A stretch of DNA of 64,000 bases, from positions 352,001 through 416,000 of the forward strand of contig CAWCUS010000004.1 of the NCBI GenBank assembly GCA_963798845.1. The letters are read 5' to 3'. The notes under the pieces were generated by a model. That model was not told the DNA's origin. It saw only the letters and a program-made list of their open reading frames with translations, and searched no databases. Below, one piece after another: positions 1 through 64,000 of this stretch (its first letter is position 1; each line of letters begins with the position of its first letter). This DNA comes from an uncultured Gemmatimonadales bacterium (lineage in GTDB: Bacteria > Gemmatimonadota > Gemmatimonadetes > Longimicrobiales > RSA9). The position numbers and the translations under genes were made by a program.

Positions 1-2499
1 TTCGCCGCTCCCCTGCTCGCCGACCTCGCCGCCGAGGACATCGCGGGTGCGGATGAACGTCGGGCGACGCTGGCGGACGCGCTGCGCAGCGCGCTGGCGA
101 CCCGTTACGCCATCGAGGGCGAGCTGGGGCACGGTGGTATGGCCACGGTGTTCCTCGCGCGAGATCTCCGCCACGATCGGGCCGTGGCGGTGAAGGTCGT
201 CGAGCCGAACGTCGCGCCCGGGGGGGCCAGGCGGTTCCTGCAGGAGATCCGGACCGCCGCAGGGCTCACGCACCCGCACGTGCTCGGCGTCCACGACTCG
301 GGCGAGGCGGACGGCCTGCTCTACTTCGTGATGCCCTACGTGGAGGGAGAGACGCTGCGCGCTCGAATGGCGCGTGAGGGAGCGCTCCCGCTCGGGGAAG
401 CGGTGCGCCTGCTGCGTGAGCTTGCGGACGCGCTCACGTACGCGCACGCGCAGGGAATCGCGCATCACGACCTCAAGCCCGAGAACGTGCTCCTCTCGGG
501 CGGCCACGCCATCGTCGCCGACTTCGGCATCGCGAAAGCGCTGGCGGCCGCGACCGGAGACGAGTTCGACGCGGGCCTCCTCTCCGCTGCCGCGGTCCTG
601 GGCACGCCGGGCTACATGGCTCCCGAGCAGGCACTCGGCCAGGGCTCGGCCGACCACCGGGCGGACCTTTACTCTCTCGGCGTGCTCGCGTACGAGATGC
701 TCGCGGGCGCGCGCCCCTTCGGCTCGTCCCGTGCTCCCGTGCCGGCAGCGCTCCCATCGCTCCGCGCCCGCCGCCCCGACGTGCCGCCCGCCGTCGTCGC
801 GCTCGTCACGCGGCTCCTCGCCAGGGACCCCGCCGATCGCCCGCAGAGCGCTGAGGCCGTGCTGCACGCGCTGGACGGCATCCTCGTACCGCCGACCGGG
901 ACCACGACCGGGGCGCGCCGGCGGGTCGTCGCAGCCACCGCGACGCTGCTCGCCCTCGCGGGTGCCGGCGGATACGCTGTGTGGCGCGCGGATGCGACAT
1001 CGGCGGAGCGGCCCGAAACGGCTGTGACGATCAGCGGCGGGAGCCTCGTACCCGGGCGTTCTGCGCTCCAGGGGGTGGCGGTGGTGCCCTTCGCCAGCGA
1101 CGGCGGCTCGCCCGAGGACGACTATGCCATCGTCGGCATGGCCGATGAGCTGGCCCACGCGCTCGCGCGTCTCCCCGGGCTGCGAGTGGCCGGGCGAACG
1201 TCGAGCCACGCCTTCAGGGGGACGGCGGCCGCGCCCCAGGAGATCGGTCGGGCGCTGAACGTCGCCGCCCTTGTCGAGGGCACGGTGCACAGGACGGGCG
1301 ACCGTCTGCGCGTGGCCATGCAGCTGGTGAGCACCGCGGACGGGGCGGTGTTGTGGGACAGCGTCTTCGAGGGCCGCACGGGCGGGGTGCTCGGCCTGCA
1401 GGACGAGCTCGCCCGCGCTGTCGTCGCGGCCCTCGGGGCAGAGCCCGACGGGTTCGTCGGCGACGTTTCGGGCGTGGATCTCGGACGCGGCACCACGGAT
1501 CAGGAGGCGTACGATCTGTACCTGAGAGGCCGCTACCATTTCCTCCTGCGCGGCTCGGACAACATCACCCGGAGCATCGGGTACTACCGGCAGGCGATCG
1601 CGCGGGACCCGTCGTTCGCCCGCGCCCACGCGGGACTGGCGATGGCCTACAGCGTACTGCCGATCTTCCTCCCCGACCCGAGCGACTCGGTGAGTGCGCG
1701 AACAATGGCGAGTGCCGAGCGCGCGGTGGCGCTGGACTCCTCGCTCGCGGACGCGCAGATCGCCCTGGGCGTCGCGCTCGGCGGCCGCCTGCGGTTGCGC
1801 GAAGAACTGGAGCGCTACCGGGCGGCGGTGATCCTGGATCCGTCCTCCGTCACCGGGCACCACTGGCTCGGCCTCAGCCTGCTCAACATGGGTCATACCG
1901 ACGAGGCGATCGTCGAGCTGCGCCACGCGGCGGAGCTCGACCCGCTGGCCCCCACACCGGCGGCCGCGCTCTCGACCACCCTCCTGTGGGCCCGACGGTT
2001 TCCCGAGTCCGCCGCCGCGGCCCGCAGGACGCTCGCGCTCGACTCCACGTTCCGGTTCGCACTCTGGACGCTGGGCGTCGCACAGGCGTTCGGAGGGCAG
2101 CCGGACAGCGCCGTCGTGACCCTCGAGCGCGGTGCACGCCTGCAGCCGGGGGACCCCTGGATCTCCTCCGGTCTGCTCTTCGCCTATGCCGCGGCGGGCC
2201 GCTGGGCCGACGCGCAGCGGCTCCGAGCGCTTCTCAATGGGCCGGGCGGCGATCCATACGGCGGCGCTTTCGCCGCGCTCGGCGACATGGTGTTCGGCGA
2301 CCGGGAGCCGCTCGTGCGGCTGCTGAGCAGCGAGGTGGGGCAGCGCGACTTCATCCGCGCCGGCGGGTTGCTCGGCTGCAATCCGACCTTCGACCCGCTC
2401 TGGGAGGACGCGCGCTTCCGGGCCGCGATGCGCCGCCTCGGGGTGGCGGTCTGCCCGCTCGCGCGGCCGTGGCCCCTGCCAACGCGCCCGGGGGCGTAA
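1..2499 (+). CDS. Hanks-type Ser/Thr protein kinase with TM segment, TolB-N-like domain and TPR repeats (5'-partial)
   Basis: Frame is open from base 1 (..RYAIEGELGHGGMATV). Motifs VAVK, HHDLKPEN, DFG, GTPGYMAPE, followed by a hydrophobic segment, a VAVVPF..GMADEL TolB-like region and AYDLYLRG/TPR repeats. Confidence 0.92.
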   Translation, partial: FAAPLLADLAAEDIAGADERRATLADALRSALATRYAIEGELGHGGMATVFLARDLRHDRAVAVKVVEPNVAPGGARRFLQEIRTAAGLTHPHVLGVHDSGEADGLLYFVMPYVEGETLRARMAREGALPLGEAVRLLRELADALTYAHAQGIAHHDLKPENVLLSGGHAIVADFGIAKALAAATGDEFDAGLLSAAAVLGTPGYMAPEQALGQGSADHRADLYSLGVLAYEMLAGARPFGSSRAPVPAALPSLRARRPDVPPAVVALVTRLLARDPADRPQSAEAVLHALDGILVPPTGTTTGARRRVVAATATLLALAGAGGYAVWRADATSAERPETAVTISGGSLVPGRSALQGVAVVPFASDGGSPEDDYAIVGMADELAHALARLPGLRVAGRTSSHAFRGTAAAPQEIGRALNVAALVEGTVHRTGDRLRVAMQLVSTADGAVLWDSVFEGRTGGVLGLQDELARAVVAALGAEPDGFVGDVSGVDLGRGTTDQEAYDLYLRGRYHFLLRGSDNITRSIGYYRQAIARDPSFARAHAGLAMAYSVLPIFLPDPSDSVSARTMASAERAVALDSSLADAQIALGVALGGRLRLREELERYRAAVILDPSSVTGHHWLGLSLLNMGHTDEAIVELRHAAELDPLAPTPAAALSTTLLWARRFPESAAAARRTLALDSTFRFALWTLGVAQAFGGQPDSAVVTLERGARLQPGDPWISSGLLFAYAAAGRWADAQRLRALLNGPGGDPYGGAFAALGDMVFGDREPLVRLLSSEVGQRDFIRAGGLLGCNPTFDPLWEDARFRAAMRRLGVAVCPLARPWPLPTRPGA

Positions 2500-2587
2500 G
2501 CGCGAGGTCAGCCGACCTGGCGGGTGGAGCGGAGCGGCGCCCCCGACCTCGATCTCGTCGCCCGACTCGGAACCCCGAGGCCGGGCC

Positions 2588-5009
2588 TCAGGGCGTCCAG
2601 GACAGGCTCAGCGAGCCGTACCAGCCGGCGTGGTAGGGGGCGGGGATGATGTAGCCGTCGCCGGTGCCGCCGTCCTCCGGGAGGGCAAGCCCCTCGATGT
2701 TCGGGCCGATGAAGAGGAAGGCGTAGTGGGTGCTGTTCGTCAGGTTGTCGGCGCCGGCGAAGACGTCGAGCTTCCAGCGACCGCCGAGCGTGCGCTCGAG
2801 CCCCGCCTTCACGCTCACCAGGTCATAGCCGTCCACCCAGGTGGAGTTGTCGAAGGTGACCGGGACGCGGTCCACCCACCGGTACGTGACGTTGGCGTAC
2901 GCGCCGGCGCGGGTCGCGATGTCGAGCCCGGCGTTGACCGTGTTCTTCGGCACGCGCGGCACCGCGTTGCCCGAATAGTCGACGGTGGCGGGGTCGTCGT
3001 TGCGGTCGCTCGCGAAGTCGACGAACCTGGCGTCCAGGTACGAGTAGGTCACCCACGAGCGGATGCGCGACACCGGCGCCCGGGCGTCGCTCAACGCCAG
3101 CAGGCTGAGCGACAGCTCCGCGCCCCGGTTCCTCTGCTTCCCGGCGTTCGTCGTGTACGTCACGGAGCTGGATGTCGCAGTGACGAGCTTGTCCGTGTTC
3201 TCCAGGTCGAAGAGCGCGAGGCTCCCGGACAGGCGACGCCCGAAGAGGGAGCCCTGCACGCCCACCTCGTACTGAACGGCGCGCTCGGGCTGGAGCGACA
3301 GGTTCACGGACCCGTCGTTCGCCACCACGTTGCCGAGCAGCGGCGGCGTGTAGCCGGAGCCGACGCTGGCGTACGCGGAGACGGGCCCGGCCAGGACCTT
3401 CGCGATGGAGACGCGCGGCGTGAACACCGGGTCGAACGAGCGCGCCTGCACGCTGGCGCTGTCGTAGACCTGCCCATTCCGCAGCATGTTCCGGATCCCG
3501 AACCCGTTCCAGTGCACGCCGGCGCCGGCCGTCAGCCAGGCGCCGCCGGGCAGATCGAACGTCCACTCCGTGAACACCGACCGGCTGGTGGCGTGGTTCT
3601 GCTGGTCCGAGGGCCGCTGCGGCCGCGACGGGATCGGGATGATGAAGACGCCGTTCGTCGTGATGTTCGAGCGCTCCAGGGTGCCTCCCAGCGTCCCGTT
3701 CAAGCCGACGCTGCTGCCGAGCTTCCCCGTGTAGCCGAACACCGTGCGCGCACCGAAGCTGAACTCGGCGTTGTCCGTGACGCCGTGGGCGAAGCGCACG
3801 TCGGAGGTCTGCCCCGACCCGTAGACGGTCGTGCGATTGGAGAAGCGGTCGCCCAGGCGCAGCCGGTCCGTCACACCGGCCTGAAAGCCGTCCACGGCCA
3901 GGTGCGAGTCGTTGGCCAGGTACGCGTCGTTGCTCCTGGCCTGCCGCGCGTACAGGTCCGAGGCGTCGATCTCGCCCGCCAGCTCCTCGAACGACCGGTC
4001 ATACGCGAAGAACGTCGAGATGGTCTGCGAGTCCGCCACGCGGAAGTCGCCCGTGGCCGTCACGTAGTGCTTCTCCGACGCGCTGTGCGGCCGGAACGAA
4101 TCGTACGTCTGCCAGCCGTAGTTCATCGACAGCGCCGAGTGGTCCGTGGCCCGGTCGAAGGTCGTGTTCGTCCGGAGCAGGCCGTACCGCCCCCCGATCA
4201 CCTGCTGGGTCAGACCCCGATCGCCGGGCGCGGGCCGCCTGGTCTGGAACCGCACCGCCCCGCCAATGTAGCTGCCGTACTCCGTCGAATGCAGGGCCCT
4301 TCACGATGTCCACCCGCCCCAGCGTCGAGTAGTCAATGTCGTCCAGGATCGTCACCCCCGCCGCGTCCGTCACCGGGATGTCGTTGATGAACACCCTGTA
4401 GCCGAGCCCGTTCGAGTTCGGGCTGTTCCCGCTCGTGCTCGGGTAGTAGCCCCGGATGGTGATCCGCGCCCCTCCCCACGGCGTCCGCGACTGCATGAAC
4501 ACGCCCGGCTCCGTGTTGACCGACGTCTCCAGCCGGACCTCGTTCCCGCGCTCCAGGTCCTTCGCCGTCAGAACCCCCACCCCCGGCGTGGGTCGGCTCG
4601 TCACGACCTCGATCCCCGGCAACGGCACTGCCGCCGGGACGAGCGACACGTGCAGCACCTGCGACGCGTCCGCCACCGCCACCGTCCTGGCCTGGTAGCC
4701 CACGCTCGACACCGTCAGGCTCGCCACCGCGCGTCTCGCCCGCAGCGTGAACGACCCGTTCTCGTTCGTCACCGTCGCCGTCCGCGTTCCGGGCGCCTGC
4801 ACCGACGCGCCGGCGACCGGCGCGCCCGTCTGCTGGTCGGTCACGGTGCCGTGCAGCAGCGTCTGGGCTCGCAGCGCCGCGGGGAGGGCGAGCCCCAGCC
4901 CGCAGAGGAGGAGCAGCGCCAGGACGGGCGTGGAGCGTGAATGGGCGACGAGCCTTCGCGTGGCGCGCACGGGCGAGGTGCTCCGGTCGGAACTTCCCAG
5001 CCACGTCAT
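2588..5009 (-). pseudogene. TonB-dependent receptor, split by a +1 frameshift near 4288 (pseudogene or sequencing error)
   Basis: ORF 3999-5009 has a signal peptide, carboxypeptidase-regulatory-like domain and plug (ITIRG, RVDIVKGPA). Removing one base restores KGPA-STEYGSYIGGAVRF into ORF 2588-4255, a beta-barrel ending ADNL..SLSLSWTP. Confidence 0.85.
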
Positions 5010-5034
5010 GGTGCGGAAATCCTGGAGAAGGTTT

Positions 5035-5379
5035 CTACTCGGGGGCCTGAGCCTGCTGGTACTCGGCGCCCAGGTGCTCCGCCAGTCCCCGCATGATCGT
5101 CCCGGCGACGCTCGCCAGGTACTGCTCCGCCCACGCCACCCCCTCGAACTCGGGGAGCGGGTCCACCTCGAGCCCGCCGTCGAGGAATCGGGCCAGCCCC
5201 AGCGGGATACCGCCCTTTCGCATCAGGTCGTTGAGCTTCCGCACCGGCGCGGAATCCGCGGACCACACCATCTCCGTCCGGTCCTCGAAGCCCACCACGA
5301 GCCCCGCCCGGAGAACACCCTCCCCTTGCGCCTTCTCCAACAGGCCGTCGACCAGGTCCTTCGTCGTTCGCTGTTCCAT
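5035..5379 (-). CDS. hypothetical protein (114 aa)
   Basis: GAGAGGAG RBS before ATG; protein-like composition. Confidence 0.7.
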   Translation of the reverse strand: MEQRTTKDLVDGLLEKAQGEGVLRAGLVVGFEDRTEMVWSADSAPVRKLNDLMRKGGIPLGLARFLDGGLEVDPLPEFEGVAWAEQYLASVAGTIMRGLAEHLGAEYQQAQAPE

Positions 5380-5648
5380 GACTCCTCTCGTGTTCTGCTC
5401 CCTTCACAGGGGAGCACTTTAACCTCCCGGAGTCGGGCCGTCGACAGTCGCACGGCTTCGAGCGCGACTCGCCTTCGGCCGGAGCGTCCGCGGCTTGAAA
5501 CCCTGCTCGCCGCCTGCGTCGACGGCCCCTGCCCGCTGGTCGCACACGGCCGGGCCGTGTTAGATTCGTGGGCCTCGCCGGAGTTACACGCGGTTCGACC
5601 GCGGCGCCCCGCGCGCCGCGTCGGCTCAACCCCTCCCCGGAGGTGAAC

Positions 5649-5900
5649 GTGGGCGTGCGCCGAGCCTACTGCTCCGCCGTCGACCGGAACGTGCCCGTAG
5701 TCCTGCGAAGAGGCGCCTCGACTCCGCGACGACTCCCGGTGGACCCTCCCGCGGCACTCCGCTGCCTCGACTATCCCACCCGCTGCACCGGTTGGTGCTG
5801 CCCCCTCGCCGCCGCCGAGGAGGCCGATCCGGCCGAAGATGCGGACCCCATGCCCGCCGTGCCCGGTGGGCCGAGGCCGAGCGTTCCCCGAACCGGCTGA
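5649..5900 (+). CDS. small Cys-rich hypothetical protein (83 aa)
   Basis: GGAGGTGA RBS at 5639-5646 then GTG; AYCSAVDR..RCLDYPTRCTGWCCPL; stop lies 4 nt before the next ATG. Confidence 0.6.
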   Translation: MGVRRAYCSAVDRNVPVVLRRGASTPRRLPVDPPAALRCLDYPTRCTGWCCPLAAAEEADPAEDADPMPAVPGGPRPSVPRTG

Positions 5901-5904
5901 AGCG

Positions 5905-7692
5905 ATGGAGCCGACCGACGTAGGAAATCCCCGGCACTATCATCGGGTCGTCGACTGCCAGTGGGCCTGTCCGGCCCACACGGACGTGCCCGGCTACATC
6001 CGGCTGATCGCCCAGGGTCGGTACACGGACGCGTACATGCTGAACCGGGAGTCGAACGTGTTCCCGGGCGTGCTCGGGCGAACGTGCGACCGTCCGTGCG
6101 AGCCGGCGTGCCGCCGCGGCCGGGTCGATGAGGAGCCCGTGGCCATCTGTCGCCTGAAGCGGGTGGCGGCCGACCTGCGCGACGACGTACGGGAATACCT
6201 TCCGAAGGCGCCAACGGCCAGGAACGGCAGGCGCGTGGCCTGTGTCGGCGCCGGGCCCGCCTCTCTCACTGTCGCCAACGACCTCCTCCCGCTGGGCTAC
6301 GAGGTCACGATCTACGAGAAGACAGAGAAGGCGGGCGGGCTCATGTGGCACAACATCCCCAAGTTCCGCCTCCCACCCGCGGTGCTGAAGGAGGAGATCG
6401 GCTTCATCATCGACATGGGGGTGGACCTCCGGTTGAACACGACGGTCGGCAGCATGAGGGCGCTGCTCGAGGAAGGCTACGACGCCATCTTCATCGGCTC
6501 CGGCGCGCCGCGAGGGAAGGAGCTGGAGCTGCCGGGGCGGTGGGATTCGAAGAACGTCCACATCGGGATCGACTGGCTGGCGTCCGTGGCGTTCGGCCAT
6601 GTCACCTCCGTGGCGCCGCAGGTGCTGGTCATCGGGGTGGGGAACACGGCCATGGACTGCTGCCGCACGGCCCAGCGTCTCGGGGCGACGGACGTGAAGG
6701 TCATGGCGAGGAAGCCCCGGGCATACTTCAAGGCCAGCCCGTGGGAGATGGAGGATGCGGAAGGAGAGGGGGTGGAGATCGTCGAGAACCACTCTCCGAC
6801 GCGGTACGTGGTCGAGGATGGCCGGCTGGTGGGGATGGAGTTCGAGGTGCTCCGGTCGTGGGAGGACGCGGACGGGAAGCTGCACCAGGAGCACGAGCGG
6901 GACGTCGTCGTCGCCTGCGACGCCGTGATCCTCGCCATCGGCCAGGACACGGCGTTCCCCTGGATCGAGCGGGACCTCGGGATGGAGTTCGACGAGTGGG
7001 GCCAGCCCGTGGTGGACCGGGCCACCTACCAGACCACGCGGGCGGAAGTCTTCGCTGGCGGCGATGCAGCCTGGGGGCCCGAGAACATCATCTGGGCGGT
7101 GGAGCACGGCCACCAGGCCGCCATCTCCATGCACCTGCTGTGCGAAGGCCGCGACCTTCACGACCGGCCCGGCTACGGCATGAACCTGGTCACGCAGAAG
7201 ATGGGGCTCCACGAGTGGAGCTACTCCAACTACTACGACGTCGCAGAGCGAACGCCCATGCGCTTCGCGGACCTGGAGAAGCGCCTCGAGGGGCTGGACG
7301 TGGAGGCGGAGCTCGGGTTCGACCTGGCCGGCACGCTGCGGGAGGTGGAGCGCTGCCTCAACTGCGACATCCAGACCCACTTTACGGCGCCGCTGTGCAT
7401 CGAATGCGACGCCTGCATCGACGTCTGCCCCGTGGACTGCCTCACCATCACCTGGAACGGCGACGAGGCCGAGCTCCGCACACGTCTGAAGGCACCGGCC
7501 GAAAACGAGGACCAGCCCCTCTACGCATCGGAGCCCCTGCCCCAGACCGCGCGCATCATGGTCAAGGACGAGGATTTCTGCATACACTGCGGCCTGTGCG
7601 CGGAGCGGTGCCCCACGGCCGCCTGGGACATGCGGAAGTTCGATCTGCTGGTGCCGTACGCGGGAAGGGAAGCGGGGGCGGCGGCGAAGTAG
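5905..7692 (+). CDS. GltD/SudA-like NAD(P)H-dependent FAD oxidoreductase with N-terminal Fe-S motifs and C-terminal 2x[4Fe-4S] ferredoxin domain
   Basis: CQWACP, GRTCDRPCEPAC, GAGPAS and GVGNTAMD Rossmann motifs, CIECDACIDVCP, CIHCGLCAERCP. Confidence 0.92.
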   Translation: MEPTDVGNPRHYHRVVDCQWACPAHTDVPGYIRLIAQGRYTDAYMLNRESNVFPGVLGRTCDRPCEPACRRGRVDEEPVAICRLKRVAADLRDDVREYLPKAPTARNGRRVACVGAGPASLTVANDLLPLGYEVTIYEKTEKAGGLMWHNIPKFRLPPAVLKEEIGFIIDMGVDLRLNTTVGSMRALLEEGYDAIFIGSGAPRGKELELPGRWDSKNVHIGIDWLASVAFGHVTSVAPQVLVIGVGNTAMDCCRTAQRLGATDVKVMARKPRAYFKASPWEMEDAEGEGVEIVENHSPTRYVVEDGRLVGMEFEVLRSWEDADGKLHQEHERDVVVACDAVILAIGQDTAFPWIERDLGMEFDEWGQPVVDRATYQTTRAEVFAGGDAAWGPENIIWAVEHGHQAAISMHLLCEGRDLHDRPGYGMNLVTQKMGLHEWSYSNYYDVAERTPMRFADLEKRLEGLDVEAELGFDLAGTLREVERCLNCDIQTHFTAPLCIECDACIDVCPVDCLTITWNGDEAELRTRLKAPAENEDQPLYASEPLPQTARIMVKDEDFCIHCGLCAERCPTAAWDMRKFDLLVPYAGREAGAAAK

Positions 7693-7770
7693 AGGCCCAT
7701 GCACCGCCAATACGCGGACTCCGGGAGCGCCCGCTCCCTCATATCCAGAATGGCCCAATGAGCCCTCCTC

Positions 7771-9621
7771 ATGCCTGAACCACGCGCCAACGATTTCGCC
7801 CTGAAGATCGCAACCGTGAACGGCACCGGCTCCGCCAGCGCCAACGGGCTCCTGATGCAGGCGATCTTCCGGATGGGGATTCCCGTCTCGGGGAAGAACC
7901 TGTTCCCGTCCAACATCCAGGGGCTGCCTACGTGGTACGAGATCCGGGTGAGCGGGAGTGGCTGGACCTCCCGGGCGGAGGCGCCGGACCTGATGGTTGC
8001 GCTGAACCCTGCCACGCAGACTCGCGACGTGGCGGAGGTGCTGCCGGGTGGCTGGGTCCTCCATGACTCCAGCTGGCCGCTGCGCCGCGACACCCTGCGG
8101 GCGGACGTGACGGTGCTGGGAATCCCTTTCGCCCGGTTGTGCAACGATCGGTTCGAGGGTGCCCGCGCGCGGACGCTGCTCCGCAACATCGCCTACCTCG
8201 GTGCTCTCTCAGCGCTGCTGGATGTCGAGCCCGACGTGATCGAGAGCCTCATTACCGAGACCTACGGCCGGAAGAAGAAGCTGTTGGACGCGAACTTCGA
8301 GGCGTTGGCGCTGGGACGGGATGAAGCCCGCTCCCGCTTCGACTGTCCGCTTCCCATCCGGCTCCGACGCCAGGCGTCCAACGACCACGCCATCCTCATC
8401 GATGGCAATACCGCCGCGGCCCTCGGCTGCATCTACGCAGGCGCCACTGTGGTCGGATGGTACCCGATCACGCCCAGCACGTCGCTGGTGGATGCGTTCC
8501 ACGGCTTCGCGCGGCGGTTCCGGGTGGACCCGGAGACGGGGCGATCCCGGGCCGCCATCATCCAGGCCGAGGACGAGCTCGCCGCCGCCGGCATGGTGAT
8601 TGGCGCCGGCTGGATGGGGGCCCGGTCCTTCACCGCCACGAGCGGGCCCGGGATCTCGCTGATGGGCGAGCTCATCGGGCTGGCGTACTACGCCGAGATC
8701 CCGTCGGTCTTCTTCGACATCCAGCGCACGGGCCCCAGCACCGGGATGCCCACCCGGACCCAGCAGGGCGACCTCATGACCGTCGTCTACGCTTCCCACG
8801 GCGACACTCGCCACATCGCCCTGTTCCCGGCCGACCCGGGCGAGTGCTTCGAGTTCGCGGTGTCCGCGTTCGACCTGGCCGAGCGCTACCAGACGCCGGT
8901 CTTCGTGGTTTCCGATCTCGACATCGGGATGAACGACTGGGTGGTGCCACGCTTCCGCTGGGACGACGCCTACGTCCCCGACCGGGGGAAGGTGCTCAGC
9001 GCCGAGGAGCTGGAGGCCGGCGCCCGGGTCGACCGCTACCTGGACGTCGATGGCGACCACGTGCCCTGGCGCACCCTTCCCGGAGACCACCCCCGGGGCG
9101 CCTACTTCACCCGCGGCTCCGGCCACGACAGCCACGCCCGGTATACGGAGGACGCCGACGCCTACCGGGAGGTGGTGGATCGGATCGCCGCCAAGATCGA
9201 CAGCGCCACACGGTCCTCGCCGGAGCCCGAGATCGTGAGCGGGCAGCGAGCCGCCGCGGGCCTGGTCACCATCGGCGGGTGCCGGTCGGCGGTCCTGGAA
9301 GCCCGCGAGCACCTCGCCGGGCGGGGGGTCGAAGTGGACGTGCTGCGCGTGCGCTCGTTCCCGTTCCACCCGTCGGTGCGGACGTTCCTCGAGACCCACG
9401 ACAGGGTGTTCGTGGTGGAGCAGAACCGGGAGGGCCAGCTGCGCAAGCTCCTGGCGGGGGAGACCGGCGTGCCGCTGGCGAGCATGACCTCCCTCCGCTT
9501 CTACGGCGGCCAGCCGCTGTCGGCGGGCCCCGTGGTGCGAGCGTTGCTCGACGACCTGGGGCCCGCGCCCGCACCACCCGACGAGGCCTCCAGGCCTCTC
9601 CAGGCCGCGGCGGGCGAATGA
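7771..9621 (+). CDS. korA: 2-oxoacid:ferredoxin oxidoreductase subunit alpha (with fused gamma domain)
   Basis: NGTGSASA, YPITPS, QAEDELAA, ATSGPGISLM, QRTGPSTGMPT motifs. Confidence 0.93.
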   Translation: MPEPRANDFALKIATVNGTGSASANGLLMQAIFRMGIPVSGKNLFPSNIQGLPTWYEIRVSGSGWTSRAEAPDLMVALNPATQTRDVAEVLPGGWVLHDSSWPLRRDTLRADVTVLGIPFARLCNDRFEGARARTLLRNIAYLGALSALLDVEPDVIESLITETYGRKKKLLDANFEALALGRDEARSRFDCPLPIRLRRQASNDHAILIDGNTAAALGCIYAGATVVGWYPITPSTSLVDAFHGFARRFRVDPETGRSRAAIIQAEDELAAAGMVIGAGWMGARSFTATSGPGISLMGELIGLAYYAEIPSVFFDIQRTGPSTGMPTRTQQGDLMTVVYASHGDTRHIALFPADPGECFEFAVSAFDLAERYQTPVFVVSDLDIGMNDWVVPRFRWDDAYVPDRGKVLSAEELEAGARVDRYLDVDGDHVPWRTLPGDHPRGAYFTRGSGHDSHARYTEDADAYREVVDRIAAKIDSATRSSPEPEIVSGQRAAAGLVTIGGCRSAVLEAREHLAGRGVEVDVLRVRSFPFHPSVRTFLETHDRVFVVEQNREGQLRKLLAGETGVPLASMTSLRFYGGQPLSAGPVVRALLDDLGPAPAPPDEASRPLQAAAGE

Positions 9622-9655
9622 GCACGATCCATCATCCACACCGGCAGGGTTGGCC

Positions 9656-10711
9656 ATGAGCTACATCTCGAAACCCCGCATCCGCTTCCCCAAGCTGGAG
9701 ACCAACGGCATCGGCCTCAGCCGCCTGGACTACGAGGGCTCGATGTCCACCCTGTGCGCGGGGTGCGGCCACGATTCGGTGACGGCCGCGATCATCGACG
9801 CCTTCTTCCGGCTCGACATCCCGCCCCACCGGGTGGCCAAGCTGAGCGGGATCGGGTGCAGCGCGAAAACGCCTACCTACTTCCTGGGCACCGCCCACGG
9901 CTTCAACGGTGTCCACGGGCGCATGCCCGCCCTCGCCACTGGGGCCCAGGCCGCCAACGCTGGCCTCACCTACATCGGGATCTCCGGCGATGGCGACTCC
10001 CTCTCGATCGGCCTCGGTCAGCTCTGCCACGCCATCCGCCGCAACGTGGACATGCTCTACGTGCTGGAGAACAACGGGGTGTACGGCCTCACCAAGGGCC
10101 AGTTCTCCGCTTCGGCGGACCTGGGATCGAAGTCGAAGCGCGGGGAGCCGAACCGCCAGAACCCGATCGATCCGGTGTTCCTGGCGCTGACCCTCGGCGC
10201 GACCTTCGTCGCCCGTTCCTTCTCTGGCGACAAGGCCCAGCTCGTGCCGATCCTGGAAGCCGGGATCCGGCATCGCGGCTTCGCACTGGTCGACGTGATC
10301 TCACCGTGCGTCACCTTCAACGACCACGAGGCTTCCACCAAGAGCTACCGCTATACGCGCGAGCAGACCCGACATGTCGTGGAGGCCGACTTCGTGCCCC
10401 TGCGGGCGCCCATTGCCGCGGACTACGGGGAAGGGGAGGTGCGGGATGTGGCCATGCACGATGGCGGCCTCGTCCGCTTCAGGAAGGTGCCCGACGGCTT
10501 CGATCCCACGCGGCGCGATGTGGTCTACCGCTACCTGCGCGAGCGACAGGACGCGGGAGAGGTCCCGACGGGGCTGCTCTTCGTCGACCCCGGGGCGGGG
10601 GACATGCACGAGGTGCTGGGTACCATCGATGAGCCGCTCGTGGAGCTCCCGTTCGACGCGCTATGCCCCGGCGCCGCAGAGCTCGACGCCTTGATGGACC
10701 AGTTCCGCTAG
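9656..10711 (+). CDS. korB: 2-oxoacid:ferredoxin oxidoreductase subunit beta (TPP-binding)
   Basis: LCAGCGH, SGIGCS, HGR, GDGD..NNGVYGLTKGQ, SPCVTFN. Confidence 0.93.
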   Translation: MSYISKPRIRFPKLETNGIGLSRLDYEGSMSTLCAGCGHDSVTAAIIDAFFRLDIPPHRVAKLSGIGCSAKTPTYFLGTAHGFNGVHGRMPALATGAQAANAGLTYIGISGDGDSLSIGLGQLCHAIRRNVDMLYVLENNGVYGLTKGQFSASADLGSKSKRGEPNRQNPIDPVFLALTLGATFVARSFSGDKAQLVPILEAGIRHRGFALVDVISPCVTFNDHEASTKSYRYTREQTRHVVEADFVPLRAPIAADYGEGEVRDVAMHDGGLVRFRKVPDGFDPTRRDVVYRYLRERQDAGEVPTGLLFVDPGAGDMHEVLGTIDEPLVELPFDALCPGAAELDALMDQFR

Positions 10712-10825
10712 CGAACCTCCCGTATCCGGTGCCGGGATCGCCCGGGATGTCGGCCCGTCCCGTGTGATTCTCGTCGTGGATCCCGCGGCGGGCGCGTCAA
10801 CGGCGGGGAGCCGCTATTCTGCGCC

Positions 10826-11434
10826 ATGCTCCAGTCCATCCTGTTCGCGGGAGGCTACGCCTTCGCGGCCGGGCTCCAGCCAGGGCCACTCCAGGCATTC
10901 CTGCTTTCCCGCACGTTCGCGACGGGGTGGAAGCGCACGCTGCCGGCGGCGCTGGCGCCACTGCTGAGCGACGGACCGATCGCGCTGGTGGTGCTGCTGG
11001 TGGTGGGCCAGCTCTCGCTGCGCGCCCAACAGGGGCTGCGCATGGCTGGCGGCGTCCTGCTCCTCTATCTCGCATGGACGGCGTTTCGGCAGACACGCAA
11101 CGATGCCAGGCCGGACGCTTCGGGCTCGGCACCGCGCACGCTCTTCCAGGCCGTGCTGGTGAACCTGCTCAACCCGAACGCCTACCTGGGCTGGGCGTTC
11201 ATCCTCGGACCCGCCCTGCTGACCGCGTGGCACCGACGACCCGCCGAAGGCATCGCCCTGCTGGTCACCTTCTACGGCGTGCTGGTCACGACGACGGCCG
11301 CGTTCGTCGTGCTCGCCGGCACCGCCCGCTTCCTGAGCCCGCGAGCGCGCCGTGCGCTGCTGCAAATCTCGGCGCTCGTGCTTGCCGGACTCGGGATCTA
11401 CCTGCTCATCGCGGGAGCGCTGTACTTCATCTAG
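10826..11434 (+). CDS. LysE/RhtB family exporter
   Basis: PGP near N-terminus, NLLNPNAY motif, multiple hydrophobic helices. Confidence 0.85.
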   Translation: MLQSILFAGGYAFAAGLQPGPLQAFLLSRTFATGWKRTLPAALAPLLSDGPIALVVLLVVGQLSLRAQQGLRMAGGVLLLYLAWTAFRQTRNDARPDASGSAPRTLFQAVLVNLLNPNAYLGWAFILGPALLTAWHRRPAEGIALLVTFYGVLVTTTAAFVVLAGTARFLSPRARRALLQISALVLAGLGIYLLIAGALYFI

Positions 11435-11449
11435 GGGTAGAGAAGACCC

Positions 11450-12403
11450 ATGGAAATTCGACGGCTCGGCAGCTCCGACATACGGATCACTCCCATCGGC
11501 CTCGGATGCTGGCAGTTCAGCGGGGGCGAGGGAATGGCCGGCCGCTACTGGCCCGCTCTCGATCGCGCCACCACCCGGGCCATCGTCGGGGCCGCGCTGG
11601 ACGGCGGCATCAACTGGTTCGACACCGCCGAGGCGTACGGCAACGGGAACAGCGAGCGGGCCCTGAGCGACGCGCTCCGGCACGCAGGCGTGGAGCCGGG
11701 GCAGGTCGAGGTGGCCACGAAATGGATGCCGTTCTTCAGGACCGCCGGCAGCGTCGGCCGCACCATCGACGAGCGGATCCGTTGCCTGAGCCCGTATCCC
11801 ATCGACCTCCACCAGGTGCACAATCCCCACGGCATCCTGTCCACGCAGCGCTCGGTCATGAACGCCATGGCCGACCTGGTCGACAGAGGGCTGGTCGGCG
11901 CGGTGGGCGTGAGCAACTACAGCGAGAAGAAGATGCGTCGGGCCCACCGCCACCTGGCCGAGCGCGGCATTCCCCTGGTCAGCAACCAGGTCAGCTACAG
12001 CCTCCTCGACCGCAGGATCGAGCGGAACGGCGTGCTCGAGGCCGCGAAGGAGCTCGGCATCACGATCGTCGCCTACTCCCCGCTGGCCCAGGGCATTCTC
12101 ACGGGCAAGTTCCACGAGAACCCCTCCCTCATCAAGGACCGGGGCGGGCCACGGCGCTGGCTCAGGGACTTTCGGAAGAAAGGGCTTGAGAAGAGCCGCC
12201 CGCTGATCGATGTGCTGCGGAGGGTCGCCCTGAAGTACGACGCCACGCCCGGACAGGTGGCGCTCCAGTGGCTCGTGCGCGCGCACTCGGACACGGTCGT
12301 GGCGATTCCGGGGGCGTCGACCGTGGAGCAGGCCGAGCAGAATGGTCGGTGTCTGGAGTTCGAGTTGACGGAGAGTGACATCGCGGAGATCGCGGCCAGG
12401 TGA
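11450..12403 (+). CDS. aldo/keto reductase
   Basis: GLGCWQ, FDTAEAYG, ATK, DLHQVH, VGVSN, AYSPLAQG, IPGA. Confidence 0.93.
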   Translation: MEIRRLGSSDIRITPIGLGCWQFSGGEGMAGRYWPALDRATTRAIVGAALDGGINWFDTAEAYGNGNSERALSDALRHAGVEPGQVEVATKWMPFFRTAGSVGRTIDERIRCLSPYPIDLHQVHNPHGILSTQRSVMNAMADLVDRGLVGAVGVSNYSEKKMRRAHRHLAERGIPLVSNQVSYSLLDRRIERNGVLEAAKELGITIVAYSPLAQGILTGKFHENPSLIKDRGGPRRWLRDFRKKGLEKSRPLIDVLRRVALKYDATPGQVALQWLVRAHSDTVVAIPGASTVEQAEQNGRCLEFELTESDIAEIAAR

Positions 12404-12535
12404 AGACGGCACATTGGGGGCCTTTGACAGGCGACGACCGGCGGGTCACGTTCTCTGGCATGGCGGCCTGCGGGCGCGCTGACGATGGTCCCCCGGCGGG
12501 TGCGCCTCCACGCACCTTCATCTGGGGAGGACTTC

Positions 12536-12748
12536 ATGCCCGAGAGCGTCTACAAGGTCATCGAGCTGGTCGGCACGAGCACCGAGTCGTGGGAGAAGGC
12601 CGCGGTCGCCGCGGTGGAGCGGGCGGCGCAGAGCCTGGAAGACCTGCGGATCGCCGAGGTGGTCGAGCAGGACCTCCAGATCGAGGGCGGAAAGGTGCGG
12701 GCCTACCGCGCCAAGGTGAAGGTGTCGTTCCGGTACAAGGGGGACTGA
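12536..12748 (+). CDS. dodecin family protein (flavin-binding)
   Basis: GGAGG RBS; VYKVIELVGTS..SWE..A..YRAKVKVSF. Confidence 0.92.
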   Translation: MPESVYKVIELVGTSTESWEKAAVAAVERAAQSLEDLRIAEVVEQDLQIEGGKVRAYRAKVKVSFRYKGD

Positions 12749-13009
12749 CGCCCGTGTAGGGGGGCGTCGCCTCAGGTCGGAAGCTGCGCCGTCAGCAGGT
12801 CCCGAAGGGAGGGAGTCATGCCTGACCGCGTGCGCGCGCATGACACGCTCGCCATCGCCGGGCTGCACCACGGCTTCTTCGAGGCGCTCCAGGGGAATCG
12901 GGCCACCGGCGGTCTGTTGATCGCCTCCATCGGCCCCGAACCACGTTCGGTGGCAGTACGGCACCGACGGGGCGTTCACGCCGCGCGGCCCGAATCTCCC
13001 TGAGCCGGT

Positions 13010-13085
13010 AGCGCGCGGCGTGGTGCGGGACCTCGACGCCGGTGTGCCCGTGTTCAACGTCCGCACCATGGACGACGCGCTGCCC
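13010..13085 (+). pseudogene. short remnant resembling the C-terminal half of a MacB/ADOP ABC permease
   Basis: ARGVVRDLDAGVPVFNVRTMDDAL aligns by eye with VRGAVREMDRGLPIASLQTMDQNM of the intact permease at 44553-47012. Confidence 0.5.
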
Positions 13086-13115
13086 GCATCCAGGCGGGCA
13101 CGCGGGAGAACAACC

Positions 13116-13145
13116 TTGTTGCGCCTCCGGGCTGGCAGATACAAT
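13116..13145 (+). promoter_or_regulatory. candidate sigma70 promoter of the RiPP operon
   Basis: TTGTTG-N18-TACAAT, ending 46 nt before the PqqD ATG. Confidence 0.4.
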
Positions 13146-13191
13146 GAAGCCGTTCTCCTCGCATGGCCACCCGAACCGGCACCGGCAGACG

Positions 13192-13461
13192 ATGGTAGAC
13201 CTGGAGCGACGCCCTCGCCCTCACGATCGGGTCGTGACGCAGGAGGTCGAGGACACCGTGGTCCTGCTGGACCCGACCAGCGGGGAGTACTTCTCGCTCT
13301 CCGACACCGGCCGGCGCGTCTGGCAGCTCTGCGACGGCACGAGGGCCGCGAGCGAGATCTGCGAGGCCCTGGCGCGAGAATACGATGCGCCCCTGCCGGT
13401 GATCCAGGAGGATGTCCTGCAGCTTCTTTCCGAGCTGATGGACGCGCGACTCCTGGTATAG
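13192..13461 (+). CDS. PqqD family RiPP recognition element (lasso B1-like)
   Basis: 89 aa; VVLLDPTSGEYFSLSDTGRRVWQLCDG..ICEALAREYD..DVLQLLSELMDARLL. Confidence 0.92.
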   Translation: MVDLERRPRPHDRVVTQEVEDTVVLLDPTSGEYFSLSDTGRRVWQLCDGTRAASEICEALAREYDAPLPVIQEDVLQLLSELMDARLLV

Positions 13462-13468
13462 GGACCCG

Positions 13469-13945
13469 ATGCGGGCAGGCGTCGCACCGCGCCGTCTGAG
13501 GGCGGCCGCTCTGTCGGCCCGGGTCATGGCCGTCGCTACGGCCGTGCCCCTGCTCATGCGCCTCCCGCTTCCCCGGCTGGCTCGCCTGCTGGACCGGGCG
13601 ACCCGCCGTTCAGCGCCCTCCGAAGATCCGGAGCGCTCAGCCGGGCGCATCGCGGAGTGTTACGACCATCTTGCCGCCAACGGCTTCGTTCTCCGGCCCG
13701 GCTGCGTCACACGCGGCCTCACCCTCTTCTTCTTTCTGCGCCGCGCCGGCCTGGACGTCCAGCTCGTGTTCGGGATCGGTCGACCCAGGGGGGAGATGGT
13801 CGGGCACTGCTGGCTGGAACGAGCTGGAGCACCGTATCTCGAGCGCCGTGATCCGCGCCCACTTTACGCGGAGACCTACCGCCTTCCGTTGTCGGCGCCA
13901 CGACCGCCACAACCGATGCGGCCCCGGGCGCCGGGGGTGGAATGA
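13469..13945 (+). CDS. lasso peptide B2-like leader peptidase (transglutaminase-like Cys protease)
   Basis: GCVTRGLTL..LRRAG..LVFGIG..GHCWLE signature; directly follows PqqD. Confidence 0.88.
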   Translation: MRAGVAPRRLRAAALSARVMAVATAVPLLMRLPLPRLARLLDRATRRSAPSEDPERSAGRIAECYDHLAANGFVLRPGCVTRGLTLFFFLRRAGLDVQLVFGIGRPRGEMVGHCWLERAGAPYLERRDPRPLYAETYRLPLSAPRPPQPMRPRAPGVE

Positions 13946-14919
13946 CCCACTGCTACGGTCTGGCGGATGTCTCGTTCTCGGTGCAGGCCGATTCCGCCGA
14001 AGTCGTCGAGCTGCTGGACAGGCGGCTGAGGATCCTGCGGGCGAAGGGCGACGCCGGCCCCGCTCTGGTGCTGCGCTTGTCTCCGACCGTCCCGCCTCTG
14101 GCGGATCCGACGGGAGCTCTGGACGACCTGCGGACGGTGTACGACCCGCCGGCCGGGGAGGTGCTGTATTCGGAATCTTCCGATCTCCTCGTCCTGCGCC
14201 AGTCCGGCAGGGACCGGGGGTGGAGCGCGCCCCGGCGCCGCTGCGCGTGGATCGACCCGGGCGACGACGCCGGCAGCCGGTGGCGGGCGACCCATCCACT
14301 TGCGACGCTCTGCCTGTCCGAGCTCCTACGTTCGCAGGGCCTCTTCCCGGTCCACGCCGCCGCGCTGTCCCTCGACGGGAGAGGACTGCTGGTCGCAGGG
14401 AGAAGCGGCTCAGGGAAATCGACCCTCGCGCTCGCGCTCCTGAGGGCCGGGTTCGGTTTCCTCGGAGATGATACGTGCTTCGTCCGTGCCGAGCCCGGGG
14501 GCATGACGGTCTACGCGTTTCCGGACGAGATCGACGTGGCGGACGCCACCGTCCGCATGTTTCCGGAGCTCGAGCCCCTTCTGGAACGCCCCCGCCGCCC
14601 CGGTGCCGCCAAGCGCCCCCTTCTGCCGGAGGAGGTGTATCCGGTCGACTTCGTCCTTCACTGCCGCCCGGACATCCTGCTGTTCCCGGTGAGGGAGAGG
14701 GGGACCAGCCGACTGGAGCCGATGAGCGCGACAGCCGCCCTGCTGGAGCTGGCGCCCGGCATCCTGCTCACGCACCGGACCCGGGCGCAGGCCCACCTCG
14801 ACGCCCTCGGCACGCTCGTCGCCGGGAGCCGGTGCTTCCGGCTGTTCGCCGGGCAGGACTTCGAAGCGTTGCCGGAGCGGCTGGCCGGGCTCCTGGACCG
14901 GGAGCGAAAGGAACCATGA
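13942..14919 (+). CDS. HPr kinase-related P-loop kinase
   Basis: HAAAL..GLLVAGRSGSGKSTL..FLGDD; ATGA overlap with B2. Confidence 0.85.
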   Translation: MTHCYGLADVSFSVQADSAEVVELLDRRLRILRAKGDAGPALVLRLSPTVPPLADPTGALDDLRTVYDPPAGEVLYSESSDLLVLRQSGRDRGWSAPRRRCAWIDPGDDAGSRWRATHPLATLCLSELLRSQGLFPVHAAALSLDGRGLLVAGRSGSGKSTLALALLRAGFGFLGDDTCFVRAEPGGMTVYAFPDEIDVADATVRMFPELEPLLERPRRPGAAKRPLLPEEVYPVDFVLHCRPDILLFPVRERGTSRLEPMSATAALLELAPGILLTHRTRAQAHLDALGTLVAGSRCFRLFAGQDFEALPERLAGLLDRERKEP

Positions 14920-16190
14920 TGAGCGCGTCGCCCGTCAGCAGCTTCTCGCCGGTTGGCGCCCTCCTGGACGTCCTCGCCTTCGCGCCCTCGGGGCGCTCGC
15001 GGCCGCCACGGTCGCCCCTCGAATGGAGGCTGCTGATCCGCGCGGCGGAGCGGACCGAGCTCGAGCCCATGCTGTACCATGCGCTCACGGCGTCCGGAGC
15101 CAAGCAGGAGAGGTCGGTGCCTGAGGAAGCGCGCGCACACCTCCAGGCATTGTACGGGCGGAGCGCCCTCCGCAACGGGTTGATTCTGAACGCGTTGCAG
15201 GAGGCGCTACGGGCTTTGGATGACGCGGGTGTCGACGTCGTGGTCCTCAAGGGCGCATACCTCGCAGGCGCCGTATACGATTCCCCCGCTCTCCGTCCCA
15301 TGAACGACGTGGACATCATGGTCCGCAGATCGTCCGTCGATCGGGCCGTCCGGACCCTGCGGGACACCGGCTGGGCAGAGAGGGAAGAGGCAGGAGGGAC
15401 CCGCAAGCACCACGTGCCGGCATTCGACGGCCCGGGTGGTACTCTTCTCGAGCTTCACTGGACGCTGGAGCTGCCGTCGGCCCCGTTCGTGCTGGATATC
15501 GAGGGCGTCTGGGACCGATCCGTCGCAACGTCCCTGGCCGGTGCGCCTGCCCGATGTCTGGCGGTAGAAGATCTCCTGCTGCACCTGAGCCTGCACGCCG
15601 GCTATCACCACCGCTGGGGCGAGACGGTGCTCACGGAGCTCCCGCTCCGCTGGGTGTTCGACGTCGCGCTGGTCCTGGACCGGCTCGGCCCCACCATCGA
15701 CTGGCCTCGGCTCAGCCACCGGGCTCGCGCCTGGCGCGCATCCAGCTTCCTGTACTGCGCGATCTCCCTCGCCGCGGCGTTGTTCTCGGTATCCACGGCG
15801 GAGGGCGCGCTCGATGGGATCGACCACACGCCCGAGGACGAGCGGATCGTCGCCGTTCTCGAACGTCTGCTCGGCACGGACACCCGCGCCACGGCGCCTC
15901 ACGCGTTACGAGCCTGGCGGCGCAGCGACAGTGCGGGCGAAGGGGCGCGCGCCATCCTCCGCTCGATCTTCCCGCGCCCCGGCCGGATCGCCCAGATGTA
16001 CGGTCTGCCACCGGGCAGCCGCCGGGTCTGGCTCCTCTATCCCGCACGCGTGGTCGACCTGATCGTGCGACGCGGCGCGAAAGCGTTCGGCCTGATCGTC
16101 CGGACCCCGCGCGGGCGGGAGCTCCTGGAGCGCGAATCCGCCAAGCGCATGGTGGCGCAGTGGGTCGACTCCGCCACCCCCCGTGACTGA
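14916..16190 (+). CDS. nucleotidyltransferase family protein (NTP_transf_5-like)
   Basis: VVLKGAYLA..Y..PALRPMNDVDIMV, LELHW, EDLLLHLSLH, DW motifs; ATGA overlap with kinase. Confidence 0.88.
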   Translation: MMSASPVSSFSPVGALLDVLAFAPSGRSRPPRSPLEWRLLIRAAERTELEPMLYHALTASGAKQERSVPEEARAHLQALYGRSALRNGLILNALQEALRALDDAGVDVVVLKGAYLAGAVYDSPALRPMNDVDIMVRRSSVDRAVRTLRDTGWAEREEAGGTRKHHVPAFDGPGGTLLELHWTLELPSAPFVLDIEGVWDRSVATSLAGAPARCLAVEDLLLHLSLHAGYHHRWGETVLTELPLRWVFDVALVLDRLGPTIDWPRLSHRARAWRASSFLYCAISLAAALFSVSTAEGALDGIDHTPEDERIVAVLERLLGTDTRATAPHALRAWRRSDSAGEGARAILRSIFPRPGRIAQMYGLPPGSRRVWLLYPARVVDLIVRRGAKAFGLIVRTPRGRELLERESAKRMVAQWVDSATPRD

Positions 16191-16192
16191 CC

Positions 16193-16295
16193 TGTCGGCG
16201 CCACGACATTGTTGCTTGCCTTCGACATGGAACGGGATCCGGAAGCACCTCGACCTCGTGCGCGGTGCGAGCCGCCCTCGGGAACAGGACTTGCG
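16193..16295 (+). promoter_or_regulatory. candidate sigma54 promoter with upstream palindromic enhancer for the precursor gene
   Basis: TGTCG-N6-CGACA palindrome at 16193-16208; GGGAACAGGACTTGCG (GG-N10-GC) at 16280-16295. Confidence 0.4.
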
Positions 16296-16345
16296 GCCAC
16301 CCCCTCGTCCACCTGCCGTCCGACCATCCACACGGGAGGCTGTCC

Positions 16346-16426
16346 ATGAGGACCCGCAAGCGGTACGTCAAGCCGCAGCTGCGTCGCCTGGGACTGCTCC
16401 GGCGCCTGACGCAGTTCACCTTCTAG
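16346..16426 (+). CDS. RiPP precursor peptide with lasso-type leader (MRTRKRYVKPQLRRLGLLRRLTQFTF)
   Basis: GGGAGG RBS 6 nt before ATG; YxxPxLxxxGxxxxxT motif; directly after the PqqD/B2 operon; too short for the ORF track. Confidence 0.88.
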   Translation: MRTRKRYVKPQLRRLGLLRRLTQFTF

Positions 16427-16447
16427 CGGTCCCTGCGATCCGCTCCA

Positions 16448-16487
16448 TTCAGCGCCCCCGGCAAATGGACCGGTCGGGGGCGCTGAA
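16448..16487. terminator. 13-bp inverted repeat, probable terminator/stabilising hairpin between convergent genes
   Basis: TTCAGCGCCCCCG (16448-16460) pairs with CGGGGGCGCTGAA (16475-16487). Confidence 0.65.
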
Positions 16488-16545
16488 CCATTCAGGCGAC
16501 GACGTTGCCGTCCTCCGCCCATTCCGGCGGCCGGGTGGTGGCCGC

Positions 16546-16938
16546 TCAGGTCCCGGACACGCGGGCGAAGCCGGCGTCGGGGTGCCGGTGAACGGAAACG
16601 GTGGCGTTGCCGAGGGCGCGGGCCTTGGCGTTGAGCCGCTCGACGACGTCATCGTCGACGTCGCCGAAGACGGAGATGGAGAGGATGTCGAGGAGGTCGC
16701 CGAATCTGCGGAACTCATCGTCGCCGACGGTCATGTGGTGGGCCAGGGCGGCGGAGTCCGGGTGCTCGCTGATGACCGTCATCTCGCGCCGCTGGTCGTC
16801 GACGAAGAAGCGGTAGGAGAGAACGTGGGGGTTGTTGGCACGGATGAAGGCGGACAGGCGCTCGATGGCCGGCCGGAGTTCGGGCAGCCGTCCCTGACGG
16901 ATGCGCGAGCGGTCGATGTAGAGTATGGGTGTGTTCAT
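16546..16938 (-). CDS. hypothetical protein, ABM/dimeric alpha-beta barrel-like
   Basis: RIRQGRLPEL..P.VLSYRFF..VISEHPDSAALAHH pattern; GAGG RBS. Confidence 0.65.
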   Translation of the reverse strand: MNTPILYIDRSRIRQGRLPELRPAIERLSAFIRANNPHVLSYRFFVDDQRREMTVISEHPDSAALAHHMTVGDDEFRRFGDLLDILSISVFGDVDDDVVERLNAKARALGNATVSVHRHPDAGFARVSGT

Positions 16939-16951
16939 GGCCGCATCCGCC

Positions 16952-18361
16952 TCAGGTGGGTGTGCGGGCGGCGGCCGCGGTGTCGGGCACGCCGCTCGGG
17001 TCGAAGAGCCGGGAGGCGAGGCGCTCGGCCTGTGCGCGGATCTCCGGCACGCCCAGCACTTCCCAGAGCAGCCCCTTCATGGTGGAGCCGAGCGTGAAGA
17101 GGACAGTCGAGGCGCGGCCGTCTCGGCTCACGACGGCGCCGCCAGGCCGGGCGTCCATCCCGATGCCGGCCGGGCCCGGGCGGATGAGGCCGCGCCGCAG
17201 GAGGTTGGGTACGAGGCCGTCTTCCACTCGCCGGTAATCGGTCTCCGGGCCGATGCAGTTGATCACCCGGGCAGCGAGCTCCCCCACTTCCCGTTCCTGG
17301 CCTCGCGGAGTGTAGCGAACGTCGAGCACGTCGCCCTTGTCCACCATGTCCCGAACGCGACCGGCCACGACCCGGAGGCGGCGCTGGTCCACCATTGCCT
17401 GGACCCGGGCCTGGCTCTCGGGAGGGATGCGGCTGCGGATGCGCTCCCAGTACCGGAACGCGTGGCGCAGGAACCGCCGCTTCTCCGCTTCCGGCAGACC
17501 GCCCCAGACCGACTGGGTGTCCGGCCGCAGTGAGTCGATCACGGCCCGGGGGTCGACGCCCGCCGCTTCGGCCCGGCGCACGTGTGTGCGGATGGTGCGG
17601 AGGACGCTGCGGACGCGGGTGGCGCCGTCGAGCTCGGCGAAGTACGACGGGTACTCGTCGCGCTGCGTCGGGTGCGGCAGCGGCAGGAGGCCTCGGCGGG
17701 AAATGGCCGTGATGCGTCCGGTGTGGCCGCGCCGCCCGAGCACGAGCGCGAGGTCGACCATGGTCTGTCCGGTCCCGATGAAGACCACGGGCTCGCCGGG
17801 GCCGACGTCGTCGAGCGTGCCCGGGTGCCATGGGTCGCGGGCGTAGCGCCCGCTCGCCAGGACGGCCGGGTCCCGGACCGGTGGATGGCGGGGCGGGAGG
17901 TTGCCGAGGGCGAGGACGACGCGGTCGGCCCGGACCTCGTCGCCCGTTTCGATCCGCAGCGTGGCGCCGCGGGTCCCGACTTCGAGATCGACGACTTCGG
18001 ACGAGGCCTCCTCCAGCTTCACCCCGCCGTCGCGCCGTTCGGCCGCTTCTCCGAGAAGCTCGAAGACGTACTCGCGAAGGAGGCGGCGGGGGAGGAAGTC
18101 ACCGGGCTCGGCCCGTCGTCCCCGGGCGGCGACCCAGCGCCGGAACGCATCCGGGTCGTCCGAGGTGGGGCCCATGAGCTCCGCCGGAACGTTGAGCAGG
18201 GGCTCGTCGGAGTCGCCCGAGTAGGCGGGCCCCATGGAGCCGGGCCGCCCGCGGTCGTAGAGGCGGATGTGAGTCCTGCGGCCGGGCGGCGCGAGTCGGA
18301 GCAGGTTCAGCGCGACGAGTCTGCCGGAGAGGCCTCCTCCGACAATGGCGATGCGGAGCAT
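16952..18361 (-). CDS. FAD/NAD(P)-binding protein (YdhS-like)
   Basis: IAIVGGGLSG, GPAYS..LLNVPA..M, IGTGQTMVD, SRRGLLP, VINCIGP. Confidence 0.85.
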   Translation of the reverse strand: MLRIAIVGGGLSGRLVALNLLRLAPPGRRTHIRLYDRGRPGSMGPAYSGDSDEPLLNVPAELMGPTSDDPDAFRRWVAARGRRAEPGDFLPRRLLREYVFELLGEAAERRDGGVKLEEASSEVVDLEVGTRGATLRIETGDEVRADRVVLALGNLPPRHPPVRDPAVLASGRYARDPWHPGTLDDVGPGEPVVFIGTGQTMVDLALVLGRRGHTGRITAISRRGLLPLPHPTQRDEYPSYFAELDGATRVRSVLRTIRTHVRRAEAAGVDPRAVIDSLRPDTQSVWGGLPEAEKRRFLRHAFRYWERIRSRIPPESQARVQAMVDQRRLRVVAGRVRDMVDKGDVLDVRYTPRGQEREVGELAARVINCIGPETDYRRVEDGLVPNLLRRGLIRPGPAGIGMDARPGGAVVSRDGRASTVLFTLGSTMKGLLWEVLGVPEIRAQAERLASRLFDPSGVPDTAAAARTPT

Positions 18362-18583
18362 GGGGTCGCCCCCGGGCTCGAGTCGTGGTGGCGGGTGGCT
18401 GCGGACCCGAAGTGTGTGGTCGGGGCGTGCGCGAGGTCAAGTGGCACGCCTGGCCGATCACCCCCCGACCGGTGCCGGAGTCCACGTCGCGGAGCGCCGA
18501 CGCCGCCGCGGCCCCGTGGATTCCGGCACGGCTCGCCCTTTTGGGGTCTTGACGCGCGCCGGGCGGGTGGCCGGAGCGGGCCA

Positions 18584-18613
18584 TTGACGCCGCGCGGACG
18601 ACGTCGTTAACCT
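18584..18613 (+). promoter_or_regulatory. candidate sigma70 promoter
   Basis: TTGACG-N18-TAACCT upstream of the glycosyltransferase. Confidence 0.45.
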
Positions 18614-18670
18614 TGCCGCGGCCGCAGGACCCTCCCCGCTGCTCAGAGCCAAGTCCCGGACGGTAAGGCC

Positions 18671-20035
18671 TTGATCTCCATCATCGTGCGAACGAAGAAC
18701 GAGGAGCGCTGGATCGGCTCGTGCCTCGAGGCGATCGGTCGCCAGACCCGCACCGATTTCGAGGTCGTGCTGGTCGACAACGAAAGCAGCGACAGGACGG
18801 TCGCGAAAGCGCTCCAATATGGCGTGAGATTGGTGTCGATCCCGGAATTCAAGCCAGGCGCTGCGATCAATCGGGGAATCGAGGCGGCCGACGGCGACGT
18901 CATTGTGTGTCTATCGGGACACTGCATCCCGGTCGACGAGCACTGGCTGGCGAACCTGGTCGCCGGTCTCGACGACGAAACCGTTGGCGGTGTCTACGGA
19001 AGGCAGGAGCCCCTGGCCTTCACACCGGATCTCGACAAGCGCGACCTCCTGATCACGTTCGGGCTCGACCCGCGGGTCCAGGTAAAAGACAGCTTCTTCC
19101 ACAACGCGAACAGCGCCTTCCGCAAGTCGACCTGGGAAAGGTTCCCCTTCGACGAGGAAGTGTCCAACATCGAAGACCGCATCTGGGCGAGTCAGGTCCA
19201 GGGCGCGGGGATGAAGATCCTCTACGAGCCCGACGCGAGCGTCTATCATCACCACGGGATCCACCACAGCGGTGATCGTGTGCGCTGCGGCAATATCATC
19301 CGGATCCTGGACACGACGGGTCAGGAAGGGGTTCGCACCGCCGACAACAAGATCGATGCGCGGACTCTCAACACGGTGCTGGTGATCGCCGTGCGCGAGG
19401 AGGGGCTGAGACGACTCGGAGACAGGCCGCTCTACGAATACGCCATCGAACACGCCAGGTGCTCCGAGCTCGTGCGCACGATCGTGGTCTCGACCGACAG
19501 CCCGAGCGTGGCAGCCGAAGCCTCCGCGGCCGGGGCGGATCTGGTGCTGACGCGAGAGGAGGAGGAATCGCGCTTCGACGTCATTCTCGAGCTGATGATG
19601 CAGTCCTCGCTGCACAAGCTGGAGGACCGGGGCATCATTCCCGACATTCTCGTGATGCTCGAGACGACGTTCCCGTTTCGGGACCCCACGCTCATCGACA
19701 AGCTTATCTACCAGTATGTCGAGGGCGGCTTCGACACGGTGATTCCGGCGCGGATCGAGTTCAACTCCTGCTGGATGGAGGAGGAGGGCGCCTACCGCCG
19801 CGTCGACGAAGGGTACGTCGCGAGGCAATTCAAGAAACCCTTCTATACGGGTCTCAAGGGCCTCTGTTGCGTGTGCTCTCCGGCCACCGTCCGGCAGGGC
19901 CAGCTGTTTGGCGAGAACGTCGGGCTCTACAAGCTGACCGACGCGGTCCATTCGATCGAGGTCCGGTCCGATGACGACGTCGCCCTGGCCGAGACGGTCA
20001 TGGCGAGCCCCCTGTTCGCGACTCGCGTCGGGTAG
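18671..20035 (+). CDS. GT2 glycosyltransferase fused to an acylneuraminate cytidylyltransferase-like domain
   Basis: ISIIVRTKNEE..VDNESSDRT GT2 fold; C-terminal LGDRPL..AIEHA..IVVSTDS..ETTFPFR..IEVRSDDD resembles NeuA/KdsB; TTG start. Confidence 0.85.
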   Translation: MISIIVRTKNEERWIGSCLEAIGRQTRTDFEVVLVDNESSDRTVAKALQYGVRLVSIPEFKPGAAINRGIEAADGDVIVCLSGHCIPVDEHWLANLVAGLDDETVGGVYGRQEPLAFTPDLDKRDLLITFGLDPRVQVKDSFFHNANSAFRKSTWERFPFDEEVSNIEDRIWASQVQGAGMKILYEPDASVYHHHGIHHSGDRVRCGNIIRILDTTGQEGVRTADNKIDARTLNTVLVIAVREEGLRRLGDRPLYEYAIEHARCSELVRTIVVSTDSPSVAAEASAAGADLVLTREEEESRFDVILELMMQSSLHKLEDRGIIPDILVMLETTFPFRDPTLIDKLIYQYVEGGFDTVIPARIEFNSCWMEEEGAYRRVDEGYVARQFKKPFYTGLKGLCCVCSPATVRQGQLFGENVGLYKLTDAVHSIEVRSDDDVALAETVMASPLFATRVG

Positions 20036-20049
20036 GGAGCGGCCTCGGG

Positions 20050-21027
20050 ATGCATCGTCTCGGCATCGTCGGTCTCGGTCACGTGGCGGCGCACCAGGTC
20101 GCCGCGCTCGCCCACGGCGAGGCACTCGAGCTGGTGGCGGTATGTGACCCTGACGGAGAGCGCCTGGCCGTGCTCGGTGAGGATCGGAAGACGTACACCG
20201 ACATCGCCGACATGTTGTCGGAGTCGGACCTCGACGTCGTCATGGTGGCCACACCCAATCATCTGCACGTGCAGCACGGCATCCAGGTGCTGGAGGCGGG
20301 CAAGTGGCTCGTAATGGAAAAGCCCCTGGCCGAGACGCAGGCCGGTTTCGACGCCGTCGCACGGGCCCGGGAGCGGTGTGGAGGACACTGCACCATCGCG
20401 TTGCACGCCGCGTTCGGGCAGGAGGTCGAGTGGTTCTGCCGATCCGGGACGAGGCAGGAGCTCGGGGCCGCTGAAATCGACTCGTTCACGGGCCAGTTCT
20501 ACGATCCCTACTTCGAGAACGGACGTTTGCAGGCCCGGGCCCTCTCCCTGGGTGGGGCGTGGATGGACAGTGGGATCAACGCGCTCAGCGTCATCGCGCG
20601 CATGCTCCCGCTCGAGCGCCTGGTGGTGCGCGACAGCCGCATGACGCGCGTCGCCAACGTGGACTGCACCGAAGTGCAGGGCACCGTGGACTTCGAGGTC
20701 CGCAACGGAGACTTCGTGGGGTCGGGGCGCATCGACACCAACTGGACGCTCGGGCGCGACATGAAGGTCACGACGGTTCGCCCGCGCGGGTCCGACAGGA
20801 GGATCATCCTCGACCACTCCGCCCAGCAGGTTCGAGTCCGGTCGCCTGAAGGCGAGGAGGTCGTCTTCGCGTGCGGCAACGGACTGCCTCGACTCACCAA
20901 CCACTACATCGGCGTCTTCGGCAATGTGGCACGGCAGCTCGAAGTGGGCCAGGACAATTTCGAACTCGCCAGGGCGTTGCACGGCCTGCTGTACGAGGCC
21001 GAGGGTCGCCAGGCGCCCACGTTCTGA
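20050..21027 (+). CDS. Gfo/Idh/MocA family oxidoreductase
   Basis: GIVGLG, VATPNHLH, EKP, GGAWMDSGIN. Confidence 0.88.
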   Translation: MHRLGIVGLGHVAAHQVAALAHGEALELVAVCDPDGERLAVLGEDRKTYTDIADMLSESDLDVVMVATPNHLHVQHGIQVLEAGKWLVMEKPLAETQAGFDAVARARERCGGHCTIALHAAFGQEVEWFCRSGTRQELGAAEIDSFTGQFYDPYFENGRLQARALSLGGAWMDSGINALSVIARMLPLERLVVRDSRMTRVANVDCTEVQGTVDFEVRNGDFVGSGRIDTNWTLGRDMKVTTVRPRGSDRRIILDHSAQQVRVRSPEGEEVVFACGNGLPRLTNHYIGVFGNVARQLEVGQDNFELARALHGLLYEAEGRQAPTF

Positions 21028-21036
21028 AGCTCGATC

Positions 21037-22221
21037 CTAGCCCTTCCCGAGCAGCCGCCCGAGAACGCGCTTCACGAACCGGGAAGCGACCACGAGACCG
21101 GGCAGGGGATCGTACCAGCGGAACCACTGGCCGCTCCTTGGCCGGAAGAGCAGCGCAACCTCCGTCGCCAGGATGCGCAGGAGCGGTACGCCGTCTTTGC
21201 GCATGGACCGGATGTCCGTGTACGCATTGTGGAAGTACAGTCCTTCGCGCTGGCTGCTTCCCGAACGCGAAGCCGGCTCGCCGGCCGCGATCCGGTAGGT
21301 GTTCCACACTGTGGGAAGACCGCACGCTTCGTCGAAACCCACCTCGCCGCCGATCCGGGGGTTCAGCTCGATGTACTTGAACATCCCGTCGCGCTCGTCC
21401 CATCGGTACTCGATGCCGACATGGCCCACGTAGTTCAGGGCTTTCCCGAGGTCGGCCGCGAGCGTGAGGATGTCCTGGTTGACGCGGCTGATCGAGAAGG
21501 TGCTGGTCCCGAAGTGAGGCGGCATGGTCCGCAGCTTCTGGCGCACCAGGCAGTCGAGCAGCTCCGAGTTTTCGTCGAACGTGCCGGAGCACACCCACGA
21601 GTTGTCGTCGCGCCCGGGGATGATCTCCTGGGCGAGCAGGACTGGGAGGGCGTGGCCCCAGTCGTCGTAGAATCGCTGCAGCTCGTCCGCATCCTTCGCC
21701 GTCTGGACCTTCTCGGGGAAAACGGACCGCACGGCGAATGAATGGGGCTTGAAGATGATGGGGAACCGGAGCTGTCGAGAGAGCTCCTCCGGATGGGACG
21801 GCAGCTCGCGAATCGTCTTCGGGATGGCGAATCCGAGTGATTCGATGAGCGCGGTCTCCTTTCGCTTGTCGTTGAGCGCGTCCACCATCTCTCGCGGAGG
21901 CAACCTGAAGCGGAACCGCTTCCCGAGCTCCTCCTCGTTGGTGGACACCAGGGACACGAGCAGGTCGGAGGTGAAGAGCAGCACCGTCCCCTCGCCAGGA
22001 AGGCTCCGCAGGAGATTCAGGATCTCCCGCTCCTTCACGGCGACCTCATCCGCGTCACCGGGCACGACGTACTTCCTGACCGGATAACGCGAGTGCAGCA
22101 CGGGGTCGGTCTCGTCGAAGGCGATGGCGGTGACGCGGACCCCGCGGCGCGCGAGGGACCGGACCGTGCCGAGCCCACCGGGGCCGTGCGACACGACGAG
22201 CGCTGGCGGTAACGTGGCCAA
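21037..22221 (-). CDS. ATP-grasp carboxylate-amine ligase (D-aspartate ligase-like)
   Basis: VRSLARRG, FPIIFKP, QEIIPG, EYRWDERDG.FKYIELNPR. Confidence 0.85.
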   Translation of the reverse strand: MATLPPALVVSHGPGGLGTVRSLARRGVRVTAIAFDETDPVLHSRYPVRKYVVPGDADEVAVKEREILNLLRSLPGEGTVLLFTSDLLVSLVSTNEEELGKRFRFRLPPREMVDALNDKRKETALIESLGFAIPKTIRELPSHPEELSRQLRFPIIFKPHSFAVRSVFPEKVQTAKDADELQRFYDDWGHALPVLLAQEIIPGRDDNSWVCSGTFDENSELLDCLVRQKLRTMPPHFGTSTFSISRVNQDILTLAADLGKALNYVGHVGIEYRWDERDGMFKYIELNPRIGGEVGFDEACGLPTVWNTYRIAAGEPASRSGSSQREGLYFHNAYTDIRSMRKDGVPLLRILATEVALLFRPRSGQWFRWYDPLPGLVVASRFVKRVLGRLLGKG

Positions 22222-22359
22222 GTGGATTCGTGTTGGACGGGTGACGAGAACAGGAACTCCAAACCCCGCCTCGGGCGGTCGGAAGGATGGGTGAGAGTGG
22301 TTCAGCGGGTCAAGTAGTAGTGAACGGGGGGGCGAGCACCACCCGTCTGGCCGGACGGA

Positions 22360-23388
22360 TCAGCGGCTGAGGCGCTCGAGTCTCTCGTATGGCTCCGAAG
22401 CCCACTTCGAGACCAGGTCTCGTTGCCGTGCGGAGAGCTCGGGCACCGGACGCTCCTTGAACGCGGCCTTTGGCCGCTTGGCATCCTTCGTCGTCAGAGC
22501 GAAGACCCGCTCGAAACCTTCGTCACCAAGATCGAGCCCGAAGAACTCGAGCACTCTTCGCAAGTATTCGGGCCGGGTCAGGTTCCGATAGTTGAGGAGC
22601 TTCAAGCCACGTGCGCTGTGGCTCGCGGCGATCTCGTAGTGAGTTCCGATCACGCGTGCCGCATACTCGTCCACCGACATCCGATCGATCGAGGCGGCGT
22701 CAATTCTCACGAACCCCGCCGCCAGCTGCGGAGCCCGCTTCATCTCCAGCCATGCACAACCGCCTCCGTGGATCACCTTTTGAAAGACCTCACACGGGTC
22801 ACGATAGAGATACAGCATGGGCACGTCGGGAAAGGAAGCCTCGAAGACGTCGAGCTTGCCCGCGTGTGGGCTCGGGAACTTCACGAAGAAATGCTTCTCG
22901 TTCCCGGTATAGGCACGCCCCAGAGCCTTGACACCACCGTGGAGGCGCCGGCGCATCACTTCGACCGACTCGCCGGACAGGGCAGCCGTGAACACCGGCG
23001 GTTCCCCGAGAGCCAGGCTGCCCGGTACCGCGCCGAGGACGTGCCGCAGAAGAGTCGATCCACATCGAGATATGTGGAACACGAACCCCGACGGCGGAAT
23101 CCCGTGCGTAACCTGATCGACCGCCTCCAGGGCTTCCATTCGGGTGATTCGAACGTTCGCATTCGAGCTGGCGATACGGCGCCCGAAGTCTCCCCTGGCG
23201 AAAGGCTTCGTGAACTGCTCCCCTTGCATGTCGACCCAGACGAGGCGCCCCCACAGCAGGCGGTACGGAGCCCACATGCGACCCCCATCGTCCAGCGGCG
23301 GCGGTCTGTTCGACGAAAATGTGAGCTCGGCCCAGCCGTGGCGCGCGACAGCCCGTCGCAGGTTCCAGCTCAGCTTCCAGTTCGGCAT
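22360..23388 (-). CDS. sulfotransferase-like P-loop protein
   Basis: FVFHISRCGSTLL (5'-PSB-like loop), LYRDP; GGAGGAAGGAG RBS before ATG at 23388. Confidence 0.72.
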   Translation of the reverse strand: MPNWKLSWNLRRAVARHGWAELTFSSNRPPPLDDGGRMWAPYRLLWGRLVWVDMQGEQFTKPFARGDFGRRIASSNANVRITRMEALEAVDQVTHGIPPSGFVFHISRCGSTLLRHVLGAVPGSLALGEPPVFTAALSGESVEVMRRRLHGGVKALGRAYTGNEKHFFVKFPSPHAGKLDVFEASFPDVPMLYLYRDPCEVFQKVIHGGGCAWLEMKRAPQLAAGFVRIDAASIDRMSVDEYAARVIGTHYEIAASHSARGLKLLNYRNLTRPEYLRRVLEFFGLDLGDEGFERVFALTTKDAKRPKAAFKERPVPELSARQRDLVSKWASEPYERLERLSR

Positions 23389-23749
23389 GGCCGTTCTCCT
23401 TCCTCCTGCGGCTGACCGACCGACATTATTGGATCTTGCCTCTCCGCTGGTGTCAGTGAGACCCTCTATACTACGGCCGCCGTGGCGATTCGCTGAAGTG
23501 TGGTCGGATACTCGCGGCCCGCCCGGTGCCAACTGCTGCCGCCGGCGGACGGGATCAGAGTTCGCCGCGGTCCCGCGAGAACTGTGCCCGGCCACCTCAG
23601 GATCGTCCGCCTTTCCTCTTGTCCATCTGAAGGAGGAGGCCGACTCCTGTCCAGATCCCGGCGCGAACTGGATCGGCCCGTTGGGGCGCCTGCGGCGTGA
23701 CCGCAGGTCGACTCCCGCCTGAGACGGTAGAGGTGGCGTGTTCGCGCGG

Positions 23750-25246
23750 TCAGGCGGGCACGGGTGGGCCTGCCGCCTCGTCGGCCGCTGGGGTTCCGAC
23801 CCTGGCCGTACGTGGCGTGGCGACGGTCACGATGGTCGTCACGAGGACGTTCACTGCCAGGGCGACGAACCCGACGTTCAGATCCTTCACCAGCTGGGGC
23901 GCGGTGGGCAGGAGGCTGGCAACGGAGGCGCCGGTGAGCGACAGGTAGGCGACGACCACCTCGCCTGCCACGATCCCGGCGAACGCCCCCGCCGTGCTCG
24001 CCCGCGGGCGCCGGCCGAGGCTGAGCACGAGGGCGGGGAAGAGCTGGGTGACGAAGTTGTAGCCCATGAGCAGGAGGGCGACGATGGCTTCGCCACCGCG
24101 GAGGGCCAGAAGCGCGCTGACGAGCGCCACGAGCGGCACGAGCCCGCGGGCGAGGAGCACGACGGTGCGCTCGGACGTGGCGGGGGCGATGCCGCGGTAG
24201 ACGTTCTGAGCCAGAATGGTAGCGGCCGTGATGAGGATCATGGAGCCGGGCACGAGCGCAGTGAGCAGCCCCGCGCCGCCGATCACGCCCACCACCCATG
24301 GGTCGAAGGTGATGCTGGAGATGCGCAGAAGCGAGAGGTCGGCGTCGGCGCCCTCGAGCCCCGGGACCACCAGGATGGCGGCGAAGCCCACGAAGAAGAC
24401 GAACAGGATCACCAGCTGGTAGAGCGGGAGGAGCACCGCGTTCCTCCGGAACACGTTCTCGTCCCGCGCGGTGTAGACGCCGGCGAAGAACTGCGGCCAC
24501 ATGTAGAAGCCGAGCGACGTCAGGATGACGGTGGAGATGAACCAGGCGGGGCTCATCCCGCTGGGCGCGAGGGTGAGGAAATCGGGGCTGGCGTGTTCCA
24601 CGGCCCTGAACATCTCCGCGTAGCCGCCATAGTAATGCCACGGAAGGTACACGCCGAGGGCCACCGCGACCGCGAGGATCAGGACGTCCTTCAGCGCTGC
24701 GGTCCACGCGGAGCCCCGCACGCCGGAGACCACGACGTAGGCCACGAGCGCGGCGCTCCCGGTCCACACGGCAGTGGTGGGGGAGATGCGCCCGTAGGAG
24801 GCCTCGGACACGATGATCCCGAGCCCTTTCAGCTGAAGCACCAGGTAGGGCACCAGCGCGGCCACGCTCACCACCGCCACCAGCACGCCGAGAGAGCGGC
24901 TGTCGTACTTGGCGACGAAGAAGTCGGCCTGCGACACCAGGCGCCGCTCGCGTGCGTACCGCCACACCGCCGGCAGCAGGAAGTAGGAGAACGTGTAGGC
25001 CACGGCGCCGTAACACAGGATGTAGAAGGCGGGCGCTCCTTTCCCGTACGCCCAGCCGCTGCCGCCGAGGAAGGTGAAGGTCGTGTAGATCTCGCCGGCC
25101 AGGAGCAGGAAGACGAAGAGGGTGCCGAAGCCGCGGCCGCCGACGCTCCACTCCTCCAGGTTCATCTCGTGACCCCGGCGCGCGAGGAGCCCGAGGGCCA
25201 CCGCCACGACGAAGACGAGCGCGAGCACCAGCAGCGCACCGGTCAC
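23750..25246 (-). CDS. sodium:solute symporter (YhjB-like)
   Basis: WSVGGRGFG, GEIYTTFTFLG, many TM helices. Confidence 0.92.
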   Translation of the reverse strand: MTGALLVLALVFVVAVALGLLARRGHEMNLEEWSVGGRGFGTLFVFLLLAGEIYTTFTFLGGSGWAYGKGAPAFYILCYGAVAYTFSYFLLPAVWRYARERRLVSQADFFVAKYDSRSLGVLVAVVSVAALVPYLVLQLKGLGIIVSEASYGRISPTTAVWTGSAALVAYVVVSGVRGSAWTAALKDVLILAVAVALGVYLPWHYYGGYAEMFRAVEHASPDFLTLAPSGMSPAWFISTVILTSLGFYMWPQFFAGVYTARDENVFRRNAVLLPLYQLVILFVFFVGFAAILVVPGLEGADADLSLLRISSITFDPWVVGVIGGAGLLTALVPGSMILITAATILAQNVYRGIAPATSERTVVLLARGLVPLVALVSALLALRGGEAIVALLLMGYNFVTQLFPALVLSLGRRPRASTAGAFAGIVAGEVVVAYLSLTGASVASLLPTAPQLVKDLNVGFVALAVNVLVTTIVTVATPRTARVGTPAADEAAGPPVPA

Positions 25247-25479
25247 GGGAGCGGCTCCCCGCGCGCGGCGCGGCGCCGGTCGAGCCAGTAGATCAAGGCG
25301 AGCACCGCCGAGGTGCCCACGACCCAGGCGAGTATCCAGAAGAGCAGGAAAGGAAGTCCGAGCACGTAGGGCTCGGTTCGGTTGGCGAAGGGAATCCCGC
25401 CCAGCATGGCCACCGGGGGGACCAAAGCCAGGGCATGGTAGGCGCGGAGTCCCCGGATCCCGCGGCCCGGGTCAACCAT
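25243..25479 (-). CDS. DUF3311 small membrane protein (SSS accessory subunit)
   Basis: PFANRTEPYVLGLPFLLFW motif; overlaps the symporter start. Confidence 0.85.
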   Translation of the reverse strand: MVDPGRGIRGLRAYHALALVPPVAMLGGIPFANRTEPYVLGLPFLLFWILAWVVGTSAVLALIYWLDRRRAARGEPLP

Positions 25480-26662
25480 CGTCGTTTCCACGCAGGAATT
25501 CGAGCGCGGCGGCCACGAACACGCGCGTGCCGTGGTCGAGGGCCCGCTCGTCCACGTCGAAGCGCTCGTGGTGGTGCGGGTGCACGATCCCGCGCTCCTC
25601 GTTGCGCGCGCCGATGAAGAAGAACGCCCCTGCGGCGGCCTGCTGGTATGCGGAGAAGTCCTCGCCGCCCATGACGGGTGTGGCTTCCACCAGCACGTCC
25701 TCGCCCAGGGCCGCGACCACGGCGCGGCGCAGGAGGTCGCTGGCGTCGTCGTCGTTGATCACCGGCCGGTAGCCCATCTCGTAGGCGATCTGGAAGCCAG
25801 CTCCGTGCGCGGCCGTGACGCCGTCGATCACACGGCGCATCAGCTCCGGCATCCGTTCGCGCAGCTCCGCGTCGAACGTCCGCACCGTCCCTTCCATCAC
25901 CACTTCGCCGGGTATGACGTTGTTCGTGGTGCCGCCCGCGATGCGTGTCACGGAGAGCACCGCCGGCTCGAGGGGGTCCACGTTGCGCGCCACGACGTGC
26001 TGCAGGTTGGTCACGACCTGCGCCGCCACCGCGATGGCGTCGACCGTCTCGTGCGGCAATGCCGCGTGTCCGCCACTCCCGCGAATGGTGACGACGAAAG
26101 TGTCGGGCGCGGCCATGAATGGCCCCGCCTTCACCCCGATCTTCCCGAACCCGAGCGGGAGCCACAGGTGGGCGCCGATCACCAGATCCACTCCCTCCAT
26201 GACGCCGGCGTCCACCATCTCCTGGGCGCCGCCGGGGAACAGCTCCTCGGCGTGCTGGAAGAGAAATCGGACCTCGCCGGCGAGCTCCCCCCGGCGCGAC
26301 ACCAGCACCTTGACGGCGCCCAGGAGCATGGCGGTGTGGCCGTCGTGCCCGCATGCGTGCATGACCCCTGGATTCGTGGAGACGAAGTCATGGGTGTTGC
26401 GCTCGTGGATCGGCAGCGCGTCCATGTCCGCGCGGATGGCGAGCACGGGGCCGGGCCTCGCTCCTTGCAGCCGCGCCATCACGCTGGTGGGCGTGGGGCG
26501 GGAGATCTCCAGCGCCCCGAATCCCGCCAGGGTCTCGGCCACGAACGCCGCTGTGCGCTCCTCGTGGAACGACAGCTCGGGATGGCGGTGGAGGTGACGG
26601 CGCCACTCGATCACCGTGTCGCGCACCGAATCCGGGGTCTCTACGGGCTGAAGCGTGGCCAT
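25472..26662 (-). CDS. M20D family amidohydrolase
   Basis: RRHLHRHPELSF.E, RADMDALP, MHACGHDGH, QHAEE, GGHA, GGEDFS. Confidence 0.93.
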   Translation of the reverse strand: MATLQPVETPDSVRDTVIEWRRHLHRHPELSFHEERTAAFVAETLAGFGALEISRPTPTSVMARLQGARPGPVLAIRADMDALPIHERNTHDFVSTNPGVMHACGHDGHTAMLLGAVKVLVSRRGELAGEVRFLFQHAEELFPGGAQEMVDAGVMEGVDLVIGAHLWLPLGFGKIGVKAGPFMAAPDTFVVTIRGSGGHAALPHETVDAIAVAAQVVTNLQHVVARNVDPLEPAVLSVTRIAGGTTNNVIPGEVVMEGTVRTFDAELRERMPELMRRVIDGVTAAHGAGFQIAYEMGYRPVINDDDASDLLRRAVVAALGEDVLVEATPVMGGEDFSAYQQAAAGAFFFIGARNEERGIVHPHHHERFDVDERALDHGTRVFVAAALEFLRGNDDG

Positions 26663-26700
26663 GGGATGCGGGGGTGCGGGGTGTGGATGTGGGCAGCGGG

Positions 26701-26730
26701 AGAATGACGCCGCCGGCTCGGGCGAGTCAA
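26701..26730 (-). promoter_or_regulatory. candidate sigma70 promoter of the amidohydrolase operon
   Basis: TTGACT-N18-CATTCT on the minus strand, about 40 nt before ATG. Confidence 0.5.
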
Positions 26731-26968
26731 GGAGCGGCGGACGCCAGGGGGAGGCAGGTGTGGTTACCCCGCGTCGACCGTTCGGAGGGAGGGGCCTGCC
26801 GCCGCCGAGACCATCCTTGCGGAACCGGCACGCGATCCTCATCCATAGAGGTGTCGGACCAGTCCGGTCGGGGTGCGCACGCGTTCGCGGCTCTCCCCGA
26901 TCATTTGCGTTCAGGGCGCGACGAAACCGTCGCCGCGTCAGGTGCCCGCTCCTCTTTCCCTGCCCCTC

Positions 26969-28009
26969 ATGGCGGATGCCAACCGGCCGAGCGCAGCCCG
27001 ACCCGCCGCAGGCGCTTCCCTGGTGTCCGCGCTCCTGCTCGTCCTGCTGGTGGCCGCGCTGAATCTCTGGTTGAACCGTCACTTCGGCATCGGACTCGAC
27101 AGTCCGGGGGAGCTCGTGCCGGCGCTGGGCGCCATCGGTCTCGCCTGGGGGCTCGTGGGCCGGCTCGTCGGAAAGGACGATCTCGACGAGGTGAGCCAGA
27201 GGACGCGGACCACGGTACGCCGGTTTCTCCTGAGCCCCGCCATGATCGTCGTTCTCTGGGCGGCGTTCGCGGTCGCCGTCCTGCTCTGGTCATCGGTCAC
27301 GGTCGTGGCCGAATCCGGCGCGGAAGGGCTCACCGTGTCGTTGAGCCCGCTGAACTCGGGCTCAGCGGCCGAACCCGTTGGCGCCGGGGTCGCCGGCGAC
27401 GATTCCGGGGCAGCCGCGACCGGCCGCGAGGTCCGCAGGAAATCGGGAAAGGGAGTGGTCCGATTCGGCGTGACGACCAGTGCACTCGCCGGCCCCTATC
27501 TCGTACGGGCGGATGGGTATCAGGGTGCCATAGCGGAGGCATCGCCGCTTCTGGGTGCCCGCGTCGTGCTGGGAACCGACGTCGCACGCGCGCCGGCGCT
27601 GCTGATTCGGCCCGACGAGGCCTTGCTGGAGCGGCTTCGGGCGGGAGGCCGACTGGAGGTGTATCGCCGCCGTGGCGGCCATGTCGATTCCCTCGCCCTC
27701 GTCGTTGGGCCCACAGCCGGCAGCTTCCTGGTCGGGCGCAGGCACATTCCCCTGAGCGGGCGTGCCGCCGAGTGGGAGCGCGAGCTTCTCGCCGCAGGCG
27801 TCACGGACAGTCAGCTGCGCAACCGCCACATCATCGATTGGCGCCGTCCGCTCGCGCTCGACGCCTCCGGTCAGCTGGCGGCCGGGGATACCGTGATCGT
27901 TCGGGTGGTGGCTCTCTCGACGAGCGTTTCGGGCAGCGAGGAGATCGTGCTGGGCGGCGAGGAGGTCTCCGACCTGTTTCTCCGCCGGATCCCGGAGGAT
28001 GCTCCATGA
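26969..28009 (+). CDS. hypothetical membrane protein (about 3 N-terminal TM helices plus a soluble domain)
   Basis: Hydrophobic N-terminus; ATGA overlap with next gene; start codon uncertain. Confidence 0.7.
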   Translation: MADANRPSAARPAAGASLVSALLLVLLVAALNLWLNRHFGIGLDSPGELVPALGAIGLAWGLVGRLVGKDDLDEVSQRTRTTVRRFLLSPAMIVVLWAAFAVAVLLWSSVTVVAESGAEGLTVSLSPLNSGSAAEPVGAGVAGDDSGAAATGREVRRKSGKGVVRFGVTTSALAGPYLVRADGYQGAIAEASPLLGARVVLGTDVARAPALLIRPDEALLERLRAGGRLEVYRRRGGHVDSLALVVGPTAGSFLVGRRHIPLSGRAAEWERELLAAGVTDSQLRNRHIIDWRRPLALDASGQLAAGDTVIVRVVALSTSVSGSEEIVLGGEEVSDLFLRRIPEDAP

Positions 28010-28920
28010 ACTGCACAGTCCTCGCGCTTGCCGTGGCGCTTCTCATCCCGCTGGCAGCCGAAGCGCAGAAGCCGCGCGTGCAGGTCGAGTTCGACGTCGC
28101 CGAGTCGGACTACGTAGACCTCTTCACGCCCGCCGGCCTCGACTCTCTGAGACGGGACGCCGCCCGCCTGATCGCGGACACGCTCGAGGCGCGCCTGCCC
28201 GTGCTGGAGGTCACGACGGCGCCGCCCGCCGACTACCGGCTGGTCGTCACGGTCGACCGCCAGGACAGTGCCGGCGTGAGCCCGCTCCAGCTCGACCGTG
28301 GCCTGTACGTGCAGCTCGTGGGGCCGGACAGTTCGACGACGCGCTCGTGGTGGACGCTGTTCCGCCCGGGCGGCGGCACGGGTACAGGCCTGGTGGTGGC
28401 AGGCGTGCCCGTCCGCCGGACCTTCCTCGAGCAGCTCCGGATCTCGCTGATCAAGGCCGACTTCGACGACCTCGTCGAACGCCACCTTTCCCGCGTTCCC
28501 ATCGCCCGGAGCGCACGACGGCTCGACGCCCCGGCGCCGCTCGGTTTCGGCTGGGTGGCGCCGGTCGTGCGCGATTCCCTCTGCCTCGCCCGGGGCAATC
28601 CCGTGCGCGTGCTCGTCCTCGTGCCCAACCCGCTGGACACGGTGCCCGATCGCCGGCTTTACCTCGCCACGTTGAGAAGCGACTTCGACGCGACCCGCCT
28701 CTTCGGGGATCCGCCTCCGCAGGAATGGAGGGCCCTGACGGGAGGCGTGTTCGCAAAGCCGGAGCCGTCCGACCAGCCGGATCTCGGATTCGTGCAGAGC
28801 GACACGTCCGTGGTGGTGACCGGGATCTTCCTGCTGCAGTACGACCCGGCGGGGCGGGATCTGTGCAGGCGGGTACCGACGCCGACCGAGGCGGAAGCGC
28901 GTCCGGGAGGCGGATCGTGA
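28006..28920 (+). CDS. hypothetical exported protein
   Basis: GGAGG RBS; signal peptide MNCTVLALAVALLIPLAAEA-Q. Confidence 0.75.
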   Translation: MNCTVLALAVALLIPLAAEAQKPRVQVEFDVAESDYVDLFTPAGLDSLRRDAARLIADTLEARLPVLEVTTAPPADYRLVVTVDRQDSAGVSPLQLDRGLYVQLVGPDSSTTRSWWTLFRPGGGTGTGLVVAGVPVRRTFLEQLRISLIKADFDDLVERHLSRVPIARSARRLDAPAPLGFGWVAPVVRDSLCLARGNPVRVLVLVPNPLDTVPDRRLYLATLRSDFDATRLFGDPPPQEWRALTGGVFAKPEPSDQPDLGFVQSDTSVVVTGIFLLQYDPAGRDLCRRVPTPTEAEARPGGGS

Positions 28921-30986
28921 GGGCCGCGTCGGTGTTGGTGCGCGCATCGGTGGGGCTGGGTCTCCTCGTCGCCCGCTCTCCCGCGCACGCTCAGGAAGCC
29001 GTGATGACCTACGAACGGGCGCGGGACGTCTCGCAGGAGGCGGTGCGGCTGATCGAGACGGCGGGGGCGGAAGCCGCCGAGGCCCGGCTGGCCGAGACGC
29101 TGGTCTGGTGCCCGCCAGCGCCGGAGGGGAGCGAATGTCGCCGCCCGCTCCTGTACGCCCTCGGCTACGTGTACCAGAAGGACGCCGGGTTGCGGCCGGA
29201 AAGGCGCGACAGCCTGCTGGGCGTGGCGTTCGAACGGTTCCGCGACGTGTTCGAGGAGAACCCGGATTTCCAGCCAGCCCAGGAAGCGCTCGCGGCAATC
29301 TCGCGGCAGTCGCCGCACGAGTCGTTCGAGCCCACTCTGCGGAAGATGGCGGGTCAGGACGACACCGGTCGGCAGTACGTTCTGCTCGGCGACTACTACA
29401 GCGACCCGGAGGTACAGCGACCGAAGCAGGCGCTCGAAGCGTACCGTCGCGCCATGGAGCTGGCGCCCGCGGACGAGCGGCCGGTGCGTCGCATCATCGA
29501 TCTGTTCCGCGACACTCCCGAGACGCAGCTCGGGAGCCCGGAGCTGGACTCTCTGCTCACCGACCAGCTGACGGTGCGGTTCCCACGCCTCGCGGCGGAG
29601 GGTCGGCTCGTGTTCATGAAGCGTGTCTACCACCGGAACCCGGAGCGCGCCGCGGCCGCAGTCCCGGACTGGCTCGCGGCGCACGCCGCGGCGGACGGTG
29701 TTCAGCCCGCGCTCGCCAGCGAGATGCCCAGCGACTGGACCGTCGACCCGTTCCCGGAACTGCGAGCGTTCCTGGCCGATCCCGCCGCGACCCAGCGCTC
29801 CGATTGGTGGCTCCGTGACGGCGAGAGGCGGGAGGCGTTCGCCCGCGCTGCGCTCGATCTCGGACGGTGGGCTCTCGGGCGTGAGGGGCCGGTTGCGGCG
29901 GAGCGCGTCTGGACAACCGGTCTCGACGTGGCGCAGCCCGGATCGGCGAGCTGGCTGCGGATCACGGCCGGGCTGGCCGAGTTGTACGAGAAGGCGCCCG
30001 TCGTCGATCCATCGGGCGAGAAGATGCGAGCGCTGGAGCGGGTGCTCTTCGACCGCAAGGGCGAGGCGATCGGACGCGGCGACTTCCCCGCGATGCTGAG
30101 ATTCCACGGCACACTCGGGCAGATCTACGCGCGGCGCGGCGACTGGGGGTCGAGCGGCAATCCGCGCAGCGCCATCTTCCAGCTCGAGCACGCGCTGGAC
30201 GCGGCGAGGCGCGGCGCGCTCCGCGAGCCCCTTCCGGCGCTGCGGCGGTGGCTGGCCGTGGCCTACGAGCGCACCGACTCGGCCGACCGTGCTGCGCTGA
30301 TGTACGCCGAGGCCGCCGCCGACTACCTGGATGTGGACGACCTCGCAGGCGCGGACAGCGCACTCGCTCGGTCGCGTGAGCTCGGCCGCGCGCGCGCCCC
30401 GCAAGCGCGCACGCGCGCGGTCACCGAGTGGCTGCGCCGGCGCAGAGCCGCGCTCGACGGCAAGTGCGACTCGGCCATGGTAGCCGGGCTCCGCCCTTTG
30501 ACCAGCGATACGCTCCCCTCGGCGTTCGAGGAGCGGCAACGATTCAGGACGTTCGCCGACTGCTCGGGGCGTGTGAGGATCGGCGCGCCCGAGCTCGCCG
30601 CTGAAGCGCTGCGCGCGGCTCTGCGTTCCGAAACGCCGCTCGTGGGTCTGGGCGATCTGGTCAGGATCGATGAGGCCCGGAGGCGCGTGTACGGAAGCTT
30701 CGGTCAGATGGTCGGTCCGGTCGGGGTCGGCGTCGCTGCTTCCGCCGGGGACATCGGTGCGGTCGTGACGCTGCCCGAGGATGGTCGCACTCTGGATCTC
30801 GCCTTTCCGCGTGTTGATGCGCTCATCGCCGCGGAACTGGTCCGGGCGCTGAGACCATCGGAGCGGCCCGTGGGAGCGCTCCGGCTGCGTGTGCAGGACG
30901 GGCAGGTCACGGTGATCGATCCCGGCGCGCTCACGCGGTCCGAGCTTCAGGCGCTGATCTCGACGGCAGGCGGCAGACCGAACTGA
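28917..30986 (+). CDS. exported TPR-like helical repeat protein
   Basis: GTGA overlap; signal peptide ending AHA-Q; LYALGYVY, YVLLGDYY..ALEAYRRAMELAP, HGTLGQIY TPR-like segments. Confidence 0.75.
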   Translation: MRAASVLVRASVGLGLLVARSPAHAQEAVMTYERARDVSQEAVRLIETAGAEAAEARLAETLVWCPPAPEGSECRRPLLYALGYVYQKDAGLRPERRDSLLGVAFERFRDVFEENPDFQPAQEALAAISRQSPHESFEPTLRKMAGQDDTGRQYVLLGDYYSDPEVQRPKQALEAYRRAMELAPADERPVRRIIDLFRDTPETQLGSPELDSLLTDQLTVRFPRLAAEGRLVFMKRVYHRNPERAAAAVPDWLAAHAAADGVQPALASEMPSDWTVDPFPELRAFLADPAATQRSDWWLRDGERREAFARAALDLGRWALGREGPVAAERVWTTGLDVAQPGSASWLRITAGLAELYEKAPVVDPSGEKMRALERVLFDRKGEAIGRGDFPAMLRFHGTLGQIYARRGDWGSSGNPRSAIFQLEHALDAARRGALREPLPALRRWLAVAYERTDSADRAALMYAEAAADYLDVDDLAGADSALARSRELGRARAPQARTRAVTEWLRRRRAALDGKCDSAMVAGLRPLTSDTLPSAFEERQRFRTFADCSGRVRIGAPELAAEALRAALRSETPLVGLGDLVRIDEARRRVYGSFGQMVGPVGVGVAASAGDIGAVVTLPEDGRTLDLAFPRVDALIAAELVRALRPSERPVGALRLRVQDGQVTVIDPGALTRSELQALISTAGGRPN

Positions 30987-31337
30987 GCGGCGTCCCCGCC
31001 TGAACACGTCTCGTTGCGCGCGACGCCGCGCGGGTGCCAGAAGACATCCTTGGCATCACGCCGGTCAGCCATTACCCTTGCTGTGGCGTGAGCGGATCCA
31101 CACGGCGATTCACGAGCATTCGACGCCGGTCCTCCGCCGGCGCCGACCACGACGGCGGTGCCCCGTGCCGATCGGAAGCGGGCCCCGCAACGGCAGTCCA
31201 TAGATAGAGCCGCACCTCCCCGACATCGCTCGATCCCCGATCATCCGGGTTGGCCGCCGCACGGCAGCCGGTCGGGCGGATCGCGCACTTCCTCCGAGGT
31301 CCAGCGAGTGGATCACGCACCACCGACGGCTGCGGCC

Positions 31338-33419
31338 ATGCCGCGCCCGGCACATCGGATCGCCACACGCGTCGGAGCGGCGGCGCTGCTCGCGCTGCCC
31401 GCTTCCGTCCTCGCTCAGGCCGGTCTCGATTCCGCGTCGGCGGAGCCGTACCGGCTGGACGCGCTCGTGGTCGTGGCAGAGCGCCATGCGACGACGCTCC
31501 GCAGCACGGTCACGGCGACCAGCCTGCTCACGCGGGCCGATCTGGACGCCCTTCCGGCGCGCACCCTCGCCAATGCCCTCGGGAGCGTGCCCGGCCTCAT
31601 CTTCGTCGAGCAGGATGGCTCCGGTCGGATGCCGCTGGCGATCGCGCGCGGCTTCTTCGGCGGCGGCGAGACCTCGTACGTGCTGGTCACGGTGGACGGC
31701 GTGCCGGCGAACAATGGCCGGACCGGGCTCGTGGAGTGGAGCCGGATCCCGCTCGACGAGATCGAGCGCATCGAAGTGCTTCGAGGCTCCGCCTCCGCTT
31801 CGTACGGCGACGCCGCGCTCGGGGCCGTGATCAACGTCGTGACACGCCGCCCGGCCCAGCCGGACAGGGTCTCCGGCCGGGCGGCTATGTCCGCTTCGTC
31901 GTGGAGTGGCGGGAGTGCGCGCGCGTCGGTCGGCTCCGGGCTCGGCGCCGCCGCCGTGGGGGCGACGATCGACTATGATCGGGACGACGGCTTCCGGGAG
32001 CATTCCCGTTCGAACCGCCTGACCACGTCGCTTTCGCTGGGTCGAGCTGCGCCCTCCGGTGGCAACGCGCTGTCCGGGCGAGTTGCGTTCAGCCGTCTTT
32101 TCAACGAGGACCCAGGGCCGCTGCCCGAGATCGACCCCGGCTTCGACCGGCGCGGCAGCGATCCCGCCTTCGCGGGCGACGAGCGGACCCGGAAGACGGC
32201 GGAGGCGAGCGTCCAGGGGGCGCGCGCCTGGTCGGGCGGTCGGCGCCTGGACGCGGCCGTCGGCCTGCGCTGGTACGATCAGCAGCGGACTCGAACGCTC
32301 CTGCTGGCGCCCACGTTCGGCGACACGCAGGACCAGGACGACCGCGAGGTCGGCGTCTGGGCGCGCACGCAGCTTTCCGCATCGGTCGGTCGCGCGCTAC
32401 TGCACGTCGGCGCCGATGCCCAGGGTGCCACTTTCCGCACCCGCTACACCGAGCCGGGCACGGGGGCGCTTCTCACTTCAGGGAACGGCCACCTGTGGAA
32501 GCTCGGGCTGAACGGCGAGCTTAGCGGCTCGCTCACCGAGCGGCTCCGGCTCGTCGGCGGGGTCCGGTTCGATGCGGTGCTGCCGACAGACGAGACGCCC
32601 GCGTCGCCGGGGTCGCCCTCGTTCCACCAGTGGTCGCCGCGGCTCGGCGCGAACCTCGCCTACCGCGAGGACCCGGCGAGCGCGGGCAACGTGTACGTGT
32701 CCTGGACGCGAGCGTTCAAGGCGCCGACGCTCGACCAGCTCTTCGACGTTCGCGCCATCCCCACCGGGGAGCCGGGCGCGACGATCAGCATCTCCAACGG
32801 GGAGCTGAAGCCGCAGCGCTCCACGGGGATCGAGGGCGGCATCTACCAGCGCCTCCCGCTGGGGGGCGGGGGACGCTACGCCGAGGTGTCGCTCTCCGCT
32901 TACGGTCAATGGCTGGATGACGAGATCGACTTCGACATCCTGACGTACCGATACGGGAACATCACGGCGAGCCGGCATACGGGTGCAGAGCTGTCCGTGC
33001 GCGCCATGCTCTCGTCCGCTCTCGAGGTCACGCACGCGGCCACGCTCGACCGGGCCACGTTCCGGACCGCGGAGAACCGCGGCAACCAGCTCAAGAACAT
33101 CCCGGAGAGCGCGTTCACGACCACGGCCCGCGTGATCCTCGCCGCGCCCGTGTCGCTCATGCTGACGCACCGCGCCATCGGCCGCACCTGGCTCGATGAT
33201 GAGAACACCGAGTCGCTTTCCTCCAGATCGCTCATCGACGCCGCGCTTCAATGGCGAGTCGGCGCGGTCGCCGCGCGCCTCTCCGTCCGCAACGTCTTCG
33301 ATACCGAGTACGGCAGCTTCGGTTTCCTGCTCTACGACCCTATGGCCGGCGAGAACGTCCGCATGATCCACCCCGGTATGGGCCGCGCCATCGACCTCCG
33401 ACTGTCCGTGGGGAGCTGA
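31338..33419 (+). CDS. TonB-dependent receptor
   Basis: Signal peptide, LDALVVVA TonB box, VDGVP, IERIEVLRGSASASYG..GAVINVVT, FKAPTL, VRNVFD. Confidence 0.92.
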   Translation: MPRPAHRIATRVGAAALLALPASVLAQAGLDSASAEPYRLDALVVVAERHATTLRSTVTATSLLTRADLDALPARTLANALGSVPGLIFVEQDGSGRMPLAIARGFFGGGETSYVLVTVDGVPANNGRTGLVEWSRIPLDEIERIEVLRGSASASYGDAALGAVINVVTRRPAQPDRVSGRAAMSASSWSGGSARASVGSGLGAAAVGATIDYDRDDGFREHSRSNRLTTSLSLGRAAPSGGNALSGRVAFSRLFNEDPGPLPEIDPGFDRRGSDPAFAGDERTRKTAEASVQGARAWSGGRRLDAAVGLRWYDQQRTRTLLLAPTFGDTQDQDDREVGVWARTQLSASVGRALLHVGADAQGATFRTRYTEPGTGALLTSGNGHLWKLGLNGELSGSLTERLRLVGGVRFDAVLPTDETPASPGSPSFHQWSPRLGANLAYREDPASAGNVYVSWTRAFKAPTLDQLFDVRAIPTGEPGATISISNGELKPQRSTGIEGGIYQRLPLGGGGRYAEVSLSAYGQWLDDEIDFDILTYRYGNITASRHTGAELSVRAMLSSALEVTHAATLDRATFRTAENRGNQLKNIPESAFTTTARVILAAPVSLMLTHRAIGRTWLDDENTESLSSRSLIDAALQWRVGAVAARLSVRNVFDTEYGSFGFLLYDPMAGENVRMIHPGMGRAIDLRLSVGS

Positions 33420-33422
33420 GCG

Positions 33423-34010
33423 ATGCCCGGGCACGCCCGAACCCGGCGCCCGCCGCGGACGGAGGCCGGTGCGACCGCTTCGCTCCTGCTCGCCGCCGGG
33501 CTCCTGCTGCTCGTCGTCGCCTGCGGTCCGGATCATCAGGCAGCGGGGCAGGGGTCGACGGGCTCCGCCGAGGTGGCCGCGGAACCGATTCCCGCCGTGG
33601 CCAGGGCGAGCAGCTTGGAAACGACGGCCGGATCGACCGACAGCGCCGCGTCATGGACGATGCCACCGGTCCCCGCGGCGATCGCGCAGGGCATCCTCGT
33701 GTATCGCGCGAATTACTGCGGGACGTGCCACCGGAACACGCTCGCCGGCACGGCCGGCATGTTCGGCCCGAGCCACGACAGCCTGCGCATCAATGCCCTG
33801 CGCCGGATCCACGATCCCCGGTACACCGGCCACGCGACCACCGCCGGGGACTACGTACGGGAGAGCATCCGCGATCCCGGCGCGTGGCGCGTGCCAGGGT
33901 TCGAGCGCACGCGTTTCCTGATGCCGGCCTATATCCAGCTGACCGACTCCGAAGTGGACGCACTGGTCCGTATGCTTCTCTGGCAACCTCCAGCGAAAGG
34001 AGAACGATGA
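33423..34010 (+). CDS. monoheme c-type cytochrome, probable lipoprotein
   Basis: LLVVA-C lipobox-like; CGTCH heme motif; GPS..YVRESIRDP..MP distal Met. Confidence 0.85.
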   Translation: MPGHARTRRPPRTEAGATASLLLAAGLLLLVVACGPDHQAAGQGSTGSAEVAAEPIPAVARASSLETTAGSTDSAASWTMPPVPAAIAQGILVYRANYCGTCHRNTLAGTAGMFGPSHDSLRINALRRIHDPRYTGHATTAGDYVRESIRDPGAWRVPGFERTRFLMPAYIQLTDSEVDALVRMLLWQPPAKGER

Positions 34011-35161
34011 TCAACCGAACCCCCACCCGACTCGGCTTCCTCGCCCTCGCCTGCCTCTTCCCGCTCGCCGCGTGTGGCGGCGACCGGGAGGCGGCGGAGA
34101 ACGCCGACCTCGAAAGCGCCGGCATCCCGCTGGGCACCGGCCCGACGGTCGTCGCCAGCGGCCTGAACACGCCCATGGGCGTGATGGTCGATGACGATGG
34201 CACGATCTGGATCACCGACAGCGGCACCGGCGGCCCGGATTCCATGGCGGCCCCCCCCGACTCCACCGGACAGGTAGTGAAGCTGCCGTTCGGCAACACT
34301 GCGCGGCTCGTGCGCGTGGATCCGTCCGGCACCCAGAGCGACGTCGTGACCGACCTCCCGTCGATCATCCTGCCAGACGCGCCGATCGGCGCGGCCCGCG
34401 TGGCCCGATGGAACGGGGCACTCTACTTCACGAGCGGCGGATGGCAGGAGGGAACCGGTGAGCGGCAGCCGCGAAACGCCGCGCTGCTCCGCCTGGACGG
34501 GGACCAGGTGAGGGAGGCCCTCAACACGTGGGATTTCGAGGAGAGCCGGAACCCTGCGGGCGCCCTGGTGGAGGCGCACCCGTTCGGGATCACGGTCGGA
34601 CCCGATGGCGCCCTGTGGATCGCGGACGCGGCGGGCAACGACCTCTTCCGGGTCGCCTCGCCATCCGATTCGCTCGAGCTGGTCGCGGTCTTCGACGCGC
34701 TGCCGAGCCCCGTCCCGAACGCGGCGCGCGGCAACGCGATGGAGACCGAGCCGGTCCCCACCAGCGTCGCGTTCATGAACGGCGAGCCCTATGTCTCGTT
34801 CCTGCCCGGCGCCCCGTTCGTGCCGGGATCCGGCAAGGTCGTGCACGTCTCGTCGACCGGTGAATACTCCGATTACGCGACGGGCTTCTCCATGCTGTCC
34901 GATCTCAAGACAGGCCCGGACGGGAAGCTGTACGGCGTGTCCATGGGCACGTTCACCGAGCAGGGGCCGACGCCGAACTCCGGCTCCGTCATACGCATCG
35001 GACCCGGGGATACGTCGGAGCCGATCCTGACCGGTCTGCAGCTTCCGACCGCCATCGCGTTCGACGCCGAAGGCAATGCCTACGTCGTCATCAGCGGCCT
35101 CGGTCAGCCTGGCGCCGGCCAGGTGATGAAGTACCCGCACCTGGTGAGCACCGGCAGCTGA
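34007..35161 (+). CDS. ScyD/ScyE-like beta-propeller lipoprotein
   Basis: LAA-C lipobox; VASGL.TPMG, HPFGI, ADAAGNDL, EPVPTSV, GPDG repeats; AAAGGAG RBS. Confidence 0.8.
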   Translation: MINRTPTRLGFLALACLFPLAACGGDREAAENADLESAGIPLGTGPTVVASGLNTPMGVMVDDDGTIWITDSGTGGPDSMAAPPDSTGQVVKLPFGNTARLVRVDPSGTQSDVVTDLPSIILPDAPIGAARVARWNGALYFTSGGWQEGTGERQPRNAALLRLDGDQVREALNTWDFEESRNPAGALVEAHPFGITVGPDGALWIADAAGNDLFRVASPSDSLELVAVFDALPSPVPNAARGNAMETEPVPTSVAFMNGEPYVSFLPGAPFVPGSGKVVHVSSTGEYSDYATGFSMLSDLKTGPDGKLYGVSMGTFTEQGPTPNSGSVIRIGPGDTSEPILTGLQLPTAIAFDAEGNAYVVISGLGQPGAGQVMKYPHLVSTGS

Positions 35162-35297
35162 ACCGTCGTCCAGCCGGGTCGCCGCGGCGACCCGGCTGGA
35201 CGAGCCGGGGGCGGTCCTGCCACGCCGCGCCGACGCCGGTTGAATCCGTGCACCCGGGCGCATGCGAGCGGCCGAGGAGCCGCGCTGCGCAAGATGC

Positions 35298-35326
35298 TTG
35301 TATGTGCTCAGGACCGGCCCTAGCAT
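35298..35326 (+). promoter_or_regulatory. candidate sigma70 promoter
   Basis: TTGTAT-N17-TAGCAT, 45 nt before ATG 35372. Confidence 0.45.
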
Positions 35327-35371
35327 TCGTGGATAGCCCCTTTCCGCCCCTTCGAATCCACGAGGGACGCC

Positions 35372-36982
35372 ATGTCCGGCAATCCGTACGTTCCAGCCGA
35401 TCCGCCTCGGGCTTCCGCGAGCAGGTTCTGGCGGACCCGCTCCTTCTGGGTGGTCGGCACCTTCCTGGCCAGCGTCGTCATGGTGGCGACAGCCTGGTTC
35501 CTGTGGCCGACCGCCGATGTGGACCTCAAGTCGCTTCTGGCGCGACAGCTGGGCGTCGAGCATGACAGCCTTCTGTTCGTCAACCTGCCGCCGGCCGGGT
35601 ACCGGATGCCGGGTGCCATCCTGCTGCGCGCCGGCAACATTCCGTGGGGGAAGCTGAAGGTCGCCGATACGGACTTCAGCCGGGGCCAGCGCACCACGCA
35701 GAGCGCTCACGTCGAATCCGTGTCCATCGCGTCCGGGTCGCTTGGCGGCAGCGCGGGTCAGGAGGCCTTCGTTCGCGATGCGCTGGCGCTGCTGGGCGAG
35801 CGGAGCGACAAGGTCGTGGTCGACCTTTCCTTCGACGGCAGCTCGGTGGAGCTCCCGGACCTCGGGGATCGCGTCGCGCAGTCGGATGCGATCCGGGCGG
35901 TGAGCGAGAGCGGAGAGGATGCTTTCGTGATCTACCGCGCCTGGCAGGGGACGTTGAAGCTCGGCATCCACACGGAGCACGGCGTGTCGGCAAGGTTCCT
36001 CGACAGCCTGGCCGACTCCCTGAGCGTCCTTGCGGCCCGCGCCGACGCGAACGTGCGCTTCCAGGGGGACAAGCACACGGACACGCAGCGCGACCTCGTG
36101 CTCGCCGAGGCGGACGTGTTCGCGTACGAAGCCTACGACGCGGCCAGCCTCTACCACTCCGCCGCTCTTCGGCCGGTGACGGCGCGCACGCAGGAGGTGG
36201 ACCCCGACAGCGCCGTCGCCACGATCATCCGCCTCGACCCGGCGTCGATCGAGCCGGGGGAGCTGACCGAGACGCTCCGCTACATCGGCCCGGAGGCGAG
36301 CAAGGCGACCGTCCGCATCATGCAGCGCGGCACGATGGAGGACATGGAACGAGGCGCGACGGTCCTGGAGCACGTCCCTGAGGAGTACAGGCCGATTCTG
36401 CCCGCCGACGTGTCGAGCGCCCTCACGAGCCCCGATCCGACGGTGCGGGCGTACGCGGTGCTGGCGGTGCCGACCACGGCCGCGACGCGACAGGTGCGGC
36501 AGCTCTCAGCCGCCTTGAACGGCGACGACCCGGTGGTGCGCTTCCTGGCCAGCGAGAAGCTGGGAACCCTCGAATCCCCGGCTGCCACCACAGCCCTGCG
36601 GCAGGCAGTGCGCGACCCCGATCCTGCCGTGGCTCTGTCGGCGAACACGGCTCTGTTCGCCGCCACCGCACCGGTGGGCCACGAGCTCTCGTCCGCGAGC
36701 ACGACGCTGCGGACCGGTACGACCCAGGCCCAGACCGGTGCTCTTCGCTGGATCCGCCGCCAGCGCGTGGCCGCGGACTCGGCGCTGCCGCTACTCGTGC
36801 GAGCACTCTCCAGCTCCGACGCGACCATACGCAACGAGAGCCTGCGTGGCCTGGCCGCGCTCGGGCCCGCGGCGTCGTCCAGCGCCCCGGCTGTCCGGCC
36901 GCTGCTTCAGGATCCGGATCCGGAGACACGGAAGCTGGCGCAGGAGGCGCTGCAGAAGATCACCGGGCAGGGCGGGGGATGA
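35372..36982 (+). CDS. membrane-anchored protein: N-terminal TM, putative gasdermin-like beta domain, C-terminal HEAT repeats
   Basis: [27 protein letters not shown] repeats ([39 protein letters not shown]) are clear; the gasdermin-like call is by eye only. Confidence 0.8.
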
Positions 36983-37040
36983 GGTCGATGCTTCGCCACT
37001 CCCTCGTCGATCATCGGCGGTGCCCTTACCCGGAGGCCTC

Positions 37041-38156
37041 ATGAGTCGTGTACGCGTGCTGGCAGGGACGCGCAAAGGCGCGTTCGTCCTGACCTCGGAC
37101 GGAAAGCGGAAGAACTGGACGGTGGACGGCCCGCACTTCGGCGGCTGGGAGGTCTACCACATGAAGGGGTCGGCGACGGAGCCGGACCGGATCTGGGCGT
37201 CTCAATCCACGGGCTGGTTCGGCCAGCTCATCCAGCGCAGCGATGACGGCGGCCGGACGTGGGAGCCGGTGGGGAACGAATTCGCCTACGCCGGCGAGCC
37301 GGGGACCCACAGGTGGTACGACGACACGCCGCATCCGTGGGAGTTCAAGCGGGTGTGGCACCTGGAGCCCTCTCCCGGCGACGCGGACACCGTTTACGCG
37401 GGGGTCGAGGACGCGGCGCTGTTCCGGAGCGACGATGGGGGGAAGAGCTGGCAGGAGCTGGACGGGCTGCGTCGCCAGAAGACGGCTCCGGAGTGGCACC
37501 CGGGGGCGGGGGGCATGTGCCTGCACACGATCCTGCTGGACCCGCGTGGAAACGGGCGCATGTTCACGGCCATCTCCGCTGCCGGGGCCTTCCGGAGCGA
37601 CGATGGCGGCGAAAGCTGGCGGCCGATCAACCGCGGCCTGCGCTCGGAGTACATCCCGGACCCGGAAGCGGAAGTGGGGCACTGCGTGCACCGGATCGCC
37701 ATGCACCCGGCGCGGCCGGACGTGCTCTACATGCAGAAGCACTGGGACGTGATGCGGAGCGATGACGGCGGCGACAGCTGGCACGAGGTGAGCGGCAACC
37801 TCCCCAGCGACTTCGGCTTCCCGATCCAGCTCCACAGCCACGAGCCCGAGACCGTCTACGTGGTCCCCATCAAGAGCGACTCCGAGCACTACCCGCCCGA
37901 TGGGCGCCTGCGCGTGTACCGCAGCCGCACGGGCGGCAACGAGTGGGAGGCGCTTTCGAAAGGGCTGCCGCAGGAACACTGCTACGTCAACGTGCTGCGC
38001 GACGCCATGTCCGCCGACACGCTCGATCCCTGCGGCGTCTACTTCGGCACCACGGGTGGCCAGGTCTACGCATCGTCCGATGAGGGCGACTCCTGGACCG
38101 CCATCGTGCGAGACCTGCCGTCGGTGGTTTCCATCGAGGCGCAGACGCTGCCGTGA
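37041..38156 (+). CDS. BNR/Asp-box repeat beta-propeller protein (sialidase-like fold)
   Basis: Repeated RSDDGG.(T/S)W motifs; N-terminal GTRKGAF; GGAGG RBS. Confidence 0.9.
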
Positions 38157-38452
38157 GCGTTCGCGTCGTGCTGCCGACCCACCTCCGCACCCTGGCTCGG
38201 GTCGGCGCCGAGGTGGACCTCGAGGTCGACGGTCCCGTCACGGCCGCCGCGATCCTGGACGAGCTCGAGGCGCGCTACCCGGTTCTGCGCGGCACCATCC
38301 GCGACCACGCCACCAAGCGGCGGCGCGACTTCGTCCGCTACTTCGCCTGCGCCGAGGACCTTTCGCTCGAGCCGCCCGACGCCCCGCTCCCGCCGCCGGT
38401 CGCGGACGGGACCGAGCCTTTCCTCGTGATCGGGGCGGTCGCGGGTGGGTAG
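38153..38452 (+). CDS. MoaD/ThiS family ubiquitin-like protein
   Basis: V.LPTHLR, LEARYP.LRG.I, C-terminal AVAGG; GTGA overlap. Confidence 0.9.
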
Positions 38453-38538
38453 CAGCAGCCGGGCCGCGCGTCGGTGCACCGGCCATCTGGCAGTGTTAAA
38501 TTGTCGGAACATGCATCAATCCACAGCTGAAGGCGGTT

Positions 38539-39318
38539 GTGTCAAAGAGAGCGGAAAGCACCTTGATCGCCGCTTTTGTAAGCGGATCCGTCCTGGCCCT
38601 CCTCGCAGGGGCGGGCCTGTACTTCGCCGACGCGCCGAAGGTGCTTCTCCTGAGCGGCGCGGGTGTGGCGTTCGGCCTCGGCGTGGTCGTAGAGCTGATC
38701 ACCGTGAAGGCCACCTGGGCGAGCGCCGTCGCCGGCGTCGTCACCCTGATGCTCGCGCTCTGGCTCGTGGCCCTGTGGCCGAACTGGAGTCGGTTCTTCA
38801 GCGGCGCCAATCGCTACGACCCACAGCTCAGCGAGCTGGAGCGGCCTGCCCCCGGCGACGGTTCTGGCCGGGGGACGACCGGAACCCCGCCCGACGACTC
38901 CCGTCGCCGGCGACCTCGCCCGCCGCCTACCTCGCCCGCGGATCGTGCCGCCATCTCGCCGGACGGGGAGGTCGATCCTGAGGCGAAAGCCGGTTCCGAG
39001 TCCGCGCGTCCGACGGTCGGGGGGGCGGACGGCGAGGGAGGGGACGCATCCCTGTCGACGGAGACTCGAGGCGACGTCGGCATCCCGAGGTCACTCACCG
39101 TGCGCAATCGGCTGGGCTCCGATGTGGAAGTCGCGCTCGAGGGTCCGGGGGTCGAGGGCGGAGCCGTCCGGCTCTCCCCGGGGGAGGAGTGCGAGCTCCG
39201 GCTCGGGGACGCGCCGCCGGCTCTTGCGACGGTCGTATGGCGACACGGCGAAGTGGAGGAGCGGGTCCCCTGGACGGTGGCCACGGCCGCCGGCACGATC
39301 ATGACGATCGGCGACTGA
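38539..39318 (+). CDS. hypothetical membrane protein (3 TM, Pro-rich linker, small beta domain)
   Basis: Three hydrophobic segments followed by a low-complexity linker. Confidence 0.65.
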   Translation: MSKRAESTLIAAFVSGSVLALLAGAGLYFADAPKVLLLSGAGVAFGLGVVVELITVKATWASAVAGVVTLMLALWLVALWPNWSRFFSGANRYDPQLSELERPAPGDGSGRGTTGTPPDDSRRRRPRPPPTSPADRAAISPDGEVDPEAKAGSESARPTVGGADGEGGDASLSTETRGDVGIPRSLTVRNRLGSDVEVALEGPGVEGGAVRLSPGEECELRLGDAPPALATVVWRHGEVEERVPWTVATAAGTIMTIGD

Positions 39319-39351
39319 ACCCGGTCAGACACGACGAGGAGGCCGACGGAC

Positions 39352-40956
39352 ATGGCACCGAACGCTCACGTGGCGAGCGCCGCCGAGCAAAAACACCCGC
39401 GCGGCCTGTACGTGCTCTTCGGCACCGAGATGTGGGAGCGCTTCGGCTTCTACACGGTCAATGGCATGCTCGCCCTGTACGTGCGGGATGCCACGCAGGG
39501 CTTCGGCTTCAGCAACGCGCAGGCTGCCGTCCTGAGCTCATGGTACCTGGGCTTTGTCTACTTCAGCCCGCTCCTCGGCGGCTTCCTGGCGGACCGGATC
39601 CTGGGCTTCCGGCGCGCCATCATGCTGGGCGCGCTGTTCTTCGTGGCCGGCTACTCGCTCCTGGCCGTCCCCCACAGCCTGCCGCTCTTCTACACCGCGC
39701 TGGGGCTGCTCGTGATCGGCAACGGGCTGTTCAAGCCGAACGTGTCGTCCATGGTCGGCAACCTCTATCCCGAAGGGAGCCGGCTCAAGGACAAGGCGTA
39801 CCTGATCTTCTACATGGGGATCAACATCGGCGCCTTCATCGCCCCGGTCCTGGCCGAGATCATCCAGCCCCGCTTCGGCTTCAACATCGCGTTCGCCATG
39901 GGCGCCGTCGGAATGCTCATCGGCCTGACCCTCTTCGCGTCCAACCAGCGCTACGTCCGTGATGCCGATACACCGCGGGACCGGGCGGCCGGCGCCGCCG
40001 CGCGCGCGGACTTCGCCCGCACCGACGCCTCCACCGGGCATCAGCAGGCCGTGGCGACGACGGAGGACCTGCCCCCCGTCGTCAACGAGAGGGCGCAGGC
40101 GATGGACGCCGTTCCGGAATGGAAGCGGATCGTCGCGCTGCTGGTGATCTTCGCCATCGTGATCGTGTTCTGGATGATCTTCCACCAGAACAGCATCACG
40201 CTCACGTTCTGGGCGAACGACCACACGGACTGGAACGTCACCGGGATCCTGTCCAACGCCATCAACCCGATGTGGATCATTCTCCTCTCCCTCCCGCTGG
40301 CCTCCTTCTGGGGATGGCTGGACCGGAAGGGTCTCGAGCCGTCCACGCCGGCGAAGATGATGGTCGGGATGCTGCTGACCGCCGCCTCCTTCACCATCCT
40401 CTTTTTCGCAGCCCGGGCGGGCGGCTTCGATCGACCGGTGTTCCGCGTGGCCCAGGTCACCGACGGCCAGGTGCTGGTCCACATCTCACCGGAAGCGCGC
40501 CGGCACCTGGCCATCGCGTCCGAGCCCGTCCTGCGGACGGACGACGGTCGCGAACTCTGGGTGGCGCGACTGCCGGCGGGAACTGACGTGCGCACCGGGC
40601 AGTTCGTGCGCATGGAGGCCGATGCCGGCGACGGCATCGAGGCCGCGGGCACCCGCCGCGTCTCGCCCTGGTGGCTGATCCTTGCCTACGGCGTCCTCTC
40701 GCTCGGCGAGCTGATGCTCAGCCCGATGGGGCTGGCCCTCGTCTCGAAGGTGGCGCCCATCCGCATGCGCGGCCTCATGATGGGCGGCTGGTTCGCCGCC
40801 ACCGCCATCGGTAACAAGCTGACCGCGATCGGTCGCTTCTGGGACCTCTGGAGCCACGCCGGCTTCTTCATCACCCTCGCCGCCATGGCCGCCGCCATGG
40901 CCGCGCTCCTGCTCCTCCTGCTCCGGCCTTTGAAGAAGGCGATGCCCGGCGTCTGA
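39352..40956 (+). CDS. POT/PTR family proton-dependent oligopeptide transporter
   Basis: HPRGL, EMWERFGFY (ExxERFxxY), GNGLFKPN, FYMGINIG, GELMLSPMG. Confidence 0.93.
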   Translation: MAPNAHVASAAEQKHPRGLYVLFGTEMWERFGFYTVNGMLALYVRDATQGFGFSNAQAAVLSSWYLGFVYFSPLLGGFLADRILGFRRAIMLGALFFVAGYSLLAVPHSLPLFYTALGLLVIGNGLFKPNVSSMVGNLYPEGSRLKDKAYLIFYMGINIGAFIAPVLAEIIQPRFGFNIAFAMGAVGMLIGLTLFASNQRYVRDADTPRDRAAGAAARADFARTDASTGHQQAVATTEDLPPVVNERAQAMDAVPEWKRIVALLVIFAIVIVFWMIFHQNSITLTFWANDHTDWNVTGILSNAINPMWIILLSLPLASFWGWLDRKGLEPSTPAKMMVGMLLTAASFTILFFAARAGGFDRPVFRVAQVTDGQVLVHISPEARRHLAIASEPVLRTDDGRELWVARLPAGTDVRTGQFVRMEADAGDGIEAAGTRRVSPWWLILAYGVLSLGELMLSPMGLALVSKVAPIRMRGLMMGGWFAATAIGNKLTAIGRFWDLWSHAGFFITLAAMAAAMAALLLLLLRPLKKAMPGV

Positions 40957-41095
40957 CCCGCCGCCTGCGGAGAATCGCCTGGATGAAGGCGTTCGCCGCT
41001 CGAGGCGCCGTGTTCCCTGGACCGTCGCCACCGCTGCCGGCCCGGTCCTGACACTGGCCCACCGAGTCTCCGCTCCCGCTCAGCCGGGCCCTGGC

Positions 41096-44000
41096 TCAGC
41101 GCTCGTCGAGCGTGCGGCCGGTGTTCAGGCTATCCCAGTTCAACAGCGTGTTGAACACCAGGAAGTAGGAGCCGATGGTCCCGCCCCTCCAGACCGGATT
41201 GTTGGCGAACATGACCACGTGCCCCTTCTGCACGGGGACGTCCACGACAACCGGCCGCTGCGCTATGTCGTTTCCGCCACCGCCCAGGAGGCCGGAGACG
41301 AGCAGCCCCCGACTGTCGCCGAAGCGGAGCACGACCCGGGGGCGCTGGTCGGGCGGGATGACGTTGAGGGGGTCGCGCATCATCTCGTCCGTGACCGGCG
41401 CTGGCTGCCAGGGCTCGACCTCGGGCGCCGGCGGGGCCTCGAACTTCGGGTCCAGCAGCGGCCGGCCCTGGGGCACGTCGGGCTCGTCCGCACGGCCCCG
41501 GCCTGTCGGCCGACCGCCGCTCCCGGGGCGTAAGCCGCGGAAGCCGCGGCCGCCGCGCGTGCTGCTGATGCTGAAGCTGGCCCCGTCGTCGCTGTAGATG
41601 GCGAGGCTGTCGGGAATGCCGTAGACGATGGGACTCTTCTGATCGACGATGCGGGAGCGCAGCAGACTGCCCACCACTCGGCTGCTCGGGTCGTTCGTGC
41701 TCACGCCGCTGGTGAGCCCGTAGTCCACGGCGAAGTTGGAGGTGTTCGTGCTGGTGATCAGCACGCCGCCGCGCTCGACGAAGCGCTGGAGGTTGGCCAG
41801 CCCGCTCCAGCCGAGGCCGGGGCGGACGTCCGCGGTCTCATCGATCCTGCCGATGTTCGGTGTCTCCGCGGTGTGCTGCCACGGCATCGGGTTCCGCCAC
41901 ATGGGCATCCCCTCGATGATCGACTGTCCGCTCCCTCCCGCCGGGGGGAAGATGATGACGTCGTACTTCCCGTTCAGGTTCGGCTCCTTCGCCACGTCCT
42001 GGACGGAGATGTAGGTGTAGGGCAGGTCCAGCTTGTCGAAGGCCATGCGCCACCAGCCCTCGGTCTGCGTGCTGGTCCAGGTGTGCAGGATCGCCGCGCG
42101 CGCTGCCCGGAGCGGGTGCATCGCGACGTCGGGCGCGGTCGAAACCGCGTAGCTCTTCAATCCCAGCTCTTTCGTCGCCGCCTCGAAGTCGGCGCGGGAG
42201 ACGCCGCGGACCACGAAGCTGCCGCGGTCGAAATGGGTGCCGGCGGCGTCGAACGGCTCTTCCGCGGCGCGGAAGTCGGCCCTCGCGAAGCGGTAGCGGA
42301 GCGTGGCGAGGGCGTTGTCGCCGTCGTGATCGATCAGGAACACGTCGCCGCTTCCCTGGATACCTCCGGCGGGAGTGAGGGAACCGCCGACCGCCACCAT
42401 GGGCGCATCCAGCACGCCGGCGTCCACCACGCGGACCGCCTTCACGCCGAATCCCTCCGGGAAGGTCCAGCCGGTGTCATCGTAGGGGCGCTGCTGCTCG
42501 TCGTTCGGGGACCAGTACTGGTAGTCGAGAAGCGCGTCCGCGATGCGCGAATACGGCTGGTCCATGCGGATGACGTAGCTGCCCGCCGGAAACGTGCGCT
42601 GCTCGGAGCCCTGGTTCCCGGCGTGCGCGGCGACGGTGTCCGCGCCGGTGGCGACGCTGTCCGCGCCGGTGGCGACGCTGTCCGCGCCGGTGGCGACGCT
42701 GTCCGCGCCGGTGGCGACGCTGCCGCGCGGCGGCGACGCTGTCCGCGTCGGCGGGGCCCCGTCCGCCGCGGGGCTCGCGGGCGGCTTGTTCGGCGGGCAT
42801 CTGCACGGTGAACGGCGCGGTGGCGCGGGAGATCTCGACGTGCTGGAGCCGGAGCAGGCGGAGCAGGTCCGCCTGAGCGCCGGGGCGGGGCTCATCGGCC
42901 GGCAGGACGTACGCAGCCGGACCTTCGGTGTGCGCCTTCAGGACGGAGCGCTTGCTCTTCTCGTAGAAGTTCTGCAGGAAGAGCTTGCGGTTCTGCGCCA
43001 CGTAGCTGAGCGAGACGAGCAGCCCCGTCTGCTCGTAGTTGTTGTTGTTCCGCAGCGACCACATCACGCGCGGGAGCGGTGGATTCTGCTTGTACCAGGT
43101 GCGCGCGGTCTCGTTCGGCGAAAGGGTCCGCTCGACGGTTTCCGCCGTGCCGCCGTTGCCGAAAGTCTCGTACAGGCGGCTGATGCCGTTGTGCGTGGCC
43201 GCCATGAACATGAGATAGCCGGGCGACCAGGTGTCGAAGGTGCCGAACGCGAACACGCCGGGCATGCCGAAGCGGGTCATCTCCTGGACGTTGTTCCACC
43301 CGATCATCTGCCACTCGTTGGTGAGCAGCGGGTCGAGCCAGGCGTTGTAGGGGCCGTCGCCGATCGTGTTGTCGTAGAGGTAGGCCACGGACTCGTGCAG
43401 GTCGTGCAGCACCTGCGCGTTCCAGTCCAGGTACGCGTCCAGGACGTTCTGCGAGAGCTTGAGCGACAGCCCCATCGCATCCCGGTTGTTGTCGTGCCGC
43501 ACGTAATGGCCCCAGTAGATCACGCCAGGGGCCGTCTCGCCCGGATGCCGCTTGTGCCACTCGTAGACGTCCACCATCCGGTCCCGTCCATCCGCCTCCA
43601 CCACGGGAGTGATGAGCGTGATGACGTGATCGCGGATGTTCCTGATGTACGGGCTCTCGTCCACCGCCAGGCGGTAGGCCAGCTCCATGAGGGCCGTGGG
43701 CGCGCCCGCCTCGGTGGAGTGGATCGCCCCCGTGATGTAGTAGACCGGCGCAGCGCGGCCGGCGATCTCGGCCGCCTCGGCGTCGTTCATCCCGATGGTC
43801 CGTGGATCCGCCAGCCTGGCGAGATCGGCCCGGTTCTCGTCCAGGCGGCTCATCAGCGACTCCGACGCCACGGCCACCGCGATCATCTCCCGACCCTCCT
43901 CCGTCGTGCCGATGGAGTAGACCTTCACGCGCGGGCTCGCCTTTTCCAGCATGCGCATGTACTCGTACACCTCCTTCGAGTACGGCAGCTTCCCGGGCGC

Positions 44001-44276
44001 GCCCGCGACGTCGCCCAGCTCCTTCGCCGGCGTCGGCACGGTGGCGGACGCGGGCAGGTAGTCCACGAGCGGGGACAGGAAGAAGGGCTCCGTCGTATAC
44101 TCCCGGATCTTCCGGGTGTAGGCCGAGTCGATCGCCTGCGACGGGTCCCGCCCCGGCTGCGTCGCCGACGGGGCCGGCTCGCCGGGAGAAGGCCGCTGCG
44201 CGGCGGCACGGGACGGCGGGACGGCGGCGAGAGCGACGACGACGGCGAGGAAGAAGCCGGACGTGCGACGGCGCAT
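41096..44276 (-). pseudogene. M14 family zinc carboxypeptidase-like exported protein, frameshifted at about 42721-42739
   Basis: Signal peptide, HSTE, DNNRD, DLHE zinc motifs in the 5' ORF; the C-terminal part (FPAGSYVIRMDQP..GWT) continues in another frame after the tandem repeat. Confidence 0.85.
42637..42747. repeat. 21-bp tandem repeat (4 perfect copies, one 19-bp copy, one partial) encoding ADSVATG
   Basis: TGTCCGCGCCGGTGGCGACGC x4 at 42637-42720; TGCCGCGCGGCGGCGACGC at 42721-42739. Confidence 0.95.
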
Positions 44277-44552
44277 GATCGAACTCCACGATGATGTTGT
44301 GACAGGAGGCTCCGGCCGGCTGCCGGCCGGGGGATAGTGGGAAGCGTGCGTCGGGCGCACAAGCTTCAGCGGTCGGAGCTCGCCTCGACGCGGGAACGCA
44401 CCGGTGCCGGACACGGGCCGCGGCCGTGACATCGCCGGCAGGTCGCGCACCATCGAAACCGCGGACCACCATCCGGACGTAAGGGTCATCGAAACGGTCG
44501 AGCCGGACTCTCCGGCGGAGGTCCGCCGGAATCCCCCCACCCCAGCGATCCA

Positions 44553-47012
44553 ATGGCAGACTCACCGTCCCGCTTGCGGGAGATCGGGCGCGATCTCCGC
44601 TACGCCTTCCGCGGCTTCCGGAACGCCCCCGGCTTCACCCTCGTGGCCGTGCTCACGCTCGCCCTGGGGATCGGGGCCAACGCCGCGATCTTCAGCGTGG
44701 TCAACGGCGTGCTGCTGAAGCCGCTTCCCTACGCGGCCCCGGACCGGCTCGTGTTCCTCTACACCCAGTTTCCGACGCTCGGGTTCGAAAAGTTCTGGGT
44801 CTCGCCGCCGGAATATCGGGGGCTGCAGGAGCGGACCGGCTCGTTCTCGGCGATCGGCGCCTGGCGCACGGGCGCGGTGAACGTCGCGAGCGAGACGGAG
44901 CCGGTGCGGGTGCCGTCGGCTGTCGCGACCGCGGAGCTGTTCGACGCGCTGGGCGTCGCCCCGGAGCTGGGCCGCGCCTTCACCCGCGACGAGGACGTCG
45001 CGAACGAGCCAGTGGTGGTCCTCTCCCACGGGCTCTGGCAGAGCGCGTTCGGCGCTGACCCGGGGATCGTCGGGAGAGAGGTGGAGGTGGACGGGCGGCC
45101 GCGGACCGTGGTCGGCGTGATGCCGCGGGCCTTCGACGTGGAGGATGCCGGGATCGACGTCTGGGTGCCGGCGGGGATCCCCGAAAGCCCGACCAACTGG
45201 GGCTCCCATTACCTGAACCTGGTGGGGCGGCTGCGAAGCGGCGTCACGGTGGACCAGGCCGGCTCGGATCTGGCGGCGGTGGTGGAGCGCTGGCCGGAGA
45301 CCGCGGAGGATCACCACTCTCCCAGTCCCGAGCGGCACCCCGTGCTGATGCGATCGCTCGCCGAGGAGGAGGTGGGCGGCGTGCGCACCGCGCTCTTCCT
45401 GCTGCTGGGGGCCGTCGGCTTCGTCCTGCTCATCGCGTGCGCGAACGTCGCCAACCTGCTGCTCGCGCGCTCCGAAGGCCGCCAGCGGGAAGTGGCTGTG
45501 CGGTCGGCCATGGGTGCGGGGCGCGGTCGGCTCGTCCGGCAGTTCATGACCGAGAGCCTCGCGCTCGGTCTGGCGGGCGGCGCGCTCGGGCTGCTGGTCG
45601 GCTGGGGGGGCCTGCGCACCCTGCTCGCCGCCGCGCCCGACTCGCTGCCCCGCCTGGGCTCCATCGGCATGGACGGCTCGGTGATCGCCTTCACGCTCGC
45701 AGCCTCGATCCTGACCGGCCTCGTCTTCGGCTTCGCCCCGCTCCTCCACCTCTCCCACGGGATCATGGGCTCGGCGCTGAAGGAGGGCGGGCTGCGGAGC
45801 ACGGCGACCGGGTCGCGCATGCGGCTGCGTCGCCTCCTCGTGGTCTCGGAGGTGGCGCTGGCCGTGGTGCTCGTCGTCGGATCGGGACTCATGCTGCGGA
45901 GCCTCGCGGCGCTCCAGGAGGTGGATCCCGGCTTCGACCCGGACGGCCTGCTCACCTTCCAGCTCTACCTCCCCGCGGGCCGGTACGAGGACGCGGGCGC
46001 GACAGCGGCGTTCACGCGCGACCTGATCACCCGTCTGAAGGCGCTCCCGGGGGTGACCAGCGCCGCCGCCATGAGCGGACTGCCGCCGCTCCGGGAGGTG
46101 AACGCCAACGACACGGACTTCGAGGACTACGTGCCCGGCGGCCCGGGAGACCCGGTGGAGAACGTGGACTACTATCAGCAGGTCCACGGCGACTACTTCG
46201 CGACCATGGGCATCCCCATCGTTTCCGGCCGCGCGTTCCAGCCGGGCGACGAGGACCCCGCGATCCCCGTGGCGATCGTCAACGAGCGGCTCGCCCGAAC
46301 CTTCTTCCACGACATGGACCCGCTCGGCCGCCGCGTCCAGCCGGCGGGCGCGCCCGTCTGGCTGACCATCGTCGGCGTGGCCGCCGACGTGAAGCAGGGA
46401 GGTCTCGAGGCTCCCGTGGGAACGGAGCTGTACTTCTACAACCCGCAGGTCGCAGCGTTCGGAATCCCGCAGCGGAGCATGAACTTCGTGGTCCGGACCG
46501 AGCGGTCTCCCCTGTCGCTGGCCGGTGAAGTGCGTGGCGCGGTCCGGGAGATGGATCGCGGACTGCCCATCGCCAGCCTCCAGACCATGGACCAGAACAT
46601 GGCGGGCGCAATCACCCGGCCCCGATTCATCGCCATGCTCCTGACCGTGTTCGCCGCGCTCGCCCTCGTCCTCGCGGCCATCGGCACCTACGGCGTCATG
46701 GCCTACTCGGTCGCGGAGCGGAGCCACGAGATCGGCATCCGCATGGCCATGGGCGCACAGGCCGGCCGCGTCCTGCGCATGATTCTCGCCGCCGGCCTCT
46801 CCACCGCAGCCATCGGCGTGGCCCTCGGCGTCGCCGCCGCCCTCGCCGTCACGCGGCTCATGGCGTCGCTCCTCTTCGGCGTCGCCGCGACCGACATCGC
46901 CACCTTCCTGGTCGCGCCGGCGGTGCTGCTGGGCGTCGCCGCCGCCGCTTCGCTCCTCCCCGCTCGCCACGCCACGCGGCTCGACCCCGCGGCGGTGCTG
47001 CGCGAGGAGTAG
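44553..47012 (+). CDS. ADOP-type duplicated MacB/FtsX ABC permease
   Basis: DLRYAFR..PGFT.VAVLTLALGIGANAAIFS, LLIACANVANLLL, REVAVR.AMGA, EIGIRMAMGA. Confidence 0.93.
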   Translation: MADSPSRLREIGRDLRYAFRGFRNAPGFTLVAVLTLALGIGANAAIFSVVNGVLLKPLPYAAPDRLVFLYTQFPTLGFEKFWVSPPEYRGLQERTGSFSAIGAWRTGAVNVASETEPVRVPSAVATAELFDALGVAPELGRAFTRDEDVANEPVVVLSHGLWQSAFGADPGIVGREVEVDGRPRTVVGVMPRAFDVEDAGIDVWVPAGIPESPTNWGSHYLNLVGRLRSGVTVDQAGSDLAAVVERWPETAEDHHSPSPERHPVLMRSLAEEEVGGVRTALFLLLGAVGFVLLIACANVANLLLARSEGRQREVAVRSAMGAGRGRLVRQFMTESLALGLAGGALGLLVGWGGLRTLLAAAPDSLPRLGSIGMDGSVIAFTLAASILTGLVFGFAPLLHLSHGIMGSALKEGGLRSTATGSRMRLRRLLVVSEVALAVVLVVGSGLMLRSLAALQEVDPGFDPDGLLTFQLYLPAGRYEDAGATAAFTRDLITRLKALPGVTSAAAMSGLPPLREVNANDTDFEDYVPGGPGDPVENVDYYQQVHGDYFATMGIPIVSGRAFQPGDEDPAIPVAIVNERLARTFFHDMDPLGRRVQPAGAPVWLTIVGVAADVKQGGLEAPVGTELYFYNPQVAAFGIPQRSMNFVVRTERSPLSLAGEVRGAVREMDRGLPIASLQTMDQNMAGAITRPRFIAMLLTVFAALALVLAAIGTYGVMAYSVAERSHEIGIRMAMGAQAGRVLRMILAAGLSTAAIGVALGVAAALAVTRLMASLLFGVAATDIATFLVAPAVLLGVAAAASLLPARHATRLDPAAVLREE

Positions 47013-47052
47013 CGCCCGGACCGGCGCGGACCGGCCGCGCCGCCGACCGCGC

Positions 47053-48015
47053 TCATGCGTCTGACGACGTTCGGTCCGCGTCCGCCAGTCGCTCGCCTTC
47101 CGTTCGTTCCTCGGCCATGGCGGAGGCGAGCTCGCGCCGGGCCGCCTCCGTTATGGCCACGACGGCCGGGTGCTTCAGGCGGCGGTCCACCGTGATGGCG
47201 TAGAACTGCTCGCGGATCCCGATCGCACGGCCGACCTGTTCGACAGCGAAGCGGACCCGCAGGTCCTCCGCGATGATCGCAGGCGCTGCGAACATCCCGG
47301 CCCCCGCCTCCGCCAGCACGTGGATCAGGTCGATGTCCTCGACCTCCGCCACGATGCGCGGCTGGATGCCGTTGCGGGCGAACCAGTCCTCGATCGAACG
47401 TCGGAGCGCGTAGCCCTCGCCCGGCAGCAGGAAGGGCTGCCCGTCCAGGCTGCGAGGGAAGCCGTCCCGAGCGGCGTGCGCAAGGAGCGGAGGCCCGAAG
47501 ATATCGATCGGACTCGATCCCAGCGGGTGGTTGAACGCCTGCACGCTCACGTTCTGAGGGATCGGCATGTCCGCCAGCACCAGGTCCACCTCGTGCGTCG
47601 ACAGCGCTGCCATCAATCGCTCCGTCGCGTTCTCCCGGACCACCAGCCGCACGGGCCCCTCCACCGTGAAGGCCGGGTTGAGCAAATGGAAGGCGACCAG
47701 GTTCGGAACCGTCGCCGCCAGCCCCACCACCAGACGCACCGGCCGCCCCCCCACCCGCCCCCGAACCGTCTCTTCCAGCTCCCGCATCAGACGGTAGATC
47801 TCGTCCGCGTAGTCCAGCACCACCTTCCCCTCCGGCGTCAGCTCCATCGTCCGGCCGCTTCGATCGAACAGCCGATGGCCCAGCGCCTTCTCCAGCTTCT
47901 GGATCTGCACGCTGATGGACGGCTGGCTCACGTGCAGCGCCGCTGCCGCCGCCGTCACGCCGCCCTCGCGGGCCACGGTCCGGAAGTAGTGCAACCGTCG
48001 AAAGCTCAGAGTCAT
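47053..48015 (-). CDS. LysR family transcriptional regulator, NhaR-like
   Basis: LHYFRTVAREGGVTAAA..LHVSQPSIS.QI..LE..LG..LF.R; start may instead be 48051. Confidence 0.92.
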   Translation of the reverse strand: MTLSFRRLHYFRTVAREGGVTAAAAALHVSQPSISVQIQKLEKALGHRLFDRSGRTMELTPEGKVVLDYADEIYRLMRELEETVRGRVGGRPVRLVVGLAATVPNLVAFHLLNPAFTVEGPVRLVVRENATERLMAALSTHEVDLVLADMPIPQNVSVQAFNHPLGSSPIDIFGPPLLAHAARDGFPRSLDGQPFLLPGEGYALRRSIEDWFARNGIQPRIVAEVEDIDLIHVLAEAGAGMFAAPAIIAEDLRVRFAVEQVGRAIGIREQFYAITVDRRLKHPAVVAITEAARRELASAMAEERTEGERLADADRTSSDA

Positions 48016-48064
48016 CCGCTCCCTCTCCAGGCCCGGTGTCCGGTCTACCATCGCGTCCGGGCAG

Positions 48065-48083
48065 GCATAGCTTCATCCTATGC
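48065..48083. promoter_or_regulatory. LysR-type operator (T-N11-A palindrome)
   Basis: GCATAG-N7-CTATGC in the divergent intergenic region, next to AT-rich TAAATATATATTT. Confidence 0.7.
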
Positions 48084-48168
48084 AACCCAGCGTAAATATA
48101 TATTTCACAACATGGCCTGGCCATGCGAGATTCGGTGCACGGCGGATCCCATCGAAAGGAGCGTGCGA

Positions 48169-48843
48169 ATGGCCATGACCATCATTCACCAGCCGCAGAG
48201 CCGGGCGAACGTATTGCGGGAGATGCTGCGCTGGGACCCGGCGGTGAAGCGAGCGGGGCTCCGGTTCGGGGAGGTGCAGGGGAGCGAGGACCGGCTCGAG
48301 CTGATCGTGCGGAGCGGTGCCCGGACGGTTCGGCTCGGGCGCGGCCGGGAATGGCGGGCTGTGCCGCTGGAGCGGCTGAAGCAGAGCTTGAGGGCGCAGC
48401 TCCTGTCTCACGCAGGCAGCGGTGGCGCCGGCGGCAACGCGGCGGGGCGTGTGTGGAGGGTCGGCGCGCGGCACCACCCGGGGTCGGATCCGTGTGGGCC
48501 ACGGTGGCGGAGCAGGAGCCCGGGCACGAGGGGGCTGAGGCTGCTGCCGGTCGGGGCCGGGCGGGCGGGGGTGCGGGCGAGCAGGCGACCGCGGGCGCCG
48601 CCTCGTTCCGGATCGGGGACGGGATGGCGGAATCCCCGCAGACCGGGAGGGTCTGCGGGGATTCCGGTGAAGGAGGTCAGCCGATCGAGTCCGGCACCGC
48701 GCCCACCTGGACGGGCCGGGAAGGCTCTTCCAGCGCCTCCTGCCAGCCGGTCACGTCATCGGCGAACGAGCGTGCCAGGGAAGCCAGGTCGACGGGTGCG
48801 GCGTCACCGGGGATCCCGCGGGACTGCACGCGCTCGAGGCTGA
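48169..48843 (+). CDS. hypothetical protein divergent from LysR; only the first ~85 aa look protein-like and the 3' end is uncertain
   Basis: AAAGGAG RBS then ATG; the reading frame runs on into the convergent TPR gene. Confidence 0.4.
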   Translation: MAMTIIHQPQSRANVLREMLRWDPAVKRAGLRFGEVQGSEDRLELIVRSGARTVRLGRGREWRAVPLERLKQSLRAQLLSHAGSGGAGGNAAGRVWRVGARHHPGSDPCGPRWRSRSPGTRGLRLLPVGAGRAGVRASRRPRAPPRSGSGTGWRNPRRPGGSAGIPVKEVSRSSPAPRPPGRAGKALPAPPASRSRHRRTSVPGKPGRRVRRHRGSRGTARARG

Positions 48844-49681
48844 CCCGGGCCTTGTCGTACTCCGGGTCGGCGGCGAGCGCCGCGTCGAACGCCACGACCG
48901 CCTCGGCCGGGTGTCCCGCGCGCTCCAGCGCCAGCCCCAGGTTGTTCTGGAACATGGACACGTCCGGGCGAAGCTCGGTGGCGCGTGCCAGCGACGGGAG
49001 CGCTTCTTCGTAGCGTCCTTCGCGAATCATGAGCAGCCCGAGGTTGTTCATGGTCCACGCGTCGCGGTGGTCCATCGCCAGGGCGCGGCGGTACGCCGCC
49101 ACCGCGTCGTCCACCATCCCCAGCTCCGAGCGGGCGTTTCCCAGCACGCGCCACGCCTCCACCGACGCGGGATCCAGCGCGACCACGCGCTCCGCGTACT
49201 CAAGGGCGTCGGATGCGTTCCCCTCCTCCAGCAGCACCCTGGCGAGATTGATCAGCCCCTTCCGGTGGTCGGGGGCCACCTCGAGCGTCTGCCGCAGCGC
49301 CTCCTCCGCCCGGACGTGGTCACCGGCCTTCCACGCCGAAATCCCCAGCATGTACCGGCCCCATGGGTTGTCCGGCCGGCGATCCGCGTACGCCTCGAAC
49401 AGGTCGGCCGCCTCGCCGTAGTCGCCGGATCGGTAGACCCGGTCGGCTTCCTCGTACGACACCTTCGACACCGCTGCCGGGGCGCCCGCCTCGGGTCCAT
49501 CCACGGTGACCGGCGCATCCATGCCCGTCCGGGCGACCGAGCCCACCGCCGCCCGCGGCTGCCCGGGCACTTTCGTGTCGCTTCCCGCGGGCATGGGACC
49601 GGACTCGTCCCCGCAGGCCGCCAGGGTGACCACGATCAGACCGGCCGCCAGCCCGCCCATTCCGCCTCGATTCCACATCAT
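48677..49681 (-). CDS. TPR repeat lipoprotein
   Basis: LAA-C lipobox; consecutive TPRs (YMLGISAW, INLARVL, WRVLGNA, NNLGL x2); GGGAGG RBS. Confidence 0.9.
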   Translation of the reverse strand: MMWNRGGMGGLAAGLIVVTLAACGDESGPMPAGSDTKVPGQPRAAVGSVARTGMDAPVTVDGPEAGAPAAVSKVSYEEADRVYRSGDYGEAADLFEAYADRRPDNPWGRYMLGISAWKAGDHVRAEEALRQTLEVAPDHRKGLINLARVLLEEGNASDALEYAERVVALDPASVEAWRVLGNARSELGMVDDAVAAYRRALAMDHRDAWTMNNLGLLMIREGRYEEALPSLARATELRPDVSMFQNNLGLALERAGHPAEAVVAFDAALAADPEYDKARVSLERVQSRGIPGDAAPVDLASLARSFADDVTGWQEALEEPSRPVQVGAVPDSIG

Positions 49682-49744
49682 GGTGTCCTCCCTTCTCCGT
49701 GCGCCGCTCCCCGGCGCGGGGTCCTTCGCCTGGCGGTACAGGAG

Positions 49745-49760
49745 AGCAAGGTCGTGACCG
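49745..49760 (-). promoter_or_regulatory. candidate sigma54 -24/-12 promoter of the TPR lipoprotein gene
   Basis: CGGTCACGACCTTGCT (GG-N10-GC with TTGCT) on the minus strand. Confidence 0.55.
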
Positions 49761-49848
49761 CTTGTAGCACCATCTCATATGAACAGGTCTAACTACCACG
49801 AATACAACCACTTATCCAGTTCATGAACGGCGGCGTGTCCGGCGGAGT

Positions 49849-49898
49849 GTGTCGGTATGGACACGCCTGGCGGAGCGGGATTGTGTCCGGGTGGACAC
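49849..49898. promoter_or_regulatory. tandem palindromic enhancer (UAS) sites GTGTC-N6-GACAC
   Basis: GTGTCGGTATGGACAC 49849-49864 and GTGTCCGGGTGGACAC 49883-49898. Confidence 0.6.
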
Positions 49899-49921
49899 GG
49901 CGGCGGCGGGGTGGAGCGCGG

Positions 49922-51298
49922 CTACGCGCCGGCCTGCGTGGGCCGCTCGATGCCGAGACGGCGCATGATCTTGAGGAGGCTGGCGTGGTCGGCGAGGCCG
50001 AGGTCGTGGGCGGTGCGCGTGATGCCCCAGGCGTTGCGTTCGAGCGCCTCGAGGATGATGGCGCGCTCGGCTTCGGCCTTCCGCTCCTGGTAGGTCCCTT
50101 CGGGGGCTGCTGCGGCGGCGGGGACGGAGGGCCGTCCGCGGATCTCGGCGGGGACGTCGTCGGCTTCGAGCGTGTCGCCGGCGGTGGCGATGAGCATGCG
50201 CTCGATGACGTTGCGCAGCTCGCGGACGTTGTTGCGGCGCCAGTCGTAGTGCATGAGGGCTTCGAGGGCGTCGGGGCTGAAGTTCTTGTGGCGCATTCCG
50301 AAGCGCTCGGCGAGGAGGGCGACGAAGTGGCGGGCGAGCTCGGGGACGTCGGAGAGGCGGTCGCGGAGCGGCGGGATGCGAAGCACGTGGACGTTGAGGC
50401 GGAAGAGCAGGTCCTGGCGGAACGCCCCGGCCTCGACGGCGGCATCGAGGTCGCGGTGGGTGGCGGCGAGGACGCGGGCGCGGACGGAGACGGTCTCGTC
50501 GCCGCCGACGCGGGTGACCTCGCGGCTCTCGAGGGCGCGGAGCAGCTTGGCCTGGGCGGCTGCGGGGAGGTCGCCGATCTCATCGAGGAAGAGGGTGCCC
50601 TTGCCGGCGCGCTCGAAGGCACCCCGCCGCTGGCGGTCGGCGCCAGTGAAAGCGCCGCGCTCATGGCCGAAGAGCTCGCTCTCCACGAGGGCCTCGGGGA
50701 GGGCGGCACTGTTGACGGGCACGAACGGCTCCCCGGGGGCCGCGCCCATGGCGTGGAGGTCGCGGGCCACGAGCTCCTTCCCCGAGCCGCTCTCGCCGAG
50801 GATGAGGACGGGACTGGGGATGGGGGCGAGCCGCTGGATCCCCTCCTGGAGGCGTCGCATGGGGGCGCTGCCGCCGATGAGGGTGGTGTCGACATCGAGC
50901 CGGGCGCGGAGCGTCCGCACCTGGGTCCGGAGCCGCCCGCGCTCGAGCGCGCTCCGCACTTCCTGGATGACGCGCTGCATCGGCTCCGCCTTGTCGATGA
51001 AGCCGAACGCGCCGAGGCGGACGGCGCGAACACAGCGGTCGTAGTCGCCGGTGCCGGTGTAGACGACGACGGGGACGTCCCACCCGCGAAGGGCGAGCTG
51101 GCGCAGCACCTCGAAGCCGTCCATCCCGGGCATCTCGAGGTCGAGGATGACGCAGTCGATCGCCTCGTCGGCCAGGGCTTCGAGGGCATCGGGACCGGAA
51201 GTCGAGACGCGCACCCGCCAGCCGCCCAGGCGCTGGAGGTCGTAGGCGTACTGCTCCGCCATGGCCAGCACATCGTCCACCACCAGGATCCGCGTCAC
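49922..51298 (-). CDS. NtrC-family sigma54-dependent response regulator
   Basis: REC (VVDD, DLEMP), GESGSGKE, ESELFGHERGAFTGA, LFLDEIG, C-terminal HTH. Confidence 0.95.
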   Translation of the reverse strand: MTRILVVDDVLAMAEQYAYDLQRLGGWRVRVSTSGPDALEALADEAIDCVILDLEMPGMDGFEVLRQLALRGWDVPVVVYTGTGDYDRCVRAVRLGAFGFIDKAEPMQRVIQEVRSALERGRLRTQVRTLRARLDVDTTLIGGSAPMRRLQEGIQRLAPIPSPVLILGESGSGKELVARDLHAMGAAPGEPFVPVNSAALPEALVESELFGHERGAFTGADRQRRGAFERAGKGTLFLDEIGDLPAAAQAKLLRALESREVTRVGGDETVSVRARVLAATHRDLDAAVEAGAFRQDLLFRLNVHVLRIPPLRDRLSDVPELARHFVALLAERFGMRHKNFSPDALEALMHYDWRRNNVRELRNVIERMLIATAGDTLEADDVPAEIRGRPSVPAAAAAPEGTYQERKAEAERAIILEALERNAWGITRTAHDLGLADHASLLKIMRRLGIERPTQAGA

Positions 51299-53145
51299 GT
51301 CCTCGCCTCCACGCTGCGGTCGGGATCGGGGTCGGCCGGGCTGTCGGCGCGGCCGGGAGCGGGCAGGATCACCCGGAAGCGGCTGCCCTCGCCGGGCGCG
51401 CTGTCCACGTCGATGCGTCCGCCCAGGTCGCTGACCAGCCGCCGGACGATGGAAAGCCCGAGCCCCGTGCCCCGCGCCTTCGTCGTATAAAAGTCCTGGA
51501 AGATGCGGCCGCGCTCGTCGGGCTGCATCCCGCGGCCGGTGTCCGCCACCTCGAGCACGAGGTCGCCGTCGCCCCGGCGAGTGGTGACGGTGACGCCCGC
51601 GTCATCACCCTCGAGACTTTCGAGTGCGTTCACGACCAGGTTCTCGACGATGCGACGGAGCGCCACGGGGTCGGCTTCCAGGGCCTCGAGGCCAGGCTGC
51701 AGCTCGAGGGAGACGTGTGGCGTCGGCCGGTGGCGTTCGGTGGTCGGCGCGGCCTCGTGCGCCGTTTGCGAAGGGCGCAACGGACTCGTCTCGCTCACCA
51801 CCTCCCGCACGACGGCATTGAGGTCACAGGGGCGGCGCTCGGCGCGGGGCGACAGCCTGGCGTAGCTATCGGCCAGTGCCTCCAGGTACTCGACGCTGGA
51901 CTCCAGGGTCTGCTGCCGCTCGCGGAACACAGACGGCAGCTCGTCCGGGCGGTCGCGGGCGAGCTCGGCCAGATGGCGGACGACGTTCCGGATCGGGGTC
52001 AGTCCGTTGCGGACGTCGTGGTTCACCTGGCGTGCGAGGTCCCCGATCGTGGCCCGGCGCTCGGCATCTCGCAGGCGAGCGGCGCTGGCGCGCAGGCGAA
52101 TCGCCATGCGGTCGAGGACGCGGGAGAGAGTGCCGATCTCGTCGCGGCGGTCGGTGGCGAAGGAGACGTCGAGCCGATCCAGATCCAGGCGGTCCGCCTT
52201 GCCGGCGAGCGCCGTCAGCGGGCGTCCGAGGCGGGCCGAGACCAGGAGCGCCAGCAGCAGGGCGAGCGCCGCCGCGGCCGCCACGGTGAAGAGCAACCAG
52301 CGGTCGAGGCCGCGCAGCACGATCACCAGCGGGGCGGTGGAAGCGCGGACCTCGACACGGGCGAGGCCGTCGTCGTCATCCACGGCCCGGAGCCGAACGA
52401 CGCGGACGTAGGCGCCACCGGGCCCGGCCGTCACCGTATCCAGCCCGGGCGTCTGCATTGCGCTGGATCCAGGGACGCGGGAGGCACCGGGAGGGGCACG
52501 GTCCGTCGGTCCGGCGGCTCCCTGCGGCTGGATGCCGGGCGCTCCGCGCAGAGTCACGTCCAGCCCGGTGCCGCGCGCGAGCCGGGCGAGGAAGGCCTCG
52601 TCGACGGTGGTTCCGCCGACGAGCGTGAGGGTGCGAGGGCCGAGGCGAACGGACCGGGCTCGAGCCAGGGCGAGCAGCGAGCCCGAGGCGGTGGGCATGG
52701 CGACGAGCGCGCCCTGGTCGCCCGCTCGGCGAAGCGCCTCCGGCAGGGTCGGGTCCACGATGTCGTACTCGTTGCGGAAATGACCGGAGCTGAGGACGTG
52801 GCCGTCCTGGTCCTGGATGCGGAGGACGTCGAGGCCCGATAGGCGCATGGCCCGGGCGGCGTAATCGAGGAGGTAGGCCCGGTCGGCCCCCGCCGCGCCG
52901 CGGACGGCCACCCGCAGGCGGTTGTCGTCGGCCATGGCCTCGGCGAGCCGGTCCAGGCGTGCCTCGACCGCCTCGGACTGCCGCGTCATCTCGTCCGCGA
53001 TCACGGCGGCCAGACCGTCCACCCGCCGCTGATCCAGTGCCCGGAGGCGCGCGGTCACGTCCTGCCGGGCGCGCACGCCGAACAATGCCAGCGGCGCCAC
53101 GGCCAGCACGAGGCCGGAGATCAGGATCCGTGTTCGGAAGGTCAC
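51295..53145 (-). CDS. HAMP-domain sensor histidine kinase (NtrY-like)
   Basis: Two TMs, DEIGTL HAMP, HDVRNGLTP, ENLVVNA, DTGRG, TTK.GTGLGL; GTG start overlaps upstream stop. Confidence 0.92.
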   Translation of the reverse strand: MTFRTRILISGLVLAVAPLALFGVRARQDVTARLRALDQRRVDGLAAVIADEMTRQSEAVEARLDRLAEAMADDNRLRVAVRGAAGADRAYLLDYAARAMRLSGLDVLRIQDQDGHVLSSGHFRNEYDIVDPTLPEALRRAGDQGALVAMPTASGSLLALARARSVRLGPRTLTLVGGTTVDEAFLARLARGTGLDVTLRGAPGIQPQGAAGPTDRAPPGASRVPGSSAMQTPGLDTVTAGPGGAYVRVVRLRAVDDDDGLARVEVRASTAPLVIVLRGLDRWLLFTVAAAAALALLLALLVSARLGRPLTALAGKADRLDLDRLDVSFATDRRDEIGTLSRVLDRMAIRLRASAARLRDAERRATIGDLARQVNHDVRNGLTPIRNVVRHLAELARDRPDELPSVFRERQQTLESSVEYLEALADSYARLSPRAERRPCDLNAVVREVVSETSPLRPSQTAHEAAPTTERHRPTPHVSLELQPGLEALEADPVALRRIVENLVVNALESLEGDDAGVTVTTRRGDGDLVLEVADTGRGMQPDERGRIFQDFYTTKARGTGLGLSIVRRLVSDLGGRIDVDSAPGEGSRFRVILPAPGRADSPADPDPDRSVEART

Positions 53146-54587
53146 GGCCGCCTCCGGCGTGCCGCCGTCTCGGGCAGGAGGAGGGTGCCCGCGCCGTCCA
53201 CCCCCAGGCCGGTCACACCCTCGCGGAAAAGGACTGTGCGTCGTGTCTCCACGAGGGGCACCGTCCCGGCCGTCCGAAGCCACGGCGCCCGGCGGCGGGC
53301 TTCCGAGAACAGGCCGCACGGGGACGTTGCGGTGGTGCGCTGCACGGGCAGGATGAAGGCGGCTGCGTCGCCACGTTCGAGCGCCTGCCCGAATGCGTCG
53401 CCGGGAAGGCCCCGGGCGGAGATCGGCGCGCCGCTCGCAGCCAGCGTCGCGGCCACCCACGGCTCCGTTTCCGGCGTGCGGGCCAGCGCCACCAGCCGCT
53501 GCGCCAGCCCCGCGGCGGTCGCGTCGTCGCCAGGAAAGACGACGGCCCTCTGCCCGGCGGAGGTGCCGCCACTGACGCTGACGAGCCCGGGCCCCGGACC
53601 GCCGGGCGCGAAGCCCGGGTCGGCGGGGGCGCCCACGGGGGGGCACGCTTCCATGCCGCCCGGCGGGGCTTCGGCCGGCCTCGCCTCGACCCGCACGGCG
53701 TCCCGCGCCAGGGCCCGGAGCGCGGCGGGGGTCGGGCCCCCGTGGTCTCGCCCCGACACACGGCCGGGCACGAGCAGCAGGTATGCGCGGTCCCAGGGCA
53801 GGGGAGCGCGCTGGTAGCCGCCCCCGGCTGCGGCGTAGTCCAGCGTGGCCGGATCCCTCGTGACCAGGAGATCCACGCCGGCGTCGACGGCGTTCCTCGG
53901 GTCCCCGGCAGTGAGCCGGAACACGACTTCGCCGTGCCCCGAGACGGCACGCAGCACGAGTCCGGACAGCGGCCCTGGCGCCGCCGCCGCCGCCGGGCTG
54001 TACGGCCCCGTGCCCGCGGGCCAGCCGGCCGTGTCCGCCGGGAGCGCCACCGCCATCTCGGGGCGCGCGAAATACGCGGGCGTGACGGGTGCGGGGACGT
54101 CGACCCGTAGCGTGCTGTCATCGAAGATGTCCAGGGCGACGAGATCTCCGGCGCCCGTGGTGGCGAGCCAGCTCCGGCTCACGTCCGACGTCGTCACGAC
54201 AGCGCCGTTCCAGGTCCGGGGGTCGGTTCGAAGATGGAACGTCCACCGGCGCCCGTCGTCGTCGACCCGCCAAGAGCTGGCCAGCAGGGGTCGGGCCTCG
54301 CCCCGGCAGTCGATGCGGACGAGCGTTTCGTAGAGCTGCGCGAACACGAACCGCTCGGCCTCGGACCGGGGCACGGGGGCGTGAGCGGGGTCGATGGGGC
54401 CTGGAAGGGCGGCCACGATCGCGGGCGATGAGGGGCCAATGGAAGCGGGGAACACGCACCGGTCCTCGCCCGGTGCGGGGCCATTCGCCCCCCGGCCGCC
54501 CGCGCACCCCGCCAGCCCTGCCAGAAGCAGGGCGAACGCCGGGGAGGCGAGGCGGGTGGGGGCCGACGGCGGCGCAGGCACGGTCAT
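53142..54587 (-). CDS. family-5 extracellular solute-binding-like lipoprotein
   Basis: LAG-C lipobox; IDPA, QLYETLV..PLLASSW..WTFHLR, GTGPY. Confidence 0.78.
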   Translation of the reverse strand: MTVPAPPSAPTRLASPAFALLLAGLAGCAGGRGANGPAPGEDRCVFPASIGPSSPAIVAALPGPIDPAHAPVPRSEAERFVFAQLYETLVRIDCRGEARPLLASSWRVDDDGRRWTFHLRTDPRTWNGAVVTTSDVSRSWLATTGAGDLVALDIFDDSTLRVDVPAPVTPAYFARPEMAVALPADTAGWPAGTGPYSPAAAAAPGPLSGLVLRAVSGHGEVVFRLTAGDPRNAVDAGVDLLVTRDPATLDYAAAGGGYQRAPLPWDRAYLLLVPGRVSGRDHGGPTPAALRALARDAVRVEARPAEAPPGGMEACPPVGAPADPGFAPGGPGPGLVSVSGGTSAGQRAVVFPGDDATAAGLAQRLVALARTPETEPWVAATLAASGAPISARGLPGDAFGQALERGDAAAFILPVQRTTATSPCGLFSEARRRAPWLRTAGTVPLVETRRTVLFREGVTGLGVDGAGTLLLPETAARRRRP

Positions 54588-54625
54588 GAGATGTGCTACC
54601 CCAGGCAGTGGCGCGGAGGATCCCC

Positions 54626-55753
54626 TCATTCCGACGCCCGCACCGCCAGCTCGACCTTCCTGTCGTCGTCGGGGCGCGCCAGGAACGCGGCGAGGGACTC
54701 CGCCTGCTCGGCCGCGGCGGCCTCGTCCTCCGGGGACACGCGCTGGAACAGCTCGACGGTGAGCGTGAGGGCCCCGCGTCCTCGCCGGCTGCGCCACATC
54801 CCGGCGACGAAGCCGTCCACGAGCACGGTGCCGGGGACCATGCCGTTGCGGGACGCGAGCCATGGGCGGTGGCGGTCCGGGATGATGCGCGTGCGGTCGG
54901 CGTGCGAGAGAACGAGGTTGTCGAAGCCAGCGACGAGCCGGAGCGGCGCCGGAGCGTCCGGTCCCGGCCTGGGCGCGTCGGGGACGTCGAACAGGGCGCG
55001 GCCGTGGGCGTCGTGGAAGGCGCGGAGGCGTGCACGCAGGCGCTCGATCACCTCTCGGAGGCCGGTGAGTCCGGACCACTGCTGGACGTCCGCCACTCCG
55101 GCGGGCCCGAAGCCCGCGAGATAGCGCAGCACGAGGGTGTCGAGGTCGGTGGGAGTGGCGGGTGCGGCGAAGCGTCCGTGCAGTACCGTGTCGGCGGCGG
55201 CGTGGATGGCCCGACCGCTCCGGCCCCACACGCCGCGGGGCGGGAGCTGGACCATCGGCAGCCAGGCGCGGGCCGCGTTCGCGAGCGCGGACGTGCCGGG
55301 CTCCGGCCACCGCTCGGCCAGGCGCCGTCCCAGCTCCGACGTTGTCGTCGGCTTCTCTTCGATCACCGCGCGGGCCGCGGCGGCGAGCGCTTCCGGGTCC
55401 ACGCCGTCCAGGCGGCGCCCATAGCTGGCGCGCAGGCCTCGATCAATGGCGGGCTGGACGAGCGGCCGCAGCCGGAGGGCGTCGCGGCGGGTGACCAGGT
55501 GGATGGTGGAGCGCATGAGCGCCATCCGAACGGCCTGGCCCTGCTGGACGGCCTCCCCCAGCCCTTCCGGACGGAACCCCTCCAGACGCGACCAGAGGCC
55601 CACGTACGGCTGCACCGGATCCTGGGCCTGGAGGCCGACCAGGCGTTCGAGCGCATCCGGCACGGACAGCCGCTCGCGGCGGAGCAGCATCTGGCGCGCC
55701 AGCAGCGCCCGGTTCAGCGCGCGCTCTCCAAGCACCTCGGGTCGGGACGGCAT
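54626..55753 (-). CDS. AlkZ/YcaQ-like (HTH_42) DNA glycosylase
   Basis: LNRALLARQ.LL, GLQAQ motif, LWSRL, MRSTIHLV, RYL.GFGPA..D..WSG. Confidence 0.88.
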   Translation of the reverse strand: MPSRPEVLGERALNRALLARQMLLRRERLSVPDALERLVGLQAQDPVQPYVGLWSRLEGFRPEGLGEAVQQGQAVRMALMRSTIHLVTRRDALRLRPLVQPAIDRGLRASYGRRLDGVDPEALAAAARAVIEEKPTTTSELGRRLAERWPEPGTSALANAARAWLPMVQLPPRGVWGRSGRAIHAAADTVLHGRFAAPATPTDLDTLVLRYLAGFGPAGVADVQQWSGLTGLREVIERLRARLRAFHDAHGRALFDVPDAPRPGPDAPAPLRLVAGFDNLVLSHADRTRIIPDRHRPWLASRNGMVPGTVLVDGFVAGMWRSRRGRGALTLTVELFQRVSPEDEAAAAEQAESLAAFLARPDDDRKVELAVRASE

Positions 55754-55849
55754 GGGTGCGAAGCCTCGGGCCGTCGGCGTCGCGCCGCAACCCGGGTCTA
55801 ACTGGATCCTATCGGGCGTGCTTCGCTCCGCCGCGCCGCCGCACTCCCC

Positions 55850-56365
55850 TCAGGCGTCGGGTCGCAGGTCGGCGAACAGTCCCGCCACTTTCGCCTCCAG
55901 CGCAAGCAGCCGCTTCTTCCGCTCCATCCCGCCGCCGTAGCCGGTGAGGGAGCCGTCCGCCCCAATGACGCGATGGCAGGGGATGACGATGGGCAGCGGG
56001 TTCGCGCCGTTGGCCGCGCCCACGGCCCGCGCGGAGCCCGGGGCCCCGATGGCGGCCGCGATCTCGCCGTACGACGCGGTCTCACCGTACGGGATGGCTT
56101 CCAGCGCTGTCCACACGCGGCGCTGGAACGGCGTGCCCCGCGGCGACAGCGGGAGCGAAAAGGTCCGGCGCTTCCCGGCGAAGTAGGATTCCAGCTGGCG
56201 GCGTGCCTCCGCCAGGGCGGCGTCGGCATCGTCGCGCGGGGCGCCGGCCGTGGACGAGGCGACGGCCGCCGGGCCGAAGTCGATTGCTGCGAGAGCGCCG
56301 TCCTCCGCTACCAGGGTCAGGGGCCCGACCGGGCTCTGCATCTCCGTCCAGACTCTCGTGCTCAC
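55850..56365 (-). CDS. ogt: methylated-DNA--protein-cysteine S-methyltransferase
   Basis: SPVG.L, GTPFQ..VW..L..IPYGE, RAVG.ANG.NP, PCHRV active site, GYGGG. Confidence 0.95.
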   Translation of the reverse strand: MSTRVWTEMQSPVGPLTLVAEDGALAAIDFGPAAVASSTAGAPRDDADAALAEARRQLESYFAGKRRTFSLPLSPRGTPFQRRVWTALEAIPYGETASYGEIAAAIGAPGSARAVGAANGANPLPIVIPCHRVIGADGSLTGYGGGMERKKRLLALEAKVAGLFADLRPDA

Positions 56366-57876
56366 GTGTCCTCGCCTCCGTTCGGGTGCCGACCTTCCCA
56401 CAGGTACATGGCGGCGTACGCGCGCCACGGGCGCCACGACTCCGCCCTTTCTTCCGGTCTCGCGCCGGCCAGCGCCCGGCGGATCCCTAGATCCGTGGCC
56501 GGGAACGCGTCGGGCCAGTGTAGCGCCCGCATGGCCACGTACTGAGCCGTCCACGGTCCGATCCCGCGGATCCGCAGCATTCCGGCCACCGAGGCATCCG
56601 TGTCGGCGCCCGGCGCCAGGTCCACGCGGCCCGATGCGACGGCTTCCGCCAGCGCCACCAGCGTGGCAGCCCGGGAGGCCGGAAGCCCGATCCGGGCCAC
56701 CGTTCCCGCGTCTTCTCCGGCCAGCCGGTGGGCGGTGACCGGAAGCCGGTCGAGCGCGGTCGATCCCGCTTCGCGGGCCTCGTCCGCGGCGTTGTCCGGG
56801 AGCGGATCGCCGAACGCGGCAGCGAGGCGCCCCGCCAACGTGGTGGCGCCGCGGACGCTGACCTGCTGGCCCAGAATCGCGCGCGAGGCCACCTCGAACC
56901 CATCCAGGGCGCCGGGAACGCGCAGGCCGGGGAGCCGCCGGACCGACGTCGCCAGAGTCGCGTCGCGCTCCAGGGCGGCCGCTATGGCCGCCGGGTCCGC
57001 GTCCAGGTCGAACAGGTGGCGGATGCGGGCGAGGAGCGGCATGAGCACGGGCGCCAGCGAGGCGGACGCGCGCACCTCGAGCGCCGGGAGGGGCATCGGT
57101 GCAGGACGCGCCTCGATCCAGCCCACCTGTCCGCCGAGCGCCACCGTGCGCGTGTAGGCGACCCCGTCCACGGCCTCCACTCCCGGCGTGGCACGAGCGC
57201 CCAGGAAGCGCAGCAGCTGCGCCCAGGCGAGCGGCGGCCGGTACTCCAGCCGGAGCACGGCCGCGGCGGGGGGCGTCGGAGAACCGTCGTCCGCATCCCG
57301 CCGCAGCCGCGTCGGGCTCATGCGGTATCGCGCGCTGAACAGGGCGTTGAAGCGGCTGACGCTGGAGAACCCGCTGGCGAACGCCACGCGGATCACGGGC
57401 AGCGACGTCTCCGTCAGGAGCTGCTTCGCGAGAAGCAGCCGCCGCGTCTGCGCGAGCTCCACCGGCGACACCCCGAACTCCCGCTTGACCGCGCGCCGGA
57501 GCTGCCGCTCGCCGACGCACAGCCCCGCCGCCAGGTCCCGGACCGAGCCGCCGTTGAGCGCCCCCGCGCCAATGCGCTCGAACGCAGCTTCGGCCAGCCG
57601 GCTCCGGACGTCCACCCGCGACCGACCGGGCGCTCGCTCAGGTCGGCACCGCAGGCACGGCCGATAGCCCGCGGACTCCGCCGCCGCCGCCGTATCGAAG
57701 AACGCGCAGTTCTCACGCTTCGGCGTGCGGGCCGGACAGACCGGACGGCAGTAGATCCCGGTCGATGACACGCCCACGAAGAATACGCCGTCGAATCGGC
57801 GGTCGCGGGCGTGGAGCGCGCGGTAGCGGGCGTCGGGGCCCAGGGCGGCTTCGGTACGGCGATCAGCGATTGGCAT
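56362..57876 (-). CDS. alkA: Ada Zn-binding/AraC domain fused to AlkA DNA-3-methyladenine glycosylase II
   Basis: TGIYCRPVC, GYRPCLRCRP, AraC HTH (FASGFSS), AILGQQVS, HhH GIGPWTA, D.G, WRPWRAYA. Confidence 0.93.
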   Translation of the reverse strand: MPIADRRTEAALGPDARYRALHARDRRFDGVFFVGVSSTGIYCRPVCPARTPKRENCAFFDTAAAAESAGYRPCLRCRPERAPGRSRVDVRSRLAEAAFERIGAGALNGGSVRDLAAGLCVGERQLRRAVKREFGVSPVELAQTRRLLLAKQLLTETSLPVIRVAFASGFSSVSRFNALFSARYRMSPTRLRRDADDGSPTPPAAAVLRLEYRPPLAWAQLLRFLGARATPGVEAVDGVAYTRTVALGGQVGWIEARPAPMPLPALEVRASASLAPVLMPLLARIRHLFDLDADPAAIAAALERDATLATSVRRLPGLRVPGALDGFEVASRAILGQQVSVRGATTLAGRLAAAFGDPLPDNAADEAREAGSTALDRLPVTAHRLAGEDAGTVARIGLPASRAATLVALAEAVASGRVDLAPGADTDASVAGMLRIRGIGPWTAQYVAMRALHWPDAFPATDLGIRRALAGARPEERAESWRPWRAYAAMYLWEGRHPNGGEDT

Positions 57877-58052
57877 GAGCGGAATGTAACCCGTGCGGCG
57901 GTCCGCCACTCACCGTTTTCGGACATGGACATGGCACGCCGGGAGGGAGCGCGGCAGACCGCGGCCCGAACGCGCGGCCGTCGACGACCGGCGGGCCTCC
58001 TTGCGGCCATTCCTCACCGGGGTAGAATCAACGGAAACGCATAACACGGGAG

Positions 58053-60182
58053 ATGATCATGCGATCTGCGATCGCCCTGATGTGCCTGATGGTGGCCCTC
58101 ACGACCACGGCGCGCGCACAGCAGCCGGCTGCGCCCACGGCGGACACGACCGATCCGTTCCTCTGGCTGGAAGCGCAGCGGGGCGAGCGAGCCATGTCGT
58201 GGGTCGAAGCCGAGAACGCCAAGACCACGGCGGTCCTCGAGAACGACCCTGCCTATGCGGCGCTCTATCGCGACGCGCTGACGATCGCGCAGGCCCGCGA
58301 CCGGATCCCTTACGCGTACTTCCTGGGCGGGGACCTCTACAATTTCTGGCAGGACAGCGCTCACGTCCGTGGCATCTGGCGCCGGACGACGCTGGCCAGC
58401 TATCGGAGCGCGTCTCCAGAATGGACGACGGTGCTCGACCTGGATTCCCTGGCGACGGCGGAGAACGCCAACTGGGTGTGGAGGGGCGCGAACTGCGCGG
58501 CGCCGGCCGAGCGACACTGCCTGCTCGCGCTCTCCGACGGCGGCGAGGATGCGGTCACCTTCCGCGAGTTCGACGTCGAGGCGCGCTCGTTCGTTGACGG
58601 CGGCTTCGAGCTTTCGCGGGGCAAGCAGCGGGTGGCCTGGCAGGGCCAGGACACGCTGCTCGTTTCGCGCGAATGGCAGGAGGGGGAGCTGACGCCTTCC
58701 GGCTATCCGTACATCGTGAAGCGGCTGGTCCGCGGGCAGCCGCTCGACAGCGCAGTGGAGGTGTTCCGCGGCGATCCCAATGACGGAGGGTATGGTGTTA
58801 CGCCCGGAACCCTCGTGGACGGGGCGGGCCACAGGGCGATCGTGATCGAGCGCCCGCTCACCACGTTCGAGTCGGAGAAGTACCTGGTCGCGCCGTCCGG
58901 GGTGGTGAAGCTGGCGATCCCGCTCAAGTCGAACATCACCGACATGGTGGAGGGGCAGGTCATCGTCCAGCTCTCCGAGCCGTGGAAGGATGGGGAGACG
59001 AGCATCGCGTCCGGCGCGCTGGCATCGTTCGATGCCGAGGGAGCTGCCGAGCATCCCGACCATCTCGAGCCGATGGCCATTTTTGTTCCGGGCCCGCGCG
59101 AGTCGGTGGGCGGTGCCTCGACCACGCGCGACCGCATGCTCGCGAGCGTGTACGAGAACGTGCGGGGGAGGGTGTTCACGTTCGCGCGCGCCGCGGACGG
59201 CAGCTGGACGCGGCAGCGCCTGTCGCTGCCGGACAACCTGTCCACCGCGGTCATGAGCGCCAACGTGCAGGGCGAGGACGCGCTCATCAGCGTCAGCGGG
59301 TTCCTCACGCCGAGCAGCGTCTGGCTTTCCGACGCGCGCAAGCAGGAGGTCACGCAGCTGAAGTCGCTGCCGCCCCAGTTCGATGCCGCCGCCGACACGG
59401 TAGAGCAGCTGGAGGCGACGTCGACCGACGGCACGAAGATCCCCTACTTCGTGGTGCACCCCCGGGGCATGAAGCTGGACGGGACCAATCCAACCATTCT
59501 CAACGCGTACGGCGGGTTCGAGGTGTCGGAGACGCCGCGCTACAGCGGCATCATCGGGAAGCTGTGGCTCGAGCGGGGTGGTGTGTTCGTGCTGGCCAAC
59601 ATCCGGGGCGGCGGGGAGTTCGGCCCGGCGTGGCACGAGGCCGGCCTGAAGACCCACCGGCAGATCATCTACGACGACTTCGCCTCCGTCGCCCACGACC
59701 TGATCGCCCGCGGGATCACCAGCCCCCGGCGGCTCGGGATCATGGGCGGGTCGAACGGCGGGCTGCTGATGGGCGTCGAGATGACGCAGAACCCCGACCT
59801 CTTCCACGCGGTGGACATCCAGGTGCCGCTGCTGGACATGCTCCGCTACGAGTACATCGATGCGGGCAGCTCGTGGGTCGGCGAGTACGGCAGCGTTTCC
59901 AATCCGGCCGAGCGCGCGTTCCTGGCGTCCATCTCACCGTACCAGAACCTGAAGCGGGGCGTGGAGTACCCCGAGCCGCTGATCTGGACCACGACCAAGG
60001 ACGACCGGGTCGGGCCCCAGCACGCGCGCAAGTTCGCGGCGAAGATGGCGTCGTTCGGTGATCCGTACCTGTTCTACGAGGTGACCGAGGGCGGCCACGG
60101 CGCGGGCGCGAACCTGCGGGAGTCGGCGCACACGAACGCGCTGGAGTTCACGTACTTCACGCGCAAGCTCATGGGTCAGTGA
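58053..60182 (+). CDS. prolyl oligopeptidase (S9A), exported
   Basis: Signal peptide, DPFLWLE, YGGF, RGGGEFG, GGSNGG nucleophile, DDRV, GGH. Confidence 0.95.
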   Translation: MIMRSAIALMCLMVALTTTARAQQPAAPTADTTDPFLWLEAQRGERAMSWVEAENAKTTAVLENDPAYAALYRDALTIAQARDRIPYAYFLGGDLYNFWQDSAHVRGIWRRTTLASYRSASPEWTTVLDLDSLATAENANWVWRGANCAAPAERHCLLALSDGGEDAVTFREFDVEARSFVDGGFELSRGKQRVAWQGQDTLLVSREWQEGELTPSGYPYIVKRLVRGQPLDSAVEVFRGDPNDGGYGVTPGTLVDGAGHRAIVIERPLTTFESEKYLVAPSGVVKLAIPLKSNITDMVEGQVIVQLSEPWKDGETSIASGALASFDAEGAAEHPDHLEPMAIFVPGPRESVGGASTTRDRMLASVYENVRGRVFTFARAADGSWTRQRLSLPDNLSTAVMSANVQGEDALISVSGFLTPSSVWLSDARKQEVTQLKSLPPQFDAAADTVEQLEATSTDGTKIPYFVVHPRGMKLDGTNPTILNAYGGFEVSETPRYSGIIGKLWLERGGVFVLANIRGGGEFGPAWHEAGLKTHRQIIYDDFASVAHDLIARGITSPRRLGIMGGSNGGLLMGVEMTQNPDLFHAVDIQVPLLDMLRYEYIDAGSSWVGEYGSVSNPAERAFLASISPYQNLKRGVEYPEPLIWTTTKDDRVGPQHARKFAAKMASFGDPYLFYEVTEGGHGAGANLRESAHTNALEFTYFTRKLMGQ

Positions 60183-60313
60183 AGCAGGACGCCCCCGAGC
60201 GCGGCCACGCCGACCGTGATCATCGAATACGTGTCGGACACCGGGAGCGGGGGCGTCACGACGCTTCGACGGCGCGGTCACCCGGCGCCGGGTGACCTGC
60301 GACGCCGCAGGGG

Positions 60314-60775
60314 TCAGGGCGAGCTTGCCGCGCTGGCCGCCTCGCCCGCCGCGGCCGCCGGGCCCGTCCCTTTCGCGCGCACGGTGACGCGGCCGTGAAG
60401 GACGGCGCCTTCCGAAACCGCTATGCGGGGCGCGGTGATGTCGCCTTCGATCGCGGCGGTCTCGCCGATCTCGATTCTCTGGTCGGCGGTGATGGTGCCG
60501 ACGACGCGGCCGTGAACCGCCACGGCGCGGGCCGCGATGTCGCCCCCGATGGTCGCCTCGGACGCGATCACGACGCCGTGCTCGGGGACGGAGACGTCGC
60601 CCTCCACCCGACCCGCGATGGTCAGGTCCTCGGAGCTGGTCACGTTGCCCTGGATCACGACCAATGCGCCGATCCACGCAGCCACCCGCCGCTCATCACG
60701 CAGTCGGCCCCTGACGGTCTGGTCGGAGCGCGCCGGATCCTGCCCCGGCGCGTTCTCTGGGTCTCTTCCGAACAT
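60314..60775 (-). CDS. bactofilin (polymer-forming cytoskeletal protein)
   Basis: IG..VVIQGNV..EDLTIAGRVEGDV..IGGDI..V.V.G.V.G.I beta-helix repeats. Confidence 0.9.
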   Translation of the reverse strand: MFGRDPENAPGQDPARSDQTVRGRLRDERRVAAWIGALVVIQGNVTSSEDLTIAGRVEGDVSVPEHGVVIASEATIGGDIAARAVAVHGRVVGTITADQRIEIGETAAIEGDITAPRIAVSEGAVLHGRVTVRAKGTGPAAAAGEAASAASSP

Positions 60776-60950
60776 GTCCGACTCCGGGCTGTTTCGGGCG
60801 AAGGTCCGGGCGCGCGGCGGGCGCGTCCGAGGGATGGGACAACATGCGGAACGCCACCGTGGAAGTCGAGGAGATTCAATGGCGGGCGCGGTAGTACGCG
60901 TTTTGCCGCGAGCGGGAGGATCGAAGCGCTGACCCTCGCCGGAGGTGCCG

Positions 60951-61859
60951 ATGCGTCGCAGTGCCGGTCTCGTACTCGCCCTCGTCCTGCACGTCGCCCC
61001 CGGCAGGGCGGCACCGGCCGCCGCGCAGGCCTCCTGGTGCTTCACCGGGTTCCACCCGGGGGAATCGGGGCGGACCGTGTTCCTGCCGCAGGGCGACCTG
61101 TTCTGTCCTCTGGCGGCCGATCCGAAGCAGCCCCATGCGTTCGTCAGCTTCCTGAGCGGGGACATCCCGGCGCTCCGTGACGGAGCCGGGCCGAAGAACG
61201 ACATCCCGATCGGATCGGTGGGGCTCGCGGACGGACTGCCCATCGTCCGCTTCGGCGCCGGAGGGCCGGGGAACGGGATCCAGCTGGGCCTGAGCGGGGG
61301 CATCTTCGCGCAGTTCGAGCTGAACACGCCGTCGTTCGACCTGATCAACGCAGACTACCTGGTGGGGCTGCCGTTGACGGTGCGGGTGGGCGGGTTCTCC
61401 TCCCGGCTGCGTCTCTACCATCAGAGCTCGCACCTGGGCGACGAATTCCTGCTGCGGGACAGCGTCCAGCGGGAGAACCTGTCGTTCGAGGCGCTCGAGC
61501 TCCTGCTGTCACAGGAGGTCGGCCCGATCCGAGCGTATGGAGGGGGGGAGTATCTCCTGCGCCGTGAGCCCGCGGCGCTGGAGCGCAGGGTGGCGCACGG
61601 CGGGCTGGAGGTCCGGGCCGGCCGCCTGCGCGGCGTCCGGTTCGTCGGCGCCGTGGATGTGAAGGCTACCGGGCAGCACGACTGGGAACCCGGCTGGAAC
61701 GTCCGGGCCGGGATCGAGGTGGCCCACTGGCCGGACCCTGCCCATCCACCTCGCCTCCTGAGCCTGCTCGGTGAGTACTACGACGGCCCGTCGCCGTATG
61801 GGCAGTTCTACCAGGAACAGGTGCACTGGGTCGGGGTCGGGCTCCACGTCGGCATCTGA
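60951..61859 (+). CDS. DUF1207-like exported (probable outer-membrane) protein
   Basis: Signal peptide; LF.PL.ADPKQP, DLINADY..G, R.YHQSSHLGDEF, YY.G.SPYGQF. Confidence 0.8.
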   Translation: MRRSAGLVLALVLHVAPGRAAPAAAQASWCFTGFHPGESGRTVFLPQGDLFCPLAADPKQPHAFVSFLSGDIPALRDGAGPKNDIPIGSVGLADGLPIVRFGAGGPGNGIQLGLSGGIFAQFELNTPSFDLINADYLVGLPLTVRVGGFSSRLRLYHQSSHLGDEFLLRDSVQRENLSFEALELLLSQEVGPIRAYGGGEYLLRREPAALERRVAHGGLEVRAGRLRGVRFVGAVDVKATGQHDWEPGWNVRAGIEVAHWPDPAHPPRLLSLLGEYYDGPSPYGQFYQEQVHWVGVGLHVGI

Positions 61860-61931
61860 GCGCCGGGTGGCGATTCACGAAATTCGCACACTTTCTCCCT
61901 TCACTGCCGACGCTCCGCTCTGCATCATGAG

Positions 61932-63710
61932 GTGATGCGGATTCACCAGACGCTCGCCCTGATGACGCGCTCGCTCTCGCGCAGAGGCGTCCTCGCCGCG
62001 CGGCTCCCGGCGCTCCTGGTACTGGCGGTCCTGGCCGTCACCGGCACCACCGTGTGGGAGGCAGCGCGGGCGGCGCACGCGGAGCGGACCACGGCGGACG
62101 AGACGCTGCGCGACTATGCTTCCTTCGCGGTCTGGGCGCTCCGGCGGGGGGCGCAGCAGGAAGTGGAGCAGGCGTTCTGGGCGGTCCTGGCCCCGGAGCA
62201 CATGGGCGGAGGAATCCATCAGCGTCCGCCAGTGCCGCGGGCCGTGGACGTGGCCCACGAGCTCCACTGGGACACCGAGTGCCTGTGTCACCCCGTGGAA
62301 TGGGCGCCCAGCGCACTGCTGGCGTTCACGCTCGGCCGTGACTCGTTGCAGGTTGCGCCGAACCTGTACACGGGGCCGCGCCCCGGGATCGTGGTGGACG
62401 AGGTCGTGCCCGGGCAGACCCGCCTCCTGGCCCGCGCGGAAGCGCTCGCGCGGGCGCTGCCGCCGGGGGAGGGCCCGGCACTGATGGCGGCGCTGGCGCG
62501 GGATGCGCGGAGCACGTACCGGGAGGGGTGGGGTCTGGGCGTCCTGGTGCGTGACACGCGCGAGGGACCGGCGCTGGTGGGGTACACCCTGATGCCCACG
62601 GCGTGGGGTGACACCCTGCTGTACGCGGCCACTCTCGATGCCGGCACGACCCGGGCGCTGCTCGCCGACGTCGCCCGGTCCGAGGACCTCCTGCCGGGGG
62701 CGTTGGTCTCGCGGTCGCCGGAAAGGGTGGTGGTGGCGGCCTCGGTCACGGGTCCGCGCGGCGAGCCGCTGTTCTCCACCGATCCCGCGCCCTCCGGGCG
62801 GTGGCTGGGCGAGAGCCGGCTGCCAGCGTTCGCCGGCGGGCTGGTCGTGCGAGCGGGCATCCCCGCGGCGGCGGCCGGCGACCTCCTCATCGGCGGCCTC
62901 CCCTCATCGCGGCTGCCGCTCCTCGTGGCGCTGCTCCTCCTGACCGTGATCCTGACGACCACGGCCGCCGCGCAGATGCGCCGCTCCGCACAGCTGGCGC
63001 GGGCACGCTCGGACTTCGTCGCGAGCGTCTCGCACGAGCTACGCACGCCGCTGGCGCAGGTGCGGCTGTATCTGGAGACGCTGCGGCTCGGCCGGTTCCG
63101 CACCGAGGAGCAGCGCGAGCGGGCGCTTGAAACCGTGGACCGGGAAACCGCGCGGCTCGGGGCACTGGTTGAGAACGTACTCTACTTCGACCGCGCGACC
63201 CGGAACGCCCGGCGGCCGGAGCCCGTGGCCACGGACATCGGCGAGGAGGCGCGCGCGGCAGCGGCGGCGTTCGAGCCGCTCGCCCGTGCCCGCTCGATGG
63301 GCGTGACGGTCGAGGCGGAGCCCGGCGCGACAGCCCGGGTGGCCCGGGCGGAGCTCCGCCAGGTGCTGGGAAACCTCCTGGACAACGCCGCGAAGTACGG
63401 CCCGGAGGGCCAGACCATCCGGGTGGCCGTGCGCCGGCGGGACGGCGTCGTGGAAGTGACGGTGAGCGATCGTGGGCCGGGAGTTCCCCCGTCCGAGCGC
63501 AGGACGATCTGGCAGCCATTCCGCCGGGGCGCCGCCGGGGCGGACAGGGTGCCGGGAAGCGGAATCGGCCTGGCCGTGGCGAAAGACCTCGTGGAGCGGC
63601 ACGGCGGTGCTGTCGCGGTGGCCGACGCGCCCGGAGGCGGTGCGCGCTTCGTCGTCACCCTGCCGGCGCTGTCGGCTCCCGTTGCCGAGCCGGGGGAGTC
63701 GGGTCCGTGA
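61932..63710 (+). CDS. sensor histidine kinase
   Basis: Two TMs, FVASVSHELRTPL, NLLDNAAKY, DRGPG, GSGIGL; exact start uncertain. Confidence 0.92.
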   Translation: MMRIHQTLALMTRSLSRRGVLAARLPALLVLAVLAVTGTTVWEAARAAHAERTTADETLRDYASFAVWALRRGAQQEVEQAFWAVLAPEHMGGGIHQRPPVPRAVDVAHELHWDTECLCHPVEWAPSALLAFTLGRDSLQVAPNLYTGPRPGIVVDEVVPGQTRLLARAEALARALPPGEGPALMAALARDARSTYREGWGLGVLVRDTREGPALVGYTLMPTAWGDTLLYAATLDAGTTRALLADVARSEDLLPGALVSRSPERVVVAASVTGPRGEPLFSTDPAPSGRWLGESRLPAFAGGLVVRAGIPAAAAGDLLIGGLPSSRLPLLVALLLLTVILTTTAAAQMRRSAQLARARSDFVASVSHELRTPLAQVRLYLETLRLGRFRTEEQRERALETVDRETARLGALVENVLYFDRATRNARRPEPVATDIGEEARAAAAAFEPLARARSMGVTVEAEPGATARVARAELRQVLGNLLDNAAKYGPEGQTIRVAVRRRDGVVEVTVSDRGPGVPPSERRTIWQPFRRGAAGADRVPGSGIGLAVAKDLVERHGGAVAVADAPGGGARFVVTLPALSAPVAEPGESGP

Positions 63711-64000
63711 GCGCGCGCATCCTGGTGGTCGAGGACAACGACGACCTCGCCGACGGGCTGGTCTACAACCTGGAGCTGGAGGGGTACGAGGTGGCCCGCG
63801 CCGCGGACGGGGAAGCCGCGCTGGAATCGGCCAGGCGGGCGTCGCCGGACCTGGTGATCCTGGATCTGATGCTCCCGGGCATGGACGGCTTCCAGGTCCT
63901 GCGAACGCTTCGCGCGGAAGGGCTGGATGCGCCCGTGCTCATCCTGTCGGCGAGGGGGGAGGAGTCGGACAAGGTGCAGGGCTTCCGGCTGCGCGCCGAC
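63707..64000 (+). CDS. OmpR-type response regulator (3'-partial)
   Basis: GTGA overlap; RILVVEDNDDL..DLVILDLMLPGMDGF..PVLILSAR. Confidence 0.9.
   Translation, partial: MSARILVVEDNDDLADGLVYNLELEGYEVARAADGEAALESARRASPDLVILDLMLPGMDGFQVLRTLRAEGLDAPVLILSARGEESDKVQGFRLRAD

Follow-up and report, generated by a model that had tools for sequence, protein, structure and literature searches.

The window analysed here, a stretch of 64,000 nt from an uncultured Gemmatimonadales bacterium, carries on its plus strand four closely spaced genes followed by a short precursor gene and a hairpin. The first gene (13192..13461, with a second possible ATG at 13144) encodes a PqqD-family RRE resembling lasso B1 proteins (PF05402, E 1.9e-21), and the second (13469..13945) a lasso B2-type Cys peptidase of the transglutaminase fold (PF13471 Transglut_core3, E 7e-14), which scores 61.6 bits against the NCBIfam model lasso_biosyn_B2 (NF033537; cut-off 33). 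These are followed by an HprK-like peptide kinase that also has an N-terminal domain (13942..14919), recognised through partial Pfam and NCBIfam matches, and by an NTP_transf_5 family enzyme (14916..16190; PF14907, E 2.6e-59) of the homologue class of PsmN, LppN and BsfN. As read from the sequence, the PqqD and B2 genes are separated by 7 nt between TAG and ATG (13459-13471), and ATGA overlaps join B2 to the kinase at 13942 and the kinase to the NTP_transf_5 gene at 14916. A Shine-Dalgarno-like GGGAGG (16334..16339, plus strand) lies 6 nt 5' of the ATG of the precursor gene (16346 to the TAG ending at 16426, plus strand), which encodes a peptide of 26 aa, MRTRKRYVKPQLRRLGLLRRLTQ followed by FTF. 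Between the precursor gene and a convergent ABM-like gene, a GC-rich hairpin (16448..16487, not assigned to a strand) has a perfect 15-bp stem (-36.1 kcal/mol, z -2.88; 1 of 200 shuffles folds equally well) and is likely a bidirectional terminator, with no U tract. Thus, family assignments, the 7-nt gap and the two overlaps confirm the tight operon with precursor and hairpin given in a preliminary description of this DNA. A terminator scan returned just two weak sites, one of them at 16193-16208, a sigma-70 promoter scan no sites, and an Rfam scan of 12700-16700 nothing at E<=0.1. A search with 13100-16500 returned no RNA run; approximately one quarter of the sequence words of this segment are shared with two DNA contig sets from one study.

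Catalytic residues are conserved in the enzymes of this cassette. A profile of 28 PqqD orthologues found its best match in the lasso B1 protein TbiB1 (5v1u; E 5.5e-20, 74 bits) and scored lower, at 56 and 44 bits, against entries 9x90 and 9x8z, which we presume may be structures from the linear polyphosphorylated peptide (LPP) work of Popov et al., a point on which the entry titles are silent. The putative B2 triad C79, H113 and E125 is invariant in 27 aligned orthologues and present in 66 of 70, with Glu at the place of the third triad residue, which is Asp in McjB. B2 is the sole PF13471 gene of the genome; a PDB sequence search gave no match for it or for the NTP_transf_5 enzyme, and for the kinase only the P-loop region of HPr kinases matched. 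Furthermore, the kinase falls under the Pfam and NCBIfam cut-offs of every named family, reaching 29.3 bits against Hpr_kinase_C (slightly below the cut-off of 33.3) and only partial matches to HprK_rel_A and HprK_rel_B. None of the curated equivalogs TIGR04352/TIGR04353 (HPr-rel-A) and TIGR04355 (HprK-related kinase B) was passed, with the kinase at 43.9 and 48.6 bits (cut-off 200 each) and the PqqD protein at 28.7 bits (cut-off 35) on these models. The catalytic His, GxxGxGKS loop and DD pair of HPr kinases are all present: H138, G153, G156, G158, K159, S160, D176 and D177 show little or no variation across 28 sequences, and their spacing is identical to that of H148, G163, G166, G168, K169, S170, D186 and D187, the residues that matter in BsfK (PMC10368454). 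One such kinase occurs in this genome; the subfamily comprises 955 clusters at 50% identity (E<=1e-30), its members carry the precomputed Pfam tag PF27840, and a B2-kinase fusion is found in nature (P0035). Among 32 orthologues of the NTP_transf_5 enzyme, 29 retain D131, 29 retain D133 and 30 retain H181; the DxD resembles D134/D136, a pair that PsmN needs (PMC6993621).

If the core is taken to be the last 3 residues, the precursor leader (YVKPQL...TQ before FTF) places Tyr at -17, Pro at -14, Leu at -12 and Thr at -2, which is exactly the register of lasso leaders (PMC10368454, PMC13381572). Both YxxPxL and the Thr at -2 are conserved in the family, which follows the pattern YxxPxLRRLGLLRxxTx with a three-residue tail and is near-invariant over the whole peptide. 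The precursor is unique in the genome, and among 26,455 ORF tails a precursor profile picked out 79 short ORFs, at E values of 1e-4 to 1e-17, from the window and 68 of 78 related loci; the peptide is therefore not a chance ORF. The entropy at the three codon positions of the family is 11.9, 8.5 and 23.9, and this concentration of variation at third positions indicates purifying selection on the peptide. In 73 of the 79 peptides, the window's included, exactly three residues follow the Thr-x junction (FSF 62, LSF 5, FTF 4, YTF 1, VYF 1); the middle one bears a hydroxyl in all 73 (Ser 67, Thr 5, Tyr 1), while Phe always closes the tail. Lengths are 23-28 aa in 70 of 71 precursors and 34 aa in the other, counting those with an ATG at most 12 codons 5' of the leader Tyr (8 of the 79 are without such an ATG). 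No paper with RLGLLR, and none on RiPP leader peptides with FSF, was found in literature searches that left outside their coverage approximately 1.7 million PMC articles and subscription-only papers; within the same limits, searches on the system yielded lasso or LPP papers only.

The order PqqD-B2-kinase recurs in 78 related loci which, by their record titles, come from nine phyla: Acidobacteriota, Actinomycetota, Gemmatimonadota, Chloroflexota/Thermomicrobiota, Deinococcota, Verrucomicrobiota, Armatimonadota, Pseudomonadota and Ca. Tectimicrobiota. PqqD was detected at E<1e-8 in 72 of these loci, B2 in 69, and a match to the NTP_transf_5 family HMM in 70, directly 3' of the kinase in 57, while an ABC transporter cluster is present in just 5. 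The window copy is atypical in its long branch, in having the precursor downstream rather than upstream, and in lacking a paired secreted protein.

A lasso macrolactam is an isopeptide ring of 7-9 residues closed onto an Asp or Glu side chain. A discrete RRE (B1) and a B2 Cys peptidase are present here as in lasso clusters, but FTF and the 3-residue tails of 73 of 79 relatives are devoid of Asp and Glu, and a three-residue core without these residues cannot form such a macrolactam. The genome searched (4.26 Mb, 96.3% complete) contains two PF00733 (Asn synthase) matches, both on other contigs. Both proteins start with MCGI; they were rejected as lasso cyclases and recognised as ordinary AsnB, since they pass TIGR01536 (443 and 361 bits; cut-off 267) but reach only 188 and 153 bits, far short of the cut-off of 525, against NF033535, the model of lasso cyclases. 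Pfam scans of the 17 non-cassette genes predicted between 1 and 28006 of the window, one of which is without any Pfam match, detected neither an Asn synthase nor a signal peptidase nor an ABC exporter. Among the related loci, an Asn-synthase-like match within approximately 8 kb was found in only 2 of 78, and neither is a linked cyclase: the first match belongs to a split glutamate synthase, the second to an AsnB of canonical type lying 5 kb away; no plausible linked lasso cyclase was found in the 78 loci, and the Trueperaceae chromosome G045 has no lasso cyclase whatsoever. As a positive control, identical queries recovered 4 of 4 Asn-synthase-like ORFs that are likely cyclases by their PqqD neighbours. 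The absence of a cyclase proposed in the preliminary description is thus borne out, and its two suggested counter-indications, homologues that generally retain a cyclase and long cores containing Asp or Glu, were not encountered.

Phosphorylated lasso clusters, namely Bsf of Bradymonas (PMC10368454), psm for pseudomycoidin (PMC6993621) and paeninodin as cited in these reports, have in common with the cassette B1, B2, an HprK-like kinase, an NTP_transf_5 protein and a leader carrying Tyr at -17, Pro at -14 and Leu at -12; in Bsf, phosphorylation of a Ser near the junction is RRE-stimulated (PMC10368454). In contrast, they encode a macrolactam cyclase, an ABC exporter and ring-length cores; the present genome has no such cyclase, and the core here is acid-free and of 3 residues. 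Because the cassette, the absence of a cyclase and the three-residue tail recur among 78 loci from nine phyla, we conclude that the system is widespread, under selection and non-lasso in kind, rather than what is left of a decayed lasso locus.

We consider it probable, with considerable room for doubt, that these genes make up a RiPP-type pathway complete in itself, which descends from lasso machinery and acts without a cyclase on the 26-residue peptide, in which FTF would be the sole part outside the leader. The PqqD protein would bind the YxxPxL leader, the HprK-like kinase, guided by the RRE, would phosphorylate the central Ser/Thr, and the NTP_transf_5 enzyme might decorate the phosphate further, as in the PsmN-dependent hexosylation of phosphorylated pseudomycoidin; B2 would then cut after Thr-x to leave a modified tripeptide, or a tetrapeptide if it cut directly after Thr. 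We infer by analogy each chemical step, the order in which they occur, and what becomes of the product and what it does; this product is probably a tiny, phosphate-decorated peptide that was previously uncharacterised. The central Ser/Thr lies 18 residues past the leader Tyr, in the series Tyr(0), Thr(15), Ser/Thr(18), and the Tyr-to-Thr-to-Ser spacing is equal in the LPP motif YxxPxVLxHQxIxFETxxS, the Ser of which, Ser3, is the proven site of LppK (PMC13381572). However, the residue that BsfK and LppK phosphorylate is the third of the core and not the second (PMC10368454, PMC13381572), and the FTF Ser/Thr comes third only with a B2 cut directly after Thr, against the lasso rule. As to further decoration, PsmN, the sole characterised homologue of the NTP enzyme, is required for a hexose to be added, not for nucleotidylation (PMC6993621); since LppN is reported to have shown no activity in heterologous expression (PMC13381572) and BsfN is described as uncharacterised (PMC10368454), this step is a weak one.

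It is also conceivable, if unlikely, that modification of the peptide is not followed by trimming down to three or four residues, so that a highly basic phosphopeptide of approximately 25 residues would be the product, or would serve as scaffold for a small molecule at its C-terminus that is later released by another route, with B2 cutting elsewhere or acting purely as a partner protein. This would agree with the near-invariance of the whole sequence (RRLGLLRxxTR) rather than of the tail alone, with the lack, among the scanned window genes, of an exporter that could carry a small product, and with the poor cleavage of the unphosphorylated LPP precursor, a coupling of modification and processing that is unpredictable from sequence (PMC13381572). 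Nevertheless, the catalytic Cys and His of B2 are invariant, the Thr stands at the place that lasso B2 enzymes require (PMC10368454), and conservation of the leader is expected where four proteins read one peptide.

A gene encoding a conserved C-terminal double beta-sandwich region occurs in 63 of the 78 related loci, 58 of the 79 precursor genes lie directly downstream of such a gene, and the pairs are tandemly duplicated. This association would suit a scheme, which we regard as quite improbable, in which the real substrate is another protein such as this secreted one and the small ORF a regulator or decoy. The window's genome, however, has cassette and precursor without any beta-sandwich secreted protein; moreover, the paired proteins have signal- or lipoprotein-like N-termini, none of which was noticed by eye on the four enzymes, and the RRE-binding motif is on the small peptide rather than on the large protein. 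In a fold search, the conserved end of the secreted protein matched only generic beta-sandwich/CBM-like folds (TM <= 0.31). Long ORFs on the complementary strand also formed a cluster ('C2'), which was dismissed because codon-position GC showed it to be an antisense shadow cast by the secreted-protein gene.

The closest published system to the FTF/FSF cassette is that of the LPPs, encoded by lppA-K-B-S-D-N in Bacillota (Popov et al., Nat Commun 2026, PMC13381572). It likewise lacks a cyclase and combines an RRE with an HprK-like kinase and an NTP transferase, and it shares the YxxP leader, a Thr three residues ahead of the phosphorylated Ser, and a linear product (PMC13381572). These features and the equal spacing noted above would fit an ordinary member of the LPP family, yet we hold such membership to be very improbable. 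The LPP protease is an SpI-like (SipW-type) signal peptidase, LppS, and the exporter is the MsbA-like LppD (PMC13381572), whereas the FTF cassette has a lasso B2 Cys peptidase; the cassette and the 17 window genes between 1 and 28006 gave no signal-peptidase Pfam match, and the scanned window genes include no MsbA-like exporter. LPP precursors are 35-200 aa long with variable C-termini (PMC13381572), unlike the mostly 23-28 aa and invariant tail seen here, and Y, P, T and S are the only positions of the LPP motif that coincide with the window precursor. Furthermore, LPPs are reported as restricted to Bacillota (PMC13381572), in contrast to the nine other phyla of the FTF family, and the RRE profile favours TbiB1 (74 bits) over 9x90 and 9x8z (56 and 44 bits).

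Finally, a decayed lasso locus, or one with its cyclase encoded elsewhere, deserves next to no credence: although B1, B2 and the leader motif are of lasso type and some cassette-bearing genomes hold separate PqqD loci beside Asn-synthase-like genes (L116-L118, with a kinase-like match at two and an NTP_transf_5-like match at one), the ORFs are all intact and conserved over nine phyla, the window genome and G045 have no lasso cyclase, the core cannot carry the ring, and the kinases at L116-L118-type loci show no more than a remote relationship (E 1e-8 and 4e-5, compared to 1e-26 or better and mostly 1e-48 to 1e-87 within the family).

The proposal that lasso leader machinery has been redeployed towards a non-lasso product is thus supported by the missing cyclase and the three-residue cores of most relatives, and, if it is true, lasso leader-recognition and cleavage proteins have been reused widely and durably. 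The suggested "non-lasso RiPP class" stands as regards its non-lasso nature, but not as regards the novelty of such a class, as LPPs have already been published (PMC13381572); the present pathway would extend the linear phosphopeptide idea from Bacillota to most soil phyla, with another protease. Since the tripeptide hardly varies, it suggests that abundant bacteria of soil and sediment, most of them uncultured, make a conserved small molecule. More tentatively, and we lean against rather than towards it, the cassette may define a new RiPP class with the smallest known RRE-dependent core, a phosphorylated and further decorated Phe-Ser/Thr-Phe that lasso B1/B2 would make together with a kinase and a nucleotidyltransferase, and that would be almost unchanged over nine phyla or more. 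Such a class would imply that a metabolite or signal is derived from the peptide and has a conserved receptor, unlike a variable antibiotic, and in most lineages this receptor could be the conserved double beta-sandwich end of the secreted proteins encoded beside, and duplicated along with, the precursor gene. In PQQ and mycofactocin, which also use a PqqD-type RRE, only a few conserved C-terminal residues of a short precursor become the product, and these residues are conserved across phyla; their chemistry is of the radical SAM type, in contrast to the kinase, nucleotidyltransferase and lasso protease here, and the window has no radical SAM enzyme. Genome mining that requires a cyclase, or an ORF threshold above approximately 30 codons, misses the entire family. 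Two further loci (L022 and L023) encode an RRE, B2, a kinase and a nucleotidyltransferase without a cyclase; their kinases are remote from that of the window (E 1e-5 to 1e-6), and their precursors continue for approximately 19 residues after YRRPALTVFGDMRELT.

The cassette consists of four genes on one strand followed by a short fifth one. The four encode a PqqD protein (13192-13461, +; PF05402, E 1.9e-21), a lasso B2-type peptidase (13469-13945, +; PF13471, E 7e-14; NF033537 with 61.6 bits at a cut-off of 33), an HprK-like kinase (13942-14919, +), which just missed the cut-off of Hpr_kinase_C (29.3 bits, cut-off 33.3) and partially matched the HprK-related kinases A and B, as well as an NTP_transf_5 protein (14916-16190, +; PF14907, E 2.6e-59). 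The tight coupling claimed in the preliminary description was seen at each junction, with a 7-nt gap and two ATGA overlaps. A spacer of 155 nt separates the NTP_transf_5 gene from a 26-codon precursor ORF (16346-16426, +), which encodes MRTRKRYVKPQLRRLGLLRRLTQFTF, is preceded by GGGAGG (16334-16339, +), and is followed by a hairpin with a perfect 15-bp stem (16448-16487; -36.1 kcal/mol, z -2.88, equalled by 1 of 200 shuffles). Directly past the NTP_transf_5 stop and ahead of the spacer lies a weak terminator-like hairpin whose tail is rich in T (16193-16208); the precursor gene may therefore be served by a promoter of its own. The whole genome holds a single PF13471 gene, one copy each of PqqD, kinase, and NTP_transf_5 genes of the cassette type, and exactly one precursor of this type.

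Relatives of the kinase are widespread: a word-indexed search returned at least 250 at E<=1e-10, nearly all metagenomic, and a profile of 28 kinase relatives matched 955 clusters (50% identity) at E<=1e-30. One genome per species was scanned, giving 78 related loci with up to 8 kb on each side, all from MAGs. By record title, these belong to Acidobacteriota (mostly Thermoanaerobaculia), Actinomycetota, Gemmatimonadota, Chloroflexota/Thermomicrobiota, Deinococcota, Verrucomicrobiota, Armatimonadota, Pseudomonadota, and Candidatus Entotheonella. The same leader-processing and tailoring genes were retained in most of these neighborhoods: when the window proteins were queried against six-frame ORFs (E<1e-8), PqqD was found in 72 and B2 in 69 of the 78 loci, while the NTP_transf_5 family HMM matched in 70, with 57 of these genes directly downstream of the kinase gene. 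The prevailing gene order is PqqD-B2-kinase(-NTP). Moreover, one relative of the kinase (P0035, 507 aa) is a natural fusion of B2 (PF13471) and kinase, the latter spanning residues 186-506. Among 40 relatives of the window's genome, a count that includes three unpublished genomes (G016, G017, G026), only G009 has an orthologue (E 2.4e-61, 43% identity), on a 2.5-kb contig with the B2-kinase-NTP order of the window; the genome from the same genus has none (best match 7.5e-4). A maximum-likelihood tree of 69 kinases was built quickly and left unfinished; 10 of 79 rows with a matched stretch of <230 aa were not included. In it, the kinase of the window has a long branch (1.25) and is placed next to two sequences from Gemmatimonadaceae (SH-aLRT 94), and phyla are largely clustered (12 label changes compared to a minimum of 9).

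The consensus of lasso leaders is YxxPxLx3Gx5Tx. With FTF taken as the core, the window peptide has Tyr at -17, Pro at -14, Leu at -12, and Thr at -2, counted from the C-terminus, which are the lasso leader positions given in the report on the phosphorylated lasso cluster Bsf (PMC10368454); Popov et al. (PMC13381572) give [Y/W]xxPx[L/V/I/F/A] as the motif bound by the RRE. Judged by these positions, the window peptide reads as a lasso leader plus three leftover residues. A precursor profile built from strict motif matches was run against a database of 26,455 ORF tails and revealed 79 short ORFs (E 1e-4 to 1e-17), distributed over the window and 68 of the 78 related loci; at least three of the ten loci without a match (L038, L060, L085) are broken by a contig end next to the kinase gene. 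The peptides follow the pattern M-(x)-K-K-x-Y-x-K-P-x-L-R-R-L-G-L-L-R-x-[VIL]-T-R, after which a tail begins. The proposal that short cores accompany the absence of a cyclase in homologous neighborhoods was borne out, since no plausible lasso cyclase was found within the 78 loci and the tail has three residues in 73 of the 79 peptides (FSF 62, LSF 5, FTF 4, YTF 1, VYF 1). In all 73 of these tails, the middle residue is a hydroxyl-bearing one and Phe stands last. The remaining six tails are FSVPQ, FSGGNTYNPG, FSGGHNTGPPA, AFSF, and two long ones from Verrucomicrobiota. The 73 genes correspond to 71 distinct DNA sequences, which vary mostly in the third position of the codon (the entropies sum to 11.9, 8.5, and 23.9 over codon positions 1, 2, and 3), so that the peptide is seen to be under purifying selection. 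Of the 79 genes, 71 have an ATG no more than 12 codons ahead of the Tyr and 8 lack one; 70 of the 71 are predicted to encode 23-28 aa and the remaining one 34 aa. Among the 77 precursor genes of loci with a PqqD match, 60 lie upstream of PqqD and end 0-600 nt away from it; the window, with its precursor downstream of the NTP_transf_5 gene, is atypical. Near distant paralogues of the HprK-like kinase, related genomes encode another type of precursor (L022:1876-2100, -; L023:2361-2594, -), in which ...YRRPALTVFGDMRELT is followed by approximately 19 residues; therefore, several kinds of precursors with the same leader type coexist in the order.

The absence of a lasso cyclase, noted before for the window, extends to the whole genome (4.26 Mb, 6 contigs, 96.3% complete). 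Only two Asn_synthase genes were found, both on contigs other than that of the cassette. Their products start with MCGI. With 443 and 361 bits they clear the cut-off of 267 set for the model of glutamine-hydrolysing asparagine synthases, and the lasso cyclase model, with its cut-off of 525, gives them only 188 and 153 bits. When these two AsnB proteins were used as phmmer queries against the ORFs of the 78 related loci, matches were obtained in only two of them. One, in L035, belongs to a split glutamate synthase (GATase, GXGXG, Glu_synthase), of which it forms the amidotransferase portion, and the other, in L097, is a full AsnB beginning with MCGIAG, 5 kb upstream; both were rejected as cyclases. 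As a positive control, the three regions with the best lasso cyclase model scores were taken from cassette-bearing genomes, and here the same queries recovered all four Asn-synthase-like ORFs adjoining PqqD genes (E 1e-9 to 1e-22). In five genomes searched whole, no protein exceeded the cut-off that the lasso cyclase model sets, which is a high one. In the two complete chromosomes with a cyclase candidate, the best-scoring one is 0.9 and 2.5 Mb away from the cassette, and a complete Trueperaceae chromosome contains no Asn synthase except for a 23-bit fragment. Cassette-bearing genomes also hold separate lasso-like loci with PqqD beside Asn-synthase-like genes: L116 has PqqD and one such gene only, L117 one such gene and a kinase-like gene, and L118 (G041:C30:12000-26000) two in tandem together with a kinase-like and an NTP_transf_5-like gene.

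Putative catalytic residues are conserved in the enzymes of the cassette. In B2, C79, H113 (within HCW), and E125 are invariant across 27 aligned orthologues, each being kept in 66 of 70, with a spacing that we take to resemble the Cys-His-Asp triad of McjB. In the kinase, H138, G153, G156, G158, K159, S160, D176, and D177 were identified, each numbered exactly 10 below its counterpart in BsfK, where mutagenesis showed these residues to matter (PMC10368454). Within the NTP_transf_5 enzyme, D131 and D133 are each present in 29 and H181 in 30 of 32 orthologues; the two aspartates recall D134/D136 of the pseudomycoidin nucleotidyltransferase homologue PsmN, a double mutant of which is reported to be inactive (PMC6993621). 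The best solved relative of the RRE profile is the lasso B1 protein TbiB1 (5v1u, 5.5e-20), ahead of 9x90, PqqD proteins, 9x8z, and TfuB1.

The cassette shares its parts, and probably its chemistry, with both lasso clusters and the clusters for linear polyphosphorylated peptides (LPPs) of Bacillota. It differs from lasso clusters in two defining features, the cyclase and a ring-capable core, in agreement with the earlier view of a non-lasso system, and from LPP clusters in three, namely SpI peptidase, exporter, and type of precursor. Neither the peptide nor the kinase nor the RRE scored above the cut-off of any curated NCBIfam model, and no description of the system was found in the literature searched. 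There is a substantial chance that the product class is new.

For the known systems, it is reported that BsfK phosphorylates core Ser3 and is stimulated by BsfB1 (PMC10368454), that LppK places several phosphates onto core Ser3 of LPPs, which are poorly cleaved without phosphorylation (PMC13381572), and that PsmN is required for adding one or two hexoses to phosphorylated pseudomycoidin (PMC6993621). LppN is described as silent in heterologous expression (PMC13381572), and BsfN is uncharacterised (PMC10368454). In the LPP motif YxxPxVLxHQxIxFETxxS, Thr and the phosphorylated Ser follow the Tyr by 15 and 18 residues, respectively (PMC13381572). Since the Thr and the Ser/Thr of our precursor family show the same spacing of 15 and 18 residues, we take the central Ser/Thr of the tail as the target that the kinase would phosphorylate. 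Following the lasso rule (Thr at -2), cleavage after the next residue would then release Phe-Ser(P)-Phe; alternatively, if the cut fell behind the Thr as in LPPs, the product would be x-Phe-Ser(P)-Phe, in which the phosphoserine occupies core position 3.

The genes flanking the cassette in the window are unrelated to it, those upstream being LysE, an aldo/keto reductase, and dodecin. Downstream, a convergent ABM-like gene (weak, 18.5 bits) and a FAD/NAD(P)-binding gene (PF13454) occupy 16546-18361 (-) and end, together with the precursor gene, at one shared hairpin; neither has a counterpart adjoining the cassette in the other loci. A GT2-cytidylyltransferase fusion, a GFO/IDH/MocA oxidoreductase, and an ATP-grasp-like gene (18671-22359) begin 2 kb downstream of the cassette and are not conserved with it elsewhere. 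Polysaccharide loci are the setting of published LPP and paeninodin clusters.

In 63 of the 78 related loci, a gene was found for a protein of approximately 550 aa (e.g., L046:3740-5401, L026:5195-6958, and L057:3058-5037), with a signal/lipoprotein-like N-terminus. The head of the protein varies (Ice_binding, Big_1, weak SGL), and about 200 aa at its C-terminal end are conserved. This end was predicted to fold into two beta-sandwich domains (pLDDT 85.5), for which a structure search returned generic neighbors only; the window's genome, when searched, contained no such double domain. The precursor gene lies directly downstream of the secreted-protein gene in 58 of 79 cases; the pair is tandemly duplicated in L031, L047, and L101, and L077 and L102 have three precursor genes apiece with one secreted-protein gene called. 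Lineage-specific neighbors were seen in Thermoanaerobaculia: a radical SAM/SPASM gene with a PqqD-like match approximately 4.5 kb upstream of the kinase gene in 18 loci (L051:3234-4640 and 17 others of Thermoanaerobaculia type), and a Peptidase_C25 protein of 1,373 aa, encoded downstream on the opposite strand, in 12 loci (L033:9778-13899 and 11 others).

Follow-up and report, generated by a model that had tools for sequence, protein, structure and literature searches.

A candidate precursor gene that joins a lasso-type leader to a core of three residues in a cyclase-less cassette of an uncultured Gemmatimonadales bacterium

Introduction

The closest published system to the locus described here is that of the linear polyphosphorylated peptides (LPPs), which are encoded in Bacillota by clusters of the form lppA-K-B-S-D-N (Popov et al., Nat Commun 2026; PMC13381572). 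According to the accessible text of that report, the kinase LppK puts up to four phosphates on Ser3 of a 45-residue core, the peptidase cuts the unphosphorylated precursor poorly, and LPPs are held to be restricted to Bacillota (PMC13381572).

A second group of described systems comprises the phosphorylated lasso peptides, in which HPr-kinase homologues attach phosphate to the Ser at the C-terminus of the precursor (PMC8498205, PMC6993621) and, in the case of pseudomycoidin, PsmN adds a hexose to the phosphate (PMC6993621). In the accessible parts of these two papers, the kinase and the PsmN-type transferase are always described in clusters that also contain a cyclase (PMC8498205, PMC6993621). 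A literature search whose coverage stopped short of most subscription journals and of the supplements to PMC13381572 turned up neither a family that lacks a cyclase and depends on B2 nor any mention of an F[ST]F core. Canonical split-B lasso systems (TbiB1/TbiB2, FusB1) follow the same leader logic as the family presented here.

Ribosomal products of very small size are known in their own right. Biarylitides have a three-residue core and microcin C is a heptapeptide-nucleotide, while PQQ and mycofactocin are small molecules cut from a precursor. What these minimal-core RiPPs share with the present locus is the concept only, that is, a ribosomal precursor that gives rise to a product of few residues; their enzymes (P450, MccB, radical SAM) are unrelated, and to our knowledge none of them uses lasso B1/B2 proteins with a kinase.

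Here we analyse a short gene in a 64-kb stretch of DNA (the window; 64,000 nucleotides) and the relatives of this gene in other genomes and in metagenomes.

Results

A 26-codon gene at the end of a five-gene operon

The original prediction had described a 26-codon open reading frame (ORF) with a GGGAGG ribosome-binding site, an exact YxxPxLxxxGxxxxxT leader and a Phe-Thr-Phe core, and on rereading the letters all of these elements are present. The gene (A) lies on the forward strand at 16346–16426, with its ATG at 16346 and a TAG stop at 16424–16426, and the Shine-Dalgarno sequence GGGAGG is at 16335–16340 on the same strand, six bases 5′ of the ATG. Its 26 codons translate as MRTRKRYVKPQLRRLGLLRRLTQFTF, which at the predicted cleavage site divides into a 23-codon leader (16346–16414), MRTRKRYVKPQLRRLGLLRRLTQ, and the core FTF, which with its stop codon occupies 16415–16426. 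The residues typical of lasso leaders are Y7, P10 and L12, which make up the YxxPxL motif, and T22, which is the Thr at position −2. The peptide had also been said to contain no acidic residue, even after read-through, and the sequence confirms both points: the 26-mer has neither Asp nor Glu, and read-through of the TAG yields RSLRSAPFSAPGKWTGRGR before a TGA, with no acidic residue gained.

Downstream of the gene, and again in keeping with what had been predicted, a GC-rich hairpin with a perfect 15-bp stem and a 10-nt loop is found at 16448–16487 on the forward strand. Its computed stability is −38.9 kcal/mol (z = −3.72), and none of 200 shuffled sequences folds as well. The hairpin lacks a U-tract and is not a textbook intrinsic terminator; a possible GC-rich hairpin, recognized by eye as an unfolded inverted repeat, also lies 3′ of at least four related genes (G009, L077, L085 and L089). 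Scans of 12700–16600 returned no sigma-70 promoter site and two weak terminator-like sites, at chance level.

When the window is translated in all six frames, the strict pattern Y..P.L...G.....T has a single match; first-order Markov simulation gave a mean of 0.043 matches per window, with at least one match in 13 of 300 runs. Likewise, the peptide model matches only this locus in the whole genome. The contigs of two DNA sequencing runs, placed with a 90% threshold, agree with the window at 99% or better in every case and extend over parts of the operon; none of them bridges 16351–16494, and hence they offer no independent check of the stop codon.

Gene A is the last gene of a forward-strand operon with the order B1, B2, K, N, A, in which the first four genes are tightly packed, with no room for a further ORF between them, and A begins 155 bases after N. 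B1 (13144–13461, forward; the start is uncertain, with an ATG at 13144 or 13192) is a PqqD-family RiPP recognition element (RRE; PF05402, 76.1 bits, E 2.8e-21) that scores 50.2 bits against the lasso PqqD model NF033530, under the cut-off of 70. Among solved structures it is closest to TbiB1, a lasso RRE (E 1.4e-10), followed by PbaB1 (2.7e-4) and LppB (0.011). B2 (13469–13945, forward; 158 aa) is a transglutaminase-like cysteine leader peptidase and the sole PF13471 match in the genome (E 7e-14); it passes the cut-off of 33 for lasso_biosyn_B2 (NF033537) with 61.6 bits, and across 10 sequences Cys79 and His113 never vary and Asp128 hardly does.

The start of K (13942–14919, forward; 325 aa) overlaps the stop of B2. 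K is an HPr-kinase-like peptide kinase (PF07475, E 7.6e-7) that, at 48.6 bits against TIGR04355 and 43.9 bits against TIGR04352, falls far below the cut-offs of 200 and so outside the NCBIfam HprK-related A and B families. Nine family kinases share without exception the Walker A residues G153-S155-G156-G158-K159-S160-T161 and the pair D176-D177; in the accessible account of PsmK, the matching DD pair is the metal site that was mutated and is essential (PMC6993621). The ATG of N (14916–16190, forward; 424 aa) overlaps the stop of K as ATGA. N is a PF14907 nucleotidyltransferase (200.2 bits, E 5.5e-59) with K112, G113, D131 and D133 invariant in 10 sequences, and D131/D133 resembles the DxD reported as mutated in the accessible text on PsmN (PMC6993621). 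To judge from these alignments, the catalytic residues of B2, K and N are intact.

No solved structure matches N by sequence. An AlphaFold model (pLDDT 81.9) has a predicted fold that resembles the nucleotidyltransferases ANT(2'')-Ia, LnuA and MenT (E ~3e-4, TM to target 0.63–0.68), with a weak match to FKRP, a CDP-ribitol phosphotransferase (E ~4e-3). The modelled likeness to FKRP raises the idea that N might move a phospho-alcohol from a CDP donor rather than a nucleotide.

The cassette and its neighbours contain no detectable cyclase

Pfam scans covered ORFs picked by codon bias, namely a set of 18 in the window, a second set of 22, and 52 of the 155 in a third set. The Asn-synthase-type cyclase family PF00733 had no match among the 18 window ORFs (10.8–23.6 kb) and none among the scanned ORFs of the family loci, and the two PF00733 matches in the genome sit on other contigs (C6, C2). 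A tblastn search with the lasso cyclase of L091, a canonical lasso locus, against 191,524 bases (the window and 21 loci) matched L091 only and gave nothing in the window or in the 20 family loci. No cyclase homologue was found beside any of the 24 peptides of the family described below. Furthermore, no ABC transporter was found among the window ORFs scanned between 7.8 and 28 kb, which leaves the operon without an exporter. In one relative, G582, an ABC-2 pair adjoins K.

The genes 5′ of the operon are unrelated to it (a 2-oxoacid:ferredoxin oxidoreductase, a LysE-type translocator, an aldo/keto reductase and a dodecin), and the 400 bases between dodecin and B1 contain no precursor remnant in any frame. 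On the 3′ side, a gene for an FAD/NAD(P)-binding protein and a block of lower G+C are both found on the opposite strand. The window is the only locus in which A comes after N rather than before B1.

Relatives of the precursor

Weak paralogue matches to K are common in related genomes, with matches in 57 of 101 (a tally that takes in the four unpublished genomes G016, G017, G047 and G062) and up to five per genome. Only G009, from the same family and a different genus, has a true K orthologue among them (43% identity, E 2.4e-61); 400 other genomes of the phylum yielded no orthologue at E ≤ 1e-20, and the cassette was not found in the same-genus genome G001 with the queries used. The G009 peptide, preceded by AAGGAGG, reads MTVRRAYRKPHLRRLGLLRRLTR followed by FTF and TAG, with a hairpin and then B1 after it, and B2-K-N lie on a separate short contig. 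Of the 21 codons compared between the window and G009 genes, 7 are identical, 11 differ synonymously and 3 change the amino acid. The ORF is thus conserved, a point on which the original prediction had staked itself, and by this codon comparison it is under purifying selection.

Among the relatives G001–G100 (for example at L042–L061), an HPr-kinase-like gene beside PqqD and PF14907 genes is a very frequent arrangement. A lasso-leader pattern search near 20 paralogous kinase loci (12.6–20 kb; L047 and L052 come from the unpublished genomes G017 and G047) gave four unconvincing matches inside GC-rich frames, and in three of these 20 loci the 950 bases after N contain nothing similar to the precursor. 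Next to another paralogous kinase, at L030:1–159, there is a lasso-like precursor that ends in YSTPRLRIYGDFTSLTQ and, after the predicted cut, TNSDQKNKNDATQGQNNLKT.

More distant relatives came from several searches. A scan of species genomes with a two-kinase alignment gave a single locus, L062 of the Acidimicrobiales, where a peptide composed of MENKRTYEKPELQKLGLLRDLTK and MSHWGWNQGPRGA precedes B1-B2-K; the same scan missed G582 and G748, and its sensitivity is therefore low. A protein search with a 45-residue in-frame stretch containing the L062 peptide added four peptides (P0002–P0005) with the cores FSFNGQRSY, MSFNRNF, FSFNGRGSF and FSFNRNF. A peptide profile run over 400 genomes of the class of L062 added two more, G582 and G748, which both end in LTR followed by the core FSF and a TGA stop; the peptide gene is followed by B1-B2-K in G582, with N divergent upstream, and by B1-B2-K-N in G748. 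Finally, a metagenome scan with the peptide alignment returned 16 loci, 15 of which carry a family peptide, including three with three-residue cores (L077, FTF-TAA; L085, FSF-TAG; L089, FTF-TAG). The corresponding metagenome scan with an alignment of N gave no match.

The sixteenth metagenome locus, L091, serves as a canonical lasso control. The cluster, at 190–4598, carries B1, B2, a PF00733 cyclase and, behind it, a precursor of 52 residues made up of MDHADTTPPRKRYRKPELREYGDLRRVTE and an acidic 23-residue core, TVQAGMGAVDGAMFGKADFKTAG; the cyclase and the acidic core are the two features that set it apart from the window family. An unknown ORF and a PRMT-like methyltransferase also occur in L091 after the precursor.

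A conserved hydroxyl residue and a recurrent stop

In total, the family comprises the window peptide and 23 further peptides with the same leader, so that the predicted combination of a lasso-type leader and a three-residue core belongs to a conserved precursor-like gene. Its 24 members have 18 distinct cores, in which position 2 is Ser or Thr in every case, position 3 is aromatic or His in 17, and Asp and Glu never occur; the C-termini vary freely among relatives. Seven peptides stop directly after F[ST]F (the window, G009, G582, G748, L077, L085 and L089), and the remaining cores have 7–14 residues. Long cores in orthologues had been named beforehand as evidence against the prediction; some relatives do have them, yet acidic residues and a cyclase are absent there as well. 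The seven short genes come from lineages of 52–72% G+C and use three different stop codons (TAG four times, TGA twice, TAA once), and all six short-core genes other than that of the window have a purine-rich site before the start codon. Seven aligned family peptides show no variation at Y, K, P, L, LGLLR, L and T.

B1 directly follows A in 17 loci (G009, L062, G582, G748 and 13 metagenome loci), and at L077 and L089 the contig is too short to tell. PF14907 is present wherever the contig reaches, specifically in the window, G009, G582, G748, L081, L082, L083, L086 and L088. TonB-dependent receptor matches number 17 in the window genome (G000) and 34 in G009, and there are none in G470, G582 and G748; because these counts differ, the family, as far as gene content tells, spans outer-membrane-bearing bacteria and Acidimicrobiia.

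A midpoint-rooted tree was built from 13 family kinases and 4 paralogues, two of which are on long branches that make the rooting unsure. The window and G009 kinases pair (93/98 support), those of G582 and G748 branch separately and deeply, and the eight long-core kinases form one clade (98/98), which places the short-core kinases on three separate deep branches. Because of this separation, the tripeptide state does not look, on the kinase sequences, like one recent accident. Since the tripeptide forms occupy deep branches, the three-residue core may even be ancestral and the cores of 7–14 residues a later elaboration, with the proviso that the root of the tree is insecure.

Directly upstream of the precursor, five of the other six loci with short cores have a gene for a large protein (L064:660–2054 and L074:10089–11621, reverse; L085:55–2055, L089:116–1426 and L077:249–1895, forward). 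No Pfam family matches the C-terminal ~180 residues of this protein, which are homologous between loci (35–58% identity, E 1e-15 to 1e-72). The G748 copy of the domain is ~4 kb away (L075:13874–14644, forward); the query used returned no copy from the window's genome or from G470, a genome with a long core.

Just 5′ of A in seven long-core loci, all of which have at least ~700 bases on that side, there is a gene for an AlkB-like 2OG-Fe(II) oxygenase (PF13532), often after an AhpC/TSA gene (L062:8082–8972, L080:17–739, L081:1037–1816, L082:86–799, L083:2575–3492, L088:1777–2637 and L090:3545–4819). This oxygenase may be shared synteny of close kin rather than a member of the cluster.

Discussion

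It is informative to compare the window cassette with the LPP clusters in terms of both parts and logic. Like the LPP clusters, as far as these are described in the accessible text, the cassette combines an RRE, an HprK-like kinase and an NTP transferase without a cyclase, its leader contains the YxxPx[L/V] RRE motif, and its candidate acceptor is near the N-terminus of the core (Ser3 in LPP, the conserved Ser/Thr2 in the sequences of the window family). The differences are equally clear. LPP clusters use a SipW-type signal peptidase (SpI, LppS) where the window has the B2 cysteine protease, and an MsbA-like exporter (LppD) where the window has none; the leader consensus is YxxPxVLxHQxIxFETxxS in LPP and YxKPxLxxLGLLRxLT in the window family. 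LPP precursors have 35–200 aa, with 45 aa in the core of the studied case, according to the accessible text, whereas the window core has 3 aa, and the hosts of LPPs are Bacillota, unlike the TonB-dependent-receptor-bearing window genome. Finally, the RRE of the window is nearer in sequence to TbiB1 than to LppB, and since this is so, an origin of the cassette separate from that of LPP, derived from lasso systems, is suggested. The logic of LPP is therefore shared, but the protease, the missing exporter, the leader consensus and the phylum place the cassette outside LPP, and together with the affinity of the RRE they lead us to read it as a separate, lasso-derived and B2-dependent variant of the linear-phosphopeptide theme with an extreme core.

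The comparison with paeninodin, ThcoK-type and pseudomycoidin clusters runs along different lines. As these are described in the accessible literature, they too bring together within one operon split B1/B2 proteins, a homologue of HPr kinase and a nucleotidyltransferase of the PsmN type, and the DD metal site of the kinase and the DxD site of the transferase are conserved in the window enzymes. In contrast, these clusters have a cyclase and a core Asp/Glu at 7–9, neither of which the window has, and their acceptor is a C-terminal Ser, whereas the window peptide ends in Phe and has its conserved hydroxyl at core position 2. More generally, the YxxPxL leader with Thr at −2, the B1 RRE and the B2 cysteine protease of lasso systems are all found in the window; the macrolactam synthetase and a threadable core with Asp/Glu at 7–9 are not.

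We consider it almost certain that the ORF is a real gene, and highly probable that it encodes the substrate of the B1-B2-K-N cassette. The reading that we prefer, and that we regard as probable with appreciable room for doubt, is that the ORF is precursor A of a five-gene, cyclase-less, lasso-derived cassette that yields a small, linear, phosphate-decorated peptide and not a lasso. By analogy with LPP, paeninodin and pseudomycoidin, B1 would bind the YxxPxL leader, K would add one or possibly several phosphates to the hydroxyl of Thr25, the second residue of the core, N would add a further group (a hexose or other moiety from an activated donor) onto the Thr25 phosphate, and B1/B2 would cut after Gln23 and so free the modified tripeptide. 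The original prediction had offered two modification sites, the Thr hydroxyl and the C-terminal carboxylate. The family sequences favour the first, with Ser/Thr2 in all 24 cores, and disfavour the second, with C-termini that vary. On these analogies we lean slightly towards phosphorylation of Thr2, and we would give a decorated tripeptide as the final product an even chance.

Several observations weigh on the other side. Specifically, LppK left an S3T variant unphosphorylated, according to the accessible text (PMC13381572), and the window core has Thr at the acceptor position, which, set against this preference of LppK for Ser, counts against Thr2 phosphorylation. The same source records no visible change on deletion of lppN in a heterologous host (PMC13381572), which counts against the part given to N. 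Further points against the cassette reading are that the operon has no exporter, that A sits in an odd place, that the upstream protein is missing and that the cassette was not found in G001 with the queries used; the placement of A after N and the lack of the upstream protein could mean that the window holds a rearranged, partly decayed copy.

The best-surviving alternative, which we regard as unlikely, is that the precursor is real and its chemistry is different, with the carboxylate at the C-terminus or the side chains of Phe as targets (for example by nucleotidylation of the C-terminus or a cross-link) and the kinase serving another role. This would suit the aminoglycoside-nucleotidyltransferase-like fold predicted for N, the proximity of the C-terminus in the short forms, one residue from the conserved Ser/Thr, and the frequency of Phe1 and Phe3 or, at position 3, of another aromatic residue or His. 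It fits poorly with the longer cores, where the variable C-termini are 4–11 residues further on and Ser/Thr2 is fixed, with a conserved five-gene set that includes no oxidative enzyme (the AlkB-like oxygenase is found only beside long-core close kin), and with the three studied systems, in all of which, as reported in the accessible texts, kinases of this type phosphorylate Ser hydroxyls.

It is also worth asking whether the peptide is a leader-only decoy or regulator that occupies the RRE of B1 and tunes the cassette, with the true substrate encoded elsewhere and no product chemistry of its own. The peptide is almost entirely leader, and many related PqqD-kinase-N cassettes have no lasso-motif peptide nearby (none convincing in the 20 loci), as such a role would allow. 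A pure RRE ligand would need neither the conserved F[ST]F nor a Ser/Thr2 that is kept in all 24 peptides, and with one peptide-model match in the genome no other candidate substrate was seen; we hold this explanation to be improbable.

A decayed lasso cluster, in which the cyclase was lost, the precursor was shortened by a nonsense mutation and the ORF is a relic, might be expected to retain a leader, B1 and B2 of lasso type, as the window does, and could also account for the unusual place of A and for the cassette not being found in G001 with the queries used. That the gene is not simply a nonsense-truncated lasso gene had been claimed from the window alone, and the family upholds the claim: the F[ST]F-stop recurs at the same position in seven independent loci with three different stop codons and a broad range of G+C, no core has Asp or Glu, and no cyclase is found, so that this is not a truncated lasso gene. 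Moreover, the longer-core relatives lack the same two features, synonymous changes dominate between the window and G009, the enzymes keep their catalytic residues, and read-through adds no acidic residue. Decay is thus strongly disfavoured already and, in our estimate, very improbable. A chance ORF in GC-rich DNA, for which the very short length speaks, is of negligible probability and is refuted at the sequence level by conservation in the 23 further peptides, besides the low expected frequency of the motif and the position of the ORF on the operon strand, shortly after N and behind a Shine-Dalgarno site.

If the preferred reading of a cyclase-less, phosphate-decorating cassette is true, the lasso pair for leader recognition and leader cutting works without a cyclase on a three-residue core, and the idea of the linear phosphopeptide, described in 2026 and for Bacillota only, extends, by way of another protease, to Acidimicrobiia and to Gram-negative bacteria of soil and sediment. 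The acceptor indicated by the family is a conserved one, the Ser/Thr at core position 2. Going further, and with a confidence that falls a little short of even, we suggest that the F[ST]F peptides are the smallest leader-dependent substrates of lasso-type B1/B2 and represent a branch of linear phosphopeptides that depends on B2 and crosses phyla; its product would be a phosphorylated and further decorated tripeptide, a diffusible small molecule rather than a peptide antibiotic of the usual size. The predicted product is small enough for synthesis, which makes the kinase and the PF14907 transferase directly testable.

Genes of 24–26 codons escape gene callers: exact look-ups in ~15 billion called proteins returned none of six peptides (that of the window and those of five other short-core relatives). 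Because gene callers miss genes of this length, cassettes of this kind that seem to be “precursor-less” may have a precursor that is too short.

The lower-GC block on the 3′ side of the operon lies at 18611–23826 of the window, 2–7 kb from the cassette, and has a G+C fraction of 0.61–0.66 against 0.70. It encodes a GT2–cytidylyltransferase fusion, a GFO/IDH/MocA oxidoreductase, an ATP-grasp enzyme and a protein with a weak sulfotransferase-like match. According to the accessible text, LPP clusters are often found beside polysaccharide loci, a setting that the glycosyltransferase block of the window resembles, and paeninodin clusters are likewise reported, in the accessible literature, beside polysaccharide loci.
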